Shown: positions 1 through 64,000 of the stretch, in pieces
Position numbering within the stretch: the first letter of the stretch is position 1
Layout: each line of letters opens with the position of its first letter
Assembly (NCBI GenBank): GCA_963666285.1
Contig: OY762711.1
Source of the DNA: Sedimentisphaerales bacterium
Lineage (GTDB): Bacteria; Planctomycetota; Phycisphaerae; Sedimentisphaerales; SM23-30
Direction: 5' to 3' (one strand)
Length of the DNA stretch: 64,000 nt
Made by a program: the position numbers and the translations under genes
The notes under the pieces: generated by a model
Told to the model about the DNA's origin: nothing
Database searches by the model: none
The model's input: the letters and a program-made list of their open reading frames with translations, nothing else

Positions 1-1515
1 ATCAGCAGGGGCACTGTACAATACCATATCGTAGCCGCTGACAACATCCGGAGTGACATTATCAACAACAACATCCAGAGGATAGTAAACCACCATGCGT
101 TTAGTCATAAGAAGCCCCGGTTCGCTATTGGCAGGATCAGTTGAAGCATTGTCAACCTGACAATAGTAATTACCTTCATCTTCAAGTTGAACACCAATTA
201 CAGTTAGCGTATCTGTAGTAGTGCCAGAATAATCATCACCATCAGAAAGAGCGACATCCGGTGAACCAACTTTGAACCACTGGTAAGTTTCGGCATTAAC
301 GCCAACCACCGAAAGTACGGCATCAGTGCCGGCATCGACGGCAGATTTAGCCGGGCTAACCGGAGAAGCAGACGCCTGCTGAGCGATAGTAGTGAAAGAA
401 TATACTTTTCCAGAGGTAAGAATTTCACCACCAGAGCCATCCGGTTCGTAAGCATCAACGGTCCAATAATAGGTAGTTGAGTAATCAAGCGTCTCCAAAT
501 CATATTCCATTAACTCAGTTGCAGCAACATGAGATAATTTCTGATAATTAGAGAGGAACAGATTAGGTTCATCTTCGACACCAAAATACAGATCAACATA
601 TTCAACATTAGCATCTTCGATAGACCAGCTTAGATCCTGGCCAAGCGGCGCATTAACTTTACCGTCGGCAGGTTCAACCGGTAAGAATTTAGGAGGGACA
701 ACGCCAGTAACATCTTCCCAAGTCTGACCGACGCGTAGTTCGTCGATGCCGGGCCAAAGGCCGTTGCCACCGGCAAGCTTTAGACGTAAATTATCAAAGT
801 CAGCACTAACACCGGTTAAGGTCATAGAGCGAGTCCATACCGCAGGATCAATATCATCGATTACCGAGCTAGAGCCGAGATCGTAGTAGATAATATTCAC
901 ATCCAGGGTATCGCTGACACCGGAATCTGATTTAACAATTTTAACAACCCAGAAAACGGAGTTCCACCAGTTAGCAACGGTATACCTGGTGCCATCATTA
1001 TTAGCATCTGATGCATTGGCATCTATATTTCCGAAGTATGAGGTAAGACCGCGGTTGTACCCGTTACCAATCAACAGTTCCTTCGTACTGTTTTGAAAAC
1101 CGATCTGGGTAGCCACATCATCGCCGCCAGTACGAGTGAAAAAGCTGAGATACCAGGTACCGTCAGCGGTAAGATCGACGTTTGAGCTAAGCGGTCGAGT
1201 GGCGTTAGTAACAGTCCATGAGTTCTGCTGTTCGAGCCAATGCTGAATATCATTAAATGTATCCGGCGAATAGCCATCAGTAATACCGGCTTCAAAATTA
1301 CCGGAAGCACCTCGAGCCAAAAGCTTTGAAATAGAAGTATCCTGGTTCGATGTCCAGGTGCCGGTCAGGCCAATTTCGGTTGTACCATTGGTTCCCGAAT
1401 AGCCGGTAAGATCCTGCCCTTCAGTGGCGTCACCGAAACTTTCATAGACCAGAATATCAGCCTGGACTGCGGCGGTGAATACCGTCATTAATAAAACAAT
1501 TAATAATCTCTTCAT
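1..1515 (-). CDS. Secreted Ig-like/LamG-type multidomain protein (3' end runs off the window)
   Basis: ATG at 1513-1515 (MKRLLIVLLMTVFTAAVQA signal peptide) with a GGAGG RBS. Its Ig-like segment (LSDGDDYSGTTTDTL..DEGNYYC) is paralogous to that in 2016..4004. Missing from the ORF track because no stop lies in the window. Confidence 0.85.
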   Translation of the reverse strand, partial: MKRLLIVLLMTVFTAAVQADILVYESFGDATEGQDLTGYSGTNGTTEIGLTGTWTSNQDTSISKLLARGASGNFEAGITDGYSPDTFNDIQHWLEQQNSWTVTNATRPLSSNVDLTADGTWYLSFFTRTGGDDVATQIGFQNSTKELLIGNGYNRGLTSYFGNIDANASDANNDGTRYTVANWWNSVFWVVKIVKSDSGVSDTLDVNIIYYDLGSSSVIDDIDPAVWTRSMTLTGVSADFDNLRLKLAGGNGLWPGIDELRVGQTWEDVTGVVPPKFLPVEPADGKVNAPLGQDLSWSIEDANVEYVDLYFGVEDEPNLFLSNYQKLSHVAATELMEYDLETLDYSTTYYWTVDAYEPDGSGGEILTSGKVYSFTTIAQQASASPVSPAKSAVDAGTDAVLSVVGVNAETYQWFKVGSPDVALSDGDDYSGTTTDTLTVIGVQLEDEGNYYCQVDNASTDPANSEPGLLMTKRMVVYYPLDVVVDNVTPDVVSGYDMVLYSAPAD

Positions 1516-1949
1516 TGCGTGTTACCTCCAAAAGAATGTTCCAACAACCTATATATTACTTAGCAATACAATATCCAAGTAATAACTACCGGCAAAAATT
1601 AACAAATACAAATATGGCTATAAAATCAACTTAAGAAAATATACCATTTTTATACAGACACCACAAAAGGGTGGATCTAATTATGAGATTTATTGTGATC
1701 CAAATGAATTTCAGACTACTGTATTAATGATACAAGATACAGGGGCAGGCAGTCAAGAGTAATTCCCGGCTAATGATTGATTTACTCAGGCCGATAATCA
1801 GCCTGAAAGGTATCAGGCTGCTACATGTGCGCTTATTGAAGTAGAAATGATAATTTATGCACATTTGATAATTGTCATACTTGTGAGTACACTTTATACC
1901 GAGTCTCCGCTAGAGTGGATAATTGCCTGACATTTTATGCCCGGCGCAA

Positions 1950-1983
1950 GAAAATAGGCCCGGAGAGAAATATCTCCGGGCCC
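1950..1983 (-). terminator. Intrinsic terminator after 2016..4004
   Basis: GGCCCGGAGA/TCTCCGGGCC stem followed by a T-rich tail on the minus strand. Confidence 0.7.
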
Positions 1984-2015
1984 ACACCTATTCATGTTTG
2001 CAAGATACAAACTAT

Positions 2016-4004
2016 TTATTCGACATCATAGATACGATTGCTGTCGAGCCATCCGCCAGCAAAAGCAGCAAAATCAAGAATGTCAACCAGGCAGTCATCA
2101 TTGAAGTCGAAAGGTATAGCTTCGATTTCATTATTACATACCCAGCCACCCATCGTATCCATATATTCATGAGCAATCTCTACGGTAGTTAACGCATAGT
2201 TATAAATTTTCAGATCGTCAATACTACCATTAAATAACTTATCTGCAGCAAACTGGCTTTCACCAATATAGTTAAGCGCAGGTTTGATATCGATAGGGTC
2301 GATTGTAACAGCATCATTTGTACCCTGTAGTTCGCCATTGACATACAGCTTAGCAGTGTCACCAGAAAGGGTAACAGCAATATAAGTCCATTCGCCAACT
2401 ACGATAGCATCTTCAGAGTTTACGATCTGCTCATCACCACCGTCTTTTATAGCAAAACGAATAACAGAACCATTGTGAGGAGTCAGGAAGAGATATTGAG
2501 TATCATCATTACCAAAATCCCAGACACGGTGCCAGTCAGCAGAGCCGTCCCACTTGACCCAGGAAGATATGGTCATATCATTATAATCAAGAATTCCTGC
2601 AGGGACCTGACCATAAACACCGTTCGGATCGTTTGCAGCAGGATTAGCCAGGCTTAAGCTAGTACCCAGAGCAGGGTCAGCTACATCAGTAGATAATACA
2701 GCAACAGCATCGCCAATACTCACTAAATCCATATCAACACCGTCAACGATATCCGGGGTAGTGGTCTCAGAAATAGATTCCATAGGATAATGATTTACAA
2801 GTCTTTTGTACATAACACGGCAAGCTTCATCCATGTTGTCATCTTCGCCAACTGAATTAATACCTTTGCAATAGTAAGTACCTTCATCTGCAGCTGTAAC
2901 ACTTTTAACTATCAGAGTGTCAGTTTTTGTGCCAGCATAATCATCACCATCAGAAAGAGCCGTGGCGTTGCCAACCTTGTACCAGAAGAATTCTTCTACA
3001 TTAACGTAATGCTGTAGAGTAATTTCAGCATCGGCACCCTCGGCAACAACGATAAGTTCATTAGTAGCAGCACCAAGATTTGGCACCTCCGGAACTGTAG
3101 TAAAGCTCATAACAGAAGTCGAAACAGGAGTTCCACCCTCAGTTTCATAGCCAACAACTCTCCAATAGTAAGTTGTTTCAAACTCAAGGTCAGCAGCAAG
3201 TTCAGTCTCAAGTGTTATAGTTTGTGCACCCATTCCCGGCGCAGTGATCGTTGTAAGCAGGTCGTCCGCATTTGGGTCGCCGGCATCAAAGTAAATCTCG
3301 ATATCATTAGCACCGATAGCTGGATCATAAACAGAGAAAATCAAATCATTCTTATCATCTGCCCTGCTGGTCGGAATCAGCGTATCTTCATTCGCTGGAG
3401 AAGCAGCGTGCAAGAGCACCCTTTCAACAACCACTTCGTCCAGATTCGCAAAGCTTGAACCTGTGCTTTCGAAGAGGATACCAAGTGTACCACCAACTGA
3501 TTCCGGAGTTGCTTCAATCACTCCATCCATTGAATATGCGGTCCAACCGAATGGAAGAGCAGTTGCCACGTATGTACCGATTACATTTTCAGGATCGTCG
3601 TAAAACAAGGTGGCTGTCCATTCACCACTAGAGTCATCCCACCATCTCTGAGCCATAAAACTAATGGCAAATGCATCGCCGGCCTGTATAACATAAGAGC
3701 TAATATTGTAAGCGGCATCGCCAGAGCTCATAAAGGCAGAATTGGTTTCGTGTGGACTCCACCAGGCACCTTCTGCCTCAACTCCAGAGTCGTTCAAAGC
3801 ACCGGCAGGATAGTTTGACCATCCTTCGATTTCTGTGGCATCAGGAGCATCAAAGCCTTTGAACCCAGGTCCGCCGGTAGTAACGGCACCACTATCAAAA
3901 TCCAAGTTCACAAACGAATCAATAACTTCAGTCTGAGCAGATGCCAAACAGGCAAGAGATAATACTATCATTCCAACAAATAACTGTTTAAATTCTTTTA
4001 ACAT
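2016..4004 (-). CDS. Secreted protein with Ig-like, LamG-like jellyroll and C-terminal dockerin-like domains
   Basis: Signal peptide; DEGTYYC Ig motif; LamG motifs (WTYIAVT..LYVNG..FNGSIDDLKIYNYAL); C-terminal DFNDDCLVDILDFAAFAGGWL. Confidence 0.85.
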   Translation of the reverse strand: MLKEFKQLFVGMIVLSLACLASAQTEVIDSFVNLDFDSGAVTTGGPGFKGFDAPDATEIEGWSNYPAGALNDSGVEAEGAWWSPHETNSAFMSSGDAAYNISSYVIQAGDAFAISFMAQRWWDDSSGEWTATLFYDDPENVIGTYVATALPFGWTAYSMDGVIEATPESVGGTLGILFESTGSSFANLDEVVVERVLLHAASPANEDTLIPTSRADDKNDLIFSVYDPAIGANDIEIYFDAGDPNADDLLTTITAPGMGAQTITLETELAADLEFETTYYWRVVGYETEGGTPVSTSVMSFTTVPEVPNLGAATNELIVVAEGADAEITLQHYVNVEEFFWYKVGNATALSDGDDYAGTKTDTLIVKSVTAADEGTYYCKGINSVGEDDNMDEACRVMYKRLVNHYPMESISETTTPDIVDGVDMDLVSIGDAVAVLSTDVADPALGTSLSLANPAANDPNGVYGQVPAGILDYNDMTISSWVKWDGSADWHRVWDFGNDDTQYLFLTPHNGSVIRFAIKDGGDEQIVNSEDAIVVGEWTYIAVTLSGDTAKLYVNGELQGTNDAVTIDPIDIKPALNYIGESQFAADKLFNGSIDDLKIYNYALTTVEIAHEYMDTMGGWVCNNEIEAIPFDFNDDCLVDILDFAAFAGGWLDSNRIYDVE

Positions 4005-4167
4005 TTAGTTCGTACCTCCAAAATAAATATACATTTTCCAAATCATTTCAGTTCTCAAATCAACAAACAACACATTCTATATTTTCATATAAATCCTCCT
4101 TATAAGTAAGAAATACAATAAAACTCAATTAACACCAGATCCTCTTAATTTAACAATATTCCAATTT

Positions 4168-5838
4168 TTATTTCAATTTCAATATCGGATTACCAAACAA
4201 ACACCAGTCACCGTGTTCGAGGTTTAGTTTACCATCTTCAGGTGCTTTCTTTTCGGTACTAACAGTTGACATCAAGGTCAGGAATCGATCATTGGGATAC
4301 AACGGAACATTGACCTGGAAGAACTGCGCCTTAGCAATGTTTTTCTGGTTATACCGTACCCGGCCATCCACCAGGACAGTGATATCAGCCAGGCCGTAAT
4401 CGGGTCCGGTTTCCGAAATACCGCAGATAGACTTGAAGCAAAGAAAATCGGTACTGTCAGCAACTTTGCGAATAAGTTTCAAATCAAAAGTAATACCCTG
4501 ATTGGTATGCATAAAGATTGCCGGATTTTGCGAGTCACCAAAATATGTATTATTCAAGAACAATCCGGGCCCGCCTCTACTGATGGTTACGGCGGTGCCG
4601 TTAACGATTCTCCCGAAATAATTACTGTTCGTAATCGGGCAGTCAGCATAAATATGTCCGAGACTGGTGATGACCTGTTTGCCATCAGCGGCATTGGGAA
4701 CAAAGACACCATCGATAAGCGGGAAGTCCGGGCATAAATGATAGCCGTTTGAAGCATTAGCAATATCATCGGCATGTTCTGGCAGCAAGATGAAGGCACG
4801 GCCGGTTCCGGGATCGACACCATGTTCAAACTGACCGGTGCCGAACCCGTTGCCTCCTCCAACAATATCAGCAAGATTAACCGCTTTCTCACCTCGCCAA
4901 ATCCTATTATTTTTAGATTCTATATTGCGTGCGAACAACCCGGAATTATAGCAAACATCGCTGACCTGGCCGGTTTCAGCATTGTACCGGCTGGCACTAA
5001 ATTCATAAATAGTTTTAGAATACTTACTCTCGCCGGCATCCATATGGACTTTTCCTTTGACCACATGCATTTCAGACGAGCCATCGGTATCGGCTTGAAT
5101 TCCAAACTCGGTTCCAAGGTCAATGAACCGGCATCCCGGCGTATCTACCCGAAAGCCTATACCTGAAACCGGAACCCTGCTGTATAGCCGTCCGTACTCA
5201 AGAAAGATTCCGGCACGTTCAAACTGGAATTTTGCGGGAGCCTCAATCACAATATCGACACCCGTATCATATTGAATTTCCAGAATTCCATTTTCAATCT
5301 GGTATGGCAGCTGGTTATTAAAAACCCTATCGTTATTTTTCAACTTTTCCGAATCATTATTCCAGACTACATCAACTTGATCCTGAACAGTTGCGACGAA
5401 AACAGAAAGTTCGGGAGGGAAGACATTGGCATAAATAATAAACATAAGCATGAACACCGCAGCGACAGAAATAAGTTTATTATAAATACTGAAGAATCTA
5501 TTTGGCTTTACATTATTACGGTCATCACTACATATCTCACATCCAATAGAATCCTCATTTAAGGTTACAACAGAAGCCGTTTCTTCGAAATGCTTCAATT
5601 CCTGTAAAGTATTGGCGTAAACCCTGGCATCATCGATATCCTGCTTGACAAACTGCATTGATATCTGGTCAGGCACATATAACCTGGAAGCCAGCTCAAT
5701 AAAAGAAGAACAGTAATCCAAGACTTCACGATCAGACCGGATCAGACTATTCAACTGTTCCAGCTGGTCATCGGCAGCGTTGCCTTCTAAAGCGAGAACA
5801 AGAAGTTCGTCAATTAATTGTTTTAATTTATCATCCAT
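4168..5838 (-). CDS. FecR-like anti-sigma/sensor with C-terminal NPCBM/NEW2-like domain
   Basis: Single TM segment, FecR motif DLGTEFGI..HVVKGKV, directly downstream of an ECF sigma factor. Confidence 0.8.
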   Translation of the reverse strand: MDDKLKQLIDELLVLALEGNAADDQLEQLNSLIRSDREVLDYCSSFIELASRLYVPDQISMQFVKQDIDDARVYANTLQELKHFEETASVVTLNEDSIGCEICSDDRNNVKPNRFFSIYNKLISVAAVFMLMFIIYANVFPPELSVFVATVQDQVDVVWNNDSEKLKNNDRVFNNQLPYQIENGILEIQYDTGVDIVIEAPAKFQFERAGIFLEYGRLYSRVPVSGIGFRVDTPGCRFIDLGTEFGIQADTDGSSEMHVVKGKVHMDAGESKYSKTIYEFSASRYNAETGQVSDVCYNSGLFARNIESKNNRIWRGEKAVNLADIVGGGNGFGTGQFEHGVDPGTGRAFILLPEHADDIANASNGYHLCPDFPLIDGVFVPNAADGKQVITSLGHIYADCPITNSNYFGRIVNGTAVTISRGGPGLFLNNTYFGDSQNPAIFMHTNQGITFDLKLIRKVADSTDFLCFKSICGISETGPDYGLADITVLVDGRVRYNQKNIAKAQFFQVNVPLYPNDRFLTLMSTVSTEKKAPEDGKLNLEHGDWCLFGNPILKLK

Positions 5839-5861
5839 GTATACTTCGTACAGCGTTCACC

Positions 5862-6383
5862 TTAGATATTTTGGATACTGAATTTAACACACTTTAACAG
5901 CCTGGCATGAATACGTGACATTCTTTTATAAGTATTTTGTATTGAAAGCCCGAACCTGTTAGACAAATCTTTTGGTTTAACTTTTTCATAGTACCTAAGC
6001 TTAATAAACTGAACATCGCGATCACTTAATTTACTTATACAATTTCTAACGGCATCGATTTTTTGCTTATAATTATCATTGAATTTTTCAGCATTAGGCG
6101 TTATCAGCTCAATAATATCATCATCAAAAACAACCCGCTCATTCAACCGGCGTTTCATTTTGATATGATTCAGAACCTGATTACGTGCAACGGCTATCCC
6201 CCAGGCTAAAAAGTCTGTACCAGACTCAAATTCATCAAACTTTTGCCACAATACCCTGGTGGTCTCCTGGAGAACATCGTCAGCATCATGATAATTGCAG
6301 AGCTGGCCAAGAATATAACTATATAACCTGGACTGATTCTTAAGAATTAAGTTCAAAAATTCGCTTGTCAGATTTTCATTCAT
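5862..6383 (-). CDS. ECF sigma-70 factor (planctomycete-type)
   Basis: DADDVLQET region 2, F.AW..VARN, C-terminal HTH region 4; 173 aa. Confidence 0.9.
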   Translation of the reverse strand: MNENLTSEFLNLILKNQSRLYSYILGQLCNYHDADDVLQETTRVLWQKFDEFESGTDFLAWGIAVARNQVLNHIKMKRRLNERVVFDDDIIELITPNAEKFNDNYKQKIDAVRNCISKLSDRDVQFIKLRYYEKVKPKDLSNRFGLSIQNTYKRMSRIHARLLKCVKFSIQNI

Positions 6384-7164
6384 TAAAATACGATAAAAAA
6401 AATTCAGGCACCCTCTGAAAATTTATTTTGAGCGAGAGGTCGCCTTTAATATATTGACTATATTAACGACAATGAAAAACAGGCATAACCTGATTTTTCC
6501 TGGTCGCTAAGCAAGTAACTATTAATTATAATCATTTATTCCCGGCTCGAACGGGCAAAATCAAACAATTGCGGGCATAACAGGAAGAACAGTGAAAAGC
6601 TGCAAATACGGCTAATACCAAGACTTAAACACAATTAAGAATGGGCAAAGCTAATACCTTGACATATTTCTTTTCAATATACTTACTGTATACCCTTTTG
6701 GTGAATACCAATGATCTTTAATTATCTACACCATGAAAAGTGCAAAAGATAATATAGACAGTTCTCTTATATTACAGGAGTTCCACTCAAACCGAAATCT
6801 GGACAATAATTTTTCAAAAAAAATAAAAAAACAACAAAAGACAGTTTGAATAGAATCAATAAGCTTATGATATTATTATAATCGAAATAGCCTGGGAAAC
6901 ACAATTAATTAACCTGAGCGGACAAGCAATTAGCCTAAGTGATTAGTAATAAACAAGTTAAGGAAAGCTTCGGTGAGGCTATTAAGAAAGGCAGTTTGGT
7001 ACAGGGTATTAGGGAAGGAAGAATACTGGATAGGGACTTACGGCGGGAAGCTGACTAATTCCATTACATAACAAGTTGTCTTTAAGAGACTTACAGTAGC
7101 AACACAAGCCTGGTTGGCCCATTTAGCTAATAATAAGAAAGCTTGTTAACGCAGGCATGAAATA

Positions 7165-7959
7165 TTAGATATTCGCTTTTCTGGATTTGATACCAAGGAA
7201 GAAAGGGACAGATTTTGTGACGGCCATATCGGGATATTTTTCGATGGCGTCATCATCGGCAAGTGGTTCCCAGACCTTTTCGATGTTGAAGCCGTGAGCG
7301 ATGAGGGTATTGAGATATTCACTTATGGTTCGTTTGAAATAGCAGACATCGAACTGACCGTGCCGGTCTTTCATTGAATCGGGGGCATGGCTGAAATACC
7401 ACCGGTCGAAATCGAGTTTGTTTTCGAGTCCGAAATAGTCGCCGATTTTATAACCGGTGCGGCTGCCGCTGTCATTAAGAACGAATCCAAGCGACGAGGT
7501 CATATTGGGGTGAAGGATTGAGAAGGTGAACAAGCCTCCGGGTTTGATAAGCAAAGCAACCTCTCGGACGGCAGCATTGTAATCGGGCAGGTCCATCATT
7601 GCCATAAAGCTGACAGCGGCGTCAAACGGACCGGCGATGTGTTTTGACATTTCAGAAGCAGAGCAGACATGGTAGCTGATGCCAAGCGGCGCTTCGAGTT
7701 CGATTTGTATTGCCGATTCGATAAGTATGTCGCTGATATCAATGCCGGTCATTTGAGCGCCAAGCCGGGCACATAGCCTGGTATTGAATCCTTCGCCACA
7801 GCCGACATCAAGAATTTGCATGTTTGCGATATCGCCGAGCTCATTGAAGAATGCCGGATTGTTGATGTGGCTGCGATAGGTATCGAACCCGCCCTGCACG
7901 CCGGCGATCCATCCGGGCGCGTTGCGGTTCCAGCTATTTTTTATGTCGTTGTCGTTCAT
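7165..7959 (-). CDS. Class I SAM-dependent methyltransferase
   Basis: ILDVGCGEG motif I, GIDIS, LIKPGG. Confidence 0.9.
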   Translation of the reverse strand: MNDNDIKNSWNRNAPGWIAGVQGGFDTYRSHINNPAFFNELGDIANMQILDVGCGEGFNTRLCARLGAQMTGIDISDILIESAIQIELEAPLGISYHVCSASEMSKHIAGPFDAAVSFMAMMDLPDYNAAVREVALLIKPGGLFTFSILHPNMTSSLGFVLNDSGSRTGYKIGDYFGLENKLDFDRWYFSHAPDSMKDRHGQFDVCYFKRTISEYLNTLIAHGFNIEKVWEPLADDDAIEKYPDMAVTKSVPFFLGIKSRKANI

Positions 7960-7965
7960 TGATAG

Positions 7966-9252
7966 CTATTGGGGTCTGGGATTATTGTATGCCGGTGTAA
8001 TAATAACATCGAGTTCGAATCTAAGCCAGCCGCTACTGATATTTTCATTTTTGGGCTCGGCAGGCTCTTTGTCGCTGATAATGAATTTATATTTCTGGCC
8101 GGATAAGACCGGATATCTGAACGAGGTCATATAGTTATGGGCGAGGTTGTCGTTGCCGATAACAGATCCATGCTGATCGATCAGTTTAACATTTATTATT
8201 TTGTCGGCAGGCCCGGCAGTATGGGCAGCCGAAACTTTGAGGGAACCTTTTTGGCCATCAAATTCGGGGATGGTGATATCATATTCCAATGAAGCAGATG
8301 CGGTATAATCCTGTCGCCAGTTTTCCTGCGGTTTGAGGAAAACAGTATCGATCATTTTGACTTTAGGGTCAATAACAGAACCGACAGGGAGAACGGCAAC
8401 GGAAAAATCATCATCTCTGACAGTAACCAGGTTGAAGTGATCCAGGTACCCCTTCTCAGGATATACTTCAGTAATACCTGCACCGGTTACGCCCATCCGA
8501 TAGAAATCAATGCCGTCGAAATTGCCATCGAATTTCATCTGATGAAAATGTCCGGCAAAGACTGCTGATACATTACCGGCATTGACGAGCATATTGTGGA
8601 CAGGTTTCCAGCTGTCATCGTAGCTTTCGGTAAGCCAGCGTGGATGGTGCATGAACAGGAAAATGTGTTTGGCGGCAGCCGCCTGTTCGAGCGTGTTTTT
8701 GAGCCAGCTGAGCTGATCGTTACTGAACTGTCGGCATTCGGTTTTGGCGTAGGTTTTTTCGCCGGTATTGGGATCACCTTCGTCGGTATAGAGGACGATG
8801 AACCAGCAGTTTTTATGTTCGAAGGCATACCAGAGCGGTCCGAAATATTTTTCGAAATCGTCGTCATGTTCGTTAATCGGCCGCCCTTCGCCGCGCCAAT
8901 AGACATCATGGTTGCCGGCGGCTGGATACCAAGGGACATCGAGTCTGCCCATAATTTTGTTGAAACGCCGAGCTTCAAACTCCCAGCGATCTTGCAGACA
9001 ATAGCCCTGGACAAGGTCACCGACGGTCATTAACATATCCGGCTTGAAGACATTTATATCGGTAACGGCCTGTTCGAGTACCAGGAGCCCATCTTCGGTT
9101 CCGCCGGTGCGGTCTCCGAGAATGGCAAAGGTAAATGACGGAGACTGATCGGCAACAGGCAGCGATTTGAATTTATCACGGCTGGTAGTAAAATTATTAC
9201 CTGCATTTATAACAGCAGCGAGAAACAGAATAGCAAGAATTATTTTTTTCAT
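7966..9252 (-). CDS. Secreted calcineurin-like metallophosphoesterase
   Basis: GD..GDLV..GNHD..HH..GHFH motifs. Start moved to MKKIILAIL (ATG 9250-9252, signal peptide, RBS). Confidence 0.85.
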   Translation of the reverse strand: MKKIILAILFLAAVINAGNNFTTSRDKFKSLPVADQSPSFTFAILGDRTGGTEDGLLVLEQAVTDINVFKPDMLMTVGDLVQGYCLQDRWEFEARRFNKIMGRLDVPWYPAAGNHDVYWRGEGRPINEHDDDFEKYFGPLWYAFEHKNCWFIVLYTDEGDPNTGEKTYAKTECRQFSNDQLSWLKNTLEQAAAAKHIFLFMHHPRWLTESYDDSWKPVHNMLVNAGNVSAVFAGHFHQMKFDGNFDGIDFYRMGVTGAGITEVYPEKGYLDHFNLVTVRDDDFSVAVLPVGSVIDPKVKMIDTVFLKPQENWRQDYTASASLEYDITIPEFDGQKGSLKVSAAHTAGPADKIINVKLIDQHGSVIGNDNLAHNYMTSFRYPVLSGQKYKFIISDKEPAEPKNENISSGWLRFELDVIITPAYNNPRPQ

Positions 9253-9265
9253 ATCAGACATCCTT

Positions 9266-9769
9266 TCATTTAACCCTGGCGTATAAGTGGGCATCGCAGA
9301 GTTTACCATTTATATATACCCTTTTGCGCAGGGTACCTTCTTTTTGGAAACCGCATTTGACGGCGACACGTTCGCTGGCGGCATTTTCCGGGACCATAAG
9401 AATTTCAAGTCTCTTGAGGCCGAGCTCATTGAAGCCGATCCTGGTGATCTTTCGTACTGCCCTGGCGGCAATGTTTTTGCCCCAGTAAGCTTCATCGATA
9501 AAATACCCGATAGCTGCGATGTGCCTGGTCCTCTGGTTTACGTTCAGGTCGCAGCCGCCGACAACTTTGCCATTGAATAATATAACATAGATAAAAGCTT
9601 CGCCGGATTTACGTTTGGCAGAAAAGGTACGAATCTTTTCTTTTTCGTCATCAAGAGTACATGTTTTCCTGTTGGTGTAGATAAAATTCGGGTTAGACAT
9701 AATCTCCAGGATTCGTTTTGCGTCAGAAACGCGGGTGTATCTAAGCTCGACTTTATTTGCCATAGTCAT
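9266..9769 (-). CDS. GNAT N-acetyltransferase, RimJ/RimL family (copy 3)
   Basis: IGYFIDEAYWGKNIA, N.ASERVAVKCGFQKEG. Confidence 0.9.
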   Translation of the reverse strand: MTMANKVELRYTRVSDAKRILEIMSNPNFIYTNRKTCTLDDEKEKIRTFSAKRKSGEAFIYVILFNGKVVGGCDLNVNQRTRHIAAIGYFIDEAYWGKNIAARAVRKITRIGFNELGLKRLEILMVPENAASERVAVKCGFQKEGTLRKRVYINGKLCDAHLYARVK

Positions 9770-10221
9770 TTCACCTTTGCGTATAATAAAGCATCGTAAA
9801 AATTTCCATCAATTTTAACCACATTACGGATGAGTCCTTCTTTTTGGAAACCGCATTTAACAGCGACACGCTCACTGGCAGAATTGCGCGGGTCCATCAG
9901 CATTTCAATTCGTTCGAGCTCAAGCTCATTGAAGCCGAGCCATTCGAGCTGACGAACCGCATTGGTAGCGATACCCCTGCCCCAATAATCATGGTCAACA
10001 AAAAAGCCAATTTCAGCGATATACTTTCTGCGATAATTGACATGCAGTCCGCAGCCGCCGACAATTGTTTTACCGAAAAAGATTGAAAAGAAATAGGACA
10101 GTCCCTGCTGCCTCAAGGAAGGCGGATCCCAGAAATACAGGAAATTGGGATCATCAAGTATTTCGACATGCCGCTTAGCGTGGCTTAACTTTGCCAATTT
10201 AAGTTCAACTTCAGATTCCAT
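9766..10221 (-). CDS. GNAT N-acetyltransferase, RimJ/RimL family (copy 2, short internal deletion)
   Basis: EIGFFVDHDYWGRGIA, NSASERVAVKCGF; about 14 aa shorter near the N-terminus than the neighbouring copy. Confidence 0.85.
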   Translation of the reverse strand: MESEVELKLAKLSHAKRHVEILDDPNFLYFWDPPSLRQQGLSYFFSIFFGKTIVGGCGLHVNYRRKYIAEIGFFVDHDYWGRGIATNAVRQLEWLGFNELELERIEMLMDPRNSASERVAVKCGFQKEGLIRNVVKIDGNFYDALLYAKVK

Positions 10222-10223
10222 AA

Positions 10224-10721
10224 TTATTTAACTTTCGCATAAAGATAAACATCAGAGAGTTTGCCGTTGGTAAGGACGGCCTTTTGCATAATTCCTTCTT
10301 TCCGGTATCCGCATTTGACGGCGACACGTTCACTGGCGGTGTTGCCGAGATCCATCAGGATTTCGATGCGTTTGAGTCCGAGCTCGTTGAAGGCGAATCG
10401 TTCGAGTTTACGAACGGCCTTGGGAGCGATACCTTTGCCCCAGTATTGTTCGTCGATGAAATATCCGATCTCTCCGATATATCTTCGCCGCTGATTGATA
10501 TGCAGCCCACATCCGCCGACAAGCTTATCGCCGTAGAATATTGAATATACGTATGAGATTCCATCTTTGCGTTCGGCGGCCATCTTTCGGAGGAAGTCTT
10601 TTTCCTGCTCCACAGTAGGCGGCGGGTCCATAAAATATATGAAGTTGGGATTACTCAATATTTCCAGATACCTTTTGGCATAAGATAAACGCGGTGTTTT
10701 TAATTCAACTTTGTAAGCCAT
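10224..10721 (-). CDS. GNAT N-acetyltransferase, RimJ/RimL family (copy 1)
   Basis: EIGYFIDEQYWGKGIA, NTASERVAVKCGY. Confidence 0.9.
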   Translation of the reverse strand: MAYKVELKTPRLSYAKRYLEILSNPNFIYFMDPPPTVEQEKDFLRKMAAERKDGISYVYSIFYGDKLVGGCGLHINQRRRYIGEIGYFIDEQYWGKGIAPKAVRKLERFAFNELGLKRIEILMDLGNTASERVAVKCGYRKEGIMQKAVLTNGKLSDVYLYAKVK

Positions 10722-11068
10722 AAGAAAACCATAAATAAGTTAAGAGTAAAGAACTAAGAATAAAGGCAATTTCCAGAGGTCATCTAAAGAGTTGCGGTGT
10801 TTGGCTAACGCCACACATTTTTTAAAATTTAGACGACAATAGTAACTTCACAACATTCTACAGTAAAATATTTTTCAAAGCAGTTATCATATAAGATAAG
10901 AGACGCAATATCACCAGAAATGTTACAATTATTTTTACGAGCTGTCGAATATAAATTTGGTAATTACCTGATATTTATCAGACTCTTAAAAAAATATACG
11001 TTGGAAATCAAAGAAATGATAGTTACAAGTTAGCGGTGAAGTTGTCACTAATACAAAAACAACACCAT

Positions 11069-12007
11069 TTATTCTTGTTCAATTTGTTTTTGGCTTTCAG
11101 TATATCGGCCCTGTACGATAACAGCGGTAACAGAACCGGCGATAACAACAGCACCTGAGATATACTGCCAGAAATTAAGTACTTCGTGATGAATGACCCA
11201 CGAAGCAAACAGAACGCAAACCGGAACAAGGCTGAGAATGATAACCGGCAGAGTAGTACCGATAAGCTGTACAGCGGCGACATATAAAACATGAGCTATT
11301 GCCATGCAGATAAACCCAGAGATGATCAAAAGGAACCATACCTTTGAGGTAAAGTGAGCGTATTGTGAGGGATCGCCGACAGTAAAAGCTAGTATGCCGA
11401 GCAGAAACGAGGTATATAAGCTGATAATAGCAAAACCAACAACTGGATTTATGTTCTGCATATACTTTTTGATAGTAACGGTGTAGGCCGACCAGAAAAC
11501 AGCGTTGCCCATGACGATGATGACGCCTTCTGGTTTGACCTTGTCACCGAATCCTTCCTGATAGTAGAGAATGCCGAAGACTCCGATTATTACCATAAAT
11601 ATGCCTACCCAGAGGCCGGGCCTGCGAATAAATCCACGCTGGTCGGGGAACATTATAACAGTCATTATGATAACCCAGAAAATCGTGCTGCGCTGGATGA
11701 GGGTGGCGAATCCCGGATCGAGGAAATACATGGAGTTGCCCCAGCAGCTCTGGAGTGCAGCATTAAAGAAGCTGGGAATAGCAGCGATCAGCCACATTTT
11801 AGGAGGTATTTTTTTCCTGGCGGCATTATAAATCAGCAGCGGCAGCCAAAAAACCGCGGCAGTAGCATACCGGACAAAATTCTGGGTCCATGCATCGGTA
11901 TATGCGGTAAGGGTTTTGATAAATAGCGGAGCAGAAGTCCAACAAATAAGAACCCCCAAAATACAGAGCAGCCCTATCACCCTGCTACTTTTATTGTTAA
12001 CAGTCAT
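11069..12007 (-). CDS. DMT/EamA family transporter
   Basis: About 10 hydrophobic helices in two repeats, 312 aa. Confidence 0.85.
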   Translation of the reverse strand: MTVNNKSSRVIGLLCILGVLICWTSAPLFIKTLTAYTDAWTQNFVRYATAAVFWLPLLIYNAARKKIPPKMWLIAAIPSFFNAALQSCWGNSMYFLDPGFATLIQRSTIFWVIIMTVIMFPDQRGFIRRPGLWVGIFMVIIGVFGILYYQEGFGDKVKPEGVIIVMGNAVFWSAYTVTIKKYMQNINPVVGFAIISLYTSFLLGILAFTVGDPSQYAHFTSKVWFLLIISGFICMAIAHVLYVAAVQLIGTTLPVIILSLVPVCVLFASWVIHHEVLNFWQYISGAVVIAGSVTAVIVQGRYTESQKQIEQE

Positions 12008-12329
12008 TTATAGTCTCATTTCATCAAAAAAAATACATTCCGGCGATCTGAGCCCCCATATTATGCCGGTAAGTTTCACATGATATGTCAATAACCAGCA
12101 GCATACAACAAAAATGCGATTTTTATCTAAAAGCGAGGTGGAACAGCATTTTTTAGCTCTTTACCATCTCAGTATTTATGACTATAATGACAGTATAGTT
12201 GGCAAAGATATTAATATTGCTAAAATATTCTAATACCGGGGCTGACAGAATCCTGCCTGATAAGAGACAGATGTAATTTACTGATAAATATAAGCTTATA
12301 AAATCTAGATGGATCGTTGAGGTTTAATA

Positions 12330-12968
12330 ATGCGTAAAGAGACAAAAATAGGAATTATCATCGGTATAATAATAGTTGCCGGGGTAGCTGTTTATTTTGT
12401 AAACCAGGACAAGGGCCAGCGTGCAAGGACCCCGGATAACTTTTCCATGGATGAGCTTGACAAAACAGCAAGCGGAACCAGCACCGCAAAGCCAGTAAGC
12501 CCGGCAAAACCGACCCTTCCGCCTAAAACTACAGCTAATAGTAGCAAGTCAACGATTAAACTGCCGGAAGGAACAGAGAATAAGGTTGAACCGGCAAAAA
12601 CCGAACCTTTGACACCTGTTAAGAATGATGAGGCTAAGACAGCTGCTTCAGATAACAGGACAGATGTAAAGATATCATTGCCAACCAAGACCGCCGAGCC
12701 GGTAAAGGCCGAGCCGATAGTAACGAAAGCAGTAAAGGATAATGACCCGCTGGCAAATCTGCCAGAGAGCTACCCGGAACAGATAACAGAGACCAAATAT
12801 CATGTAATCAAGAAAGGTGACAGCCTGTACAGTATTTCAACAGAATATTTTGGAACCGGGAAGTACTGGAAGGCGATCTTTGATAAGAATAAAGATGTTA
12901 TCAAGAACGAAAGTTCTCTAACAGTCGGCTGGAAGATCAAGATTCCGACGCCGGAAGAGATAGAATAA
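12330..12968 (+). CDS. Membrane-anchored LysM peptidoglycan-binding protein
   Basis: N-terminal TM, Pro/Thr/Lys linker, C-terminal HVIKKGDSLYSIS..L.VG.KIKIP LysM. Confidence 0.9.
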   Translation: MRKETKIGIIIGIIIVAGVAVYFVNQDKGQRARTPDNFSMDELDKTASGTSTAKPVSPAKPTLPPKTTANSSKSTIKLPEGTENKVEPAKTEPLTPVKNDEAKTAASDNRTDVKISLPTKTAEPVKAEPIVTKAVKDNDPLANLPESYPEQITETKYHVIKKGDSLYSISTEYFGTGKYWKAIFDKNKDVIKNESSLTVGWKIKIPTPEEIE

Positions 12969-13045
12969 GAAAGTAAGAAGTTGAGGTGTCGCTAACGCGA
13001 CCTTATTTTAAAAGCTTCGCTAGGTGAAACCTATAACAAGATACG

Positions 13046-13078
13046 AAAAAAGGGAGCTGCGAGATGCAGTTCCCTTTA
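13046..13078. terminator. Bidirectional terminator between the LysM and dehydrogenase genes
   Basis: AAAAAGGGAGCTGC-GAGAT-GCAGTTCCCTTT hairpin between convergent genes. Confidence 0.75.
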
Positions 13079-13108
13079 GTATTTTAAAGTAAAGCAAAGA
13101 AAAGAGCT

Positions 13109-14185
13109 TTATTTCATTTTTGCAATAATAGCATCAGCCATTTCCTGGGTACCAACCGCGGTAGGGTCTTTACGATCTTCCTTCATATCATAGGTAACAT
13201 CTTTACCTTCAGCAATAACTTCCGCGATAGCATTTTCGAGCCTGTCAGCTTCTTCGCGATATTCGATATGTCTGAGCATAAGCATTGCACTTAACAGCAG
13301 AGCGGTCGGGTTGACCTTGTTGAGTCCTTTATATTTAGGAGCACTGCCGTGGGTAGCTTCGAAAATAGCCATATCCTTGCCGAAGTTTCCGCCGGGTGCC
13401 ATGCCCAGTCCTCCGATAAGTCCGGCACACAGGTCGCTAAGTATATCACCGTACAGATTTGGCAGTACCAGCACATCGTACATTTCCGGATACTGAACCA
13501 GCTGCATGCACATGTTGTCCACGATACGGTCTTCAAATTCGATATTCGGATATTGTTTAGCAACTTCGCGGCTGATCTCCAGCCAAAGACCGTCGGTATG
13601 CTTCATAATATTGGCTTTATGAACACTGGTAACTTTTTTGCGTCCGTTTGCCACAGCATAATCGAAAGCAAACTTCACAATACGTTCGGTACCTTCAACC
13701 GAGATCGGTTTGATGGTGATACCACTGTCGGGCCTGATTTTCTTTTCGCTGCGTTTGTTGATCCAATCGATGATTTCTGCTGCGGCGTCGGTATCCTTTT
13801 CGAACTCTATGCCGGCATAGCAATCTTCGGTATTTTCGCGGACAATCACCAGGTCAAGGTTGTCGTACTTGCTGCGTATTCCTTTGTAATATTTGCAAGG
13901 TCTGAGGCAGGCATAAAGGTCGAAATGCTGACGAAGGTGAACGTTTATACTGCGAAACCCAGTACCAACAGGGGTAGTAATAGGCGCCTTAATAGCGGCA
14001 TCGCTACTTTCGAGGCTTTTGATAGTTTCGTCGGGCAGAGGAGTGCCAACTCTTTCCATAACGTCGATACCAGCTTCCTGGATGTCCCATTTAATATCAG
14101 CACCGGTAGCATCAACACAACGCATGGTAGCTTCGGCGATTTCCGGGCCGATACCATCACCTGTAATCATTATTACTGTCTTCAA
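13109..14185 (-). CDS. icd: Isocitrate/isopropylmalate dehydrogenase family protein (probably isocitrate dehydrogenase)
   Basis: [49 protein letters not shown]. Confidence 0.8.
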
Positions 14186-14399
14186 AATAATACTCCTTAT
14201 ATACTTCTACTTATTCTAATCGATAAAATTGAAACCCATATGATACCCTAAACAGGTCCAAAAGGCGCGAAAAAACTGGGAAAAGCGTCAAATGTGGCGG
14301 TAAAATAGCCAAAAAATGGAGCATATTGAATTTTTCACAAAAAATCCCTACCTGTTTTTATCTGCATCAAACAATAGCAGGCAAGTCATTATTACGTAA

Positions 14400-15044
14400 T
14401 CAGGACTGTCTATTTCTTTTGGCAAGCAAACCACCCAGAGTAAGCAGAACGATAGTTGCGGGTTCAGGGGTAACAACCTTTACATGAGTATAAGTATCTG
14501 GATATTTGTATTGTATGGTATCGTTTAGGAATTTTATCGAAAATTCGTCATTTCCGTACTTATACCATTGCCCGGTAATGCCGTTGATTTCTCCTTCGTT
14601 ATCGTAAAGCCAGGACCAACCCTCGCAGCATTCAATTGTAATTGTTTCGCCGGCAGTAGGTTTTTGAATACTTCTAATCAGATTGACCTGTCCGCCATTG
14701 ATGATTGCTGCTGCATCTTTTAGGACATAAATATAGTTGGCTATACCACCGGAAAAAGTGACAGTGCTGTTGTCGCTGATGTATATATTATTAACTCCAC
14801 TTTCATTACTAATAAGAGGTTTTGATGTTGAAGTGACTTCTAGATGAGAATAGTCCTGAATGTCTATCCAATTTGCTCCACCATCCGAAACAGTTATTTC
14901 GCTTAAATCTGTAACAATAACATGCCCTCCATATTCACCTTTAGACAAAATACCATCCGTAGCGACATTATGAGTATCAGAAATACTCCCGTAAGATATG
15001 TTAACAGTCAATATCAATATTAACACCATTTGCGATAATTTCAT
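14400..15044 (-). CDS. PEP-CTERM surface protein, paralogue 4
   Basis: Signal peptide; C-terminal TPEPATIVLLTLGGLLAKRNRQS. Confidence 0.9.
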   Translation of the reverse strand: MKLSQMVLILILTVNISYGSISDTHNVATDGILSKGEYGGHVIVTDLSEITVSDGGANWIDIQDYSHLEVTSTSKPLISNESGVNNIYISDNSTVTFSGGIANYIYVLKDAAAIINGGQVNLIRSIQKPTAGETITIECCEGWSWLYDNEGEINGITGQWYKYGNDEFSIKFLNDTIQYKYPDTYTHVKVVTPEPATIVLLTLGGLLAKRNRQS

Positions 15045-15069
15045 TTTTTCTCCTGTAAACTCAACTGAA

Positions 15070-15117
15070 TAAAAACCTTACCTGCCGCTATTGTACCAAA
15101 TAACGGCAGGCAGGTTC
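15070..15117 (-). terminator. Terminator-like hairpin duplicated with the cassette (copy of 17796-17842)
   Basis: CCTGCCG..CGGCAGG stem with a T-run on the minus strand. Confidence 0.6.
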
Positions 15118-15122
15118 AATAT

Positions 15123-15703
15123 TTATTGTAAAGATTCCTTGATTTTGGACAATTCTTCATCAAAAAAGTCCAGAATATCCTGTAAATCTTTCTTATCTTT
15201 ACCTTTATGGGTCTGTAGAATCTTTTCTGCTACGCAATCCTGAAGGTAATAAATATCGCTGACGATTTGTGCCAGTTCAGAATTACTCATCCGATCATAA
15301 GGATTGACCGTTGCTTCTGCATCAGTATCCAGGCTTAATGCCGCCACACTTGCTACAGATTCCAGCGGAGTAACCGAAGCTGCCATCATAGTAACCTCTC
15401 CACTGATGCTTACATTGTAATTTTCATACCAGCATGCCTGCCAGAGCCAGGGCACACCAAATACAAATACTGTCAAATCCGCCAGATCTATACTGTACTG
15501 GCTGGTGCCGGTATCATCCAGGTTGCATGCCGGATTCCAATCAAAGGTATCATTGGGGTCGCCATAGTTAGGGTCAGCCCATCCGGGATCACCGGGGTCA
15601 AGAGTAAGCCATGAATCGGCAAAGAATCTGAACTCTTCCAGGTTTACTATGCCATCCGCGTTCCAATCGTATTCATTGGCAAATTCTCCCTCGGTATAAT
15701 TAC
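15123..15703 (-). pseudogene. Orphan duplicate of the C-terminal ~190 codons (dockerin-like region + tail) of the 17848..20565 protein
   Basis: Near-identical to 17848-18428. Homology ends at about 15703, right below a terminator; no start codon or signal peptide. Confidence 0.75.
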
Positions 15704-15710
15704 TTTGCAC

Positions 15711-15750
15711 GAAAAAAAAACGCCGGGCGATTATAAATTCGTCCAGCGTT
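15711..15750 (-). terminator. Intrinsic terminator after PEP-CTERM paralogue 3
   Basis: Minus strand CGCTGGACGA..TCGCCCGGCG followed by T9. Confidence 0.75.
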
Positions 15751-15780
15751 TGCAAGTTATATTGTTGTGGAATTATGGAA

Positions 15781-16428
15781 TCAGAACTGTCTATTTCTTT
15801 TGGCAAGCAAACCACCCAGGGTAAGCAGAACGATTGTTGTTGGTTCAGGTGTTACAACTTCTACATGAGTCCAGGTATCTGTTAATAATGGTTTATCAAT
15901 ATTCAAGAATTTTATCGAAAACTCGTCATTGCCGTACTTATACCATTGCCCGGCAATACCGTTAATTTCTCCTTCGTTATCATAAAGCCAGGACCAGCCT
16001 TCACAGCATTCAATTGTAATTGTTTTTCCGACATATTCATATTGTGCGGTTCTGATCAGATTGACCTGTCCGCCATTGATGATTGCTGCTGCATCTTTTA
16101 GGACATAAATATAGTTGGCTATACCACCAGAAAAAGTAACAGTGCTGTTATCGCTGGGAGTAATATAATATATTCCACCTCCGCCTTCGTAGTAGTCTGA
16201 TAATGGTGTTTTGGTTGAAATGATTTCTAAATGAGAATTATCAAATAGTCTAATCTGTTCAGCTCCTCCGCCAGTTACTGTTAAAATACTGTCTTCGCTT
16301 ACCTGTACATTAGAACCATATTCTCCCTCAGAAATATACCCATCAGTTGCAATTCCATTGGAATCATAAATACTGGCAAAAGAATGGCTAGCCAGTATTA
16401 AAATTAACATCATTTGTAAAAATTTCAT
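15781..16428 (-). CDS. PEP-CTERM surface protein, paralogue 3
   Basis: Start MKFLQMM at 16428 after AGGAG; C-terminal TPEPTTIVLLTLGGLLAKRNRQF. Confidence 0.9.
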   Translation of the reverse strand: MKFLQMMLILILASHSFASIYDSNGIATDGYISEGEYGSNVQVSEDSILTVTGGGAEQIRLFDNSHLEIISTKTPLSDYYEGGGGIYYITPSDNSTVTFSGGIANYIYVLKDAAAIINGGQVNLIRTAQYEYVGKTITIECCEGWSWLYDNEGEINGIAGQWYKYGNDEFSIKFLNIDKPLLTDTWTHVEVVTPEPTTIVLLTLGGLLAKRNRQF

Positions 16429-16451
16429 TTTTTCTCCTGTGATTAAGAGAA

Positions 16452-17098
16452 TTATACACATCGTCTTTTCATTATCACTCCGCCCAGGGTAAGCAGAACG
16501 ATTGTTGCAGGTTCAGGGGTAACAACCTTTACATGAGTCCAGGTATCTGTTAATAATGGTTTATCAATATTCAAGAATTTTATCGAAAACTCGTCATTGC
16601 CGTACTTATACCATTGCCCGGTAATACCGTTAATTTCTCCTTCGTTATCATAAAGCCAGGACCAACCCTCACAGCATTCAATAGTAATTGTTTCGCCGGC
16701 AGTAGGTTTTTGAATACTTCTAATCAGATTGACCTGTCCGCCATTGATGATTGCTGCTGCATCTTTTTGGACATAAATATAGTTGGCTATACCACCAGAA
16801 AAAGTGACAGTGCTGTTATCATTGGAAGTAATGTTATAAATCCCACCCCCCCCTCATAGTAGCCTGATAATGGTGTTTTAGTTGAAATAACCTCTAAATG
16901 AGAATAGTCTCCAAGTTCAACAACATTTGATCCTCCTCCTGTAAAAGTTAAAATACTGTCTTCACTTACCTGTACATTAGTACCATATTCACCATCTGAT
17001 ATTATTCCATCACTGGTTAACCCATTAGCATCAGAAATACTCCCGTAAGAAATGTTAACAGTCAATATCAATATTAACATCATTTGTGAAAATTTCAT
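16452..17098 (-). pseudogene. PEP-CTERM paralogue 2, frameshifted in a G8 tract (possible phase-off allele)
   Basis: 647 nt versus 648 nt for the intact neighbouring copies. C8 run at 16846-16853; adding one base restores YYEGGGGIYNI and an intact TPEPATIV..KRRCV end. Confidence 0.8.
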
Positions 17099-17121
17099 TA
17101 TTTCTCCTGTGATTAAGAGAA

Positions 17122-17769
17122 TTATATACATCGTCTTTTCATTATCACTCCGCCCAGAGTAAGCAGAACGATAGTTGCGGGTTCAGGGGTAACAACCTTT
17201 ACATGAGTCCAGGTGTCGGGGAATGAATATACAATAGTATCATTTAGGAATTTTATCGAAAATTCGTCATTGCCGTACTTATACCATTGCCCGGTAATAC
17301 CGTTGATTTCTCCTTCGTTATCGTAAAGCCAGGACCAGCCCTCACAGCATTCAATTGTAATTGTCTCTCCAACAGTAGGCTTTTGAATACTTCTAATCAG
17401 ATTGACCTGTCCGCCATTGATGATTGCTGCTGCATCTTTTTGGACATAAATATAGTTGGCAACACCACCAGAAAAAGTAACAGTGCTGTTGTCGCTGGGA
17501 ACAATGTTATATATTCCACCTCCACCTTCATAGTAACCTGATAATGGTGTTTTAGTTGAAATAACCTCTAAATGAGAATAATCGCTAAGGCGAACCTGGT
17601 CCCCCCCCCCTCCTGTAAAAGTTAAAATACTGTCTTCACTTACCTGCACATTAGTGCCATATTCACCATCAGAAATTATTCCATCGCTTGCAAGACCATT
17701 TGAATCGTAAATACTTCCATATGAGATATTAACCAATGCCAGTATTAACATCATTTGTGAAAATTTCAT
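17122..17769 (-). CDS. PEP-CTERM surface protein, paralogue 1 (in-frame G10 tract)
   Basis: Signal peptide; TPEPATIVLLTLGGVIMKRRCI; C10 run at 17601-17610. Confidence 0.9.
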   Translation of the reverse strand: MKFSQMMLILALVNISYGSIYDSNGLASDGIISDGEYGTNVQVSEDSILTFTGGGGDQVRLSDYSHLEVISTKTPLSGYYEGGGGIYNIVPSDNSTVTFSGGVANYIYVQKDAAAIINGGQVNLIRSIQKPTVGETITIECCEGWSWLYDNEGEINGITGQWYKYGNDEFSIKFLNDTIVYSFPDTWTHVKVVTPEPATIVLLTLGGVIMKRRCI

Positions 17770-17847
17770 TTTTTCTCCTGTAAACTCAACTGAATAAAAA
17801 CCTTACCTGCCGCTATTGTACCAAATAACGGCAGGCAGGTTCAATAT

Positions 17848-20565
17848 TTATTGTAAAGATTCCTTGATTTTGGCCAATTCTTCATCAAAAAAGTCCAGAA
17901 TATCCTGTAAATCTTTCTTATCTTTACCATTATGGGTCTCTAATAGCTTTTCTTCCACGCAACCCTGAAGGTAATAAATATCGCTGACTATCTGTGCCAG
18001 TTCAGAATTACTCATCCGATCATAAGGATTGACCGTTGCTTCTGCATCCGTATCCAGGCTTAATGCCGCCACACTTGCAATAGATTCCAAAGGTGAAACA
18101 GAAGCTGCCATCATAGTAACCTCTCCGCTGATACTTGCATTGTAATTTCCATACCAGCATGCCTGCCAGAGCCAAGGCACATCAAATACAAATACTGTCA
18201 AATCCGCCAGGTCTATACAGTATTGACTGGTGCCGGTATCATCCAGGTTACATGCCGGATTCCAATCATAAGTATCGTTTGGGTCGCCATAATTCGGGTC
18301 AGCCCATCCGGGATCACCGGGGTCAAGAGTAAGCCAAGAATCGGCAAAGAATCTGAACTCTTCCAGGTTTACTATGCCGTCCGCGTTCCAGTCGTTCTCG
18401 TTGGCAAATTCTTCCTCGGTATAATTACCATCACAGGAATACACTTCATCGGCACCCATATCAACATATGCACCGGCAACCCGCACTTCGTTATCATAGT
18501 CAACCTGATCGGAGTAAACCAGGTTTGGATTGCCAATATCTTTACAGATAGAGTTATATGCCAAATGGTAGTTATTCGGGTCAGGCGTACCGGCCGGGTC
18601 GGCAGGGTAGGCAAACATAGGTGCAGAACTGATATTATGATTGTTGTTGACATCATTACAGTCCTGTATGCAGCTGTAATAAGCAAAATCGGCATCTATG
18701 CCGCTCAGCTGCGGACCGCTGCTGTTGTTATAGTAAATTATGCAGTTCTGGATATCCGGATAATCCGGAGTTGGGTCATTTGGGTCTATGCTGCCATTAT
18801 CCTCAAAATGTATTCCAACTGACTTATTATTTGAGATAGTCAGGTTGTGCAGCACTGGATTGGATGGTGGATTGACAATACGAATTCCTTCATTACCTTC
18901 TTCAGAGAGGTCACTCTCAGATATAATACTGTTTTTGATATTAGGGTTTGAACCATCACTATAAATTCCATGATTATTATTCCGCATAATCCAAGAGTTA
19001 GAGACATTAAGATTACTTAAAATACTTTCATGAAAGATACCACTTGCACCATTATTTTTAACCATACATGATTTGATAGCAGCATTGGCATCTGAAACAT
19101 AGATACCATAGTTAATACTATTTTCAATAGTACAATCATTAATAGTAAAATCCAAACCCGGACTGTAGATATTATAGTCCCAGCCATATTTGATGGTTAC
19201 GCCGTCGAGCAAGCTATCTTGTCCCATTGTTACAACTGTATACGCAAAATCATAATCACTTAGTTTGCCGCTTAATATTGTCTTATATTTCTTTGCGTTC
19301 CTATTGGCAAAATCACATCCTCCGGTCGGGAAACCGCCATAAATCTCGGTTCCATCGGGTAATACGAAGCTGTCATCTTCTGAAATGCCCGGCAGATAGG
19401 TACCTTTAGCCACATAAATCGTAAACGCTTCGCTGCAAGGAGATTTCCAGGCCCGTTGTAATGCCTTTTGCAGGCCGGATTCAGTATTATAAGCATTATC
19501 CCAGCTTGAACCGGTATCATATCCGTCTGCGTTAATATCTACGTAAATTATATTAGGATCGCCATAGCAGCAGACAGGAGTATCTTCTGTTGCAATCGCC
19601 AGAACTGTTTCAAAGGTAACTGTATTACCATTGATATCTTCAATAGAATATGTACCTATTAACTCAGCCACATTGTGCAAAATCTCGCCCGGTTCGGCAT
19701 ATTCGCTTACTTCTACATCCAATGAAACGCATGTCAAAGGAGTATTGGGGTCGGTATCCGGTGCAAGCGTGCCGATTTCCCAGGTATAAGTATGAAAATT
19801 GGGGTCATAATTCGGGTCAGGCGGTATCACGTTCAAGTTGCTATCTATCCATTCCCACCCCTTCGGATAGTAAACATTTTTGGGCAAATAATCAACGATC
19901 TTAACATTTGTCAAGTTGTGATATGATTCATTCTTGTAACAGATAGTATAAGTAAATTCTTTGTTCTCCTGGGTATCGGGAGAGACACATTCGCCATCAG
20001 CAACATCATCATCTTTATATAATAGTATTCGACTCATACCATTCGGAAACAATATAACATCATGCTCATTAAGGCCTGTATCGTTAACAGTTAATGTGCC
20101 AGCCTCAACAACTCTATGAACAGACCAGTTTAATATGTCATCCTGGTCATTTGTGCGAACCCTGATATACGGACAGTTTGGGTCTTTGACTATTATCCCG
20201 GTAAAACTAAAATCACCGTCAGGTGGTATTTCGCCATGAGTAGCGTCTTCATCCCATACAACCATGATGTCGTTTACATTCATTTGCACGGGTACCGGTG
20301 TTGAAAACTGAGGTATTTTATAAACCTCATATTCAGATATAAGGCACCCATCGATATCAACATACAAATACAGATTGGTATAAGTATCCGTACTACGTCT
20401 GCTGATAACTTCAACCCAGCAGTCATTTGCAGAGCTTGAAGTTTCACCGTAATAACATGAAGTTGTTGTTGGTGATATAACAGGCTCAACAACCTGAGCA
20501 GATAGTTTTTGAGAGAGAAACACACATAACATCAAACCACATCCAACAAAAAAATACCTCATCAT
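17848..20565 (-). CDS. Large secreted protein: DUF11-like Ig domain, right-handed beta-helix, dockerin-like C-terminus
   Basis: Signal peptide; FTYTICYKN..NVKIVDYLP; GSSWDNAY..LQKAL; N/G/I-rich beta-helix repeats; DWNADGIVNLEEF..WL. Confidence 0.8.
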   Translation of the reverse strand: MMRYFFVGCGLMLCVFLSQKLSAQVVEPVISPTTTSCYYGETSSSANDCWVEVISRRSTDTYTNLYLYVDIDGCLISEYEVYKIPQFSTPVPVQMNVNDIMVVWDEDATHGEIPPDGDFSFTGIIVKDPNCPYIRVRTNDQDDILNWSVHRVVEAGTLTVNDTGLNEHDVILFPNGMSRILLYKDDDVADGECVSPDTQENKEFTYTICYKNESYHNLTNVKIVDYLPKNVYYPKGWEWIDSNLNVIPPDPNYDPNFHTYTWEIGTLAPDTDPNTPLTCVSLDVEVSEYAEPGEILHNVAELIGTYSIEDINGNTVTFETVLAIATEDTPVCCYGDPNIIYVDINADGYDTGSSWDNAYNTESGLQKALQRAWKSPCSEAFTIYVAKGTYLPGISEDDSFVLPDGTEIYGGFPTGGCDFANRNAKKYKTILSGKLSDYDFAYTVVTMGQDSLLDGVTIKYGWDYNIYSPGLDFTINDCTIENSINYGIYVSDANAAIKSCMVKNNGASGIFHESILSNLNVSNSWIMRNNNHGIYSDGSNPNIKNSIISESDLSEEGNEGIRIVNPPSNPVLHNLTISNNKSVGIHFEDNGSIDPNDPTPDYPDIQNCIIYYNNSSGPQLSGIDADFAYYSCIQDCNDVNNNHNISSAPMFAYPADPAGTPDPNNYHLAYNSICKDIGNPNLVYSDQVDYDNEVRVAGAYVDMGADEVYSCDGNYTEEEFANENDWNADGIVNLEEFRFFADSWLTLDPGDPGWADPNYGDPNDTYDWNPACNLDDTGTSQYCIDLADLTVFVFDVPWLWQACWYGNYNASISGEVTMMAASVSPLESIASVAALSLDTDAEATVNPYDRMSNSELAQIVSDIYYLQGCVEEKLLETHNGKDKKDLQDILDFFDEELAKIKESLQ

Positions 20566-21297
20566 AAGTCTCCTTCATAATGGTAAAAAATATAATCCCG
20601 GAATATTTCAATATCCCGAACCGTAGAATTCCACTCGTTTATTTATAACCCAATATTGGGCACTACCTCAACATTTTGAATTATTTGTTCACAAACATAA
20701 ATTAAGGAAAAAACACTCCTGCTAAATTTTAGCAGTGAATATGACATTAACATAAATGGGTATAAAATCAAGTGTAAACCGAGTAAAAAACACCCATAAT
20801 CTTTATTTATTCAATAATTTATTTTAAGTACCGGGGTATCTCTAAAAACAGGCAGTGGAACGGACGTGAAACTGCAAGTATTGTTTTTGTATTAATTGAG
20901 ATATTATGCAGTTATCGCTTTGTTAGAAAAATCTATTAAGCAAGCAAGTCACAAGCAAGTCATGCATATATTTTCATAAAAAATGAACAGGAATTCACCA
21001 AATCTAAACTAAAGATACAATATTAGAACATCAACAGAGAAATAAAAGATGCTTCATTCTTGTGCGGTTTATGCTTTGCATAATATGTACGGCGTACTGA
21101 CTGTTCAACATTATACGCAAAGACCAGAACATGGTCAATTAAGTGAAAAAAAAGGTGTTTCCCGATGAATTAGGATTTCGCTTTACTCAACATCGCATAT
21201 TATGCTCAGTTTAAAGAGCTACAAAAAGGAGGACCTTTTAGGCGTTTTTAGCAACTTAAAAATGCAAAAGTTCACTTCTTCATAAGGTCGATTTATA

Positions 21298-23295
21298 CTA
21301 ACCGGCCTTATGATTACCATTTTTCTTCTGGTTTTCCATATGCTTTTTGTGTAATTCCTGGCTGTCAACATCACCGACATATTCAGGAATAATTCTTTTA
21401 ATCAGAGCTACGATCTCATCATATTTGGCGGAATTGGCCACCCTAATGAGTTCGTCGACGGTGTCGTAAAGCTCATTTTCGTCAGGCGGTATATTCTGCC
21501 AGACCGCAATCTTCGGATGAGGAGTCGGCTTCATATCTTCACCGGCGATACTCAATTCTTCGAATAGCTTTTCGCCCGGTCTCATGCCTGTATACTTGAT
21601 TTCAATATCTTCGTCAGGCCTGAACCCGCTAAGAGTAATAAGTTCACGTGCCAGATCAGCGATTTTGACAGGTTCGCCCATATCGAGCAGGAATATTTCT
21701 CCGCCCTTACCCATAGTTGCAGCCTGAAGCACCAGCTGTGAAGCTTCCGGAATAGTCATAAAGTATCGCTGCATGTCAGGGTGAGTAACAGTAACCGGTC
21801 CCCCGGACTCGATCTGTCTTCTGAAAATAGGGACAACCGAACCGTTGGAGCCCAGCACATTACCAAATCTTACCGTAATAAAGTCAGTATTACTTTTGCT
21901 ATTGATACTCTGTATAACCATTTCAGCGATTCGTTTACTGGAACCCATAATACTGGTAGGGTTAACCGCTTTATCGGTTGATATCATAACAAAGTTACTT
22001 GCACCCCATTTATCAGCGGCCGTAGCAACGTTTCTACTACCACAGACGTTATTTTTAAAGGCTTCGCCCGGATTAGCTTCCATAAGCGGCACATGTTTAT
22101 GGGCAGCCGCATGGATAACGACCTCAGGATGGAAAGTAGCAAATAAGCGGTCAACACGTTCAGAATCGGCAATATCACAGATAACCGGTCTAAGCGGAAC
22201 GGTAGGATGGCTTTTCTGCAATTCACGTTCGATATGGAACAGAGGATTTTCGGCCTGTTCAACCAGCAGCAATTTTTTGGGGCCAAACTGACAGATCTGT
22301 CGGCACATTTCCGAGCCAATGGAACCACCAGCCCCGGTAACCATAACAATTTTATTATTAAGAAACTTACTGATTTTATCAATATCAAGAGTTACCGGGT
22401 CGCGGCCGAGCAAGTCGTTAATATCGACCTCTCGCATCTGAGAGACAGAAAACTTACCAGATGCAATAGAAACGAGGTCCGGAACCGTATTGAATTTCAG
22501 GTTGGAACCTTCACACTGACTAATCACGCGTCTGATATCTTTTCTATAAACAGAAGGCATCGCAATAACCAGCTCGTCAATATTCATCTCTTTGGCGATT
22601 CTGGCAATTTCATTGGTAGTACCAATAACCTCTACGCCATGAATCCGCATGCCTTGCTTACGAGCATTGTCATCGATAAAGCCAACGACCTCGTATTTGA
22701 GAATTGCCATCCTGCGAATTTCCCTGAGCAGAGTTTCGCCGGCATTGCCGGCACCAACAATAAGAATACGAGTAAGCCGTCCGGAAACGACCTGCTGATT
22801 TTCTTCGAAATACAACCTGATAATAAGCCTGGAACCACAAACAGTACAGATAGTAGCAACCCAGTCGGCAACCAGAATAGCGACTTCCAGCTCATCAAGC
22901 AAAGGAATTTCCTGGCCGGGCATCATGCCAAGAATGTTAGGGAATCTCCATCTGCAGATATAGTAAGCAGAAATTTCGATAACCAGACAAATATGAGTGG
23001 CTTTTATTATACTAAAGAGATCAGAGACACTAACATATCGCCACCATCCCTGATATTGCCGAAATATGCCGTAAACAACGAGCTTAATAACAGCAATAAC
23101 TAAAAAAGTATTCCAAAAAAGCGGCCCAAACCACTCTTCGTTTATCTCCATACTGTTTAGAACAACAAAGGACATAAACAAGCTAAGCCAGAAAAACACC
23201 AGATGAGCGAATATGATTTTGCCTTTCCACAAAATATAATCTTTCAACGGCATGCCTTGGCCGGATGATGAACTTGTATGTAAGTCTCTTTCCAT
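21298..23295 (-). CDS. CapD/PglF/WbpM-type membrane-bound nucleoside-diphosphate sugar 4,6-dehydratase
   Basis: N-terminal TMs, GAGNAG CoA-binding-like domain, TGAGGSIGSE, HAAAHKHVP, STDKAVNP, RFGNVLGSNGSV. Confidence 0.92.
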   Translation of the reverse strand: MERDLHTSSSSGQGMPLKDYILWKGKIIFAHLVFFWLSLFMSFVVLNSMEINEEWFGPLFWNTFLVIAVIKLVVYGIFRQYQGWWRYVSVSDLFSIIKATHICLVIEISAYYICRWRFPNILGMMPGQEIPLLDELEVAILVADWVATICTVCGSRLIIRLYFEENQQVVSGRLTRILIVGAGNAGETLLREIRRMAILKYEVVGFIDDNARKQGMRIHGVEVIGTTNEIARIAKEMNIDELVIAMPSVYRKDIRRVISQCEGSNLKFNTVPDLVSIASGKFSVSQMREVDINDLLGRDPVTLDIDKISKFLNNKIVMVTGAGGSIGSEMCRQICQFGPKKLLLVEQAENPLFHIERELQKSHPTVPLRPVICDIADSERVDRLFATFHPEVVIHAAAHKHVPLMEANPGEAFKNNVCGSRNVATAADKWGASNFVMISTDKAVNPTSIMGSSKRIAEMVIQSINSKSNTDFITVRFGNVLGSNGSVVPIFRRQIESGGPVTVTHPDMQRYFMTIPEASQLVLQAATMGKGGEIFLLDMGEPVKIADLARELITLSGFRPDEDIEIKYTGMRPGEKLFEELSIAGEDMKPTPHPKIAVWQNIPPDENELYDTVDELIRVANSAKYDEIVALIKRIIPEYVGDVDSQELHKKHMENQKKNGNHKAG

Positions 23296-23584
23296 ATGAA
23301 CCTTATCGACTTTTATGTAAATACACTTTATTCATAAAGTAATGAAATAAGATGTTAAGAAGAACAAAATATCAAAATCGCATAAGAATCACGTAAGAAT
23401 ACTATTAATAACAGATTTGGATTGCATACGATTCCTCTTACATTTTTATTAAACAGAGATCAAAATTAAATAACAGGCTTTGTTTAAGTGGAACAATTAT
23501 AGTTAAATTATGTCTATTAACAATAGATTTGTGCATTATCCATAATATCGCGGCGGTCAAAAAACGACATAAACATTTACTATA

Positions 23585-26500
23585 TCATTCTTTATAATCT
23601 GTAAAAATATCCCCGATCAATGAAAGAGGTATCGGAGTAATAACCGGCTTATCATATTTTCCAGTAGCCCGCACATGTATAAAACCGCTCCTAACAGCAT
23701 TAAACAGGCTTTCAACAACCGGAATAGGTTTGAGAATTTTTGGAGCTTCAATTAAAAATTTAATGTCAAGTTCTCCGCTTTTATCTTCATCGCCGGCAAA
23801 AGGACCTACCATTTGCCCCTTTCCGTTAATAGACACCGCACCACCCAGAAAATCCATTTTAGTAAACATTGTTTTATCATCCACAATATCACCAATAATA
23901 GAAGCATCCTGAAACGCCCCTTGATGAGGCATAGAGAAGTTAATAATGTTTAATATGCCGGCGATAAGAGGTAATTTCCCTAGAGCACCATTACTAATAT
24001 AAAACTCAAATTTTCCGATTTTGTTTTCCCGGCTATAGAACAAATTCATATAGCCGTTCAACCGCCCCTTAATCTCTTCTGCTTCCTCAGCCAGGACAAC
24101 ATCTCTCAGATCACAATTTCTAAAGATTAATTCGAGCTCTGTCGACTTATCAGACCTGTCAGTTTTTGCTTTAATTCTACCGCCCAATTTACCGTTACAG
24201 AAAATCGAGTTGATGATGTCGATATCCAATAGATGCCGACTGCTGTTAAAGCTTACCTTTGATCTGGTTTCTTTCAAAGGTCTTTTTAAGATAAGAGCGG
24301 CAGTGTCATAAATATCTGCGTCAAGTTCAAGGTTATCATTGACCTGGTCATATACAAATGAATACTGAAAAGAAGAACTGATATCCGTAGTTTCAAGCGG
24401 CAATAATAATTTACCGTCAGCGATAGAGCCGGTCCCTTTGACATGCCATTTCATATCATTGTTGGTGTCAGCCGTATCAAGCGAAAGGTCAGCATCGCAA
24501 CTGAGATCGCCTGCTAAACCAATTTCATCACTTAACAGCGGTACAAGTTCGACAAAAGCTTTTTTAAGGTTATCGTCAATGGGGAATTCCCGGGCAACGA
24601 CCTTTAAGTCAATATTTTTATGATTGTCTTTATCTGCCAACGAACCATTCAAGCAGACAGAATTATTAGCAAAAGAAACATTATTTAATGTAACCAGCCC
24701 AGGCACCATATTAAACTCACCGTTGAGAGAGTCAACACGATAATCCATAAAGACAGCCTGCATATCATGAGGATTGAAAACAGCAGAATAATCCAGTTTT
24801 TTGTCGGCCTCCCTGGCAACTTTCAATTTTAGATCAAATATACCAGAAGGGTTATACTTTTGGATAATTTCCGGAATGTTTTTACTAACCAAATCTTTCA
24901 GGTCGTAATCAAAAGGCAACCGGCGTCCATCAAGTTCCAGCGTGTAGTTGTTTTTATCAATATAGCCGGACGCCTTAACAGGCGAGGTATTATCCGGCCA
25001 GATAACATTACCGGCAAAATCAAGAATATTGAGACGGAAATCCTTGATATTTACATTAGTTTCAACTTTTTCGATCTTCCTGGGAAACTGTTCCAGGAAA
25101 ACAGAGGCGTCAGAAAGATACAAATTGATATCATGTTCGATGGTATCGACTTTGATTTCATCAATCGGAGTTTTCGAGATATGCCCGTTGAATACTTTTC
25201 TGACGCCAGCGGAACCGGAAAGATTTCCCAGCGGGTTGGCCTTGTCATAAAGTTTTTTAATCATAGTCGGCAACTGGCCTGCAACTGTACTGTCAAGTAC
25301 GGTATTGTCAAAATCAACCCGGCAATCTAAAACAGAATCACCTAGATCCGGAGTATCAATAAAACCTTGAACCTTGAACTTGCCGCCGGCAAAATCTGCA
25401 CTTTGCACTTCAAAAGTAGTTTTTTCACGTTCCCAGCGAACCTTACCGAAACATTTACCGGCCGGTACCGGGAAAAATTTAAACGTGCCGCTGCAATCTT
25501 TCAGGTTAAGTTCCAGGCTGTCATTTGGCGGCTGCCCCTGAATGACATTCAATCTATAATGGGCGTCGGCACTGCCGGTTGGATTGAAGAGGTCAAAGAT
25601 GTTTTTCTGGATATTATTAAAAGCATTGTAAAGAGTATCGTTAACGACAATATTTTTAGCATCAACATCAACATCGATTACCCATTTATTGTCATTATTT
25701 TTGGCAGCACCGCCATTAACAGTTATGTCCTGACCATCCTGCGAACAGTAGATTGGTCCAAACTCAACAAGTCCTTTGCTAATATGAATAGGACCGTGAG
25801 CACCGTGCAAGAGATAAGGGAACCGAACATGTCTGCCAGAAGCGTTGACAAGTTCGATATCGCAAGATACATTATTTACGTCACCGCTTCTTTCAAAGGA
25901 TGCGTCAATGTCAATCCTGCCGGTCGGAACAAGATCCGAAATGATTTGCTTTTTCTTTTCCGGAATAGCACAGACCAGCATTTTAAGAACCGATTTAAAT
26001 GAACCGGTATTAACAGCATCACTACTATATTCTTTGAGCCGGTCGATATCAAGCAGATTGCTTTGCATAATATCGAAATCCTGCCATTGGTCGGCAGGCA
26101 GATTCATATCGGTACTAATGATCCTGAGATTTATATCTGAGTCGCTTGAATAGCCTTTGACAGACCCGGTAAGCAGGAAGTTAGCGTCATTATAACCAAC
26201 TTTAACCGAGTTAATAATAGTTTCATTAGAAGTAACAACAATTTCACCGCTAACATTATTAAGCGGCAGAACAGCGCCTGCCCCAATCCAATCGATACCG
26301 GCAGAAGCCTGTTCAAGAGTAACGGTCAGCCTGTTGCCCTGAACCGGGCTATAAAGACTGTTCAATACAATTTCACCCCTTGGGTTAATCGCATCATAAA
26401 GCAGCCTGAACCTGGCAAGGTTAGGCGGAAGGTTTTCTGAAGCAAACTGTTCGATATCAAACTTAAGTTTTGAAGCAAGTTCTAGAGTTTCCGGGTTATA

Positions 26501-27235
26501 GCTGCCATTTATAACACAGTTGGGCAGCGAAGTAGTTTCGCTGCTGACAAATTTGAAGGAGATGATACTACTTTCCGGATTTCTAAGAGCACTACCGGAG
26601 AACTCCTGTTTCAACGGAGAAGAAAGATAATCTTTTGAGCTTTCCCGATATTGAATATAAGATTCCCTGATAAAAACTTTGGGGAAAGATTTGCGTTTGC
26701 CCTCACCTTTTTTCAATTTCAGTTTAGTAATATTCCAGTTTTTTTCGTCATTGTCATAACTCAGATTAAGAAGCGCCCCAATAGCGACAATACGATCAAC
26801 CTCCAGTTCTCGTGTGAAAATACTCAACGGATTGAATTCGAGCAGAATATCGTCACTGCTGAATATAAGATATTGCGGTTCATGCGGCATGCCGGGCAGA
26901 TAAACATTAAGATTGCGGATCCTGATATCGCTAAGGATATTGATCTCTGCCTGTCCAATATCAACTTCACCACCAGTGATTTTATGAAGTGCCCGGGTGA
27001 GATGTCCGTTAATACGTTTGTCGGCTAACTGGTAAGTAATAATACCAACAGCGATAATAATTACGCCCAGAGCAATCCCGGCAGTTAAACGCTTGCGAAT
27101 TCTTCGTTCAGGTGAATGCCGGCGCGGATTGTGGCTTCGTGCAAGCTGAAGTGCCGATTTGATGAGTCTGGCAACTGTTTTCAGTTTATAGGACCAGCTT
27201 TTATTATCTTGATTTATCTTTTTCACTGACAACAA
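23585..27235 (-). CDS. AsmA-like/bridge-like envelope protein
   Basis: N-terminal TM then long beta-rich repeats; AsmA_2-like C-terminus (V.ATG.Y..P). Start uncertain. Confidence 0.65.
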   Translation of the reverse strand: MLSVKKINQDNKSWSYKLKTVARLIKSALQLARSHNPRRHSPERRIRKRLTAGIALGVIIIAVGIITYQLADKRINGHLTRALHKITGGEVDIGQAEINILSDIRIRNLNVYLPGMPHEPQYLIFSSDDILLEFNPLSIFTRELEVDRIVAIGALLNLSYDNDEKNWNITKLKLKKGEGKRKSFPKVFIRESYIQYRESSKDYLSSPLKQEFSGSALRNPESSIISFKFVSSETTSLPNCVINGSYNPETLELASKLKFDIEQFASENLPPNLARFRLLYDAINPRGEIVLNSLYSPVQGNRLTVTLEQASAGIDWIGAGAVLPLNNVSGEIVVTSNETIINSVKVGYNDANFLLTGSVKGYSSDSDINLRIISTDMNLPADQWQDFDIMQSNLLDIDRLKEYSSDAVNTGSFKSVLKMLVCAIPEKKKQIISDLVPTGRIDIDASFERSGDVNNVSCDIELVNASGRHVRFPYLLHGAHGPIHISKGLVEFGPIYCSQDGQDITVNGGAAKNNDNKWVIDVDVDAKNIVVNDTLYNAFNNIQKNIFDLFNPTGSADAHYRLNVIQGQPPNDSLELNLKDCSGTFKFFPVPAGKCFGKVRWEREKTTFEVQSADFAGGKFKVQGFIDTPDLGDSVLDCRVDFDNTVLDSTVAGQLPTMIKKLYDKANPLGNLSGSAGVRKVFNGHISKTPIDEIKVDTIEHDINLYLSDASVFLEQFPRKIEKVETNVNIKDFRLNILDFAGNVIWPDNTSPVKASGYIDKNNYTLELDGRRLPFDYDLKDLVSKNIPEIIQKYNPSGIFDLKLKVAREADKKLDYSAVFNPHDMQAVFMDYRVDSLNGEFNMVPGLVTLNNVSFANNSVCLNGSLADKDNHKNIDLKVVAREFPIDDNLKKAFVELVPLLSDEIGLAGDLSCDADLSLDTADTNNDMKWHVKGTGSIADGKLLLPLETTDISSSFQYSFVYDQVNDNLELDADIYDTAALILKRPLKETRSKVSFNSSRHLLDIDIINSIFCNGKLGGRIKAKTDRSDKSTELELIFRNCDLRDVVLAEEAEEIKGRLNGYMNLFYSRENKIGKFEFYISNGALGKLPLIAGILNIINFSMPHQGAFQDASIIGDIVDDKTMFTKMDFLGGAVSINGKGQMVGPFAGDEDKSGELDIKFLIEAPKILKPIPVVESLFNAVRSGFIHVRATGKYDKPVITPIPLSLIGDIFTDYKE

Positions 27236-27399
27236 ATATGAGGTTAATACAAATAATCTGCCATTTCTACGTAGATATTATATATTATATTTTCAGGAGT
27301 TAAAGCACATAATAAAATGAATCGATAATAACAACAAGTATTCTATTTACAAAATTTTACATATAGATGCGTTATTAGCTATTTATGACGGCAGTTATA

Positions 27400-27428
27400 T
27401 TGACTCATGTTGGCAATTATAGTATATT
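27400..27428 (+). promoter_or_regulatory. Sigma70-type promoter for the GH43 gene
   Basis: TTGACT-17 bp-TATATT. Confidence 0.45.
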
Positions 27429-27510
27429 AAAATGTAAGGCAACCTCTGAAAATTGCATTTTGTTGAAAAGCTGCAAAAAACAATAATTCTATATACAAGT
27501 GAGATAAAGA

Positions 27511-30297
27511 GTGAGCAGATTAAAGTTTTGTTTCCTGATCGTCATAAGCTTTGTGATATTCACAAATCCACTCTCGGCCTTTGATAACCCGTTCAGCTAT
27601 GTAAGCGGGATTAATGACTGCGACGTGATAAAGTATAACGGTGAATATTATATCACCGGTAACTGGCTGGGCGGCGATATGTTCAGTTCGCGTAACCTGA
27701 CTGACTGGGGCGAGCGGAAGCATATCTTTTCGCCGAATAATTCCTGGCATGTACCAAGGAACTCTAACCCGGACATGGATATTCACGGGACGCATATTGC
27801 TTATGATAACGGAACATTTCATCTTTACGCTCACCTGGACACCACGGCGACAGTAAGCATCGTCCATGCGATAAGCGACAGCCCGACCGGGCCATATACC
27901 GAGCCAATTGACGAACCATTTGATGTAGCGACAATCGATGTAAAAACATTTAAGGATCTGGATGGTTCGCTGCATTATTACAGTACCCGTTTTGGCGGGG
28001 TAAGCGGCAACCATAACGACTATCGCTCGATGAGCGATTATAATACCCTGACCAGTGATCCAAAGACATTAATCTGGCCGATCTACAGCTGGGAACTTAT
28101 CGACGGTACAATTAATGAAGGTTCATTTGTATTCAGGTACCGCGACAAATATTATATGCTATTTAACGGCAACCACACGCGAGCGCCGGAATATGCCATT
28201 GGTTGCGTGGAAGCAGATACACCAGATGGTTTTTCGAACTCGACCAAGTATGCCGACCCGGTAATCCCGGTAACAGATTATACCGCACTGGGCAATACAT
28301 ACCAGATACGAACAATCGGTCAGCCGTGGATGGTTGAAGGTTTGAACGGTTTCGAGAAATGGGCGGGCTATTTTGCTATAGACACCAGGGAGAGCGGATT
28401 GGGCAGGACCCAGCGAATCGACCGGGCACATTTTTTTGACAGGAAGCTGTACATAGACGGGCCGACAAATCGTTATATGTCTGGGTATCATCCGGGACCG
28501 GCCGAGCCACAGCTGCGAAGTTTGTTTTATCTGCCGGACGGAGATATGCCGGGCGAAGACTGGCAGGAAGCATTTGGCGGACAATGGCAAGTGGAAGACG
28601 AGCAGGCATTTCAGAGCAATCAATCGACCTTTAGCTTTAACCTGGTCAATCGTCAGCCGGCAACAAATTATATATTCGAGGCAAATGTCAAGATGCCTGA
28701 ACTGCGGGACGAGGAAGACAAAGCCGGGGTAGTAGCATATTATAAGGATTCGAATAACTGGATGATTATCGGCGTTGACCGCAGCGAGAATTATAATGGT
28801 GACAACTGGTATTGCCATTTGAAAACGGATACCTCAGAAGGCGTGGTAGGTTACGGTAAATTTGAAGGCAGTTTTGATTACTCGGTATATCATAAGATAC
28901 GGGTAGAGCGAAACGGAAAAGTATTCAGGATATTGTTTGACGATGTTCTGCCGCCAAATTATTCAGATATCGAAACAGACTTTAGCGAGCCGGGAGTACC
29001 AGGGCTGTATTCAGACCATGCCGCAGCGTATTACGATGGTATAATCTACACTATCGGCTGGGATGAATTTGATGAAAGTATAAGCGGCTGGGGTGATGGG
29101 ACAGGCGGGATTACCCAGGCCGGTACATGGTCAGTAAACGGTGATGGTCTTAATACAACTAATAGCGGTCGTATTTTTAAAGGTGATCTAATGGCCGAAT
29201 ATGAGTTTTCGGTTCAGCTGTATAAAGAGGATGCCAGCAATGGCAGTATGGGCGTTTACCCGGTAATAGCCGATAAGAATAATTACCTAAAGGCTTCTCT
29301 CGACCTGTCTGCCGGACAGTTTATTGTAACCGGTAAAAAAGACGGACAGGTATTGACAACCCAGAGTTGTGACATAGACATTCAAAACAGTTATAATATA
29401 CGGGCAGTAAAACTGGAAGACAGGCTTATATTCTTTATTGACGGGAAAGAGACACTAACAACAAATGTGAGTTTTCCGGAGTCACAGGTCGGGCTGTTTA
29501 GTGAAAATATGAATGCCAGGTTTAACGGCATAATGGTGTACCAGACATCGCCGGGCACAGTGCCGAGCCCATGGCAGAGTGCTGATATCGGCAGCGTCGG
29601 CTTTGAAGGCAGTGCAAGCTATAGCGACGGCACATTTACTATTAACGGCAGTGGAACAGATATATGGAACTATAACGACAGTTTTCATTTTGCCTACCGG
29701 GAGATGCTGGGCGACGGCGAGATAAGCGCCCGTCTGGTATCTAATGACAGTACTGACAACTGGGACAAGGCGGCGGTAATGTTTCGAGACGGACTGGCAG
29801 ATAATGCCGGGATGGCACTGCTGGTAGTCAATGGAAACGGTCAGCTGCAACATATGACGCGCAGCGGACCGGGGGCTGCCGCCCAGGTTATAAATTACAT
29901 GACACTAACAAGTGACCAGGTGTGGCTGAAGATGCGAAGGGTGGGAGACAGATATTACAGTTTTTTTTCATATGACGGAGGGGAATGGACACTATTCAGC
30001 AGCAGTGTGCCGGGCTTCGTTGGTGATTATATGAATATCGGGCTGGCGGTATCGGCACATAATAATGCCCGGTTAAACGGCGCGGTTTTTGATGATGTGA
30101 TAATCAACGGTTGTTCGCCGGGAATATACATATCAGATATTAATAAAGATTGCAGTGTTGACATTGCAGATATGCAGATATTTGCGGCAAACTGGCTCAG
30201 TATATTGTCAGCAAATACGCAAACTAATTTCAATGATGACAATATTTCTGATTTGGCTGACTTTGCAACTTTTTCAAATGAATGGTTGAATGAATAA
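27511..30297 (+). CDS. Secreted glycoside hydrolase family 43-like protein with ConA-like/DUF1349-like modules and dockerin-like tail
   Basis: Signal peptide; five-blade propeller motifs (IND, TID, INEG); C-terminal DINKDCSVDIADM..WL. Confidence 0.75.
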   Translation: MSRLKFCFLIVISFVIFTNPLSAFDNPFSYVSGINDCDVIKYNGEYYITGNWLGGDMFSSRNLTDWGERKHIFSPNNSWHVPRNSNPDMDIHGTHIAYDNGTFHLYAHLDTTATVSIVHAISDSPTGPYTEPIDEPFDVATIDVKTFKDLDGSLHYYSTRFGGVSGNHNDYRSMSDYNTLTSDPKTLIWPIYSWELIDGTINEGSFVFRYRDKYYMLFNGNHTRAPEYAIGCVEADTPDGFSNSTKYADPVIPVTDYTALGNTYQIRTIGQPWMVEGLNGFEKWAGYFAIDTRESGLGRTQRIDRAHFFDRKLYIDGPTNRYMSGYHPGPAEPQLRSLFYLPDGDMPGEDWQEAFGGQWQVEDEQAFQSNQSTFSFNLVNRQPATNYIFEANVKMPELRDEEDKAGVVAYYKDSNNWMIIGVDRSENYNGDNWYCHLKTDTSEGVVGYGKFEGSFDYSVYHKIRVERNGKVFRILFDDVLPPNYSDIETDFSEPGVPGLYSDHAAAYYDGIIYTIGWDEFDESISGWGDGTGGITQAGTWSVNGDGLNTTNSGRIFKGDLMAEYEFSVQLYKEDASNGSMGVYPVIADKNNYLKASLDLSAGQFIVTGKKDGQVLTTQSCDIDIQNSYNIRAVKLEDRLIFFIDGKETLTTNVSFPESQVGLFSENMNARFNGIMVYQTSPGTVPSPWQSADIGSVGFEGSASYSDGTFTINGSGTDIWNYNDSFHFAYREMLGDGEISARLVSNDSTDNWDKAAVMFRDGLADNAGMALLVVNGNGQLQHMTRSGPGAAAQVINYMTLTSDQVWLKMRRVGDRYYSFFSYDGGEWTLFSSSVPGFVGDYMNIGLAVSAHNNARLNGAVFDDVIINGCSPGIYISDINKDCSVDIADMQIFAANWLSILSANTQTNFNDDNISDLADFATFSNEWLNE

Positions 30298-30429
30298 TTA
30301 ACTCAAACTGACCGAGGGCAATTTTGAGAGGTATTAGGTATTAGGGAAGGTATGCCGCCAAGCGGCAGGTCGAGACAGTTTGTATAAAACTATGATTAGC
30401 CAAAGTTAAATATGACCAGCTAATGGAAA

Positions 30430-31911
30430 TCATTTCTTAAGTTTAACCCAAATCCCATTTTTTTCTATTTTTTGTAATATTATTCTATAATTATGAGTAT
30501 GGCTATCATTACCTTTTCTTTCCCAAATTACTTCCAAAGGCAATTCAGACTCATCAGGTAGGAGGTATGTCATTAACCTGGAATCATTTTTTTGAATTTT
30601 CAGCTTACTTGTTTTGCCAATTGTCAAAAGATCAATATCTTTTCCTGTCAAAAAACCTAAATCCCACATAATGCAGTCATTAGAAATAGAATTAAGCTCC
30701 TTATGAGCATTAGCTAACCCTGCATTTTTACTATCATTTACAATTTTACAATTTTTTAAATCATAAATATATGGCAATTTATTTTTTAAAGCGTAACTCA
30801 TTCTAGGTATATAAATATCGTTATTAAAGTTGCTTTCCTTTACATTATCAATTTCTTTTAGATTATCAATAACATTATTTATCTTTTCAAAAGGATATGC
30901 CTTATAATAAAATTGTATAGGTTGCCCCCCAAATGATCTATCATGAACTCTAGTTCCAACCGGCACACCTAAACCATCAAAGCTAAACATCTCATCAGGT
31001 AAATCAACTCCAATTTTCATATTTTCAAACTTACATGTTAATAGTTCTTCTTTGATGTAGTTAAGATTATATATTTTAACATTTTTTATAAGCCAAATTC
31101 CTTTATAATCCTTTGATTCTTCAAATTCAGCTTCATAAGAACTAACAAGCTTAACATCTTCATAATCTGTAATTTCATTGTTATACACTTTATGGCTCAA
31201 TACAATAAATCTTTTTGGACAAATATTGATTTCCCTGATAACCTTATGCGGTTTACCGTGTTTAGTCGTGGTTTGTTTATTATATTTGAGTTGAATAGTT
31301 CCATCTTTTGTATCTAATGAGATTTCAGGTTCAATATCATTATCATTCTGTTTGGTAATATATTCCCAAACTTTTTGATACCCCCCCATACAACCTCTAC
31401 CATAAAAATAATCGATATCAAAATTCGATGTTAACTGAAATGGTTTAGTTACAAGGGAAGGTCTACGATTTATATATGCCATCTCATCAGTCACATCATA
31501 ATAAATAGACTTTTCTCTATCATAAGCAATTCTCATATTTTTATTGCCAAGAAAAGAGTCTTTATTGGCATTCTGGTTTTCAACTAAAATATCATGCCGC
31601 CTTTTATCATCTTTTTGATACCAATCAACATTCCATTCACTAGTACCAATAATTGATTTTAATCGCATTTGTCCAGTATATGCAGATCTTGCTGACCTGG
31701 ATGCTTTATCATAATCAACACTCTTGCCACATTGCAATGATAATTTAAGACTACCCTCTGAAAAGTGAATATATTCCTGCCGCTGCTCATATGTAAGCTT
31801 AAGGCGTCTGGCTACCTCTTCTATGTCTCCTAGCAATTGCGACTCGGCAAAGGTAATGCTAGCACTGAAAAATACATATAATACAACTAAAAATAAACGG
31901 TTAATTACCAT
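30430..31911 (-). CDS. Exported hypothetical protein (low GC)
   Basis: Signal peptide, 493-aa ORF, AT-rich codon use. Confidence 0.6.
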   Translation of the reverse strand: MVINRLFLVVLYVFFSASITFAESQLLGDIEEVARRLKLTYEQRQEYIHFSEGSLKLSLQCGKSVDYDKASRSARSAYTGQMRLKSIIGTSEWNVDWYQKDDKRRHDILVENQNANKDSFLGNKNMRIAYDREKSIYYDVTDEMAYINRRPSLVTKPFQLTSNFDIDYFYGRGCMGGYQKVWEYITKQNDNDIEPEISLDTKDGTIQLKYNKQTTTKHGKPHKVIREINICPKRFIVLSHKVYNNEITDYEDVKLVSSYEAEFEESKDYKGIWLIKNVKIYNLNYIKEELLTCKFENMKIGVDLPDEMFSFDGLGVPVGTRVHDRSFGGQPIQFYYKAYPFEKINNVIDNLKEIDNVKESNFNNDIYIPRMSYALKNKLPYIYDLKNCKIVNDSKNAGLANAHKELNSISNDCIMWDLGFLTGKDIDLLTIGKTSKLKIQKNDSRLMTYLLPDESELPLEVIWERKGNDSHTHNYRIILQKIEKNGIWVKLKK

Positions 31912-32164
31912 GTGTTAATTCTTTCACGCTCAATGAAAATAATAGTTTAGTTACCAATATGAAATATTTCTATTTACAATTAAAATCAAATTATATTTAA
32001 AAATATAAGGCAGGACCACCTTGTCCAACTATATTACTATCAAAAACAACCTGCACGACCAATTCAGATTGCGTCTTTGACAACATTTAATTGGTATTAT
32101 AGTTTGGCCTGATATATTCTTATTGTCTGCCGCTTTTTTCGTCACAGGTATTTTATATATACAT

Positions 32165-32743
32165 TTATCGAACAAACCCTATTCTTGATGGAGGCCATAT
32201 AATCAGCCATGCCCTTCCTTCAATATCTTTTTTCTTCACCAAACCAGTAAAGCGACTATCATAAGAGTCAATATTATCATCACCAAAAGTGAAATAACCG
32301 TTTTCGCACAGTACCTGCTTACCATTATGAAGCGATCCAACACCATAATATTTTAAGAAATCCAGATGAGCCGGACGTTCAACAGGCTTTCCATTAATGC
32401 AAGCCCAATGTTCTTCTATTGATACAGTTTCGCCAATTAAACCAACTACCCGTTTCATGACGATTGTACCTATCTCATCTTTCAATGGATATTTAACGAT
32501 TTCCCACCTATGAGGATCTCTAAAACAATAAGAGACTTTTTCAGTTAATACATAATCCTGTTGAGTATCCCAAGTTCCTTGAAGTGTTGGTTTCATAGAA
32601 TCAGATGTTATAACCGAAAGGTCAAAACAAAAACTGTAAACTACATACATTAAACCAATAACTGCAAAGACGTTACGAAAAAAACGAAATAGTTTCCCTA
32701 TTATGCCAGATTTGTTTTTCGACAAATTATCACTCTTGTTCAA
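32165..32743 (-). CDS. lepB: Signal peptidase I (S26)
   Basis: SDSMKPTL (catalytic Ser), MKRVVG (catalytic Lys), GDD..DSYDSRF.G; may be an accessory paralogue. Confidence 0.9.
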   Translation of the reverse strand: MNKSDNLSKNKSGIIGKLFRFFRNVFAVIGLMYVVYSFCFDLSVITSDSMKPTLQGTWDTQQDYVLTEKVSYCFRDPHRWEIVKYPLKDEIGTIVMKRVVGLIGETVSIEEHWACINGKPVERPAHLDFLKYYGVGSLHNGKQVLCENGYFTFGDDNIDSYDSRFTGLVKKKDIEGRAWLIIWPPSRIGFVR

Positions 32744-33005
32744 GCTTCACCTGCTCTTTTTCTAATTGCTCTTGCTGAATAGCTGCTTCAAACTCAGCTT
32801 CTCTTTCTTCCAGCTTAATACGGGAAGATCTTGTAGCACCAGGCAAAGGATGAGCTACTGGCAAAATTATAGAAAACGCCAAACCTCCTAAGGCAACAAC
32901 AGCACCATAAGATACTATTCTATTGACCGCCCTTTTAACAGGCTTTAACTCAGTATTTTTAGTTTCATCATTATTTACATCTTCGATATGTTCTTTATCA
33001 TTCAT
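32730..33005 (-). CDS. Small single-TM protein with acidic coiled-coil tail (91 aa)
   Basis: Start MNDKEH at 33005, 5 nt below the rSAM stop; overlaps the signal peptidase start. Confidence 0.7.
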   Translation of the reverse strand: MNDKEHIEDVNNDETKNTELKPVKRAVNRIVSYGAVVALGGLAFSIILPVAHPLPGATRSSRIKLEEREAEFEAAIQQEQLEKEQVKLEQE

Positions 33006-33010
33006 TATAT

Positions 33011-34066
33011 TTATTCCATAATAATTTGTTTTAATATTTTTTCTGTTTCTTCCAGACACCATTGATTGAATAAGCATAGCAGCAAATCAGGTTTACCAGG
33101 CGAGCCAGACCTGATATAATTACAACACCCGCAAGTCGTCTTACACTGACTGAAAATACCACATTGCTTACAAGTACTTACATCTCTTATATCGCGAGGT
33201 TCACCAAAAAGAAAATCACTCCCCTCGAATACATTCCCCTTAAGTTTCATAGGATTTTCTGGCTGGTCGCCATCAATCAATCTTTCACATGGATATAGGT
33301 TCCCATTTGGTGTAACTGCTATATCTCCTTTACCAAAACCGCATTTGCGAACTTTATTTGCAGCATCAGATAATCTGACAGTCATATCATCAAACCAGCT
33401 AATATGTTTACCGGGCAACCCAGAGAGCCATAATTTACTACAATCCTTAACAGCTTGTCTTAAAACATCCATTGCAGTGTTATCCCAGTAGGCCCAAAGA
33501 TCAAGAGAAAGTTCTATATTATTGCATCCTATTTTTTGAAGACTCAATACATTATCAGATAATCTATCAATATTCTTGGGTGTTACTACAACAATAACAG
33601 GTATATGTTTGTCAAATGATCGTAATCTCTTATAATTACCAACAACTATTTCATAACTACCGGTGCCGTCTGCAAATTTACGATTCTCGTTATGAGTTTG
33701 CTCATCACCATCAATGCTAAAAGCAATATCAACATTTGAACTAAGCATAATATTTTTAGATTTTTGATCCAGTATTGTTCCGTTTGTTGTTATATTTACA
33801 GTTAATTTAACATCAAAATCTCTAGCAGTATCTTCAGCATATTGGATAATTTCACTTAAAAGATCGGGTTCAAGGAATGGTTCGCCTCCAAATAAGCCCA
33901 GCTCAAGACACCCACCTGGTGAAATAGAGACAATAGCTCGGTCAATGGCTTTTTTGGCCAAATCCAAAGGCATGACATTATTTGATTTGCCACTAATATA
34001 GCAATAGTTACAATCAAGATTGCATGCCTGGGTTACCATTAATGTTAGACCAAAACGACTATACAT
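33011..34066 (-). CDS. Radical SAM protein with SPASM domain
   Basis: CNLDCNYC motif, FGGEP, C-terminal CGFG..AVTPNGNLYPC..CKQC..C...CGCC..C. Confidence 0.92.
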   Translation of the reverse strand: MYSRFGLTLMVTQACNLDCNYCYISGKSNNVMPLDLAKKAIDRAIVSISPGGCLELGLFGGEPFLEPDLLSEIIQYAEDTARDFDVKLTVNITTNGTILDQKSKNIMLSSNVDIAFSIDGDEQTHNENRKFADGTGSYEIVVGNYKRLRSFDKHIPVIVVVTPKNIDRLSDNVLSLQKIGCNNIELSLDLWAYWDNTAMDVLRQAVKDCSKLWLSGLPGKHISWFDDMTVRLSDAANKVRKCGFGKGDIAVTPNGNLYPCERLIDGDQPENPMKLKGNVFEGSDFLFGEPRDIRDVSTCKQCGIFSQCKTTCGCCNYIRSGSPGKPDLLLCLFNQWCLEETEKILKQIIME

Positions 34067-34177
34067 ATAAATTCCATAAGAAATAAAGAGTTATGAAAAC
34101 ACATAACAACACAGAGAAAATTACCACAGGCAATCTATCAGGCTATATTATATATATAACACAACATCAGAAAAAAA

Positions 34178-35074
34178 TCAATTAAAGTCATTAATATTTA
34201 TTCCGGCATTAGTAAAAACTTTCTTCAATTTCGTACAGTTCATAGATACATCGCCAATACGGGGCGGGCCGTTTTGTTCTTCATGCCGGAGGATACCTTT
34301 GAGCAGATGCGGCGGGCAATGGTATTTATCCCGGACATACTCCCCTATTTGATAGAGAGACCAGGATCGGTTGCCGCCGAAATGATAGATACCCTGGATA
34401 TCGAGCGATAAAACAGCGAAAGCCATCTCGGCAATCTGGTCGCACCAGGGGCAAGAGCGAAACTCATCATGGAAAAGGGTAACCGGTCGATCTTTGGTAA
34501 GGCGGCTCTTGACCCAATCGATAGCACCTTTGTCGCCGGTGACCGAATCGCCAAGCGGCAGGCCGAGCCGGATAATGGTATTATCGGGGATATTTTCGAT
34601 GATCTGTTCTGCCTGGTAAAATGTCTTGCCGGCGACACTAACCGGGTCCGGGATATGCTGTTCGGAATAGCCGTCAGCGGGAGGGTTATTGCCGGAGAAT
34701 ACCAGGTCGGTACTCATATAAATAATGCGGCATTGTGTGCCGAAGACATCGGCGATAGCGCGGGCACCGTTAACGTTGAGATCATAGGCCCATTCCGGTC
34801 GTTCTTCGCAGATATCGAGGTCGCAGACGCCGGCAGAATGGATAACGACGTCAGGTTGAAACTCAGCATTTATATCTCTCAGCTCTGCGGCATCGGTGAT
34901 ACACATCGGGATAATATTACTGGCGGAGATATATCTGGTTTTGGGCGGGCAGATACCGAGCAGGTTGTCTTCATCGAAATGTTTTTGCAGGGCCTGCCAG
35001 ATGGGCCAGCCGTGGATGGATGTTATGCCGGTAGCGAGGATTTTTTTAGATGTCAGATTGAATTGTAGCTGCAA
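34178..35074 (-). CDS. RmlD-like extended SDR (atypical motifs)
   Basis: PDVVIHSAG, STDLVFSG, LFHDEFR; YxxxK is degenerate. Confidence 0.7.
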   Translation of the reverse strand: MQLQFNLTSKKILATGITSIHGWPIWQALQKHFDEDNLLGICPPKTRYISASNIIPMCITDAAELRDINAEFQPDVVIHSAGVCDLDICEERPEWAYDLNVNGARAIADVFGTQCRIIYMSTDLVFSGNNPPADGYSEQHIPDPVSVAGKTFYQAEQIIENIPDNTIIRLGLPLGDSVTGDKGAIDWVKSRLTKDRPVTLFHDEFRSCPWCDQIAEMAFAVLSLDIQGIYHFGGNRSWSLYQIGEYVRDKYHCPPHLLKGILRHEEQNGPPRIGDVSMNCTKLKKVFTNAGININDFN

Positions 35075-35099
35075 AGTTATTCAAACAGGTCAAATAAGG

Positions 35100-35477
35100 T
35101 TATGGTTTAAATATTTTTAATTCTATTTCCGCTATTGCCTTGTAGTGTTTACGGTTAGCAGTACATAATACAATTTGATTTTCTACTGCCGTAGCAGCTA
35201 ATAAAGCATCAGCCATACACATACCGTTTTTCAGGCAATATTCTTCCATATATACACTAGCCCTATGACCAATATTTTCGGTAAGAGGCAAAATTTCAAA
35301 ACCAGCCTCTTTTAGAAAAGAGCGAATTAATTTCGTTTCACGTTTATCTCTTGCTCCCTGCAATAATTCCATATAGACCACAGTAGAAATATATCTCACA
35401 TCTGAATTCTGGATTACCTGGGCAGCTTTGCCATTCCCACGCAGATACCAAATAATAATATCCGTGTCAAATAGCAT
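35100..35477 (-). CDS. vapC: PIN-domain toxin VapC
   Basis: FDTDII, ELLQG, DALLAATA, T.NRKHY. Confidence 0.9.
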   Translation of the reverse strand: MLFDTDIIIWYLRGNGKAAQVIQNSDVRYISTVVYMELLQGARDKRETKLIRSFLKEAGFEILPLTENIGHRASVYMEEYCLKNGMCMADALLAATAVENQIVLCTANRKHYKAIAEIELKIFKP

Positions 35478-35706
35478 CTACTCTACCCTTTCTGATATTT
35501 CTTACAGCCTTATCAACATCTTCCTCTCTATTTGACCACATGCCAAAAGCCGGGTTAAGGGTAATATCATTTTCATATTGCTTTGTAATAGGCACAATCA
35601 AAGCCTTGTCTTTTCCGCGATATGTTAATTTTACAGTCTCGTTCATTTCCAGAGCAGTAATAACCTTGCTCATATGTTTCCGTAAATCCAGGATTGAAGC
35701 TTCCAT
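35467..35706 (-). CDS. Phd/YefM-type antitoxin
   Basis: 79 aa, overlaps vapC; DLRK..V.LTYRGK, AFGMW tail. Confidence 0.85.
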   Translation of the reverse strand: MEASILDLRKHMSKVITALEMNETVKLTYRGKDKALIVPITKQYENDITLNPAFGMWSNREEDVDKAVRNIRKGRVDAI

Positions 35707-35730
35707 AATACAATATTCCTTTCACGACAA

Positions 35731-35753
35731 AGTGTACACTTATAGTATACACT
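35731..35753. promoter_or_regulatory. Tandem palindromic operator of the TA operon
   Basis: AGTGTACACT and AGTATACACT just upstream of the antitoxin start. Confidence 0.6.
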
Positions 35754-36010
35754 ACATTCGGGCAAAATCAAAGTTGAATTTAGAAAAACCTCAATACAAA
35801 AGCTGTTTATCACGATAACTTAATGATATTCAATAATTTGTGGCTAGAGCAATTTAATTTCTTATATTCGCTTTTTGCCTGTTACGGTTTCGGCTGACTT
35901 CATCAGAAATACTCGCAATATATGAATATTAAAGTACTCTAATAAACATAAGCAGCAAACAGGCATCACTTCAGACATGACAGTTAACAATAATTACATG
36001 ATTTCTAATC

Positions 36011-36406
36011 CTACACCTGAGTCCAGACCATCGGCTCATTTCGTTTGGCAAACTGGATGGCGAGCCCCCACGGGTCGCGGAGCATGGCAAGCCGGTCGCC
36101 GTTGATAATTTCCGGACCGGAAACTATGGCTGCCCCGGCAGCAGTAAGACGCTCGACAGTTTCTGGGATATCATCGCAGCAGAACGCAATATGCATCAGC
36201 AGCGGGTCCATCGAAGCATAGTCCGGTGTCTGCACTTTCGGATTGTTGTATATCTCGAGCATGACCTGACCGGTGGAATCGACAAGGAACCGGACAGGCA
36301 CGGGACTGTCGGCTGACCGTTTGACAGAAAATCCGAGGTTGGCACAGTACCAATCGGCACAAGCGGCAGGATCATTTACCTGGTAAGCAAAATGTTCAAT
36401 TTTCAT
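36011..36406 (-). CDS. VOC/glyoxalase family protein
   Basis: IEHFAY.V, HIAF, RDPWG.AIQ. Confidence 0.88.
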   Translation of the reverse strand: MKIEHFAYQVNDPAACADWYCANLGFSVKRSADSPVPVRFLVDSTGQVMLEIYNNPKVQTPDYASMDPLLMHIAFCCDDIPETVERLTAAGAAIVSGPEIINGDRLAMLRDPWGLAIQFAKRNEPMVWTQV

Positions 36407-36417
36407 TACTCTATCTC

Positions 36418-36969
36418 CTATTCTAAGTTATAGTCAAAATCTTCTCGTTTATCGGCAACGTATTTAGCCAGCAGCAAAATCCAGTTATCCTGGCAGCTTC
36501 TGAAATTGGCTTCGGCCTGCTGCAGGGTTTGCTGCTGCTGGGGAGTGAGAGCGGCGAGCCGATTTTTTCGGACGGGAATATCAGCGAGCAGGCATTCTGT
36601 GCCGACGACCGCTACCATCTGCTGGGCAAAGCCGGCAATCTGGGCGGCGCCAACAGCACGAAAGGAATTTGGCACATCGATAACAAACCGGCAATCGGTC
36701 AAGCTGGTAATCATAGCACTGAAACTGCCGGTATTATTAAGCTGGACATACAGCTGATCGATACAATAGATTGCCTTTTGGACCCTGGTGAGTTTTTCGT
36801 AGCCAACGGCCATTTTGAGTTGGCCGACTTTTTTGACGGCAACAGTGAAGAACCTGCCGGGATTGATCATTTCATTGCCAGGCGTCAGCAGCATTTTATC
36901 GTTACTAAGCCGCTGGAGATACCAGGCACCGGCGGCCAGAATAATCGCACCTATAACTATAAACCACAT
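36418..36969 (-). CDS. Membrane-anchored DUF4375/DMP19-like protein
   Basis: N-terminal TM; QLNN.G.F..; F.AVGA...A pattern. Confidence 0.45.
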   Translation of the reverse strand: MWFIVIGAIILAAGAWYLQRLSNDKMLLTPGNEMINPGRFFTVAVKKVGQLKMAVGYEKLTRVQKAIYCIDQLYVQLNNTGSFSAMITSLTDCRFVIDVPNSFRAVGAAQIAGFAQQMVAVVGTECLLADIPVRKNRLAALTPQQQQTLQQAEANFRSCQDNWILLLAKYVADKREDFDYNLE

Positions 36970-36979
36970 AATAATCTCT

Positions 36980-38230
36980 CTATTGAATTAGTTCCTTTAC
37001 TCTCATAACAATATACAAAACCGCGAACCCGGTGAGGACAATAATGCCAAGGATACTGAGCAGGTGGAGCCATTTGGGCAGCCTGGCCTCTGCCGGGATA
37101 TCTTTTGAGGTAATAACTTTATAATTAAGAACTGCAAGAATTGGAGTAAGGACAAATGACAGAATAGTAGCAATATCAACCATAGCAGTCATTGTTTTTT
37201 TGAAAACACCAAGCAGCAGTACAGCGCCTAAAATTGTCACTAATATCCAGAACAAATAACTACTCTCATCAGAGTCGTCGCCTTTCATTATTAACGAAGT
37301 AGATTTTGACAAGACTCGACCGTAAGCATCGAGGCAGGTAATAGTAGTTGAAAACATGGTGGCAACCGCGGCGGTTGCGATAAGGTACCTGCTCCAACCG
37401 CCTATAGTATTGGCATAAAGATCGATAAGCTGGCCGGAAAAAATTGCGGCTTTTTGTGAGAATACCTCGCCGCTGCCAAACATAACCAGAGCACCCAAAG
37501 CCAGGAAACAGAGAGCGACAAACAAAGTTCCGATATATCCGACATTGAAATCGAATAATGCGTTTTTTAAGGTAGTAGCATCAGGATTGGATTTGCGTTT
37601 TTCGGTAGTCCAGATCGAGCTCCAGATAGCAACGTCAAGCGGGGCCGGCATCCAGCCGCATAAAGCGATAATAAACCCAATACCGGCAGGCCATATCTGC
37701 AGAGCTTCGGCCTCTACCTGATTCGGAGAATATGTAACGGCCGCGGCAATAACGGCAACCGTAGTAGCGGCGGTGAGAAATATGACAACGTATTTGATAA
37801 TCGAATCCAGCAGGTTGTAGTGCCCGAGAATAAGTATCGCGGTACAGCCAACAAGAATTGCGGCACTAACATATTCAGTTTTAACCTCGGTACCTACAAA
37901 CCAGCAGACGATACCGCTGGTAATCAAAGTTACCACAGCCTGGATGGGAAACATCGTGGCAACCGTAACAAATAAGAATAGATAAAAGGCCCAGTTGCCG
38001 AGTTTTTTGTAGCCGGTAAGAAGAGAATGACCGGTAGTAGCGGCATAACGCGGGGCTATCTCAAAAAATGGATATTTGAAGAGGTTTACAAGAATAACAA
38101 CAGAGACGAGGGCAAAGCCATAGTCGGCACCGGCACGGGTAGACTGGACCAGATGCGAAACACCAATTGAGGCACCGGCCCAAAGCAGGCCCGGCCCAAG
38201 AATAGACATAATTTGAGAAAGTTTTTTCAT
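36980..38230 (-). CDS. NRAMP-like divalent cation transporter
   Basis: LGPGLLWAGASIGVSHLVQSTRAGA, KYPFFE, 11-12 TMs. Confidence 0.85.
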   Translation of the reverse strand: MKKLSQIMSILGPGLLWAGASIGVSHLVQSTRAGADYGFALVSVVILVNLFKYPFFEIAPRYAATTGHSLLTGYKKLGNWAFYLFLFVTVATMFPIQAVVTLITSGIVCWFVGTEVKTEYVSAAILVGCTAILILGHYNLLDSIIKYVVIFLTAATTVAVIAAAVTYSPNQVEAEALQIWPAGIGFIIALCGWMPAPLDVAIWSSIWTTEKRKSNPDATTLKNALFDFNVGYIGTLFVALCFLALGALVMFGSGEVFSQKAAIFSGQLIDLYANTIGGWSRYLIATAAVATMFSTTITCLDAYGRVLSKSTSLIMKGDDSDESSYLFWILVTILGAVLLLGVFKKTMTAMVDIATILSFVLTPILAVLNYKVITSKDIPAEARLPKWLHLLSILGIIVLTGFAVLYIVMRVKELIQ

Positions 38231-38562
38231 AACTCAGGCCATATGATAAACGCTATACAATTTAGAATTAGCAGAATCACAAAAATCCTACAATATAATC
38301 TTACTCTATTTCTTTTTTTAACAACAATAATCAATGACAATACACTTGTTACACTAGTAGCCAAAAATCCTGGCACAAGCATAGCCCAAGCGCCGCTGTA
38401 ATCTGGTCCGCATTGAAAATAATTTGTATACCCCCAGAAACAAATAACACATGAAATTACAAAAAGGAAAATAATAATACCTTCATAGATTATACTAATA
38501 TTTTCGTTATTGTTATACATATGTCCTTCATTAGGAATATAATTTCTCGACAACATATTCAT
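38227..38562 (-). CDS. Small hydrophobic membrane protein
   Basis: Three hydrophobic segments, tightly coupled to both neighbours; start uncertain. Confidence 0.5.
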   Translation of the reverse strand: MNMLSRNYIPNEGHMYNNNENISIIYEGIIIFLFVISCVICFWGYTNYFQCGPDYSGAWAMLVPGFLATSVTSVLSLIIVVKKRNRVRLYCRIFVILLILNCIAFIIWPEL

Positions 38563-38564
38563 TT

Positions 38565-39149
38565 TTAACTACGTACAAATTCAATCAGTAAATCATATTC
38601 GCCATTATCGGCAACTCTAAGAGCATCAATATATTTTTTTCTTACATCAACAGTAGAGCTCAAACCGGCACTACCCCAGGTAAATGGCAGCTGTCTAAAT
38701 GTATATTCCAATAATATATCAGCCATAAGCCGGGCATGTCTGCCGTTGCCATTGGGAAAGGGATGTATTAAAACAAGCTTATGATGGAATCGGGCAGCAA
38801 TTTCATCATAAGAAAAAACACTATGCTCTATCCAATACTTTACATCATCGCAAAGTTTTTTCAACTCTACAGAGACATAAAACTTCGAAATACCAATATT
38901 TTTATCGGTGGTTCTAAAAGTTCCAGCCCATTTCCAGACATTACCAAACATTCTTTTATGTAATTCTTTCATAAAAGATTCAGAAAGAACATTTACAGGC
39001 TTTCGATCTTCCAACCAGCCGATAGCTTCGTTTATATTGTCCTGTTCCCACCTGTCAAGCTCAGCACGATTTGTAATATGTGAGAGCAGTAACCCTTCTG
39101 TTTCATTTGGGTCCAAAGGAGTGGCACCTTCAGAATAATCATAATCCAT
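38565..39149 (-). CDS. Mobile mystery protein B (Fic domain)
   Basis: GATPLDP..E.L N-terminus; HPFPNGNGRHAR Fic motif. Confidence 0.92.
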   Translation of the reverse strand: MDYDYSEGATPLDPNETEGLLLSHITNRAELDRWEQDNINEAIGWLEDRKPVNVLSESFMKELHKRMFGNVWKWAGTFRTTDKNIGISKFYVSVELKKLCDDVKYWIEHSVFSYDEIAARFHHKLVLIHPFPNGNGRHARLMADILLEYTFRQLPFTWGSAGLSSTVDVRKKYIDALRVADNGEYDLLIEFVRS

Positions 39150-39616
39150 TATTTACAATCCCACAATGATCTTGGCATTTTTTCAACTATGTCTTCTGCA
39201 AGCATTTCAGCAGCCCGTTGTTTTTCCTTGCTATTTAATTCCTGTTTTTCCAATCTCATAAGTTGATTACTGCGTGTCATTCTCTTATCGGCTACTTTTG
39301 CCGCCTGTTGTTTAACAATCTGGTCAAGGCTGCCTTTTGCAACAAAGCCATATACAAACGTACAGTCCATAGCTTCTGCAACTTCGCGCATAGTAGCCAA
39401 AGTAACCTTGCCAAGATTTTCATCTTTTTCGATTCTGGCAACCCGCTGCTGGTTAACACCAAGCCTGGCGGCCAGCTGCCTGCCAGTCATACCAAGAGAA
39501 TCGCGAATAGCGCGTATCCAGCCCTTACGGGGAACAGAAAAAGAATCAGCCGAGGCGAATTTCTGCATGGCGATGTCTAATTGCTCACGAGCAATTTTTG
39601 TCTGTTTTGCATTCAT
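39149..39616 (-). CDS. Mobile mystery protein A (XRE HTH)
   Basis: GWIRAIRDSLGMT..QLA.RLGV, M.LE.Q, LWD end. Confidence 0.92.
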   Translation of the reverse strand: MNAKQTKIAREQLDIAMQKFASADSFSVPRKGWIRAIRDSLGMTGRQLAARLGVNQQRVARIEKDENLGKVTLATMREVAEAMDCTFVYGFVAKGSLDQIVKQQAAKVADKRMTRSNQLMRLEKQELNSKEKQRAAEMLAEDIVEKMPRSLWDCK

Positions 39617-39638
39617 ATTTGCGTATCCTAAGATTATT

Positions 39639-39720
39639 TACTATATATTTATAGTACATATCGGAATGCATACTACATATATATAGTATATTTTATAAAT
39701 CTTACTACATATTTATAGTA
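39639..39720. promoter_or_regulatory. Three 18-bp palindromic operators at 32-bp spacing
   Basis: TACTA-N8-TAGTA at 39639, 39671 and 39703. Confidence 0.7.
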
Positions 39721-39823
39721 AAAACAAACAAATACAAACACCAACTAACAACGATATTCTCATAAGCACATATTTTTATGTTATTTATGTAAATATAACA
39801 TTTTTTTGTTTTGTTTAAAATCA

Positions 39824-40684
39824 CTAGTGAAACGAGCTATTTACCCGGCTAGAGGCAGAACCGTCGTCCTGGTCGTAGATTATCGGGTCGGTGCTGTCGC
39901 TATTGACCCTGATGCGTTCGAGCTTAAGTGTCTTGCCGGTGTGGCTATCGATAGTAGCGATAATGCCGTTAACCCGCAGGTCGCGAGAGGCGATGCTGTA
40001 CTGGAACGGCATCTGGGTAACGAGACTTTTTACGACCGGTTCGATATTGCGACCAAGAACCGATTCGTGCGGTCCGGTCATGCCGATATCGGTAATGTAG
40101 CCGGTGCCGCCGGGGAATATTTCTTCGTCAGCGGTCGGGATATGGGTATGAGTGCCGAAAACCAGGCTGGCCTTGCCGTCGAGGAAACGTCCGAGCGCAA
40201 CTTTCTCGCTGGAGGCTTCGGCATGCATTTCGACAATGATTACCTTGATATGTTCGGGCAAGCGAGCGAGAATTTTTTCGATAGCAAGGAACGGGTTGTC
40301 GCCGGGAGTGTTCATATATAGTCTGCCGAGCAGAACAACAACAGCTATATCACAGCCATTTTCGGTATGGTAAATTGCATAACTTTTACCGGCTGCCTGG
40401 ATAGCCATATTCGCCGGACGAATGATATTGTCGGCTTTTTCCAAAACCGGAATGATATCTTTCTTGCGGAAGACATGGTCGCCCAAGGTAATGACATGTA
40501 CGCCGTATTTCTGGAGCTTGTCATATATCTGCGGGGTAATTCCGGAGCCGCCGGCGGAATTTTCGGCATTGGCAATGACACAATCGATCTGATGTTCCTT
40601 GACCAAAACCGGGAGAGCTTCTGATAGAACCTGTCGGCCGGGCCGCCCGACTACATCGCCAATACATAGCACTTTAATCTGCAT
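39824..40684 (-). CDS. ymdB: YmdB/TIGR00282 metallophosphoesterase
   Basis: GDVVG.PG, NAEN, HAEASSEK, GTHTH, TDIGMTG; start MQIKVLCIG at 40684. Confidence 0.92.
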   Translation of the reverse strand: MQIKVLCIGDVVGRPGRQVLSEALPVLVKEHQIDCVIANAENSAGGSGITPQIYDKLQKYGVHVITLGDHVFRKKDIIPVLEKADNIIRPANMAIQAAGKSYAIYHTENGCDIAVVVLLGRLYMNTPGDNPFLAIEKILARLPEHIKVIIVEMHAEASSEKVALGRFLDGKASLVFGTHTHIPTADEEIFPGGTGYITDIGMTGPHESVLGRNIEPVVKSLVTQMPFQYSIASRDLRVNGIIATIDSHTGKTLKLERIRVNSDSTDPIIYDQDDGSASSRVNSSFH

Positions 40685-41012
40685 AAGATATTCCTGAAGC
40701 TGTTCAAAAGTCTTGCAAGTCTCGACGAGAGCACTAAATAATGACAAAACTTCCAAAGCAATAGTAATATAGATATATTAAATATCATATCGGCAGTAAA
40801 GTAAAGTGAATTTACTTATCAGCCTAAAGCGTATAGCCAATAATTAGACAGGTGGTGTGAAAATATGACAGATTTGGCTTACATAGTGAAAGCAAAAAGG
40901 CAGGCACAAACATAACATATTACTACAAAACAACTTAGTACCACTAAATATATTTTCTATACCTGCACAGCCATACAATATATACCAGAGTAAAAACTAT
41001 TCGATGATCCCT

Positions 41013-41747
41013 TCACTCCCTCTTGAAACTGGTAAGTTCATCTTTAACTGTCAGATATAAATCATAAACCCATGCGACATCATTGTCGGGCATAATTTCC
41101 CTTTCACGAAAATCGTAAGGGGCGATTATTACCCTGGTATTTTCATAGCCGTTACAAGCGATAATATAAAACACTTCTTCAATTGCCTCATCACCGATAG
41201 GTATGCATCCGACAGTAACGTTAGAACCATGGATAAAGATGTCGTCGCCAGGGTCGTGTCGGCCCTCTAATTCGGCCATTTCAAGATCAAACTCATTGGG
41301 ATAGTTAAGCTCCATAGACAGATGGTAACTGCTGTTTGGATTGAGCGATTTAATCCGGTATATTCCTTCGGGAATCTGCCGGTCACCTCGCCGCAGCTTC
41401 GGGCCGGAATTACCTGACATGCCGGTAAACGGATATTCCTTAATAAATCGCCAGCTGCCGCTCTCGCCCTGCTTCCATAGCTCAAGTATCTGCTGATCCT
41501 TAACGGCAAGAATGGCAATCGGTCTACCATCTGTAATAGATTCAATATCCGGAAAAAGGTAACTTACCCTGCCATCCAAAGCATCAACCACATCATTAAC
41601 CGTACGCTTACCCATAACTAAAGCCTTACCACTCTGAACCATCCGGCTATCAATATTTACCACTATGAATAGCAAAATGAAAACAAAACCCACAACCAAA
41701 ATGAGCTTCAAACAAAAGATTGCTTTACTTTTATTTATATGTGACAT
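41013..41747 (-). CDS. L,D-transpeptidase family (YkuD; YafK/DpaA-like)
   Basis: GPKL..GD.Q.PEG.Y, IFIHGS..T.GC motif. Confidence 0.88.
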   Translation of the reverse strand: MSHINKSKAIFCLKLILVVGFVFILLFIVVNIDSRMVQSGKALVMGKRTVNDVVDALDGRVSYLFPDIESITDGRPIAILAVKDQQILELWKQGESGSWRFIKEYPFTGMSGNSGPKLRRGDRQIPEGIYRIKSLNPNSSYHLSMELNYPNEFDLEMAELEGRHDPGDDIFIHGSNVTVGCIPIGDEAIEEVFYIIACNGYENTRVIIAPYDFREREIMPDNDVAWVYDLYLTVKDELTSFKRE

Positions 41748-41822
41748 TGAAAATAAGATATTCTATTGCAAGCATAAATTCAATGCAGGAGTACTTTTAG
41801 CATAACACCTCAAGAATAATAC

Positions 41823-42053
41823 TCAAGACATCTCTCTTGGCAAAAATAAATAGATAAAGCTGCCAAAAATACCCAAAAACAGTATTAATAAAATACCAAT
41901 AATTCTATTAGTATCAGATAAATTTTTATTTGAAACACAATGAATCAAGGACCAAAGCCAAAGGCCAAATGCAGCAATTCCAATTAAACCTATCAAAATA
42001 ATCATCAGACTCCCGACAGCAAACAATGATGTAGACTCCATATTAAACTCCAT
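41823..42053 (-). CDS. PLDc N-terminal-like small membrane protein
   Basis: LW.WSLIHC..N.., ILLILFLGIFGS.IY pattern. Confidence 0.65.
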   Translation of the reverse strand: MEFNMESTSLFAVGSLMIILIGLIGIAAFGLWLWSLIHCVSNKNLSDTNRIIGILLILFLGIFGSFIYLFLPREMS

Positions 42054-42125
42054 TTTCCCTATTTTCAAACCTTATATTAGAGCAATTTATAGATATTACT
42101 TAAAAAGCAATATGTTTTCAACCAA

Positions 42126-42162
42126 TAAAAAAGCAGGCTGGGATTGAGCCGCAGCCTGCTTG
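42126..42162 (-). terminator. rny terminator
   Basis: AAGCAGGCTG..CAGCCTGCTT stem with a T-run on the minus strand. Confidence 0.75.
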
Positions 42163-42187
42163 AAATTTAGTTTTATAAATTGAGTAA

Positions 42188-43783
42188 TTAGCGAGCGTAT
42201 TCGATACATCGTACTTCGCGGAGCAGGGTAATACGAACTTCGCCGGGATAGGTAAGCTCGTTTTCGACCTGGGTAGCGATATCTCGAGCGATCTTCCATG
42301 CGGTACCATCGTCCACTTTTTCAGGATCGACGATAACACGAATTTCGCGTCCGGCCTGTATAGCATAAGAACCGTTAACACCTTCAAATTTATTGGCAAT
42401 CTCTTCGAGACTTTCCAGACGTTTAATGTATCTTTCAAGAGTTTCACGTCGCGCACCCGGCCTGGAGGCGCTCATCGCGTCAGCGGCGGCTACCAGCGGG
42501 GTATAAGGCGAGGTAGCAGGTACATCGCCATGATGACCGGCAACAGCATTAAGAACTTCTTCGGTTTCACGGAACTTCTTGAGCAGATCAGCACCAATCT
42601 CCGGATGACCACCTTCGATTTCATGATCAACAGCTTTACCAATATCATGCAGGAACCCGCACCGACGAGCCAGGTTGCCATCGAGCCCGATTTCCTCGGC
42701 CATAGCCTGGGCAAGGAAGGCGACTTCGATACTATGCTTGAGAACGTTCTGTCCGTAACTGGTACGGAAATGAAGCCTGCCGAGGTAAGGCAGGAGTTTG
42801 TTGGGCAGCCCATTCATATTAACTTCCAAAGCGGCAGACTTGCCAAGCTCCATAAGTTTATTATCCATTTCCTTGGTAGTCTCGTTGACGATTTCTTCGA
42901 TTCGTGCCGGATGAATACGTCCGTCAACAATGAGTTTTTCGAGGCTGAGCCTGGCAACTTCTCGTCGAACGGGGTCAAAAGCAGAAACCACAACGACACC
43001 CGGAGTATCGTCGATGATAACATCAACGCCTGTAGCCTTTTCGAAAGCACGGATATTACGACCTTCACGACCGATTACACGGCCCTTCATATCGTCACTT
43101 GGAATATCCACAGTAGAAACGGTATAGTCGCAGGTATGAGAAGCAGCATAACGCTGAATAGCGTTCAGTGTAATCTCACGGCTGCGGCTTTCAGCCTCTT
43201 CTTTGGCACGCCCAACGATAGTTTCTATCATTGAAGACGCTTCGTGAGTAACATCACTTTCGATGCGTTCGAGTAGCATTTCCTTGGCCTGATCGATAGA
43301 AATACCGGAAATCTTGAGTAATTCAGACCTCTGCTGCTGCAGAATCGTATTCAACTGGTCGTCTTTATTCTGAATTTCTTTTTCACGATTGCCCAGTTTA
43401 CTTTCCCGCTTTTCGAGATTCTTTTCCTTGGAATTGAGACTTTCCCATTTTCTGTCGACAGAATCCTCTTTTTTACTGAGGTGCTTTTCCATGTCGCGCA
43501 GTTCATTCCGAACTTTAGCAGTCTCTTTTTCGAACTCTTCTCTCATCTTAATCTGCTCGGCCTTGGCCTCAAGTTGAGCAGTTTTCACGGTGTTTTCCGC
43601 CTTAAGTTCGGAATCTTTGATAATTCCCTGAGATTTCAGCTCAGCTTCTTTTATCTGATTCTTGCCAATAGCCCCCATTACCAACCAGGCAACAACAGCA
43701 CCGACAACAGCCGCGATAATTCCCACTAAAACGTAGTTGCCGGCAGACGAAGCGCCCTGTGCCAGTATTAACAAGTTTAACAT
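42188..43783 (-). CDS. rny: Ribonuclease Y
   Basis: TM, coiled coil, KH domain ([13 protein letters not shown]), HD domain (HDIGKA), QAGREIRV. Confidence 0.97.
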
Positions 43784-44053
43784 TATATATCTCCTGTATA
43801 TGGTTGTACCATTCGTGCAAGAGAGTCAGGAGGGATAAAGAATGCAAATAGACTGGTGGTATATATCAAGTTCAAGTGCTTAATCAATATAAAGAAGAAA
43901 AAGCGTTAAACAATTCTTTAAATACAATAATTCTGCGCAAATACAGAGCTAAACTACCGAAAACATAAATAAACGGCTAACATTAGGTTAGCATAACCCA
44001 TTTTATGATATAGATTTAGCTTTTTTTCATTATTCATTTATCGAATTGTTCTG

Positions 44054-44235
44054 CCAGTATGGCAACTTATAAATTTAGCCTGAAACCTGTTTATATATGG
44101 TCAGGGTTAAACGGAACCTGATTGATAATTACACCTAAATTATATCGCCGTAAAATCGGCACTTCTTATTCAATATCCAGCATTCGCTTTGGTTATTATC
44201 AAGTTCTCCTGATATGTCCTGCACGGACACACTAG
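44054..44235 (-). ncRNA. ssrS: 6S RNA candidate
   Basis: About 180-nt rod: ends CTAGTGTG/CATACTGG pair and GAACTTGATAAT/ATTATCAA..GTTC pair. Upstream of rny on the same strand; TTGACG-16-TAGAAT promoter at 44300-44273. Confidence 0.55.
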
Positions 44236-44723
44236 TAAAAATAAAAAAAATTAACTAATTACTCATTATAATATTCTAATAAAAGCTTGAATTACGTCAA
44301 GCGGAATATAAATTCTGTTTAGTGATTATAGCAAAAAACCAGGCTAACGTGTTATTACCCATTCGTTATTATTGATATAATTATAACAGATATCGGATAT
44401 CCTGCTATAAAACCTGAAAAGTAAAGAATTAAAATACTGGTACTACCAAAACCAATTATGACGCACAATGTGGCCAATCGCCAAACTTTTGGTAGTACCA
44501 GCTGTTGATTATGTATCAATCGGTCATGAAAAGAATGGAAAGACTCGTGTATATATCGTGTAAGAGGACCAGTATAATACACTATTTGAGACCGGCAACA
44601 TTTTGCGGTTCGCAATTTACAGGTTTTACATATTATGTGTAATTTAAAGAGATATTGCCGTAAATCCCGAAATACGGTAATATGAGAAGTATGTGAGCCC
44701 AATATTACTTAAGGAGTATTATC

Positions 44724-45320
44724 ATGCATAAATGCTTAATTCTTGCCATTTCGCTGCTAATTATAGCCGGATGTGAAAATAAACCACTAATTGAATGCCA
44801 GACGAAAAACGATCAGCTTGAAAATGATATCGTAAAACTGGAAGAAAAACTAGAGATCTCCCTTAAGGTAATTGACGAAGTCGATGCCAAACATAAGGCA
44901 AAAATCGACCAGTTAAATAACCAGCTGGCAAGTGGTAACGCAAAACAAGCCGAGCTAAATGACGCACTGGCAACAATAAAAGCAGAACTAAATAATACCA
45001 AAATGCTGCTGAATAAAATGGATGAAAAATACAAATCCCTAGTTGCCGCTAACGAAAAATCCAAATCCGACCTGGCTGCCGCTAATAATAGCATTGCAGA
45101 CCTTACCGGAAAGTTAAAACAGGCTGAAGAACAGCAAAATAAGAGCAAGCTGGAGCTGGACCAGGCAATCCAAAAGCTCAATGAAGCGGAAAATAAACTA
45201 AAAGCGGCCCAGAGCAAGGTTGAAGAGCTAACAAAACAAGTAGAAGTCTTGCAAAAAGAAAAGGCTGAACTGCTGGAAAAACTGAGTGAGCAACAAAAAA
45301 CAGAAACCGAGCAACAATAA
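44724..45320 (+). CDS. Coiled-coil lipoprotein
   Basis: Lipobox IAGC, heptad-rich K/E/L sequence. Confidence 0.8.
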   Translation: MHKCLILAISLLIIAGCENKPLIECQTKNDQLENDIVKLEEKLEISLKVIDEVDAKHKAKIDQLNNQLASGNAKQAELNDALATIKAELNNTKMLLNKMDEKYKSLVAANEKSKSDLAAANNSIADLTGKLKQAEEQQNKSKLELDQAIQKLNEAENKLKAAQSKVEELTKQVEVLQKEKAELLEKLSEQQKTETEQQ

Positions 45321-45347
45321 TAATAGTACAAGTGATTTATACTCCAA

Positions 45348-45379
45348 AGACCTGGCGAAAAAAGCCAGGTTTTTTTTTG
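45348..45379 (+). terminator. Intrinsic terminator
   Basis: ACCTGGC-GAAAAAA-GCCAGGT followed by a T-run. Confidence 0.8.
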
Positions 45380-45506
45380 TCTAATATCCAAGAATGCATG
45401 GTCGCAATAAAGTGGATTTTCAACGTAAGGCACTATAAGGTAGAGACTTACTGGCAACACAACTTACACTACTGTAAACAATCGGATAGTGAAATATGAA
45501 TAAATA

Positions 45507-45535
45507 TTGAAAAAAAGTATTTAAAGTAATATAAT
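45507..45535 (+). promoter_or_regulatory. Sigma70 promoter for the giant surface protein
   Basis: TTGAAA-17 bp-TATAAT. Confidence 0.55.
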
Positions 45536-45732
45536 AGTCCTAGAATGAATTGGGGGTATATAAACAGGAGAAAATGGAGATGCATGGAGGCAATAACTAA
45601 AAAATCTTTGTTAGTATTGCCCGGATATGAGGGAGAAAAACACATATCAATTTGTCATTAAATTCTAAAAACATATTAATTCTATAATAAAAATTATTTT
45701 GAAAAAGTAAATTCTCTGCAGAGGAAAAAATT

Positions 45733-48700
45733 ATGAGGAATTCTGGATTATTTGTCGCGTTATTTATTTCACTATTCAGCAGTTTATTATTCGGCGTTGG
45801 AGGAGTTCTGCCCGGTGACGGTTCAGCGGCTACGCCATATGTGATAGAAGATTTACCTGATTTCCAGGTGTATATCGACACCGCCAACTCCGGAACATAC
45901 TGGGCGGCGGGAGTGTATACCAGGCTGGACGCTGACCTGGACCTTAGCGGCGAAGGAGTTTACAGTGCCGGTTTGATCGGACCTTCTTCCGAAAACCAAT
46001 ACCTGGGATACTTTGATGGAAACGGACATACTGTCAGTAACCTGACAATAGTCGGTTCAAGGTATCTCGGATTTTTTGGATATATTGGCGATGGTGCAGA
46101 AGTCAGCAGCCTGGGGCTTGACGCTGTAAGCATAACCGGTTCCGGAAGCACAACAGGGATACTATGCGGAACAAATTATGGTCTGATCTCCGAATGCCAT
46201 TCATCAAATTCCAGTCTAAGCGGTTATGACACACTTGGCGGCTTATGCGGTTATAATTATACAGGCGATATTGTCAAGTCATATGCCCTCAATGTTGATG
46301 TTAGCGGGCATGATTACATTGGCGGGCTCTGCGGATACAGCAGAAATTACAGCAATATCGAAAATTGTTATGCGGTTGGCGCAATAACCGGCAATACATA
46401 TACTGGCGGTTTATGCGGATACAGCAATGATCATAATAATATTATTAATAGTTACAGTGCGTCAATTGTTAACGGTAATGACACTGTTGGCGGTTTGGCA
46501 GGAAACTCATATTATTATGTAACTGTCACTAACTGTTTCTACTACAACTACGGCGGAAGAAACAATGGATACGGTACAGCCTTAAACATCGATCAATTAC
46601 AGGATGCCACATACTTTGACGGATTTGATTTTGTCGGAAACACCGATGACGGTACAAATGATATCTGGGATATAACCACGGGGTATTTTCCAAAACTTTA
46701 CTATCAGACAGATGATGGAGCTGATGCCGGACTGATAATTGCGGCTACAACACTTGCCGGCAGCGGTACAGAAGCGGATCCATTCCTTATTTCTGATTAT
46801 GACGATCTAATGGAATTCAGTGGTAACGCCGGTCTGCGAAACGGATGCTATAAGCTGACAGCTGATATTGATATGCAAGAACTGACATTAACAGAATCAC
46901 TGATCAACCAGGCATTTCTAGGGGTATTTGATGGTGACGGTCATGTTATTAGTAATTTCTCAATTGCGGGCGGAGGCGGCCTTGGATTATTTAAGAGAAA
47001 TGATGGTACTATTACTGATCTTGGAATAGACTCAGCTGAGATTATCAGCTCCGGCAGTACGGCAGGCGCAATATGCGGCACAAATTATTATGGTGTGGTC
47101 TCCGGCTGCTTTGCGACAAACACCAGCATCAGCGGTTACGATAATGTCGGCGGACTTTGCGGTTACAACTACAACAGTGATATTATTAAGTCATATGCTT
47201 TCAATGTTGCTGTCAGCGGGCATGATTATATTGGCGGACTCTGCGGATACAGCAGAGCTAATAGCAATATCGAAAACTGTTATGCGATTGGCACTGTAAC
47301 CGGAAATACCTATGCAGGCGGTTTATGCGGATATAACCATGATCATAGTAATATCAATAACAGTTACAGTGCGTCAATTGTTAACGGTAATGATACTGTC
47401 GGCGGCCTGGCAGGGAACTCATATTATTACGCAACTATCAATAACTGTTTCTACTACAACCTCGGCGGAAGAAATAATGGATACGGCACAGCCCTGAATA
47501 TTGACCAATTACAGGACGCTACATACTTTGCCGGATTTGATTTTGCCGGAAATACCGATGACGGTACAAATGATATCTGGGATATAACCGCGGGTCATTT
47601 TCCAAAACTTTTCTATCAAACAGATGACGGTGCTTATATCAATAACCTGATCACCACAACTACACTTGTCGGCAGTGGTACAGAAGCTGACCCATTCCTT
47701 ATTTCTGATTATGATGATCTGATGGAATTCAGTGGAAACGCCGGTCTGCGAAACGGATGCTATAAGCTGACAGCCGATATTGATATGCAAGGACTGATAT
47801 TAACTGAATCGCTAATCAGCCAGGCATTTCTCGGGGTATTTGATGGTGACGGTCATGTCATTAGTAATTTCTCTATTTCCGGCGGAGGCGGTCTGGGATT
47901 ATTTGCCAGAAATGACGGTACTATTACTGATCTTGGAATAGACTCAGCTGAGATTACCAGTTCTGGAAGTACCGTTGGAGTATTGTGTGGTACAAATTAT
48001 TACGGTGTGGTCTCCGGCTGCTATGTGACAAACTCCGCCATCAGCGGTTATGACAATATTGGCGGACTCTGCGGACATAATTACAACAGTGATATTGTTA
48101 AGTCATATGCTTTCAATGTTGATGTTAGCGGGCATGATTCTATTGGCGGGCTCTGCGGATACAGCAGGAATAACAGCAATATTGAAAACTGTTACGCAGT
48201 TGGTGCTGTAACCGGAAATACTTATGCAGGCGGATTGTGTGGATATAACCACAGCTATAGTGACATAGTAAATAGTTACAGTGCTTCAATTGTTAATGGT
48301 AATGATACAGTAGGTGGCTTGACTGGAAACTCTTATTATAACGTAACCGTCACTAACTGTTTCTACTATAACTACGGCGGAAGAAACAATGGATATGGTA
48401 CAGCCTTGAACATCGATCAATTACAAGATGCCACATACTTTGCCGGATTTGATTTTGTCGGAAATACTGATGACGGTACAAATGACATCTGGGATATAAC
48501 CGCGGGACATTTTCCGAAGCTTAGCTACCAGGCAGATGATGGCGCCAATGCCGGGCTGATAATTGCATCTACAACACTTACCGGCAACGGTACAGAAGCT
48601 GATCCATTTCTTATTTCTGATTATGACGACCTGATGGAATTTCGTGCTAATGCCGGTCTGCGAAACGGATGTTATAAACTGACAGCTGACATTGATATGC

Positions 48701-51693
48701 TGGGGCTGGAAATCAATGACGCATTTGTCAGCCAGGCATTTCTCGGTGTATTTGACGGTGATGGTCATATTATCAGAAATTTCTCTATTGTTGGCGGAAG
48801 CGGCCTGGGATTGTTTGCCAGAAATGACGGCACTATTACCGATCTTGGAATAGACTCTGTTAACATTACCAGTTCAGGAAGTACAGTTGGAGTATTGTGC
48901 GGTACAAATTATTACGGTATAGTATCTGAATGCTTTGTGACAAACTCCAATATCAGCGGCTACGATAATATCGGCGGAATGTGCGGCCATAATTACAACA
49001 GTGATATTATAAAATCTTTCACATATAATGTTAGCATTAATGGCAGAAATAATACCGGCGGATTATGCGGCTACAATCACAACAATAGTATTCTGGAAAA
49101 TTGCTATTCGATTGGATATGTTACAGGCAACGATAAAGTCGGCGGATTATGCGGCTACAATCACAGCGGCTGTAATATCACAAATTGTTATAGTGCATCA
49201 TCCGTATCCGGAAGCTCAAACTATAGCGGCCTGGTCGGATATTCATATTATAATGTTTCAATTACAAACAGTTACTGGAATGTTAACACCGATGGAATAG
49301 ACGGAAACGCATCCGGTGATAACTATTACGGCTCGACCGGAAAGACAACTGCCGAGATGCAGACTGTTGACACATTTGCAGGCTGGGACTTTACCGATGA
49401 TGGCGAGCCGGCGATATGGTTTATGTTTACCGGTGAATATCCGCGACTGAGGTGGGAAGTATCACTGGTGCCGGATGTGACAAACATACCGCAAACCGAA
49501 GCAGAAGCTGCTATTGCCGATGTAAGGCTGACAGTTGGTGATATAACACATGAATACAGTTTCACTATCGTTGAAGATAATATCATAAGCCAGGGTATTG
49601 AGGCGGGTGAATATGTACTTAGATATACACCGGTTGACCTGACAATATCAGACGGACCGGAAATGGCAATAGTACCTGATGTAGTAAACACACCGCAGGC
49701 AGATGCAGTGACTGCAATTACAGGTGTCAAGCTGGTAGTGGGCGAGATAACTCACGCCTATGACTTTGTTATCCCGGCAGGTAATGTAATCAGCCAGAGC
49801 ATAGCAGCGGGCGAAAGTATAATAATTAACACAGAAATAGACCTGGTAATATCAGACGGTCCTGAGATGACTACAGTGCCGGATGTTGTTTATATGACAG
49901 AAGAAAATGCTGTACTGGAGCTGATGACGGCGAAACTGGCCGTTGGAACAATCACGCACCAGTATGACTTGACGGTACCTTCCGGACAGGTAATAAGTCA
50001 GTCACTTACAGCCGGTGAACCGGCGATAATAACAACAGAAGTTGATATCGTAGTTTCAGATGGTCCTGAGATGGTGGGTGTACCGTCCTTGTATGACCTG
50101 AACCTGACCGAAGCAATCGGCATTATAGAAGGCGCTGACCTGACTGTCGGTAATATTACCAGCGGTTATAGTTTTACGGTAGCACAGGGCAATGTAATCG
50201 GCCAGGGCATCGCAGGCGGCGGAACAACAGTAATTGGGTCGGCAATTGACCTTGTCGTATCTGACGGACCGCAGATTGTAACTGTACCGGATGTTGTCGG
50301 GCTGGACCAGGCAACTGCTGAAGCTGCAATTACGGCAGCGGGTCTGACAGTTGGCACCCCTACCATGCACTATAGCGGGACAATATCGACAGGAACAGTA
50401 ATGTACCAGAGCGTCTCGGCAGATGACCAGGTATTGATCGGTTCGCTATTGTCACTGGTAATTTCCAAGGGACCAAAGATGACAACTGTTCCAGATGTTG
50501 CGAACCTGCCGCAGGCTCATGCCGAGGCGATGATAGAGGCAGCCGACCTGTCAGTAGGAACAATAACAACAGAAAGCAGCATGACTATTCCGACAGGCAA
50601 TGTAATCAGCCAGGGAATAGCAGCCGGCAGTGCAGCAGCAGCAGATACCGCAGTTGACCTGGTGGTATCAAGCGGGCCGGAAATGAAAACAGTACCTGAC
50701 CTGGTAAATATGACAGAAGCATCCGCAGAAGCAACTTTAGCAGATGCCGACCTGACAACCGGTACAAAGACATATGAAAACAGCTCGACAGTTCCGGCGG
50801 GAAGTGTGATCAGCCAAAGCATTGCCGCAGGCGAATCGATAGAAATTTACTCCGCGGTTGACCTGGTAATATCAGAAGGCCCGGTAATGGTAAAAGTACC
50901 GAATCTGCGAAATAAAACCCAGGCTGAAGCCGAGGCTGTACTAATTGATGCAGGACTGGTGACTGGCAGTATAACATATGAAATGAGTTATACAGTTGAA
51001 CAAGATAATATCATAAGCCAGACCGCAGCGGCAGGAGAATCTGTTGCAACAGGTTCGGCGATTGACATAGTAATATCCAGCGGTTTAAGCGAGGTCAACA
51101 TGGAGACATTTGCCAAGCTGTCAACATTCTGGATGATGAGCGATTGCAGCGACATTCCGGGCTGCTTGGAAATTGATTTCAACTATGATAATAATATTAA
51201 TAATCGAGATCTGGAACTACTGGCAGAAAACTGGCTATCGACAAGCGGTGCAGCCGTTGCCCCGGTAATTGCGGAATACTTTGAAGGGCTGAACCATTTA
51301 ATTGATCTTGAAGCAGCTGATGAAAACAACTGGAGCATTGTTACTGATGAAGTGTTCCAGGGCAAGTATAGTGCCCAGGCAGCAGCAATTAGTGATAGCC
51401 AGCAAAGTACGATGGAATTTACTGTCGATACAACAGGTTACAACACGATAATTTTTGCCTGCAAAGTATCAAGCGAACAGAATTATGACTACCTGAAATT
51501 CTATATCGATGGTAAGAGACAAGGAAGTTTTTCAGGTGAAATTCCATGGGCAGTAAGCAGTTTTACAGTGACACCTGGCGAACATACCTTCAAGTGGGTT
51601 TACGAGAAAGATGAAACTATCAGCGAAGGAAGTGATACTGCCTGGGTTGACAATATCATAATCTATTATGACGAGAACTCAGTTCCGGAATAA
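45733..51693 (+). CDS. Giant secreted protein: four GLUG-repeat units, eight PASTA domains, dockerin-like and C-terminal beta-sandwich domain
   Basis: GGLCGYN repeats; G.GT..DPFLI units at 912-bp period; VPDV..V.SQS..G..V.L.VS.GP x8 at 204-bp period; DFNYDNNINNRDL..WL. Confidence 0.88.
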   Translation: MRNSGLFVALFISLFSSLLFGVGGVLPGDGSAATPYVIEDLPDFQVYIDTANSGTYWAAGVYTRLDADLDLSGEGVYSAGLIGPSSENQYLGYFDGNGHTVSNLTIVGSRYLGFFGYIGDGAEVSSLGLDAVSITGSGSTTGILCGTNYGLISECHSSNSSLSGYDTLGGLCGYNYTGDIVKSYALNVDVSGHDYIGGLCGYSRNYSNIENCYAVGAITGNTYTGGLCGYSNDHNNIINSYSASIVNGNDTVGGLAGNSYYYVTVTNCFYYNYGGRNNGYGTALNIDQLQDATYFDGFDFVGNTDDGTNDIWDITTGYFPKLYYQTDDGADAGLIIAATTLAGSGTEADPFLISDYDDLMEFSGNAGLRNGCYKLTADIDMQELTLTESLINQAFLGVFDGDGHVISNFSIAGGGGLGLFKRNDGTITDLGIDSAEIISSGSTAGAICGTNYYGVVSGCFATNTSISGYDNVGGLCGYNYNSDIIKSYAFNVAVSGHDYIGGLCGYSRANSNIENCYAIGTVTGNTYAGGLCGYNHDHSNINNSYSASIVNGNDTVGGLAGNSYYYATINNCFYYNLGGRNNGYGTALNIDQLQDATYFAGFDFAGNTDDGTNDIWDITAGHFPKLFYQTDDGAYINNLITTTTLVGSGTEADPFLISDYDDLMEFSGNAGLRNGCYKLTADIDMQGLILTESLISQAFLGVFDGDGHVISNFSISGGGGLGLFARNDGTITDLGIDSAEITSSGSTVGVLCGTNYYGVVSGCYVTNSAISGYDNIGGLCGHNYNSDIVKSYAFNVDVSGHDSIGGLCGYSRNNSNIENCYAVGAVTGNTYAGGLCGYNHSYSDIVNSYSASIVNGNDTVGGLTGNSYYNVTVTNCFYYNYGGRNNGYGTALNIDQLQDATYFAGFDFVGNTDDGTNDIWDITAGHFPKLSYQADDGANAGLIIASTTLTGNGTEADPFLISDYDDLMEFRANAGLRNGCYKLTADIDMLGLEINDAFVSQAFLGVFDGDGHIIRNFSIVGGSGLGLFARNDGTITDLGIDSVNITSSGSTVGVLCGTNYYGIVSECFVTNSNISGYDNIGGMCGHNYNSDIIKSFTYNVSINGRNNTGGLCGYNHNNSILENCYSIGYVTGNDKVGGLCGYNHSGCNITNCYSASSVSGSSNYSGLVGYSYYNVSITNSYWNVNTDGIDGNASGDNYYGSTGKTTAEMQTVDTFAGWDFTDDGEPAIWFMFTGEYPRLRWEVSLVPDVTNIPQTEAEAAIADVRLTVGDITHEYSFTIVEDNIISQGIEAGEYVLRYTPVDLTISDGPEMAIVPDVVNTPQADAVTAITGVKLVVGEITHAYDFVIPAGNVISQSIAAGESIIINTEIDLVISDGPEMTTVPDVVYMTEENAVLELMTAKLAVGTITHQYDLTVPSGQVISQSLTAGEPAIITTEVDIVVSDGPEMVGVPSLYDLNLTEAIGIIEGADLTVGNITSGYSFTVAQGNVIGQGIAGGGTTVIGSAIDLVVSDGPQIVTVPDVVGLDQATAEAAITAAGLTVGTPTMHYSGTISTGTVMYQSVSADDQVLIGSLLSLVISKGPKMTTVPDVANLPQAHAEAMIEAADLSVGTITTESSMTIPTGNVISQGIAAGSAAAADTAVDLVVSSGPEMKTVPDLVNMTEASAEATLADADLTTGTKTYENSSTVPAGSVISQSIAAGESIEIYSAVDLVISEGPVMVKVPNLRNKTQAEAEAVLIDAGLVTGSITYEMSYTVEQDNIISQTAAAGESVATGSAIDIVISSGLSEVNMETFAKLSTFWMMSDCSDIPGCLEIDFNYDNNINNRDLELLAENWLSTSGAAVAPVIAEYFEGLNHLIDLEAADENNWSIVTDEVFQGKYSAQAAAISDSQQSTMEFTVDTTGYNTIIFACKVSSEQNYDYLKFYIDGKRQGSFSGEIPWAVSSFTVTPGEHTFKWVYEKDETISEGSDTAWVDNIIIYYDENSVPE
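46750..49250 (+). repeat. Intragenic tandem 912-bp repeats
   Basis: GGTACAGAAGC anchors at 46765, 47677 and 48589 with near-identical DNA. Confidence 0.85.
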
Positions 51694-51801
51694 TTAGAAA
51701 ATTTTTCGGGCTTGAAAAGAACAGCAAAACCTAATATCATTGACATGTATATTAACAGAAGAGTGCTAAAATGAAAATAAAGGTAGATAGGAATCAATGT
51801 T

Positions 51802-52608
51802 GTGATTGACAGGCCACGTGGACAAGATTTGCCTATTCCCCAGGAAGATGTAGAAAAAATTGTAACTCTACTGGGCGATATTGCAGGGATGACTTGCGAT
51901 CTACAGTCGCGAAAATATGCCTTAATGGAAAAAATGAGCGAGATGCTGGAAGCTGACGGCTGGCTGTGGTCTTCAACCCAGGTAATCGAAGAACAGGATC
52001 GCCCGTACTCAGTCGGCGTCATCTATGGCGGATTATCTGAAAGTGAATTTGCCGGGTGGGTTGAAGCATCACAAATGGCAAGTCAGCAGCCGCCTGAAGA
52101 TGTCCCGCTTTCTCACTTATTCCAAAAAGGAGATCACTTTACCAGAACCCGCCAACAGGTAGTACCAGATGACGCCTGGTATAATCACCCGACAGTCCAG
52201 CAATACAGACTGGACCGGGGAATCGACCATTTTCTATATTCGATATATCCGCTAGGCCAGACACATTGCAGTGCAATAGGTTTTTTCAGGCGAGTAGGCA
52301 ATCCATCCTTTACAGATCTTCAGAGACGAATATGTCATATTGTCTTTTCCAATGTCAAATGGATGCATGAAATGTCATTTCCAGATCATAAAGGCGATAA
52401 CTGTAAACGGCTGACACCGCGGCTAAGAACGGTACTGCTCTATCTGCTGAACGGTAAACAGAAAAATGACATTGCCAGCCAGCTTCATATCAGTCCACAA
52501 ACGGCAAAGACACATATTCGCAACATTTACAAGCATTTCTCGGTAAATTCACAAATCGAGCTTATCAATCGCTTTAAGGTTGGCAATGGCGGCGACATAA
52601 CCGTTTAA
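51802..52608 (+). CDS. LuxR-family HTH regulator with GAF-like N-terminal sensor
   Basis: C-terminal LTPR..VL..L.NG....IA.QL.IS..T.KTHIRNIY.HF.V.S. Confidence 0.88.
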   Translation: MIDRPRGQDLPIPQEDVEKIVTLLGDIAGMTCDLQSRKYALMEKMSEMLEADGWLWSSTQVIEEQDRPYSVGVIYGGLSESEFAGWVEASQMASQQPPEDVPLSHLFQKGDHFTRTRQQVVPDDAWYNHPTVQQYRLDRGIDHFLYSIYPLGQTHCSAIGFFRRVGNPSFTDLQRRICHIVFSNVKWMHEMSFPDHKGDNCKRLTPRLRTVLLYLLNGKQKNDIASQLHISPQTAKTHIRNIYKHFSVNSQIELINRFKVGNGGDITV

Positions 52609-52730
52609 TATATATATTGTTACCTACTATTTCCCCATTTTTCTCAGCGTTAAAAGTACTTTTACAAGTTTAATAAAGTCGCTATATCGCCAGACATCAT
52701 AATAAAAAATAGTCAATTTTTCGGGAAATA

Positions 52731-52775
52731 TACCCCTACAGGGTGATTGAATTAAGATCTTTAAATACTTATAAT
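52731..52775 (+). promoter_or_regulatory. Sigma70 promoter with abutting inverted repeat
   Basis: ACCC-CTACA-GGGT just upstream of TTGAAT-17 bp-TATAAT (52747-52775). Confidence 0.6.
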
Positions 52776-52881
52776 TAATTTATCGCATGATAGTGGAAAT
52801 TTTAGGAAACTATATGCTATTATATTGCCGGTAAATTTGAAAATTGAAAGCTTCTAAGACTGGGATATGGAAGCTTATCAT

Positions 52882-52920
52882 TAAATCCCTCTTCTGACAC
52901 TCAGGAGGGATTTATTTTTT
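52882..52920 (+). terminator. Intrinsic terminator
   Basis: AAATCCCTC.TCTGA-CAC-TCAGGAGGGATTT followed by a T-run. Confidence 0.75.
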
Positions 52921-52942
52921 GGGATAAACTCCAATTAAAAAT

Positions 52943-52985
52943 TAAACCCCGATAAGAATAGTACTCACCGGGGTTTATATAAAAA
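52943..52985 (-). terminator. ilvN terminator
   Basis: AAACCCCG..CGGGGTTT stem. Confidence 0.6.
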
Positions 52986-53010
52986 TCCTTTTTCTTTTTT
53001 TCTTATCAGC

Positions 53011-53487
53011 TTAATGTTTTCTTGGCAGCGCGATGGTACCGGTACGAACAACATCTTTTATGCCGTAAGGGCGGCACATATCAATAAAGGCCTCAACCTT
53101 TTCATTTGGCCCGGCAACCTCAACAGTCACAAAGTTTGAACCGATATCGACAACTTTTCCGTTGAACATTTCGACAAGCGAATGAATCTCCGGTCGTTTT
53201 TCCGCGGGTGAGGCAACGGAAATAAGCATAAGCTCTCGTTCAGCCAAAGGACTGGTGGTAAAATCGAAAATTTTCAAAACCGGCACGATTTTACCAAGCT
53301 GTTTGCGGACCTGCTCCAGTACCGCATCATCCCCAATAACCACGATAGTCATCCTACTGATATTCGGATCATCTGTACGCCCTACCGCCAGCGAATCGAT
53401 ATTATACCCGCGGGCAGCAAACATGCCGGCAACATGAGCGAGAACGCCGGACTGATTCTGAACTAAAACACTAATAGTCTTTTTCAT
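53011..53487 (-). CDS. ilvN: Acetolactate synthase small regulatory subunit
   Basis: ACT domain V.N.SGVL..V.GMFA.RGYNIDSL.VG, KQL.K, RTG. Confidence 0.95.
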   Translation of the reverse strand: MKKTISVLVQNQSGVLAHVAGMFAARGYNIDSLAVGRTDDPNISRMTIVVIGDDAVLEQVRKQLGKIVPVLKIFDFTTSPLAERELMLISVASPAEKRPEIHSLVEMFNGKVVDIGSNFVTVEVAGPNEKVEAFIDMCRPYGIKDVVRTGTIALPRKH

Positions 53488-53545
53488 GATTTTACACCTT
53501 ATATATCAAGCGGCAAAAACCGCATTAAAATTTCGATTCCATTAA

Positions 53546-55285
53546 TTAAACGCGTTCAACCTTAGCAGTCGGCAGACCGTCCATCTCATGCAGACTCTTA
53601 CCGGCAGCCACCATCGGCCATACATTTTCTTCCGGCTCCATGTGGAAGTCAACAATGCAGCATTTTTTCTCACTAAGCATCTGTTCAACAACACCCGGCA
53701 CTTCAGCCTTGGTACGGGCAACCAGCCCGACAGCACCAAAAGCTTTTGCAACTTCAGCAAAGCATGGATGCTGCAGATAGCTCTTGGAATAACGTCTGCT
53801 GTAGAACAGTTCCTGCCATTGGCGAACCATCCCCATGTAACCATTATTCAAAACACAAATTTTTAATGGAAGCGATCTTTCAACCGCAGTTGATATCTCA
53901 TGCAGTGACATAGCAAAGCTGCTATCACCGTCAATAGTAACAACAGTATCGTGCGGGTTAGCAATTTGAGCTCCAATAGCAGAAGGCAGCCCAAAACCCA
54001 TGGTCCCCAGCCCGCCGGAGGTAACCATATGTCGCGGTTTACTGAACCTGTAGAACTGTGCGGTCCACATTTGATGCTGACCAACACCGGTAGTAACAAT
54101 AGCATTGCCTTTAGTCTGGCGGCAAACTTCTTCAATTACATATTGTGGTAAAATGCCATCGCCGTTACTTTCATATGTAAGAGGATAAGTCTCTTTGAGC
54201 TCATCGATACGAGCTATCCAGTCCTTGCGAGGCTGGGTTTCGATCATTTCTGTCAGGATAGGCAGTATCTGCCTGGCATCACCAACAACCGGTATATCAA
54301 CCTTAACACTCTTGGAGATACTGGATGGATCGATATCAATATGGATAATCTTAGCATGAGGAGCAAACCGCTTAACATCGCCGGTTACCCGGTCGTCAAA
54401 TCTGGCACCAACCGATACCAGGCAATCACATTCCTGAACCGCAAAATTAGCGTAAGCTGTACCGTGCATACCCAGCATATGCAGGCTAAGAGGATCATTT
54501 TCATCATAAGCACCAAGACCAAGCAAGGTAGTGGTAATAGGTGCATTAGTTTTCTTTACAAAAGCACGAAGTTCTTCAGAAGCATTTGCCAGGATAACTC
54601 CGCCGCCAGAATAAATAACCGGCCTGACAGATTCGTTTATCGCGTCAGCAGCTTTTTTAATCTGGCGAATATGTCCTTCTTCACGTGGTTTATATCCGGG
54701 CAGCCTGACCTCTTCATCCTTTTTATCTGGGATAATTTTAGCCGCAGAAACATCGGCCGGCAAATCAACCACAACCGGTCCGGGTCTGCCGGTGCCGGCA
54801 AGGAAGAAAGCTTCTTTAATGATGCGTCCGAGATCTTTAACATCCTTAACGATATAGTTATGCTTGGTTATGGGACGTGTTATGCCTGTCGTATCAGCTT
54901 CCTGGAAGGCATCGTTACCAATAAGGTGGGTTTTTACCTGACCGGTGATGATAACCATCGGTATAGAATCCATATAAGCTGTCGCAATACCGGTAATGGT
55001 ATTACAAGCACCCGGACCGGAAGTAACCAGCACGACACCGGTTTTGCCGGTTGAACGGGAATAGCCGTCTGCCGCATGGGTAGCACCCTGCTCATGACGA
55101 GTAAGGATAAATTCCATTGGGCTATCGTATAAAGCGTCGAAGATTGGTAAGACCACACCGCCAGGATAACCGAAAATCACCTCGGTATTTTCTTCCTGAA
55201 GAAGTCGGCACAGGTATTGAGCACCTGTAATTTCCTGGGATTTGCCCGCAGACTCGGGCGCAGAACTACTGCTAGAATTAGTCAT
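53546..55285 (-). CDS. ilvB: Acetolactate synthase large subunit
   Basis: FGYPGG, RHEQGA, TSGPG, GMHG, RFDDRVTG, GDSSF..NN..GMVRQWQ. Confidence 0.96.
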   Translation of the reverse strand: MTNSSSSSAPESAGKSQEITGAQYLCRLLQEENTEVIFGYPGGVVLPIFDALYDSPMEFILTRHEQGATHAADGYSRSTGKTGVVLVTSGPGACNTITGIATAYMDSIPMVIITGQVKTHLIGNDAFQEADTTGITRPITKHNYIVKDVKDLGRIIKEAFFLAGTGRPGPVVVDLPADVSAAKIIPDKKDEEVRLPGYKPREEGHIRQIKKAADAINESVRPVIYSGGGVILANASEELRAFVKKTNAPITTTLLGLGAYDENDPLSLHMLGMHGTAYANFAVQECDCLVSVGARFDDRVTGDVKRFAPHAKIIHIDIDPSSISKSVKVDIPVVGDARQILPILTEMIETQPRKDWIARIDELKETYPLTYESNGDGILPQYVIEEVCRQTKGNAIVTTGVGQHQMWTAQFYRFSKPRHMVTSGGLGTMGFGLPSAIGAQIANPHDTVVTIDGDSSFAMSLHEISTAVERSLPLKICVLNNGYMGMVRQWQELFYSRRYSKSYLQHPCFAEVAKAFGAVGLVARTKAEVPGVVEQMLSEKKCCIVDFHMEPEENVWPMVAAGKSLHEMDGLPTAKVERV

Positions 55286-55324
55286 GGCTTTGTTCTCCTT
55301 GTATTTTCTGGAACATTATTCGCC

Positions 55325-55430
55325 GGTCGCTGTACTGATCCGCCGGGAGTGTAAACCAGACCCGCTTCCTGCAAATCCTTTGCTGATAGCTGGTTACGGT
55401 TACTTGCTACCCAAAAGTACAGTCCGTAAA
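55325..55430 (-). promoter_or_regulatory. Structured ilvB leader RNA (riboswitch-like candidate)
   Basis: Three-way junction: CTGTACT/AGTACAG, GGTAGC/GCTATC, GATTTGC/GCGGATC. Confidence 0.55.
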
Positions 55431-55520
55431 AAACCATGTAGTTTTTAATAATTTGTAAGTATCTTATTATATCGGCGAAAAACGGTAAAACAAAATTAAT
55501 TTTTTTGACATTAGCACATA

Positions 55521-55555
55521 AAAAAGGGCAGTTGTATACAAAATACAGCTGCCCG
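55521..55555 (-). terminator. Intrinsic terminator after the 55591 gene
   Basis: GGGCAGTTGTAT..ATACAGCTGCCC with a T-run on the minus strand. Confidence 0.75.
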
Positions 55556-55590
55556 CAGAAATATTATAAATCTCCTTTCCGAACTTTGCC

Positions 55591-58500
55591 CTAATTTCCT
55601 TGGTTCGGAAATACATCAAAGCCAAACTGTACCTGCCCGCCTTGTATACAGCCAACTCTGAAATAATATGTTTGGCCCTGGACCAGATTGACAGACATCT
55701 CACCATACCCGTAAATATCTGAACAATACAACTCATTAAGAGCACTACAATTACCATCAAAAATAGCAATAGTCCCCTGTATAGGCATATTATAAGAATC
55801 AAGATATACTATATATTCTCCGGTGGTCCCTGGAACATACTGGTACCAGACATCAAAACTATCATCTCCGTCACCACATGATGACTGATCATATCCGCTT
55901 GAACCAACTGTTGACCCTTCAGTCCAGCCGTCCAGATTTTGAGCATTATCGCATTCATCATTATCCGGCGGGAAAATCTCATCAATGTTGAGCTGGTAAT
56001 AACCCATAGCATTTTCACTAAAGGCAACCCGAACATAAACGGTTTCACCGGTAGAAATTTGATATATAGCCATAGCAGAGCCACCCGTCTCCTCACCGCC
56101 CGGAGCAGATTCTGCACATACCAGCTCGGCGCCATTACAAGCATCAAAAACAGATACAACAACAGGGAAGCCCATATAGCTTTCATCGTAAACCTGGAAC
56201 ATTACCATATGATCGTATTCGGCGGTGTACTTATACCAGACATCAGCAGAATCATTAACACCACATGAAGAAGTAATGTCAGTTCCGGTAGCACCTACTG
56301 TAGAAGAATACTGAGAATCCCACATTGAAACTTCAATCGCATCAGAACAGATATCATTTTCCGGACCTGATTCGATATATATATTAAATTCTCCGACATA
56401 ACCATAATTACCGGCTGCTCTAATCAGGTAGGTCTCACCTTCAACAGCATAAATCCCCAGCTGCGCTGTCGGCCATTCCATAGATTCGTTTCCATTAATA
56501 CAAGCAAATTCCTGACGAGTTTCCTCATTGCAATCATCATTAAAGACAGAAAGATTGAAACTGGTATATCCAGACGGCTCCAGAGTAATCGCATAGCTTC
56601 CTGTTTCATCAGGTGTAAAACTATACCATACATCAACACTATCACCATTACCACAACTGCTAACACTGTCAGGAGTTGCAGCCAGGGTAGTACCCTGAAC
56701 CCAGTCGCCTTTGGATATTGGAGTCGGACTATCACAATTATCATTTTCCGGGGCAGGATGATGAATAACGGCAAACTTGAAGTCTCCGGTTGACCCGCCA
56801 TAATCAGCTATACGGATATAATAATCCGACATTGTATTGGCTTCAAACAGACGAATATCGTCCGAATAAGACCAGCATTCAAGTTCGGTACCACCGCAAC
56901 TATCAAACAAGGCAATACATGGATAAAAATCTTCCGGTCCGAAATTCCTGGCATATACTTCATAGATACCATCTTCATCAGGAGTAAATTTATACCATAC
57001 ATCATAAGTATCGTTATTATTGCAGCTGGTAATATCAGTACCGGTTGCAGTTGTTGTCGTTCCAAAATATTCCACGCCGGGTACAATTCTGACAGCATCA
57101 GCACATTCATCATTTAAGGTTGTCGGTGTTTCAGGGATAGCAACTGAACGGAAAACGAAATCCATATCCAGGTTGAAACTGTTAGAAGCATTCCAGGTTT
57201 TACCCTGCAGCCAGTTACCGGCAAAGACCGCCAGGTCTTCGATCCCGACACCGCCATCCCGGCTTACATCACCGCCGAGACACCACATATTTCCGGAATT
57301 ACAGGTCAAATCCAGCCATCCGGCAGCAACAGGCTGGAAATCCAGGATATTAACAATACCATCGGTATTGGTGTCACCGGCAGGTAAATCAATATCAAGA
57401 GTAAGTTTCATTTCAGTTCTATACGTGTCTGAATAACTGGATGAACCGCCAACAACAGTATAGAATGCTCCTAAAAATGGAGTAGAATTGTCGATAGGAA
57501 TATCATCTTCAGTCAGGAGCATAACAGGTTCTTCAATATACGAATCATATATTTTCATTTCAAAATCAAGCACATAATTACTAACCTGGTCACTAATAAT
57601 TTTATTGCCGTCAACTAAAACCAAAACCCTGGTACCGTAAGGATACGTTTCATCAGACAATACTTTCAAAGTGCCTTCCCAGGTTACTTCAACAGTTGCC
57701 CCACCGGAACCGTATTGACCACTGCCATTATAAACAGAAGAAAAATCAACATCGATATCGTAATATGCGGTAGAAGAGTCGTGATTGTAAACAATATGAC
57801 TATAAACATCTGTCTGCTGACCAACTCCTTCAGGTTGACCGGATTCCTGGACAAAAGCCTGGGCACTGCAGCTTTTATCTTTGCCATTTGTGGTACTTGC
57901 AGAATCGATAACAGTTACCCCGCCTATTTTACTATAGACAGTAACCGACGGTCTGCCGCTAGCGGCAGGGAACCAGACCTGCGGCCCGGGAACTTCAAGA
58001 AATTCACCGCTGAGACCGAGAATGTTGTCGGCAATATTTCCACGCAAAATTGAAGAGCCGGTTGAAGGATCAACCTGGTAAAGTCTATTATCAGCGTTTG
58101 CAGCAGCGAACATTTGTCCGCTTATGTGACTGTTATACATGTCTGTCAGCCCGGAAGTACCGGTATCACCGACATACGTCGGCACTGCGGTAGTCATATC
58201 AACAGAATATAAATGGGTTGCAAGCCTTGTACCGTTCTCAGCAACTTTCTGATTGGTAATATACAGGTTCATACTGGAACTGTCATATTCCATACTAAAG
58301 ACATAGTCTATAAGCTCGCCATCTATGCCGGTTCCAAAATCACCGATTAATGAAGCTGTGCCGGTTGCGGTATCAATTGTATATAAGCCAAGATAATCTG
58401 TTCCATACAATATCCCGGTATCATCGTTGTAAGCCAGCTCTCTCATATTGATAACATAATCAGGATTACCGGGATAGCGAGGGTTCTGGCCATATCCGCT

Positions 58501-58908
58501 GCCAATCGGCAATGAAATCTTTTCAGCGGGAAATATTTTATATAATGCTGAACCGGTTCCTTCCTCATAAGAGCTTCCGGTAGTAGCCCAGAAAAAGTCA
58601 GGCGAACCACTACTGGCCGCACCATAAAACGGGCCATACGGCAGAGGTGATAAATCGGCACTGCAAACATCATTATTGAGATGGTCGATCATTAAAAGAT
58701 ACAGATTGTAATTACTTACACCATAAAGATATTCGACATAATCTAGTCCGGCAAAAGCCTTTGTATCAAGTGAACCTGATTTGCTCTTGAACATAGTGTC
58801 AGAGGAAGAACCAACCGGGGCAGCTTCATAGTCAACTAATTCCGCGGTAGAAAATGAAGCCAGCAAACAAACCAGACAAACAGACCAGGCGTAACTCAAA
58901 AAACGCAT
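55591..58908 (-). CDS. Large secreted protein: N-terminal propeller-like region, internal dockerin, four C-terminal PPC-like (ND.C..A) repeats
   Basis: Start MRFLSYAW at 58908 after AAGGAG; GDTNTDGIVNILDF..WL..GDVSRDG; four DVWY repeats. Confidence 0.8.
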   Translation of the reverse strand: MRFLSYAWSVCLVCLLASFSTAELVDYEAAPVGSSSDTMFKSKSGSLDTKAFAGLDYVEYLYGVSNYNLYLLMIDHLNNDVCSADLSPLPYGPFYGAASSGSPDFFWATTGSSYEEGTGSALYKIFPAEKISLPIGSGYGQNPRYPGNPDYVINMRELAYNDDTGILYGTDYLGLYTIDTATGTASLIGDFGTGIDGELIDYVFSMEYDSSSMNLYITNQKVAENGTRLATHLYSVDMTTAVPTYVGDTGTSGLTDMYNSHISGQMFAAANADNRLYQVDPSTGSSILRGNIADNILGLSGEFLEVPGPQVWFPAASGRPSVTVYSKIGGVTVIDSASTTNGKDKSCSAQAFVQESGQPEGVGQQTDVYSHIVYNHDSSTAYYDIDVDFSSVYNGSGQYGSGGATVEVTWEGTLKVLSDETYPYGTRVLVLVDGNKIISDQVSNYVLDFEMKIYDSYIEEPVMLLTEDDIPIDNSTPFLGAFYTVVGGSSSYSDTYRTEMKLTLDIDLPAGDTNTDGIVNILDFQPVAAGWLDLTCNSGNMWCLGGDVSRDGGVGIEDLAVFAGNWLQGKTWNASNSFNLDMDFVFRSVAIPETPTTLNDECADAVRIVPGVEYFGTTTTATGTDITSCNNNDTYDVWYKFTPDEDGIYEVYARNFGPEDFYPCIALFDSCGGTELECWSYSDDIRLFEANTMSDYYIRIADYGGSTGDFKFAVIHHPAPENDNCDSPTPISKGDWVQGTTLAATPDSVSSCGNGDSVDVWYSFTPDETGSYAITLEPSGYTSFNLSVFNDDCNEETRQEFACINGNESMEWPTAQLGIYAVEGETYLIRAAGNYGYVGEFNIYIESGPENDICSDAIEVSMWDSQYSSTVGATGTDITSSCGVNDSADVWYKYTAEYDHMVMFQVYDESYMGFPVVVSVFDACNGAELVCAESAPGGEETGGSAMAIYQISTGETVYVRVAFSENAMGYYQLNIDEIFPPDNDECDNAQNLDGWTEGSTVGSSGYDQSSCGDGDDSFDVWYQYVPGTTGEYIVYLDSYNMPIQGTIAIFDGNCSALNELYCSDIYGYGEMSVNLVQGQTYYFRVGCIQGGQVQFGFDVFPNQGN

Positions 58909-59372
58909 GACAATCTCCTTTTTGGACAAATAACAAAAATGAATATTTAAGTTTACTTTCACAGTTTTTAAGTTGCATAAACCGCCTAAAAGGGCCTTCC
59001 TGCAACGCTTTGAATTAAATGTACTTTCGAGAATTAGCTCGGAAACACATTTAAATATATAGTTTTTCATTCACAAGGCCCTGTTCTGGCCTTTGCGTGT
59101 AATGTTGAACAGTCAAAAGTGCGATACCGCACTTTAATTAAAAATTGAAATAGTAAAACAAAGATCAGACCGCTACTAATTATGCACTCAATGATCTCCA
59201 TAATTTGCTTTTGTGAGGTGTAATCGAAATCCAGCTCTATCTAATTAATTAGCTTATAACTTTGAAACTGAATTGTCAAATTAATTTAGTATTCGCTTCA
59301 CAAAAGGTGAGAAAATAGGGAATATTGGAAACATAGGTGGCTTGATTTCCAGGAATATTTAAATTTAAGGAT

Positions 59373-59413
59373 AAAAAAAACAGGATCACCTTTTTCTAAA
59401 GGTAACCCTGTTC
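59373..59413 (-). terminator. Terminator after the PEP-CTERM gene
   Basis: AACAGG..ACCTTT/AAAGGT..CCTGTT with a T-run on the minus strand. Confidence 0.65.
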
Positions 59414-59460
59414 AAAGAACGGTTTAACGATAACCTGTAATTAACAACAACCAATGTTAT

Positions 59461-60057
59461 CTATTTTACTTTTCGTTTCATAAGTACCGGCACTCCACAC
59501 ATCGCCATAAGAAGGACAGTTGCCGGCTCCGGCACAGCAGGGGCAGAAGAAGTTGCCATGAGACTGACATTATCAACAGACAGACAATTCATCCATCCGG
59601 CATCCAGGGTAATACCCAGCGACTGGCCAATATAACCATCATTGTCAGAACCCACAGTTGAGAAAGAGATTACCAGATCACCGGTAACGTTTCTCTGCGA
59701 CCAACGGAGTGACTGAGAAGTTATAGTATCCCAGCTATCGCCTGAAACAGCTGAAAAAGAAAGCTCCAGCGGACTTTTGAATATAGAATGAGTCGCACCA
59801 GTAACTGTTAGTACATATTCGGTTTCATCCTGGATAGCATACTCGGTATCAGTCCAGATGCTCTGGGTACTCAGAATTGAATACAGGCCATTGAACTTAA
59901 CTGCTGAATCATCAACAACATAAATTCCACTTTGTCCTTTCATAGACCAGTCGTCCAGACTGGACATATCATTCTGGTATATATTTTCGCTGATAAGGCC
60001 CGCGTTTACAAAACCGGATAGTATAAGAGTAAAAACAGTAACTAGATATTTTTTCAT
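59461..60057 (-). CDS. PEP-CTERM protein
   Basis: Signal peptide; VPEPATVLLMAMCGVPVLMKRKVK. Confidence 0.88.
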   Translation of the reverse strand: MKKYLVTVFTLILSGFVNAGLISENIYQNDMSSLDDWSMKGQSGIYVVDDSAVKFNGLYSILSTQSIWTDTEYAIQDETEYVLTVTGATHSIFKSPLELSFSAVSGDSWDTITSQSLRWSQRNVTGDLVISFSTVGSDNDGYIGQSLGITLDAGWMNCLSVDNVSLMATSSAPAVPEPATVLLMAMCGVPVLMKRKVK

Positions 60058-60374
60058 GCATTCTCCTCATTATTTATGACGGAAACTAACCGACATAGAT
60101 TCAATTTCGATGAACCGGCATCAAACGTACCGATATCGAAAAAATTTAGTTAAAAATAAAACTGGTAATTCGGAAATGACTCGAATGTCATGAAATGTAG
60201 ATACTGCAATATAAAATATGATAATAAATAAAGCAAATATGTTTGTTAATTTTTTCCAATTGTTTCGATTACAGCAATCATAGCTTTTCTGTATTAACAC
60301 TTGAATTATATCCAATTTTGATGATAATTATTTGAAAATAAATAACTAAAGAGAATAAATAAACATTTAATCGC

Positions 60375-61322
60375 ATGGCAATAAAAAACGCTACAACTAA
60401 AGCCCCTCGCAATCGAACCCTGTTCCTGGAAGATTCAGATATTGGCCGTCTAAAAAAGCGAATTGTTACTATTGACAGTAAGCCCAAACTTAAGGACATT
60501 CTCAATAAGACAATATGCGGCGATAGTATTGAGCTGCTCGATACGCTGCCGGCAGCATCAGTTGATTTGCTGATAGCCGACCCACCGTATAACCTGACCA
60601 AACAGTTCAAATCAAACACATTCAAATCCGGCCAGATGGATGAATACCGACAATGGCTGGAGCTGTGGATACCAAAAATGGTGCGGCTGTGTAAACCTAA
60701 TGCCAGTATATATATCTGCGGTGACTGGCGGTCATCTCCGGCGATTTATTACGAGCTGGAAAAACATTTCAAAATCCGTAACAGGCTGACCTGGGAACGT
60801 GAAAAAGGCCGCGGCTCAAAGAGCAACTGGAAAAACTCACATGAAGATATCTGGTTTGCCACGATGGGTGATGAATATACATTCAATGTAGACGCGGTAA
60901 AACTTAAACGCCGCGTTATCGCGCCGTATAAGGAAAACGGCAAGCCCAAAGACTGGCATGAAAGCGATGACGGCAAATACAGGCTGACCCATCCATCTAA
61001 TATGCTGACAGATTTGAGCGTACCGTTCTGGTCTATGCCGGAAAATACCGAGCATCCGACCCAGAAACCGGAAAAACTGCTGGCCAAGCTAATCCTGGCA
61101 AGTTCAAGCCAGGGCGATGTCATATTCGATCCATTCCTCGGATCCGGCACAACCTGTGTAACCGCTAAAAAACTCAACCGTAACTATATCGGTATCGAAA
61201 AAGATGAAACTTTCTGTATGCTGGCCGAGAAACGGCTGGAGCTGGCAGAAACCGATAAAACTATTCAAGGCTATCATGACGGGGTATTCTGGGAACGTAA
61301 CACATCACCTTCAAACAGCTAG
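60375..61322 (+). CDS. Site-specific DNA methyltransferase (N4-C/N6-A, beta class), orphan
   Basis: DPPY precedes HPTQKP and DPFLGSGTT; no nuclease gene adjacent. Confidence 0.92.
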   Translation: MAIKNATTKAPRNRTLFLEDSDIGRLKKRIVTIDSKPKLKDILNKTICGDSIELLDTLPAASVDLLIADPPYNLTKQFKSNTFKSGQMDEYRQWLELWIPKMVRLCKPNASIYICGDWRSSPAIYYELEKHFKIRNRLTWEREKGRGSKSNWKNSHEDIWFATMGDEYTFNVDAVKLKRRVIAPYKENGKPKDWHESDDGKYRLTHPSNMLTDLSVPFWSMPENTEHPTQKPEKLLAKLILASSSQGDVIFDPFLGSGTTCVTAKKLNRNYIGIEKDETFCMLAEKRLELAETDKTIQGYHDGVFWERNTSPSNS

Positions 61323-61460
61323 CAGAAATCAATACCACATCACTAATTTTTTTATAAGACTTTCCAAAAATAATTTTGCCTATCTATTTTTTATATATTA
61401 GGCTTAATTCAGACATCATATGACTATTCGAGTTTGACGAGGTTAAATACTATTTAGCAT

Positions 61461-61818
61461 ACCGGACCGAAACAGGGAAAGTGTAAACCGCCCGGCCACA
61501 CCAGACACGGATGTTGCGGACAAGGATTTCGCGGTTGCCGCAAGAGAGAGATAATATCGGTTGCTTCCCGGGTCCAGAATCCATCGTGTGCATTTGCGAA
61601 GACCTCGATAATTATAGGGGTTTCGGCCCCATATGCCGGGTTCACCCGCTCGTTCCGCTGGTTTGGCGGGGCTAGTGACGGTAGCGCTTCTGTGTAGGCG
61701 CCCGGCATTTATATCTGACGGATCGTGCGTCAGAGAATGATATTTGTCTGCTGTTCTGACAGCCGACACCAATAAAAAGGGCTTACCGTGTTCGACTGGA
61801 ACCGGGAGCCCTGTTTTT
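61461..61818 (+). ncRNA. Unassigned large structured RNA candidate with terminal intrinsic terminator
   Basis: GC-rich island with at least 9 helices, a UUCG tetraloop and crossing pairings; no credible ORF. Confidence 0.6.
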
Positions 61819-61885
61819 TATTAATAATTAGGTGTCGCTTGCTGTAATTCTTCACGTTCGACAGAACTTCAACAAACCAAAAAGA

Positions 61886-63757
61886 TTACTTCCTTTCTTC
61901 TATTAGTTTACCGGCAACCAGGTTGACTTTGTATTCTTTCCTGCCGGGTTGGTAATCGATTTCTGCTGACACATCTTCATATTTGTTTCTATCGTATTCG
62001 GCATCTATTCCGTAAAACCAGCTTTCAGACAACTGAACTTCTACTGCAGCATTGGCATTTGCCGGTGCTTCAATTTCAAACCGGCCCTCTGCGTCTGTAT
62101 GAGAAATATTTCGATATCTTTTACCGTCAACAACCAGGTTTACAAATCTGCCACCTAGCTTTTTACCGGTTTGTGTTTCCAAAACTCCACTAATCTTAAT
62201 TTCTTTCTTGTACAGCTTAACCTGTATATCTTTTGAACTAAAGGGAACATCTTCTTTCATAGAAATTAGATCTTTTAGGTATCCATTTTTATTTGAAAAT
62301 ACTCTTATCTCCATTTTATTTCTGAACTGAGGAATGTATAAAATGTCAAACCTGCCATTAAGATCAGTTTTGACATTGCAATACCGTTTATATGTTTCAT
62401 AATCAATCTGTTTATTCAGATGCCAGCCTTGATAATAATATTTAGTATTTCCATTTTTAATACCATTTCCTTCTCCATCCAGCGGTTTAACAAACACATC
62501 AACCTCTACATCCGGTACCGGTTTTCCGTCAGTATCCACTATTGTCCCTGTTATTCTGCCAGCCTGCTCCATTACCATTACAATATCTCTTGCATCAATG
62601 AGGGAAAAAGCACCTTTGACATTGCCAACCTTACCCGGCGACTTAATATCTTCACTGGTTGAAAGTACAACCCAGCCGACTTCATTATTGCCTTCTTTAT
62701 AAGCCCTCAGCAAAACAGGTAAAGCTGCTTGTTTACCCATATCGGCTACTGTAATTGGCGGCAAGGTATAAAAGAACCTACCATATTGATCGGTGATGTA
62801 TTTCTTCGGCCCTCGTAAAGCTGCCGGACCGCTACCCTCCAGAACCTCAACTATTGCTCCCTCTACAGGATTGCCGTCAGAATCGATTACCTTTCCAGAT
62901 ACACTGCCGCCTTCCTCTCTTTCCATTTCTTTGTAATCCTCTAAATAGTCAGGATAGAATATTTCTTCTGGTATCAGATCATAGTTTGCATCAATATTTA
63001 CACTGACATCCAGTCCGTTACCATTTATTATTTTCACATTAATATTCAATGGCCGCATAGTTTTCGGGTCAACAACAGCCTGCCCGCTGCCAGTTGATGT
63101 TTTACGCGTATTCTCTGTATACTCAAAGGAATAACTTAAATCAAAGATCATCTTTTCTTTGGTACTATCTTCTTTGTTATGAACTGCGGTCAGGCCTTCA
63201 ACTTCTTTGATATCACCATTATTATTAAACAAGCCAAAAAACCTGATGAAACTTTTATCTGCAACAGGTTCAAAAGTATTTTTTGAAGGCGAATAGCGAT
63301 ACGTCTTTTTTTCGTGATTTATCAGAAGAAAATCGATACCGTTATCTATTTCAGTCGAATCATCCTCATCATGACGATAATGATCGGGCAGACGGAACCA
63401 CATCTTTTCAGTTTCCGGGTCTTCGCCATCCATAACCCGGGTTACCACAATAGACACACTCTCAGATGCATAAAGATTTTTTACAATATTCGCCCAGGCA
63501 GTTGTCGCACCATCAGGCGAAACGCCGCTTTTGTTCAAACCGACAAACAAAGCCAATAAAATAATTGCCGCTATTGCCGGCGGTAATAATCTAACAGGTT
63601 TTTCCATGATCATATTCCATATTCTATTGCCGGACTTCTGTCTCGATTGGCTTTTATGCAAAGCGATAGCCTCGGTTAAAACCTCGTCGCGCAGTTCCGG
63701 GCGTGGTTCAATATTAAGTTCAGATATAAGTATTTTCATCTCTTTTGGCGATCTCAT
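61886..63757 (-). CDS. Putative anti-sigma factor with LolA-like and carboxypeptidase-regulatory-like domains
   Basis: ATGA overlap with the upstream ECF sigma; TM; G.V.D.DG.PV.GA.V and TD..GRF repeats. Confidence 0.7.
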   Translation of the reverse strand: MRSPKEMKILISELNIEPRPELRDEVLTEAIALHKSQSRQKSGNRIWNMIMEKPVRLLPPAIAAIILLALFVGLNKSGVSPDGATTAWANIVKNLYASESVSIVVTRVMDGEDPETEKMWFRLPDHYRHDEDDSTEIDNGIDFLLINHEKKTYRYSPSKNTFEPVADKSFIRFFGLFNNNGDIKEVEGLTAVHNKEDSTKEKMIFDLSYSFEYTENTRKTSTGSGQAVVDPKTMRPLNINVKIINGNGLDVSVNIDANYDLIPEEIFYPDYLEDYKEMEREEGGSVSGKVIDSDGNPVEGAIVEVLEGSGPAALRGPKKYITDQYGRFFYTLPPITVADMGKQAALPVLLRAYKEGNNEVGWVVLSTSEDIKSPGKVGNVKGAFSLIDARDIVMVMEQAGRITGTIVDTDGKPVPDVEVDVFVKPLDGEGNGIKNGNTKYYYQGWHLNKQIDYETYKRYCNVKTDLNGRFDILYIPQFRNKMEIRVFSNKNGYLKDLISMKEDVPFSSKDIQVKLYKKEIKISGVLETQTGKKLGGRFVNLVVDGKRYRNISHTDAEGRFEIEAPANANAAVEVQLSESWFYGIDAEYDRNKYEDVSAEIDYQPGRKEYKVNLVAGKLIEERK

Positions 63758-64000
63758 AGTATCACCTCGCAATCTACTAACGATCTGAGTTTATCTATGC
63801 CGTAACGATAACGGCTCCGAACTGTATTGACCGAAGTGTTACGGAATTGGGCGATCTGGGTAAATTTCATCCCGCCGTGAATATGCAGGATAATAATTTC
63901 CCGCTGCTCGTACGGCAACTGTGCTAATGCCGCATTGATAATAGCATTTTTCTCGTTTTGGATCGCTGACGCCGCCGGATTAACAGAATCGGCTTCAAAC
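63754..64000 (-). CDS. ECF sigma factor (3' part; 5' end outside the window)
   Basis: ALAQLPYEQREIIILHIHGGMKFTQIA..SVNTVRSRYRYGIDKLRS; stop TGA at 63754-63756. Confidence 0.88.
   Translation of the reverse strand, partial: FEADSVNPAASAIQNEKNAIINAALAQLPYEQREIIILHIHGGMKFTQIAQFRNTSVNTVRSRYRYGIDKLRSLVDCEVIL

What the first reader, a model, noticed from the sequence alone, without database searches (positions are those of the whole stretch)
61461..61818. Free-standing, highly structured ~350-nt RNA candidate of no family I recognise
Seen: a GC-rich block in AT-rich flanks between the methyltransferase and a convergent gene, ending in a GGGCT..AGCCC + T-run terminator. Helices read by eye are GGACC/GGTCC (61464/61571) with GGGAA/TTCCC (61475/61565); ACACGGATG/CATCGTGT (61505/61582); TTGCGG/CCGCAA (61514/61538); ATAATATCGG..CTTC/GAAG..CGATAATTAT (61551/61598-61615); and GGGGT-TTCG-GCCCC (61617-61630). 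ATGCCGGGT/GCCCGGCAT (61633/61700) closes a multi-way junction, and two more hairpins lie at 61714-61734 and 61745-61768. Several 5' pairings cross each other, implying pseudoknots or a switch. G-U pairs and the UUCG loop favour the plus strand. Inference: with no gene downstream it is unlikely to be a cis riboswitch and may be a new class of large ncRNA or ribozyme.
Basis: partly seen in the sequence, partly recalled or inferred. Interest (0 to 1): 0.8.

Follow-up and report, generated by a model that had tools for sequence, protein, structure and literature searches.

The report
New large structured RNA gene family
This is a real, free-standing gene for a folded non-coding RNA of about 385-410 bases that matches no known RNA family and is the shortest member of a family found only in one group of Sedimentisphaerales bacteria; its function is unknown.

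Summary
Window ~61437-61820 (+) is a single-copy, structured, non-coding RNA gene. It has a conserved promoter-like box (61375-61401) and a hairpin plus U-run terminator.

- **Not a known RNA.** No Rfam family matches it. RNase P RNA, tmRNA, 6S and SRP RNA lie elsewhere in the genome.
- **Conserved in the genus.** It occurs in 4 of 4 genomes of its genus. My 86-pair model is 88% paired, against at most 48% when partners are slid, and 17 pairs change on both sides.
- **Part of a wider family.** Its closing helix (ACGAGGUU/ACCUCG), its promoter box and its terminal hairpin tie it to RNAs of 383-875 nt. These were detected once per genome in 19 of 25 genomes (15 of 18 genera) of one Sedimentisphaerales family. 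They were found in 0 of 141 genomes of sister families.
- **Independent gene.** Neighbouring genes differ between genomes.
- **Not coding.** The long antisense reading frame is broken in relatives.
Three crossing helices are not conserved, so a pseudoknot or switch is unsupported.
- **Function.** Untested. My best guess is a trans-acting RNA-protein scaffold. A GGA-rich CsrA sponge is rejected.
- **Earlier notes.** The scan's notes held nothing on this RNA.

The parts
61375..61401 (+). Promoter-like box: TTTGCC (61375-61380), an 11-nt spacer region, then TTTATATATTAG (61390-61401)
   Evidence: The same box (TTTGCC, N10-12, TTTATATTTTAG) lies 25-35 nt upstream of the closing helix in G010, G022, G012, M43, M41, M45, G011, G014 and G018. 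A variant lies about 85 nt upstream in G001-G003. It is not seen in G008 or G013, so 13 of 15 rows show it. The genome's SRP RNA gene has a similar box. The transcription start has not been mapped.
61402..61436 (+). Inferred 5' leader between the promoter box and the closing helix
   Evidence: Inference only. Its length and sequence vary between genomes.
61437..61608 (+). 5' domain, closed by helix P0 (61438-61444 with 61601-61607)
   Evidence: P0 is 100% paired in the 4 genus genomes. In 19 other family members 5 of its 8 pairs change on both sides, for example AUGAGAU/AUCUCAU and GAGGUC/GACCUC.
61457..61591 (+). Helix P1: GCAUAC (61457-61462) with GUGUGC (61586-61591)
   Evidence: 100% paired in 4 of 4 genus genomes. 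Three pairs vary on one side only, through G-U, which fits the + strand. I could not recognise P1 outside the genus.
61464..61575 (+). Helix P2: GGACC (61464-61468) with GGUCC (61571-61575)
   Evidence: 90% paired in the genus. In the wider family the equivalent helix has 3 of 5 pairs changed on both sides.
61475..61569 (+). Helix P3: GGGAA (61475-61479) with UUCCC (61565-61569)
   Evidence: 90% paired, with 1 pair changed on both sides, in the genus. In the family 3 of 4 pairs change on both sides and 92% of cells are paired.
61486..61536 (+). Inner helix A: AACCGC (61486-61491) with GCGGUU (61531-61536)
   Evidence: Read directly from the sequences: AACCGC/GCGGUU in G000 and G003, AGCCG/CGGCU in G002, AGUCGC/GCGACU in G001. 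MAFFT misaligns it, so the tool count is poor at 50%.
61617..61630 (+). Hairpin H1: GGGGU-UUCG-GCCCC
   Evidence: Every genome has a hairpin at this place, but of different length and sequence. 75% paired as aligned.
61633..61708 (+). Central three-way junction. The closing helix is 61633-61640 with 61701-61708. The long hairpin is 61644-61682 and the short hairpin is 61686-61699.
   Evidence: Closing helix: 3 of 8 pairs changed on both sides. Long hairpin: 6 of 13. Short hairpin: 1 of 4, and 100% paired.
61715..61733 (+). Hairpin H4: CUGACG, loop, CGUCAG
   Evidence: 92% paired, 1 pair changed on both sides.
61746..61769 (+). Hairpin H5, whose 3' strand carries the conserved AGCCGACAC
   Evidence: 91% paired. 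The GCCGA 3' strand is kept in most family members.
61779..61819 (+). Terminal hairpin (61779-61811; 13 pairs, 2 bulges, apical GUUC-GACUG-GAAC) and U-run (61814-61819)
   Evidence: 96% paired. The pattern occurs exactly once per genome in 8 of 401 genomes of the order, all in one family, with 0 control hits. A group II intron sits directly behind it in one metagenome contig.

Best explanation
The window holds an independent, single-copy gene for a structured non-coding RNA. It runs from about 61405-61437 to about 61820 on the + strand, which is 385-415 nt.

**Anatomy**
- It is transcribed from its own conserved promoter-like box.
- It ends at its own hairpin plus U-run terminator.
- From 5' to 3' it folds into:
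  - a 5' domain closed by the helix ACGAGGUU/ACCUCG
  - a small hairpin
  - a three-way-junction domain
  - two hairpins
  - a long terminal hairpin

**Family.** It is the shortest and most divergent member of a previously undescribed RNA family. The family is confined, as far as searched, to one family of Sedimentisphaerales. Members keep the 5' core and the 3' end while the middle grows from nothing to several hundred bases.

**What is shown:** the gene is real, it is RNA rather than protein, it has the listed helices, and it does not depend on its neighbours.

**What is inferred:** it acts in trans as a folded RNA that binds one or more proteins, as a ribonucleoprotein scaffold. The P0-closed 5' domain would be the functional core. 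The terminal hairpin would serve as terminator and as a stabilising or protein-binding end.

**My odds:** real structured ncRNA gene of a new family, about 0.9. Trans-acting RNA-protein scaffold as its mode of action, about 0.45. The confidence of 0.55 is my single overall figure for this whole statement, set between those two.
For: **No known family**
- No Rfam family matches, at gathering or at E <= 10. The long form has none either.
- The housekeeping RNAs lie elsewhere in the genome, each over its cut-off: RNase P 283 bits, tmRNA 157, 6S 57, SRP 71.

**Single copy**
- There is 1 full match in G000. The other 7 matches are 15-30 nt with E >= 2.

**Structure in the genus**
- 86 pairs are 88.4% paired, against 34-48% when the partners are slid.
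- 17 pairs change on both sides, against 7.6 in shuffles (0 of 500 shuffles reach this).

**Structure in the family (5' domain)**
- 19 sequences are 85.6% paired, against 22-54% when slid.
- 13 of 22 pairs change on both sides, against 6.3 in shuffles (0 of 500).
- On a plain MAFFT alignment of 10 sequences, 86.7% are paired and 6 pairs change on both sides, against 1.9.

**Distribution**
- Model R1 hits 4 of 4 genus genomes and 0 of 21 others.
- Model R2 hits 15 of 21 non-genus family genomes, once each.
- R2 hits 0 of 141 genomes of six sister families.

**Link between the genus form and the rest**
- The closing-helix sequence is the same and sits at the same spacing: ACCUC lies 141-191 nt after ACGAGGUU in 11 of 11 sequences.
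- The terminal hairpin is shared (BLAST E 3.9e-4 to 3.1e-7).
- The promoter box is shared.
- The two model types are found in complementary sets of genomes.

**Strand**
- G-U pairs, the U-run and the promoter box all point to the + strand.

**Independence from neighbours**
- The upstream and downstream genes differ among the 4 genus genomes and among the other genera.
- The downstream gene is convergent in G000, G010, G011 and G020.

**Not coding**
- A 1-nt indel lies inside a conserved block.
- The 124-codon antisense frame of G000 is split into two frames in G003 and into 71-codon pieces in G001.

**Weak hint of transcription**
- Four metatranscriptome libraries from 4 studies hold 6 short contigs. 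They are roughly 86-96% identical and all lie within 61456-61658.
Against: - **No functional test.** 'Scaffold' is inference from anatomy: a conserved core, variable expansions and a conserved end.
- **Transcription not shown in this organism.** The RNA-library contigs are short and of low depth, come from relatives, and could be carried-over DNA.
- **Transcript ends not mapped.**
- **Weak model-level link.** The family model R2 recovers the exact G000 5' domain only at 9.0 bits, E 0.37, which is not significant. Membership of the genus form rests on shared motifs, the shared end and the complementary distribution.
- **Gaps in the family.** 6 of 25 family genomes have no detected 5' domain. 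Two of them are 95% and 99% complete (G015, G009). The RNA is either not universal or has diverged beyond these models.
- **Few lineages.** The genus alignment holds only 4 sequences, about 3 independent lineages. Alignment A10 was fitted to the model's structure, which leans the counts towards it.
- **Interior unresolved.** The inside of the 5' domain is not settled outside helix A.
- **Partly conserved neighbours.** Outside the genus a Kdo-transferase gene follows the RNA on the same strand in 6 of 14 loci. A cis role there is therefore not excluded.
Confidence: 0.55

Rival explanations
1. It is, or descends from, a long cis-acting leader that controls the downstream gene through its terminator. 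The ancestral target would be the Kdo transferase gene waaA/kdtA, which follows the RNA in several genera.
For: A Kdo-transferase gene lies downstream on the same strand in 6 of 14 non-genus loci examined: M41, M45, G018, G005, G019 and G021. In L041 its reading frame starts about 45 nt after the U-run. A hairpin plus U-run directly ahead of a gene is how attenuators and riboswitches are built (established knowledge).
Against: - In 0 of 4 genus genomes is that gene next to the RNA.
- In G000, G010, G011 and G020 the next gene is convergent.
- The RNA keeps its promoter, core and terminator wherever it sits.
- No competing anti-terminator pairing was seen. The terminator stem is 96% paired and is the most conserved part.
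- 400-875 nt would be extremely long for a leader.
Confidence: 0.1
2. It is a catalytic RNA (a new ribozyme) or a ligand-binding RNA whose conserved P0-closed 5' domain forms the active or binding site.
For: The multi-helix core is closed and conserved, and keeps conserved unpaired stretches such as CAGGGA and CCUAAA/CCAGA beside P2 and P3. Peripheral expansions vary in size, as in large ribozymes (established knowledge). There is no protein-coding neighbour that always travels with it.
Against: Nothing tests this. No similarity to any ribozyme or riboswitch model in Rfam was found. The narrow distribution, one bacterial family, is unusual for an essential catalyst.
Confidence: 0.1
3. It is a protein-titrating sponge of the CsrB/RsmZ type for the CsrA protein.
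For: The genome encodes CsrA (89.5 bits). The size and the free-standing gene with a terminator resemble CsrB (recalled). One conserved A-y-GGAUG stretch lies in the 5' domain.
Against: GGA motifs are not enriched: 174 observed against 189.4 +/- 9.6 expected from dinucleotide shuffles, summed over 15 family RNAs. G000 has 8 against 8.2 expected. The RNA is a set of long, distinct helices, not an array of similar GGA-loop hairpins.
Confidence: 0.03
4. It is a piece of, or a landmark for, a mobile or defence island: an attachment-site RNA, or an RNA that works with the adjacent methylase or Abi gene.
For: Defence-type genes sit beside it in two genus genomes: an N6_N4 methylase in G000 and Abi_2 in G003. 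A group II intron is inserted behind its terminator in one contig.
Against: It is single-copy and found in 19 of 25 genomes of the family, at a mostly chromosomal housekeeping locus (queA, waaA, obg, trmO). The methylase and Abi genes are each present in only one genome. No integrase or repeat flanks were seen.
Confidence: 0.04
5. The region encodes a small protein on either strand, and the apparent structure is incidental.
For: G000 has long open frames: 124 codons antisense and 79 codons sense, measured stop to stop. A tblastn match of the antisense frame to G003 gives 33% identity over 140 columns.
Against: - The antisense frame is split between two frames in G003 and reduced to 71-codon pieces in G001.
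- Every member has several open frames on both strands, none of them shared.
- Indels are not multiples of three inside conserved blocks.
- Compensatory pair changes dominate.
- The tblastn match is what about 70% DNA identity gives by itself.
Confidence: 0.02

Closest known systems
Orphan large structured bacterial ncRNAs (OLE, GOLLD, ROOL, HEARO, raiA motif; names recalled, I assume their models are in the Rfam library searched)
   Same: - Hundreds of nucleotides long, with many conserved helices that covary.
- A free-standing gene, restricted to one lineage.
- No function evident from the sequence.
- A conserved core with variable peripheral parts.
   Different: - No sequence or structure match to any of the 4227 Rfam models, even at E <= 10.
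- A different lineage: one family of Sedimentisphaerales.
- Its own signature: a closing helix ACGAGGUU/ACCUCG, and a conserved terminal hairpin with the apical stem GUUC/GAAC.
Housekeeping RNAs of similar size (RNase P RNA, tmRNA, 6S RNA, SRP RNA)
   Same: - Single copy, with its own strong promoter-like box. The genome's SRP RNA gene has a similar box.
- Its own terminator.
- Conserved across a whole clade irrespective of neighbours.
- Size varies through expansion segments.
   Different: - All four are present elsewhere in this genome, over their Rfam cut-offs.
- ARAGORN finds no tmRNA in the window.
- The element matches none of their models.
- It is confined to one bacterial family rather than being universal.
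CsrB/RsmZ-type protein-sponge RNAs
   Same: A free-standing RNA of about 350-400 nt with an intrinsic terminator. CsrA is encoded in the genome.
   Different: No enrichment of GGA motifs. It is not built from repeated similar hairpins.
Riboswitch or attenuator leaders
   Same: A structured RNA that ends in a hairpin plus U-run. In 6 of 14 non-genus loci a gene (Kdo transferase) follows on the same strand.
   Different: In this window, and in 3 other genomes, the next gene is convergent. The neighbour changes while the RNA stays. No Rfam riboswitch model matches. It is far longer than known leaders.

Membership tests
Bacterial RNase P RNA (Rfam RF00010) | Matches the covariance model, and is the genome's only such gene | tested here: not met
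   The window has no match. A 283.3-bit match lies at G000:C1:2722187-2722563.
tmRNA (Rfam RF00023 / ARAGORN) | tRNA-like ends and a tag reading frame, detected by the model or by ARAGORN | tested here: not met
   ARAGORN finds 0 genes in the window. A 156.7-bit tmRNA lies at C1:933820-934178.
6S RNA (RF00013) and SRP RNA (RF00169) | Match to the model | tested here: not met
   6S lies at C1:373774-373961 (56.9 bits). SRP RNA lies at C1:6220-6318 (70.7 bits). Neither model matches in the window.
Any described RNA family in Rfam 15 (including large orphan RNAs, riboswitches, ribozymes and introns) | Covariance-model match at or near the gathering score | tested here: not met
   - 0 matches at gathering over the 64 kb window.
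- At E <= 10 over 61200-62000 there are 4 weak matches, all on the minus strand. Three lie upstream of the RNA and one is a 13.6-bit CRISPR-repeat match with E 8.3.
- The 875-nt family member has 3 chance-level matches.
CsrB/RsmZ-type sponge | Many GGA motifs (motif recalled), typically in hairpin loops | tested here: not met
   GGA occurs 8 times against 8.2 +/- 2.2 expected in G000. Over 15 RNAs it occurs 174 times against 189.4 +/- 9.6 expected.
Cis-regulatory leader (riboswitch or attenuator) | A conserved regulated gene directly downstream on the same strand | tested here: not met
   The downstream gene in the window is convergent. The four genus genomes share no neighbour on both sides. 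Outside the genus a Kdo transferase follows in 6 of 14 loci.
Cis-regulatory leader (riboswitch or attenuator) | An alternative (anti-terminator) pairing that competes with the terminator | not tested
   I made no systematic search. The terminator stem is 96% paired and highly conserved.
Intrinsic (Rho-independent) terminator, for the 3' end only | A G+C-rich stem-loop followed by a U-run | tested here: met
   A 13-pair stem at 61779-61811 is followed by UGUUUUUU. The simple scanner missed it because it allows only unbulged stems. Termination itself was not measured.
Protein-coding gene | A reading frame kept open and in frame among relatives | tested here: not met
   Frames are broken or shifted in G003 and G001, and no frame is shared across 15 members. 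A 1-nt indel lies in a conserved block.
The new family itself (P0-closed 5' domain plus conserved terminal hairpin) | Closing helix ACGAGGUU/ACCUCG about 140-190 nt apart, P2 and P3 inside it, a terminal GUUC/GAAC hairpin plus U-run, one copy per genome | tested here: met
   All of these features are present in the window. The caveat is that the family model R2 scores the window's 5' domain at only 9.0 bits, E 0.37, although with the exact boundaries.

The most novel reading that the evidence does not exclude
A new class of large functional RNA with a job of its own in one family of anaerobic Planctomycetota. It would be a ribozyme, or the RNA core of an unknown ribonucleoprotein machine. It would compare in standing to OLE, ROOL or GOLLD. 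Its size series (383-875 nt around one conserved core) would map the minimal functional unit, and this window holds the minimal natural version.
Probability: 0.15. Interest if true: 0.85.

Novelty: categorically new. Interest (0 to 1): 0.62.

Why it matters
- **Rarity.** Large, highly structured bacterial RNAs of unknown function are rare. Those already known have each pointed to unexpected biology.
- **Why this one is tractable:**
  - one copy per genome
  - clear boundaries
  - a conserved core, with natural 'deletion series' from 875 down to 383 nt
  - at least one near-complete genome (4 contigs) that carries the minimal form
- **Lineage.** Almost no RNA biology is known for Sedimentisphaerales or the Planctomycetota in general.
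- **Annotation.** Models R1 and R2 could annotate an otherwise empty 'intergenic' region in this clade.
- **Limits.** The function is unknown and the family is narrow, so the general impact is uncertain.

Tried and rejected
- **Metagenome scan, 5' core.** An exact pattern from the genus 5' core found 0 loci. This left no extra genus-level sequences.
- **Model R1 beyond the genus.** It gave 0 of 21 in the family and only 8-bit hits on metagenome loci.
- **Model R2 on the genus loci.** It found the right place but was not significant.
- **Simple promoter/terminator scanner.** It reported 0 terminators in 61100-62100. The terminal stem has bulges, so this is a limit of the scanner.
- **RNAalifold.**
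  - On the MAFFT 5'-domain alignments it gave poor inner helices. MAFFT misaligns helix A.
  - On A10 it instead pairs the GAGG of P2 with the CCUC of P0. That has only 1 pair changed on both sides. I kept P0 plus P2, which explain more covariation.
- **A second inner pairing directly 3' of helix A on both strands.** It reads CGGC/GCCG in G000, UUGGC/GCCAA in G003 and CUCUGG/CCAGAG in G001 and G002. It would be a sterically awkward pseudoknot and has no counterpart outside the genus. It remains unexplained and was not counted with a tool.
- **P1.** I could not trace it outside the genus.
- **CsrA sponge.** Rejected.
- **Coding.** Rejected.
- **Read laying.** No RNA-library contig covered 61200-61455 or 61659-62050. 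With contigs from relatives at 80% likeness, this says nothing about transcript ends. One adapter-joined contig end near 61452 is a single fragment end and I did not interpret it.
- **G009.** It has the terminal hairpin but no recognisable 5' domain within 1.5 kb.
- **Literature.** Two full-text searches found no description of this RNA: 'Sedimentisphaerales' plus 'noncoding RNA' gave 0 papers, and the Phycisphaerae/structured RNA terms gave nothing relevant among the 10 papers listed. One 2026 preprint on prokaryotic noncoding space (10.64898/2026.10.21.760802) has no occurrence of Planctomyc-, Phycisphaer- or Sedimentisphaer- in its main text (term search only). I did not see its supplements, and they could list such a cluster.
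- **Earlier scan notes.** Nothing on this RNA. One note concerns a different RNA of about 185 nt from the same order.
Full report

Yes. The stretch is a G+C-rich island: 0.44-0.59 at 61400-61800, against 0.25-0.26 just upstream and 0.37 downstream. It lies between an N6_N4 DNA methylase gene (60375-61322, +; Pfam E 5.8e-46) and a convergent 628-aa gene with carboxypeptidase-regulatory-like domains (61886-63772, -). It ends in a long hairpin and a U-run.

As RNA, the + strand folds to -138.9 kcal/mol. Shuffles average -124.8 +/- 5.6, so z is -2.49 and 0 of 100 shuffles fold as well. The - strand gives z -1.74, with 7 of 100 as good.

**2. It is not a known RNA.**

- Rfam 15 (4227 models) gives 0 matches at gathering score over the whole 64-kb window.
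- At E <= 10 over 61200-62000 it gives 4 weak minus-strand matches. Three lie upstream of the element. The fourth is a 13.6-bit CRISPR-repeat match with E 8.3.
- ARAGORN finds no tRNA or tmRNA.
- The genome (6.35 Mb, 4 contigs, 97% complete) carries its RNase P RNA, tmRNA, 6S RNA and SRP RNA elsewhere. Each is over its Rfam cut-off.
- The element is single-copy. The other BLAST matches in the genome are 15-30 nt with E >= 2.

**3. Homologues in the genus, covariation, not coding.**

BLAST against 61 related genomes found the whole element in one genome of the same genus and its 3' end in the two others. Alignment shows the full RNA in all three: 443, 472 and 470 nt against 383 nt here, measured from ACGAGGUU to 8 nt past the hairpin. 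A covariance model of the 5' domain (R1) hits 4 of 4 genus genomes at E 1e-29 to 1e-38. It hits 0 of 21 other genomes of the family.

I counted my 86-pair model on the 4-sequence MAFFT alignment:

- 88.4% of cells form standard pairs, against 34-48% when the 3' partners are slid by 1-3 columns.
- 17 pairs change on both sides, against 7.6 +/- 1.9 in shuffles. None of 500 shuffles reach this.

The caveats are that these are four sequences, about three lineages, and that I derived the model from them.

Many single-side changes pass through G-U, which only makes sense on the + strand.

The region is not coding:

- G000 and G003 differ by a 1-nt indel inside an otherwise conserved block.
- The 124-codon antisense frame that spans the whole G000 element is split between two frames in G003 and reduced to 71-codon pieces in G001.
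- Each of the 15 family members has several open frames on both strands, and none is shared.

**4.

These are kept:

- GGACC/GGUCC (P2)
- GGGAA/UUCCC (P3)
- the UUCG hairpin
- AUGCCGGG/CCCGGCAU, which closes a three-way junction
- the two 3' hairpins
- the terminator

The three crossing helices are not kept. Together they are 70.2% paired, with 230 of 500 shuffles as high and 1 pair changed on both sides against 1.0 expected. Sub-helices are 37.5% and 50% paired. Only the ACAC/GUGU half stays pairable, through G-U. It competes with P1 (GCAUAC/GUGUGC) for the same 3' strand. Evidence for 'pseudoknots or a switch' is therefore lacking.

The RNA also starts earlier than stated. ACGAGGUU (61437-61444) pairs with GACCUCG (61601-61607) and closes the whole 5' domain (P0).

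**5. A wider family.**

Two genomes of other genera shared only the terminal hairpin. I followed that lead.

- A hairpin pattern occurs exactly once per genome in 8 of 401 genomes of the order. All 8 are in the window's family, and the reversed control gives 0 hits.
- The same pattern occurs in 6 metagenome contigs.
- ACGAGGTT lies 383-875 nt upstream of the hairpin's end in 11 of 14 loci. The other three are G009, which lacks it, and two contigs with no ACGAGGTT upstream of the hairpin: M44, whose upstream sequence is cut by the contig end, and M42, whose 5' domain starts with a variant of the motif. In all 11, ACCTC follows 141-191 nt later.
- More distant members show compensatory versions of this helix: ACGAGGUC/GGCCUCGU, GAGGUC/GACCUC and AUGAGAU/AUCUCAU.

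On a MAFFT alignment of 10 non-genus 5' domains, helices P0, P2, P3 and a hairpin P6 are 86.7% paired, against 24-56% when slid. Six pairs change on both sides, against 1.9 (0 of 500 shuffles).

A model built from that alignment (R2) finds one hit per genome in 15 of the 21 non-genus genomes of the family, and none in the genus. With R1, that makes 19 of 25 genomes and 15 of 18 genera. On the 19 sequences aligned to R2, 85.6% of cells pair, against 22-54% when slid. Thirteen of 22 pairs change on both sides, against 6.3 (0 of 500). That alignment leans towards the model.

R2 finds nothing in 141 genomes (at least 90% complete) of six sister families. This search used Infernal's stricter filters.

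Six family genomes have no detected 5' domain. They include G015 (95% complete) and G009 (99% complete, with the hairpin only).

**6. Does the window's RNA belong to that family?**

The link rests on five things:

- the identical closing-helix sequence at the same spacing
- the P2/P3 arrangement around CAGGGA ... UCCCGG
- the terminal hairpin (BLAST E 3.9e-4 to 3.1e-7 between a long form and the genus)
- the same upstream box
- the complementary distribution of R1-type and R2-type hits

R2 itself recovers exactly the G000 5' domain (L050:1148-1319, which is window 61437-61608), but at 9.0 bits and E 0.37. That is not significant. I take the genus form as a reduced, divergent member. It is the shortest at 383 nt. 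The others are 403-875 nt.

**7. An independent gene.**

- **Promoter-like box.** A box TTTGCC, N10-12, TTTATATTTTAG lies 25-35 nt before the closing helix in 10 of 15 rows, including the window (61375-61401). A variant lies about 85 nt upstream in the other three genus genomes. It is not seen in G008 or G013. The genome's SRP RNA gene has a similar box. The transcription start is inferred, not mapped.
- **Neighbours in the genus.** G000 has the methylase upstream and a convergent gene downstream. G001 has obg upstream, and G001 and G002 both have trmO and mntP downstream. G003 has an unknown 860-aa gene, then the RNA, a convergent Abi_2 gene, then trmO.
- **Neighbours outside the genus.** There is a likely ancestral locus: queA is divergent upstream in 7 of 14 loci, and a Kdo-transferase gene lies downstream on the same strand in 6 of 14. 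Other members sit beside unrelated genes, or beside convergent ones (G010, G011, G020).
- **Conclusion.** A cis-acting element would not survive such moves with its promoter, core and terminator intact.

**8. Expression.**

No RNA data exist for the organism itself. Four metatranscriptome libraries from four studies each hold short contigs. There are 6 in total, 107-166 nt long, roughly 86-96% identical, and all lie inside 61456-61658, the conserved 5' domain. This is a weak hint that relatives transcribe it. DNA carry-over is not excluded, and contigs show neither transcript ends nor strand.

**9. How it most likely works.**

Shown: this is a folded RNA with a conserved, closed 5' core, variable middle expansions and a conserved 3' hairpin and terminator, made from its own gene.

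Inferred: it acts in trans, most likely as the RNA part of a ribonucleoprotein. The 5' domain would be the functional core. The terminal hairpin would double as terminator and as a protective or protein-binding end.

Alternatives I weighed:

- **CsrA sponge.** CsrA is encoded. GGA motifs are not enriched, at 174 against 189.4 +/- 9.6 expected over 15 RNAs. Rejected.
- **Ribozyme or ligand sensor.** Untested.
- **Leader of waaA.** Possible as an extra role in genera with the linkage, but not in this window.
- **Island-associated RNA.** Unlikely, given one copy at chromosomal housekeeping loci.
- **Small protein.** Rejected.

**10. Novelty and limits.**

By sequence and structure this is a new RNA family with no relative in Rfam. 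It resembles the orphan large bacterial RNAs only in general character. Two literature searches and a term search in one 2026 preprint found no description. I did not see that preprint's supplements. The scan's earlier notes hold nothing on it.

The limits are:

- no experimental data
- few independent lineages in the genus
- an unresolved interior of the 5' domain
- a non-significant model-level link between the genus form and the rest
- a narrow taxonomic range

Noticed in passing
L046 134-563 (minus strand; metagenome contig): A group II intron begins directly after the U-run of this RNA's terminal hairpin (Rfam D1-D4 models, 133 and 63.5 bits). The near-identical RNA in sister contig L045 is followed by a Kdo-transferase gene instead. 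It looks like a terminator-targeting intron insertion ('class C' behaviour, recalled).
   Followed up: partly
window 60375-61322; L026 3463-4371: Defence-type genes sit beside the RNA gene in two genus genomes only. G000 has an N6_N4 DNA methylase just upstream. G003 has an Abi_2 gene between the RNA and trmO. The flanks of this RNA gene seem to be a variable spot.
   Followed up: partly
L041, L045, L072, L073, L076, L081, L082 (queA); L041, L045, L068, L076, L080, L081 (Kdo transferase): Outside the window's genus the RNA tends to lie between a divergent queA (7 of 14 loci) and a same-strand Kdo-transferase gene (6 of 14). This is probably the ancestral locus.
   Followed up: partly
L049/L048/L051 just after the terminal hairpin; L059 about 1520-1545: After the U-run several members have UGCGC followed by an A-run that can pair back with the U-run. 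This gives a second, U/A-rich hairpin. The window's copy lacks it.
   Followed up: no
G000:C1, about 6110-6219 (upstream of the SRP RNA gene, L036): The SRP RNA gene has an upstream box (TTTGCA, N14, TATAGAATATTAG) like the one before this RNA. The tmRNA gene has a classical TTGACT, N17, TATAAT. This may say something about promoter types in this organism.
   Followed up: no
window 61493-61496 with 61537-61540: In the genus, the bases right after both strands of inner helix A are also complementary, and they differ between lineages: CGGC/GCCG, UUGGC/GCCAA and CUCUGG/CCAGAG. That arrangement would be a tight pseudoknot or an alternative pairing. It is not seen outside the genus.
   Followed up: partly
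L054 / L060 (G009): One 99%-complete family genome has the conserved terminal hairpin but no recognisable 5' domain within 1.5 kb upstream. It is either a degenerate copy or a very divergent RNA.
   Followed up: partly
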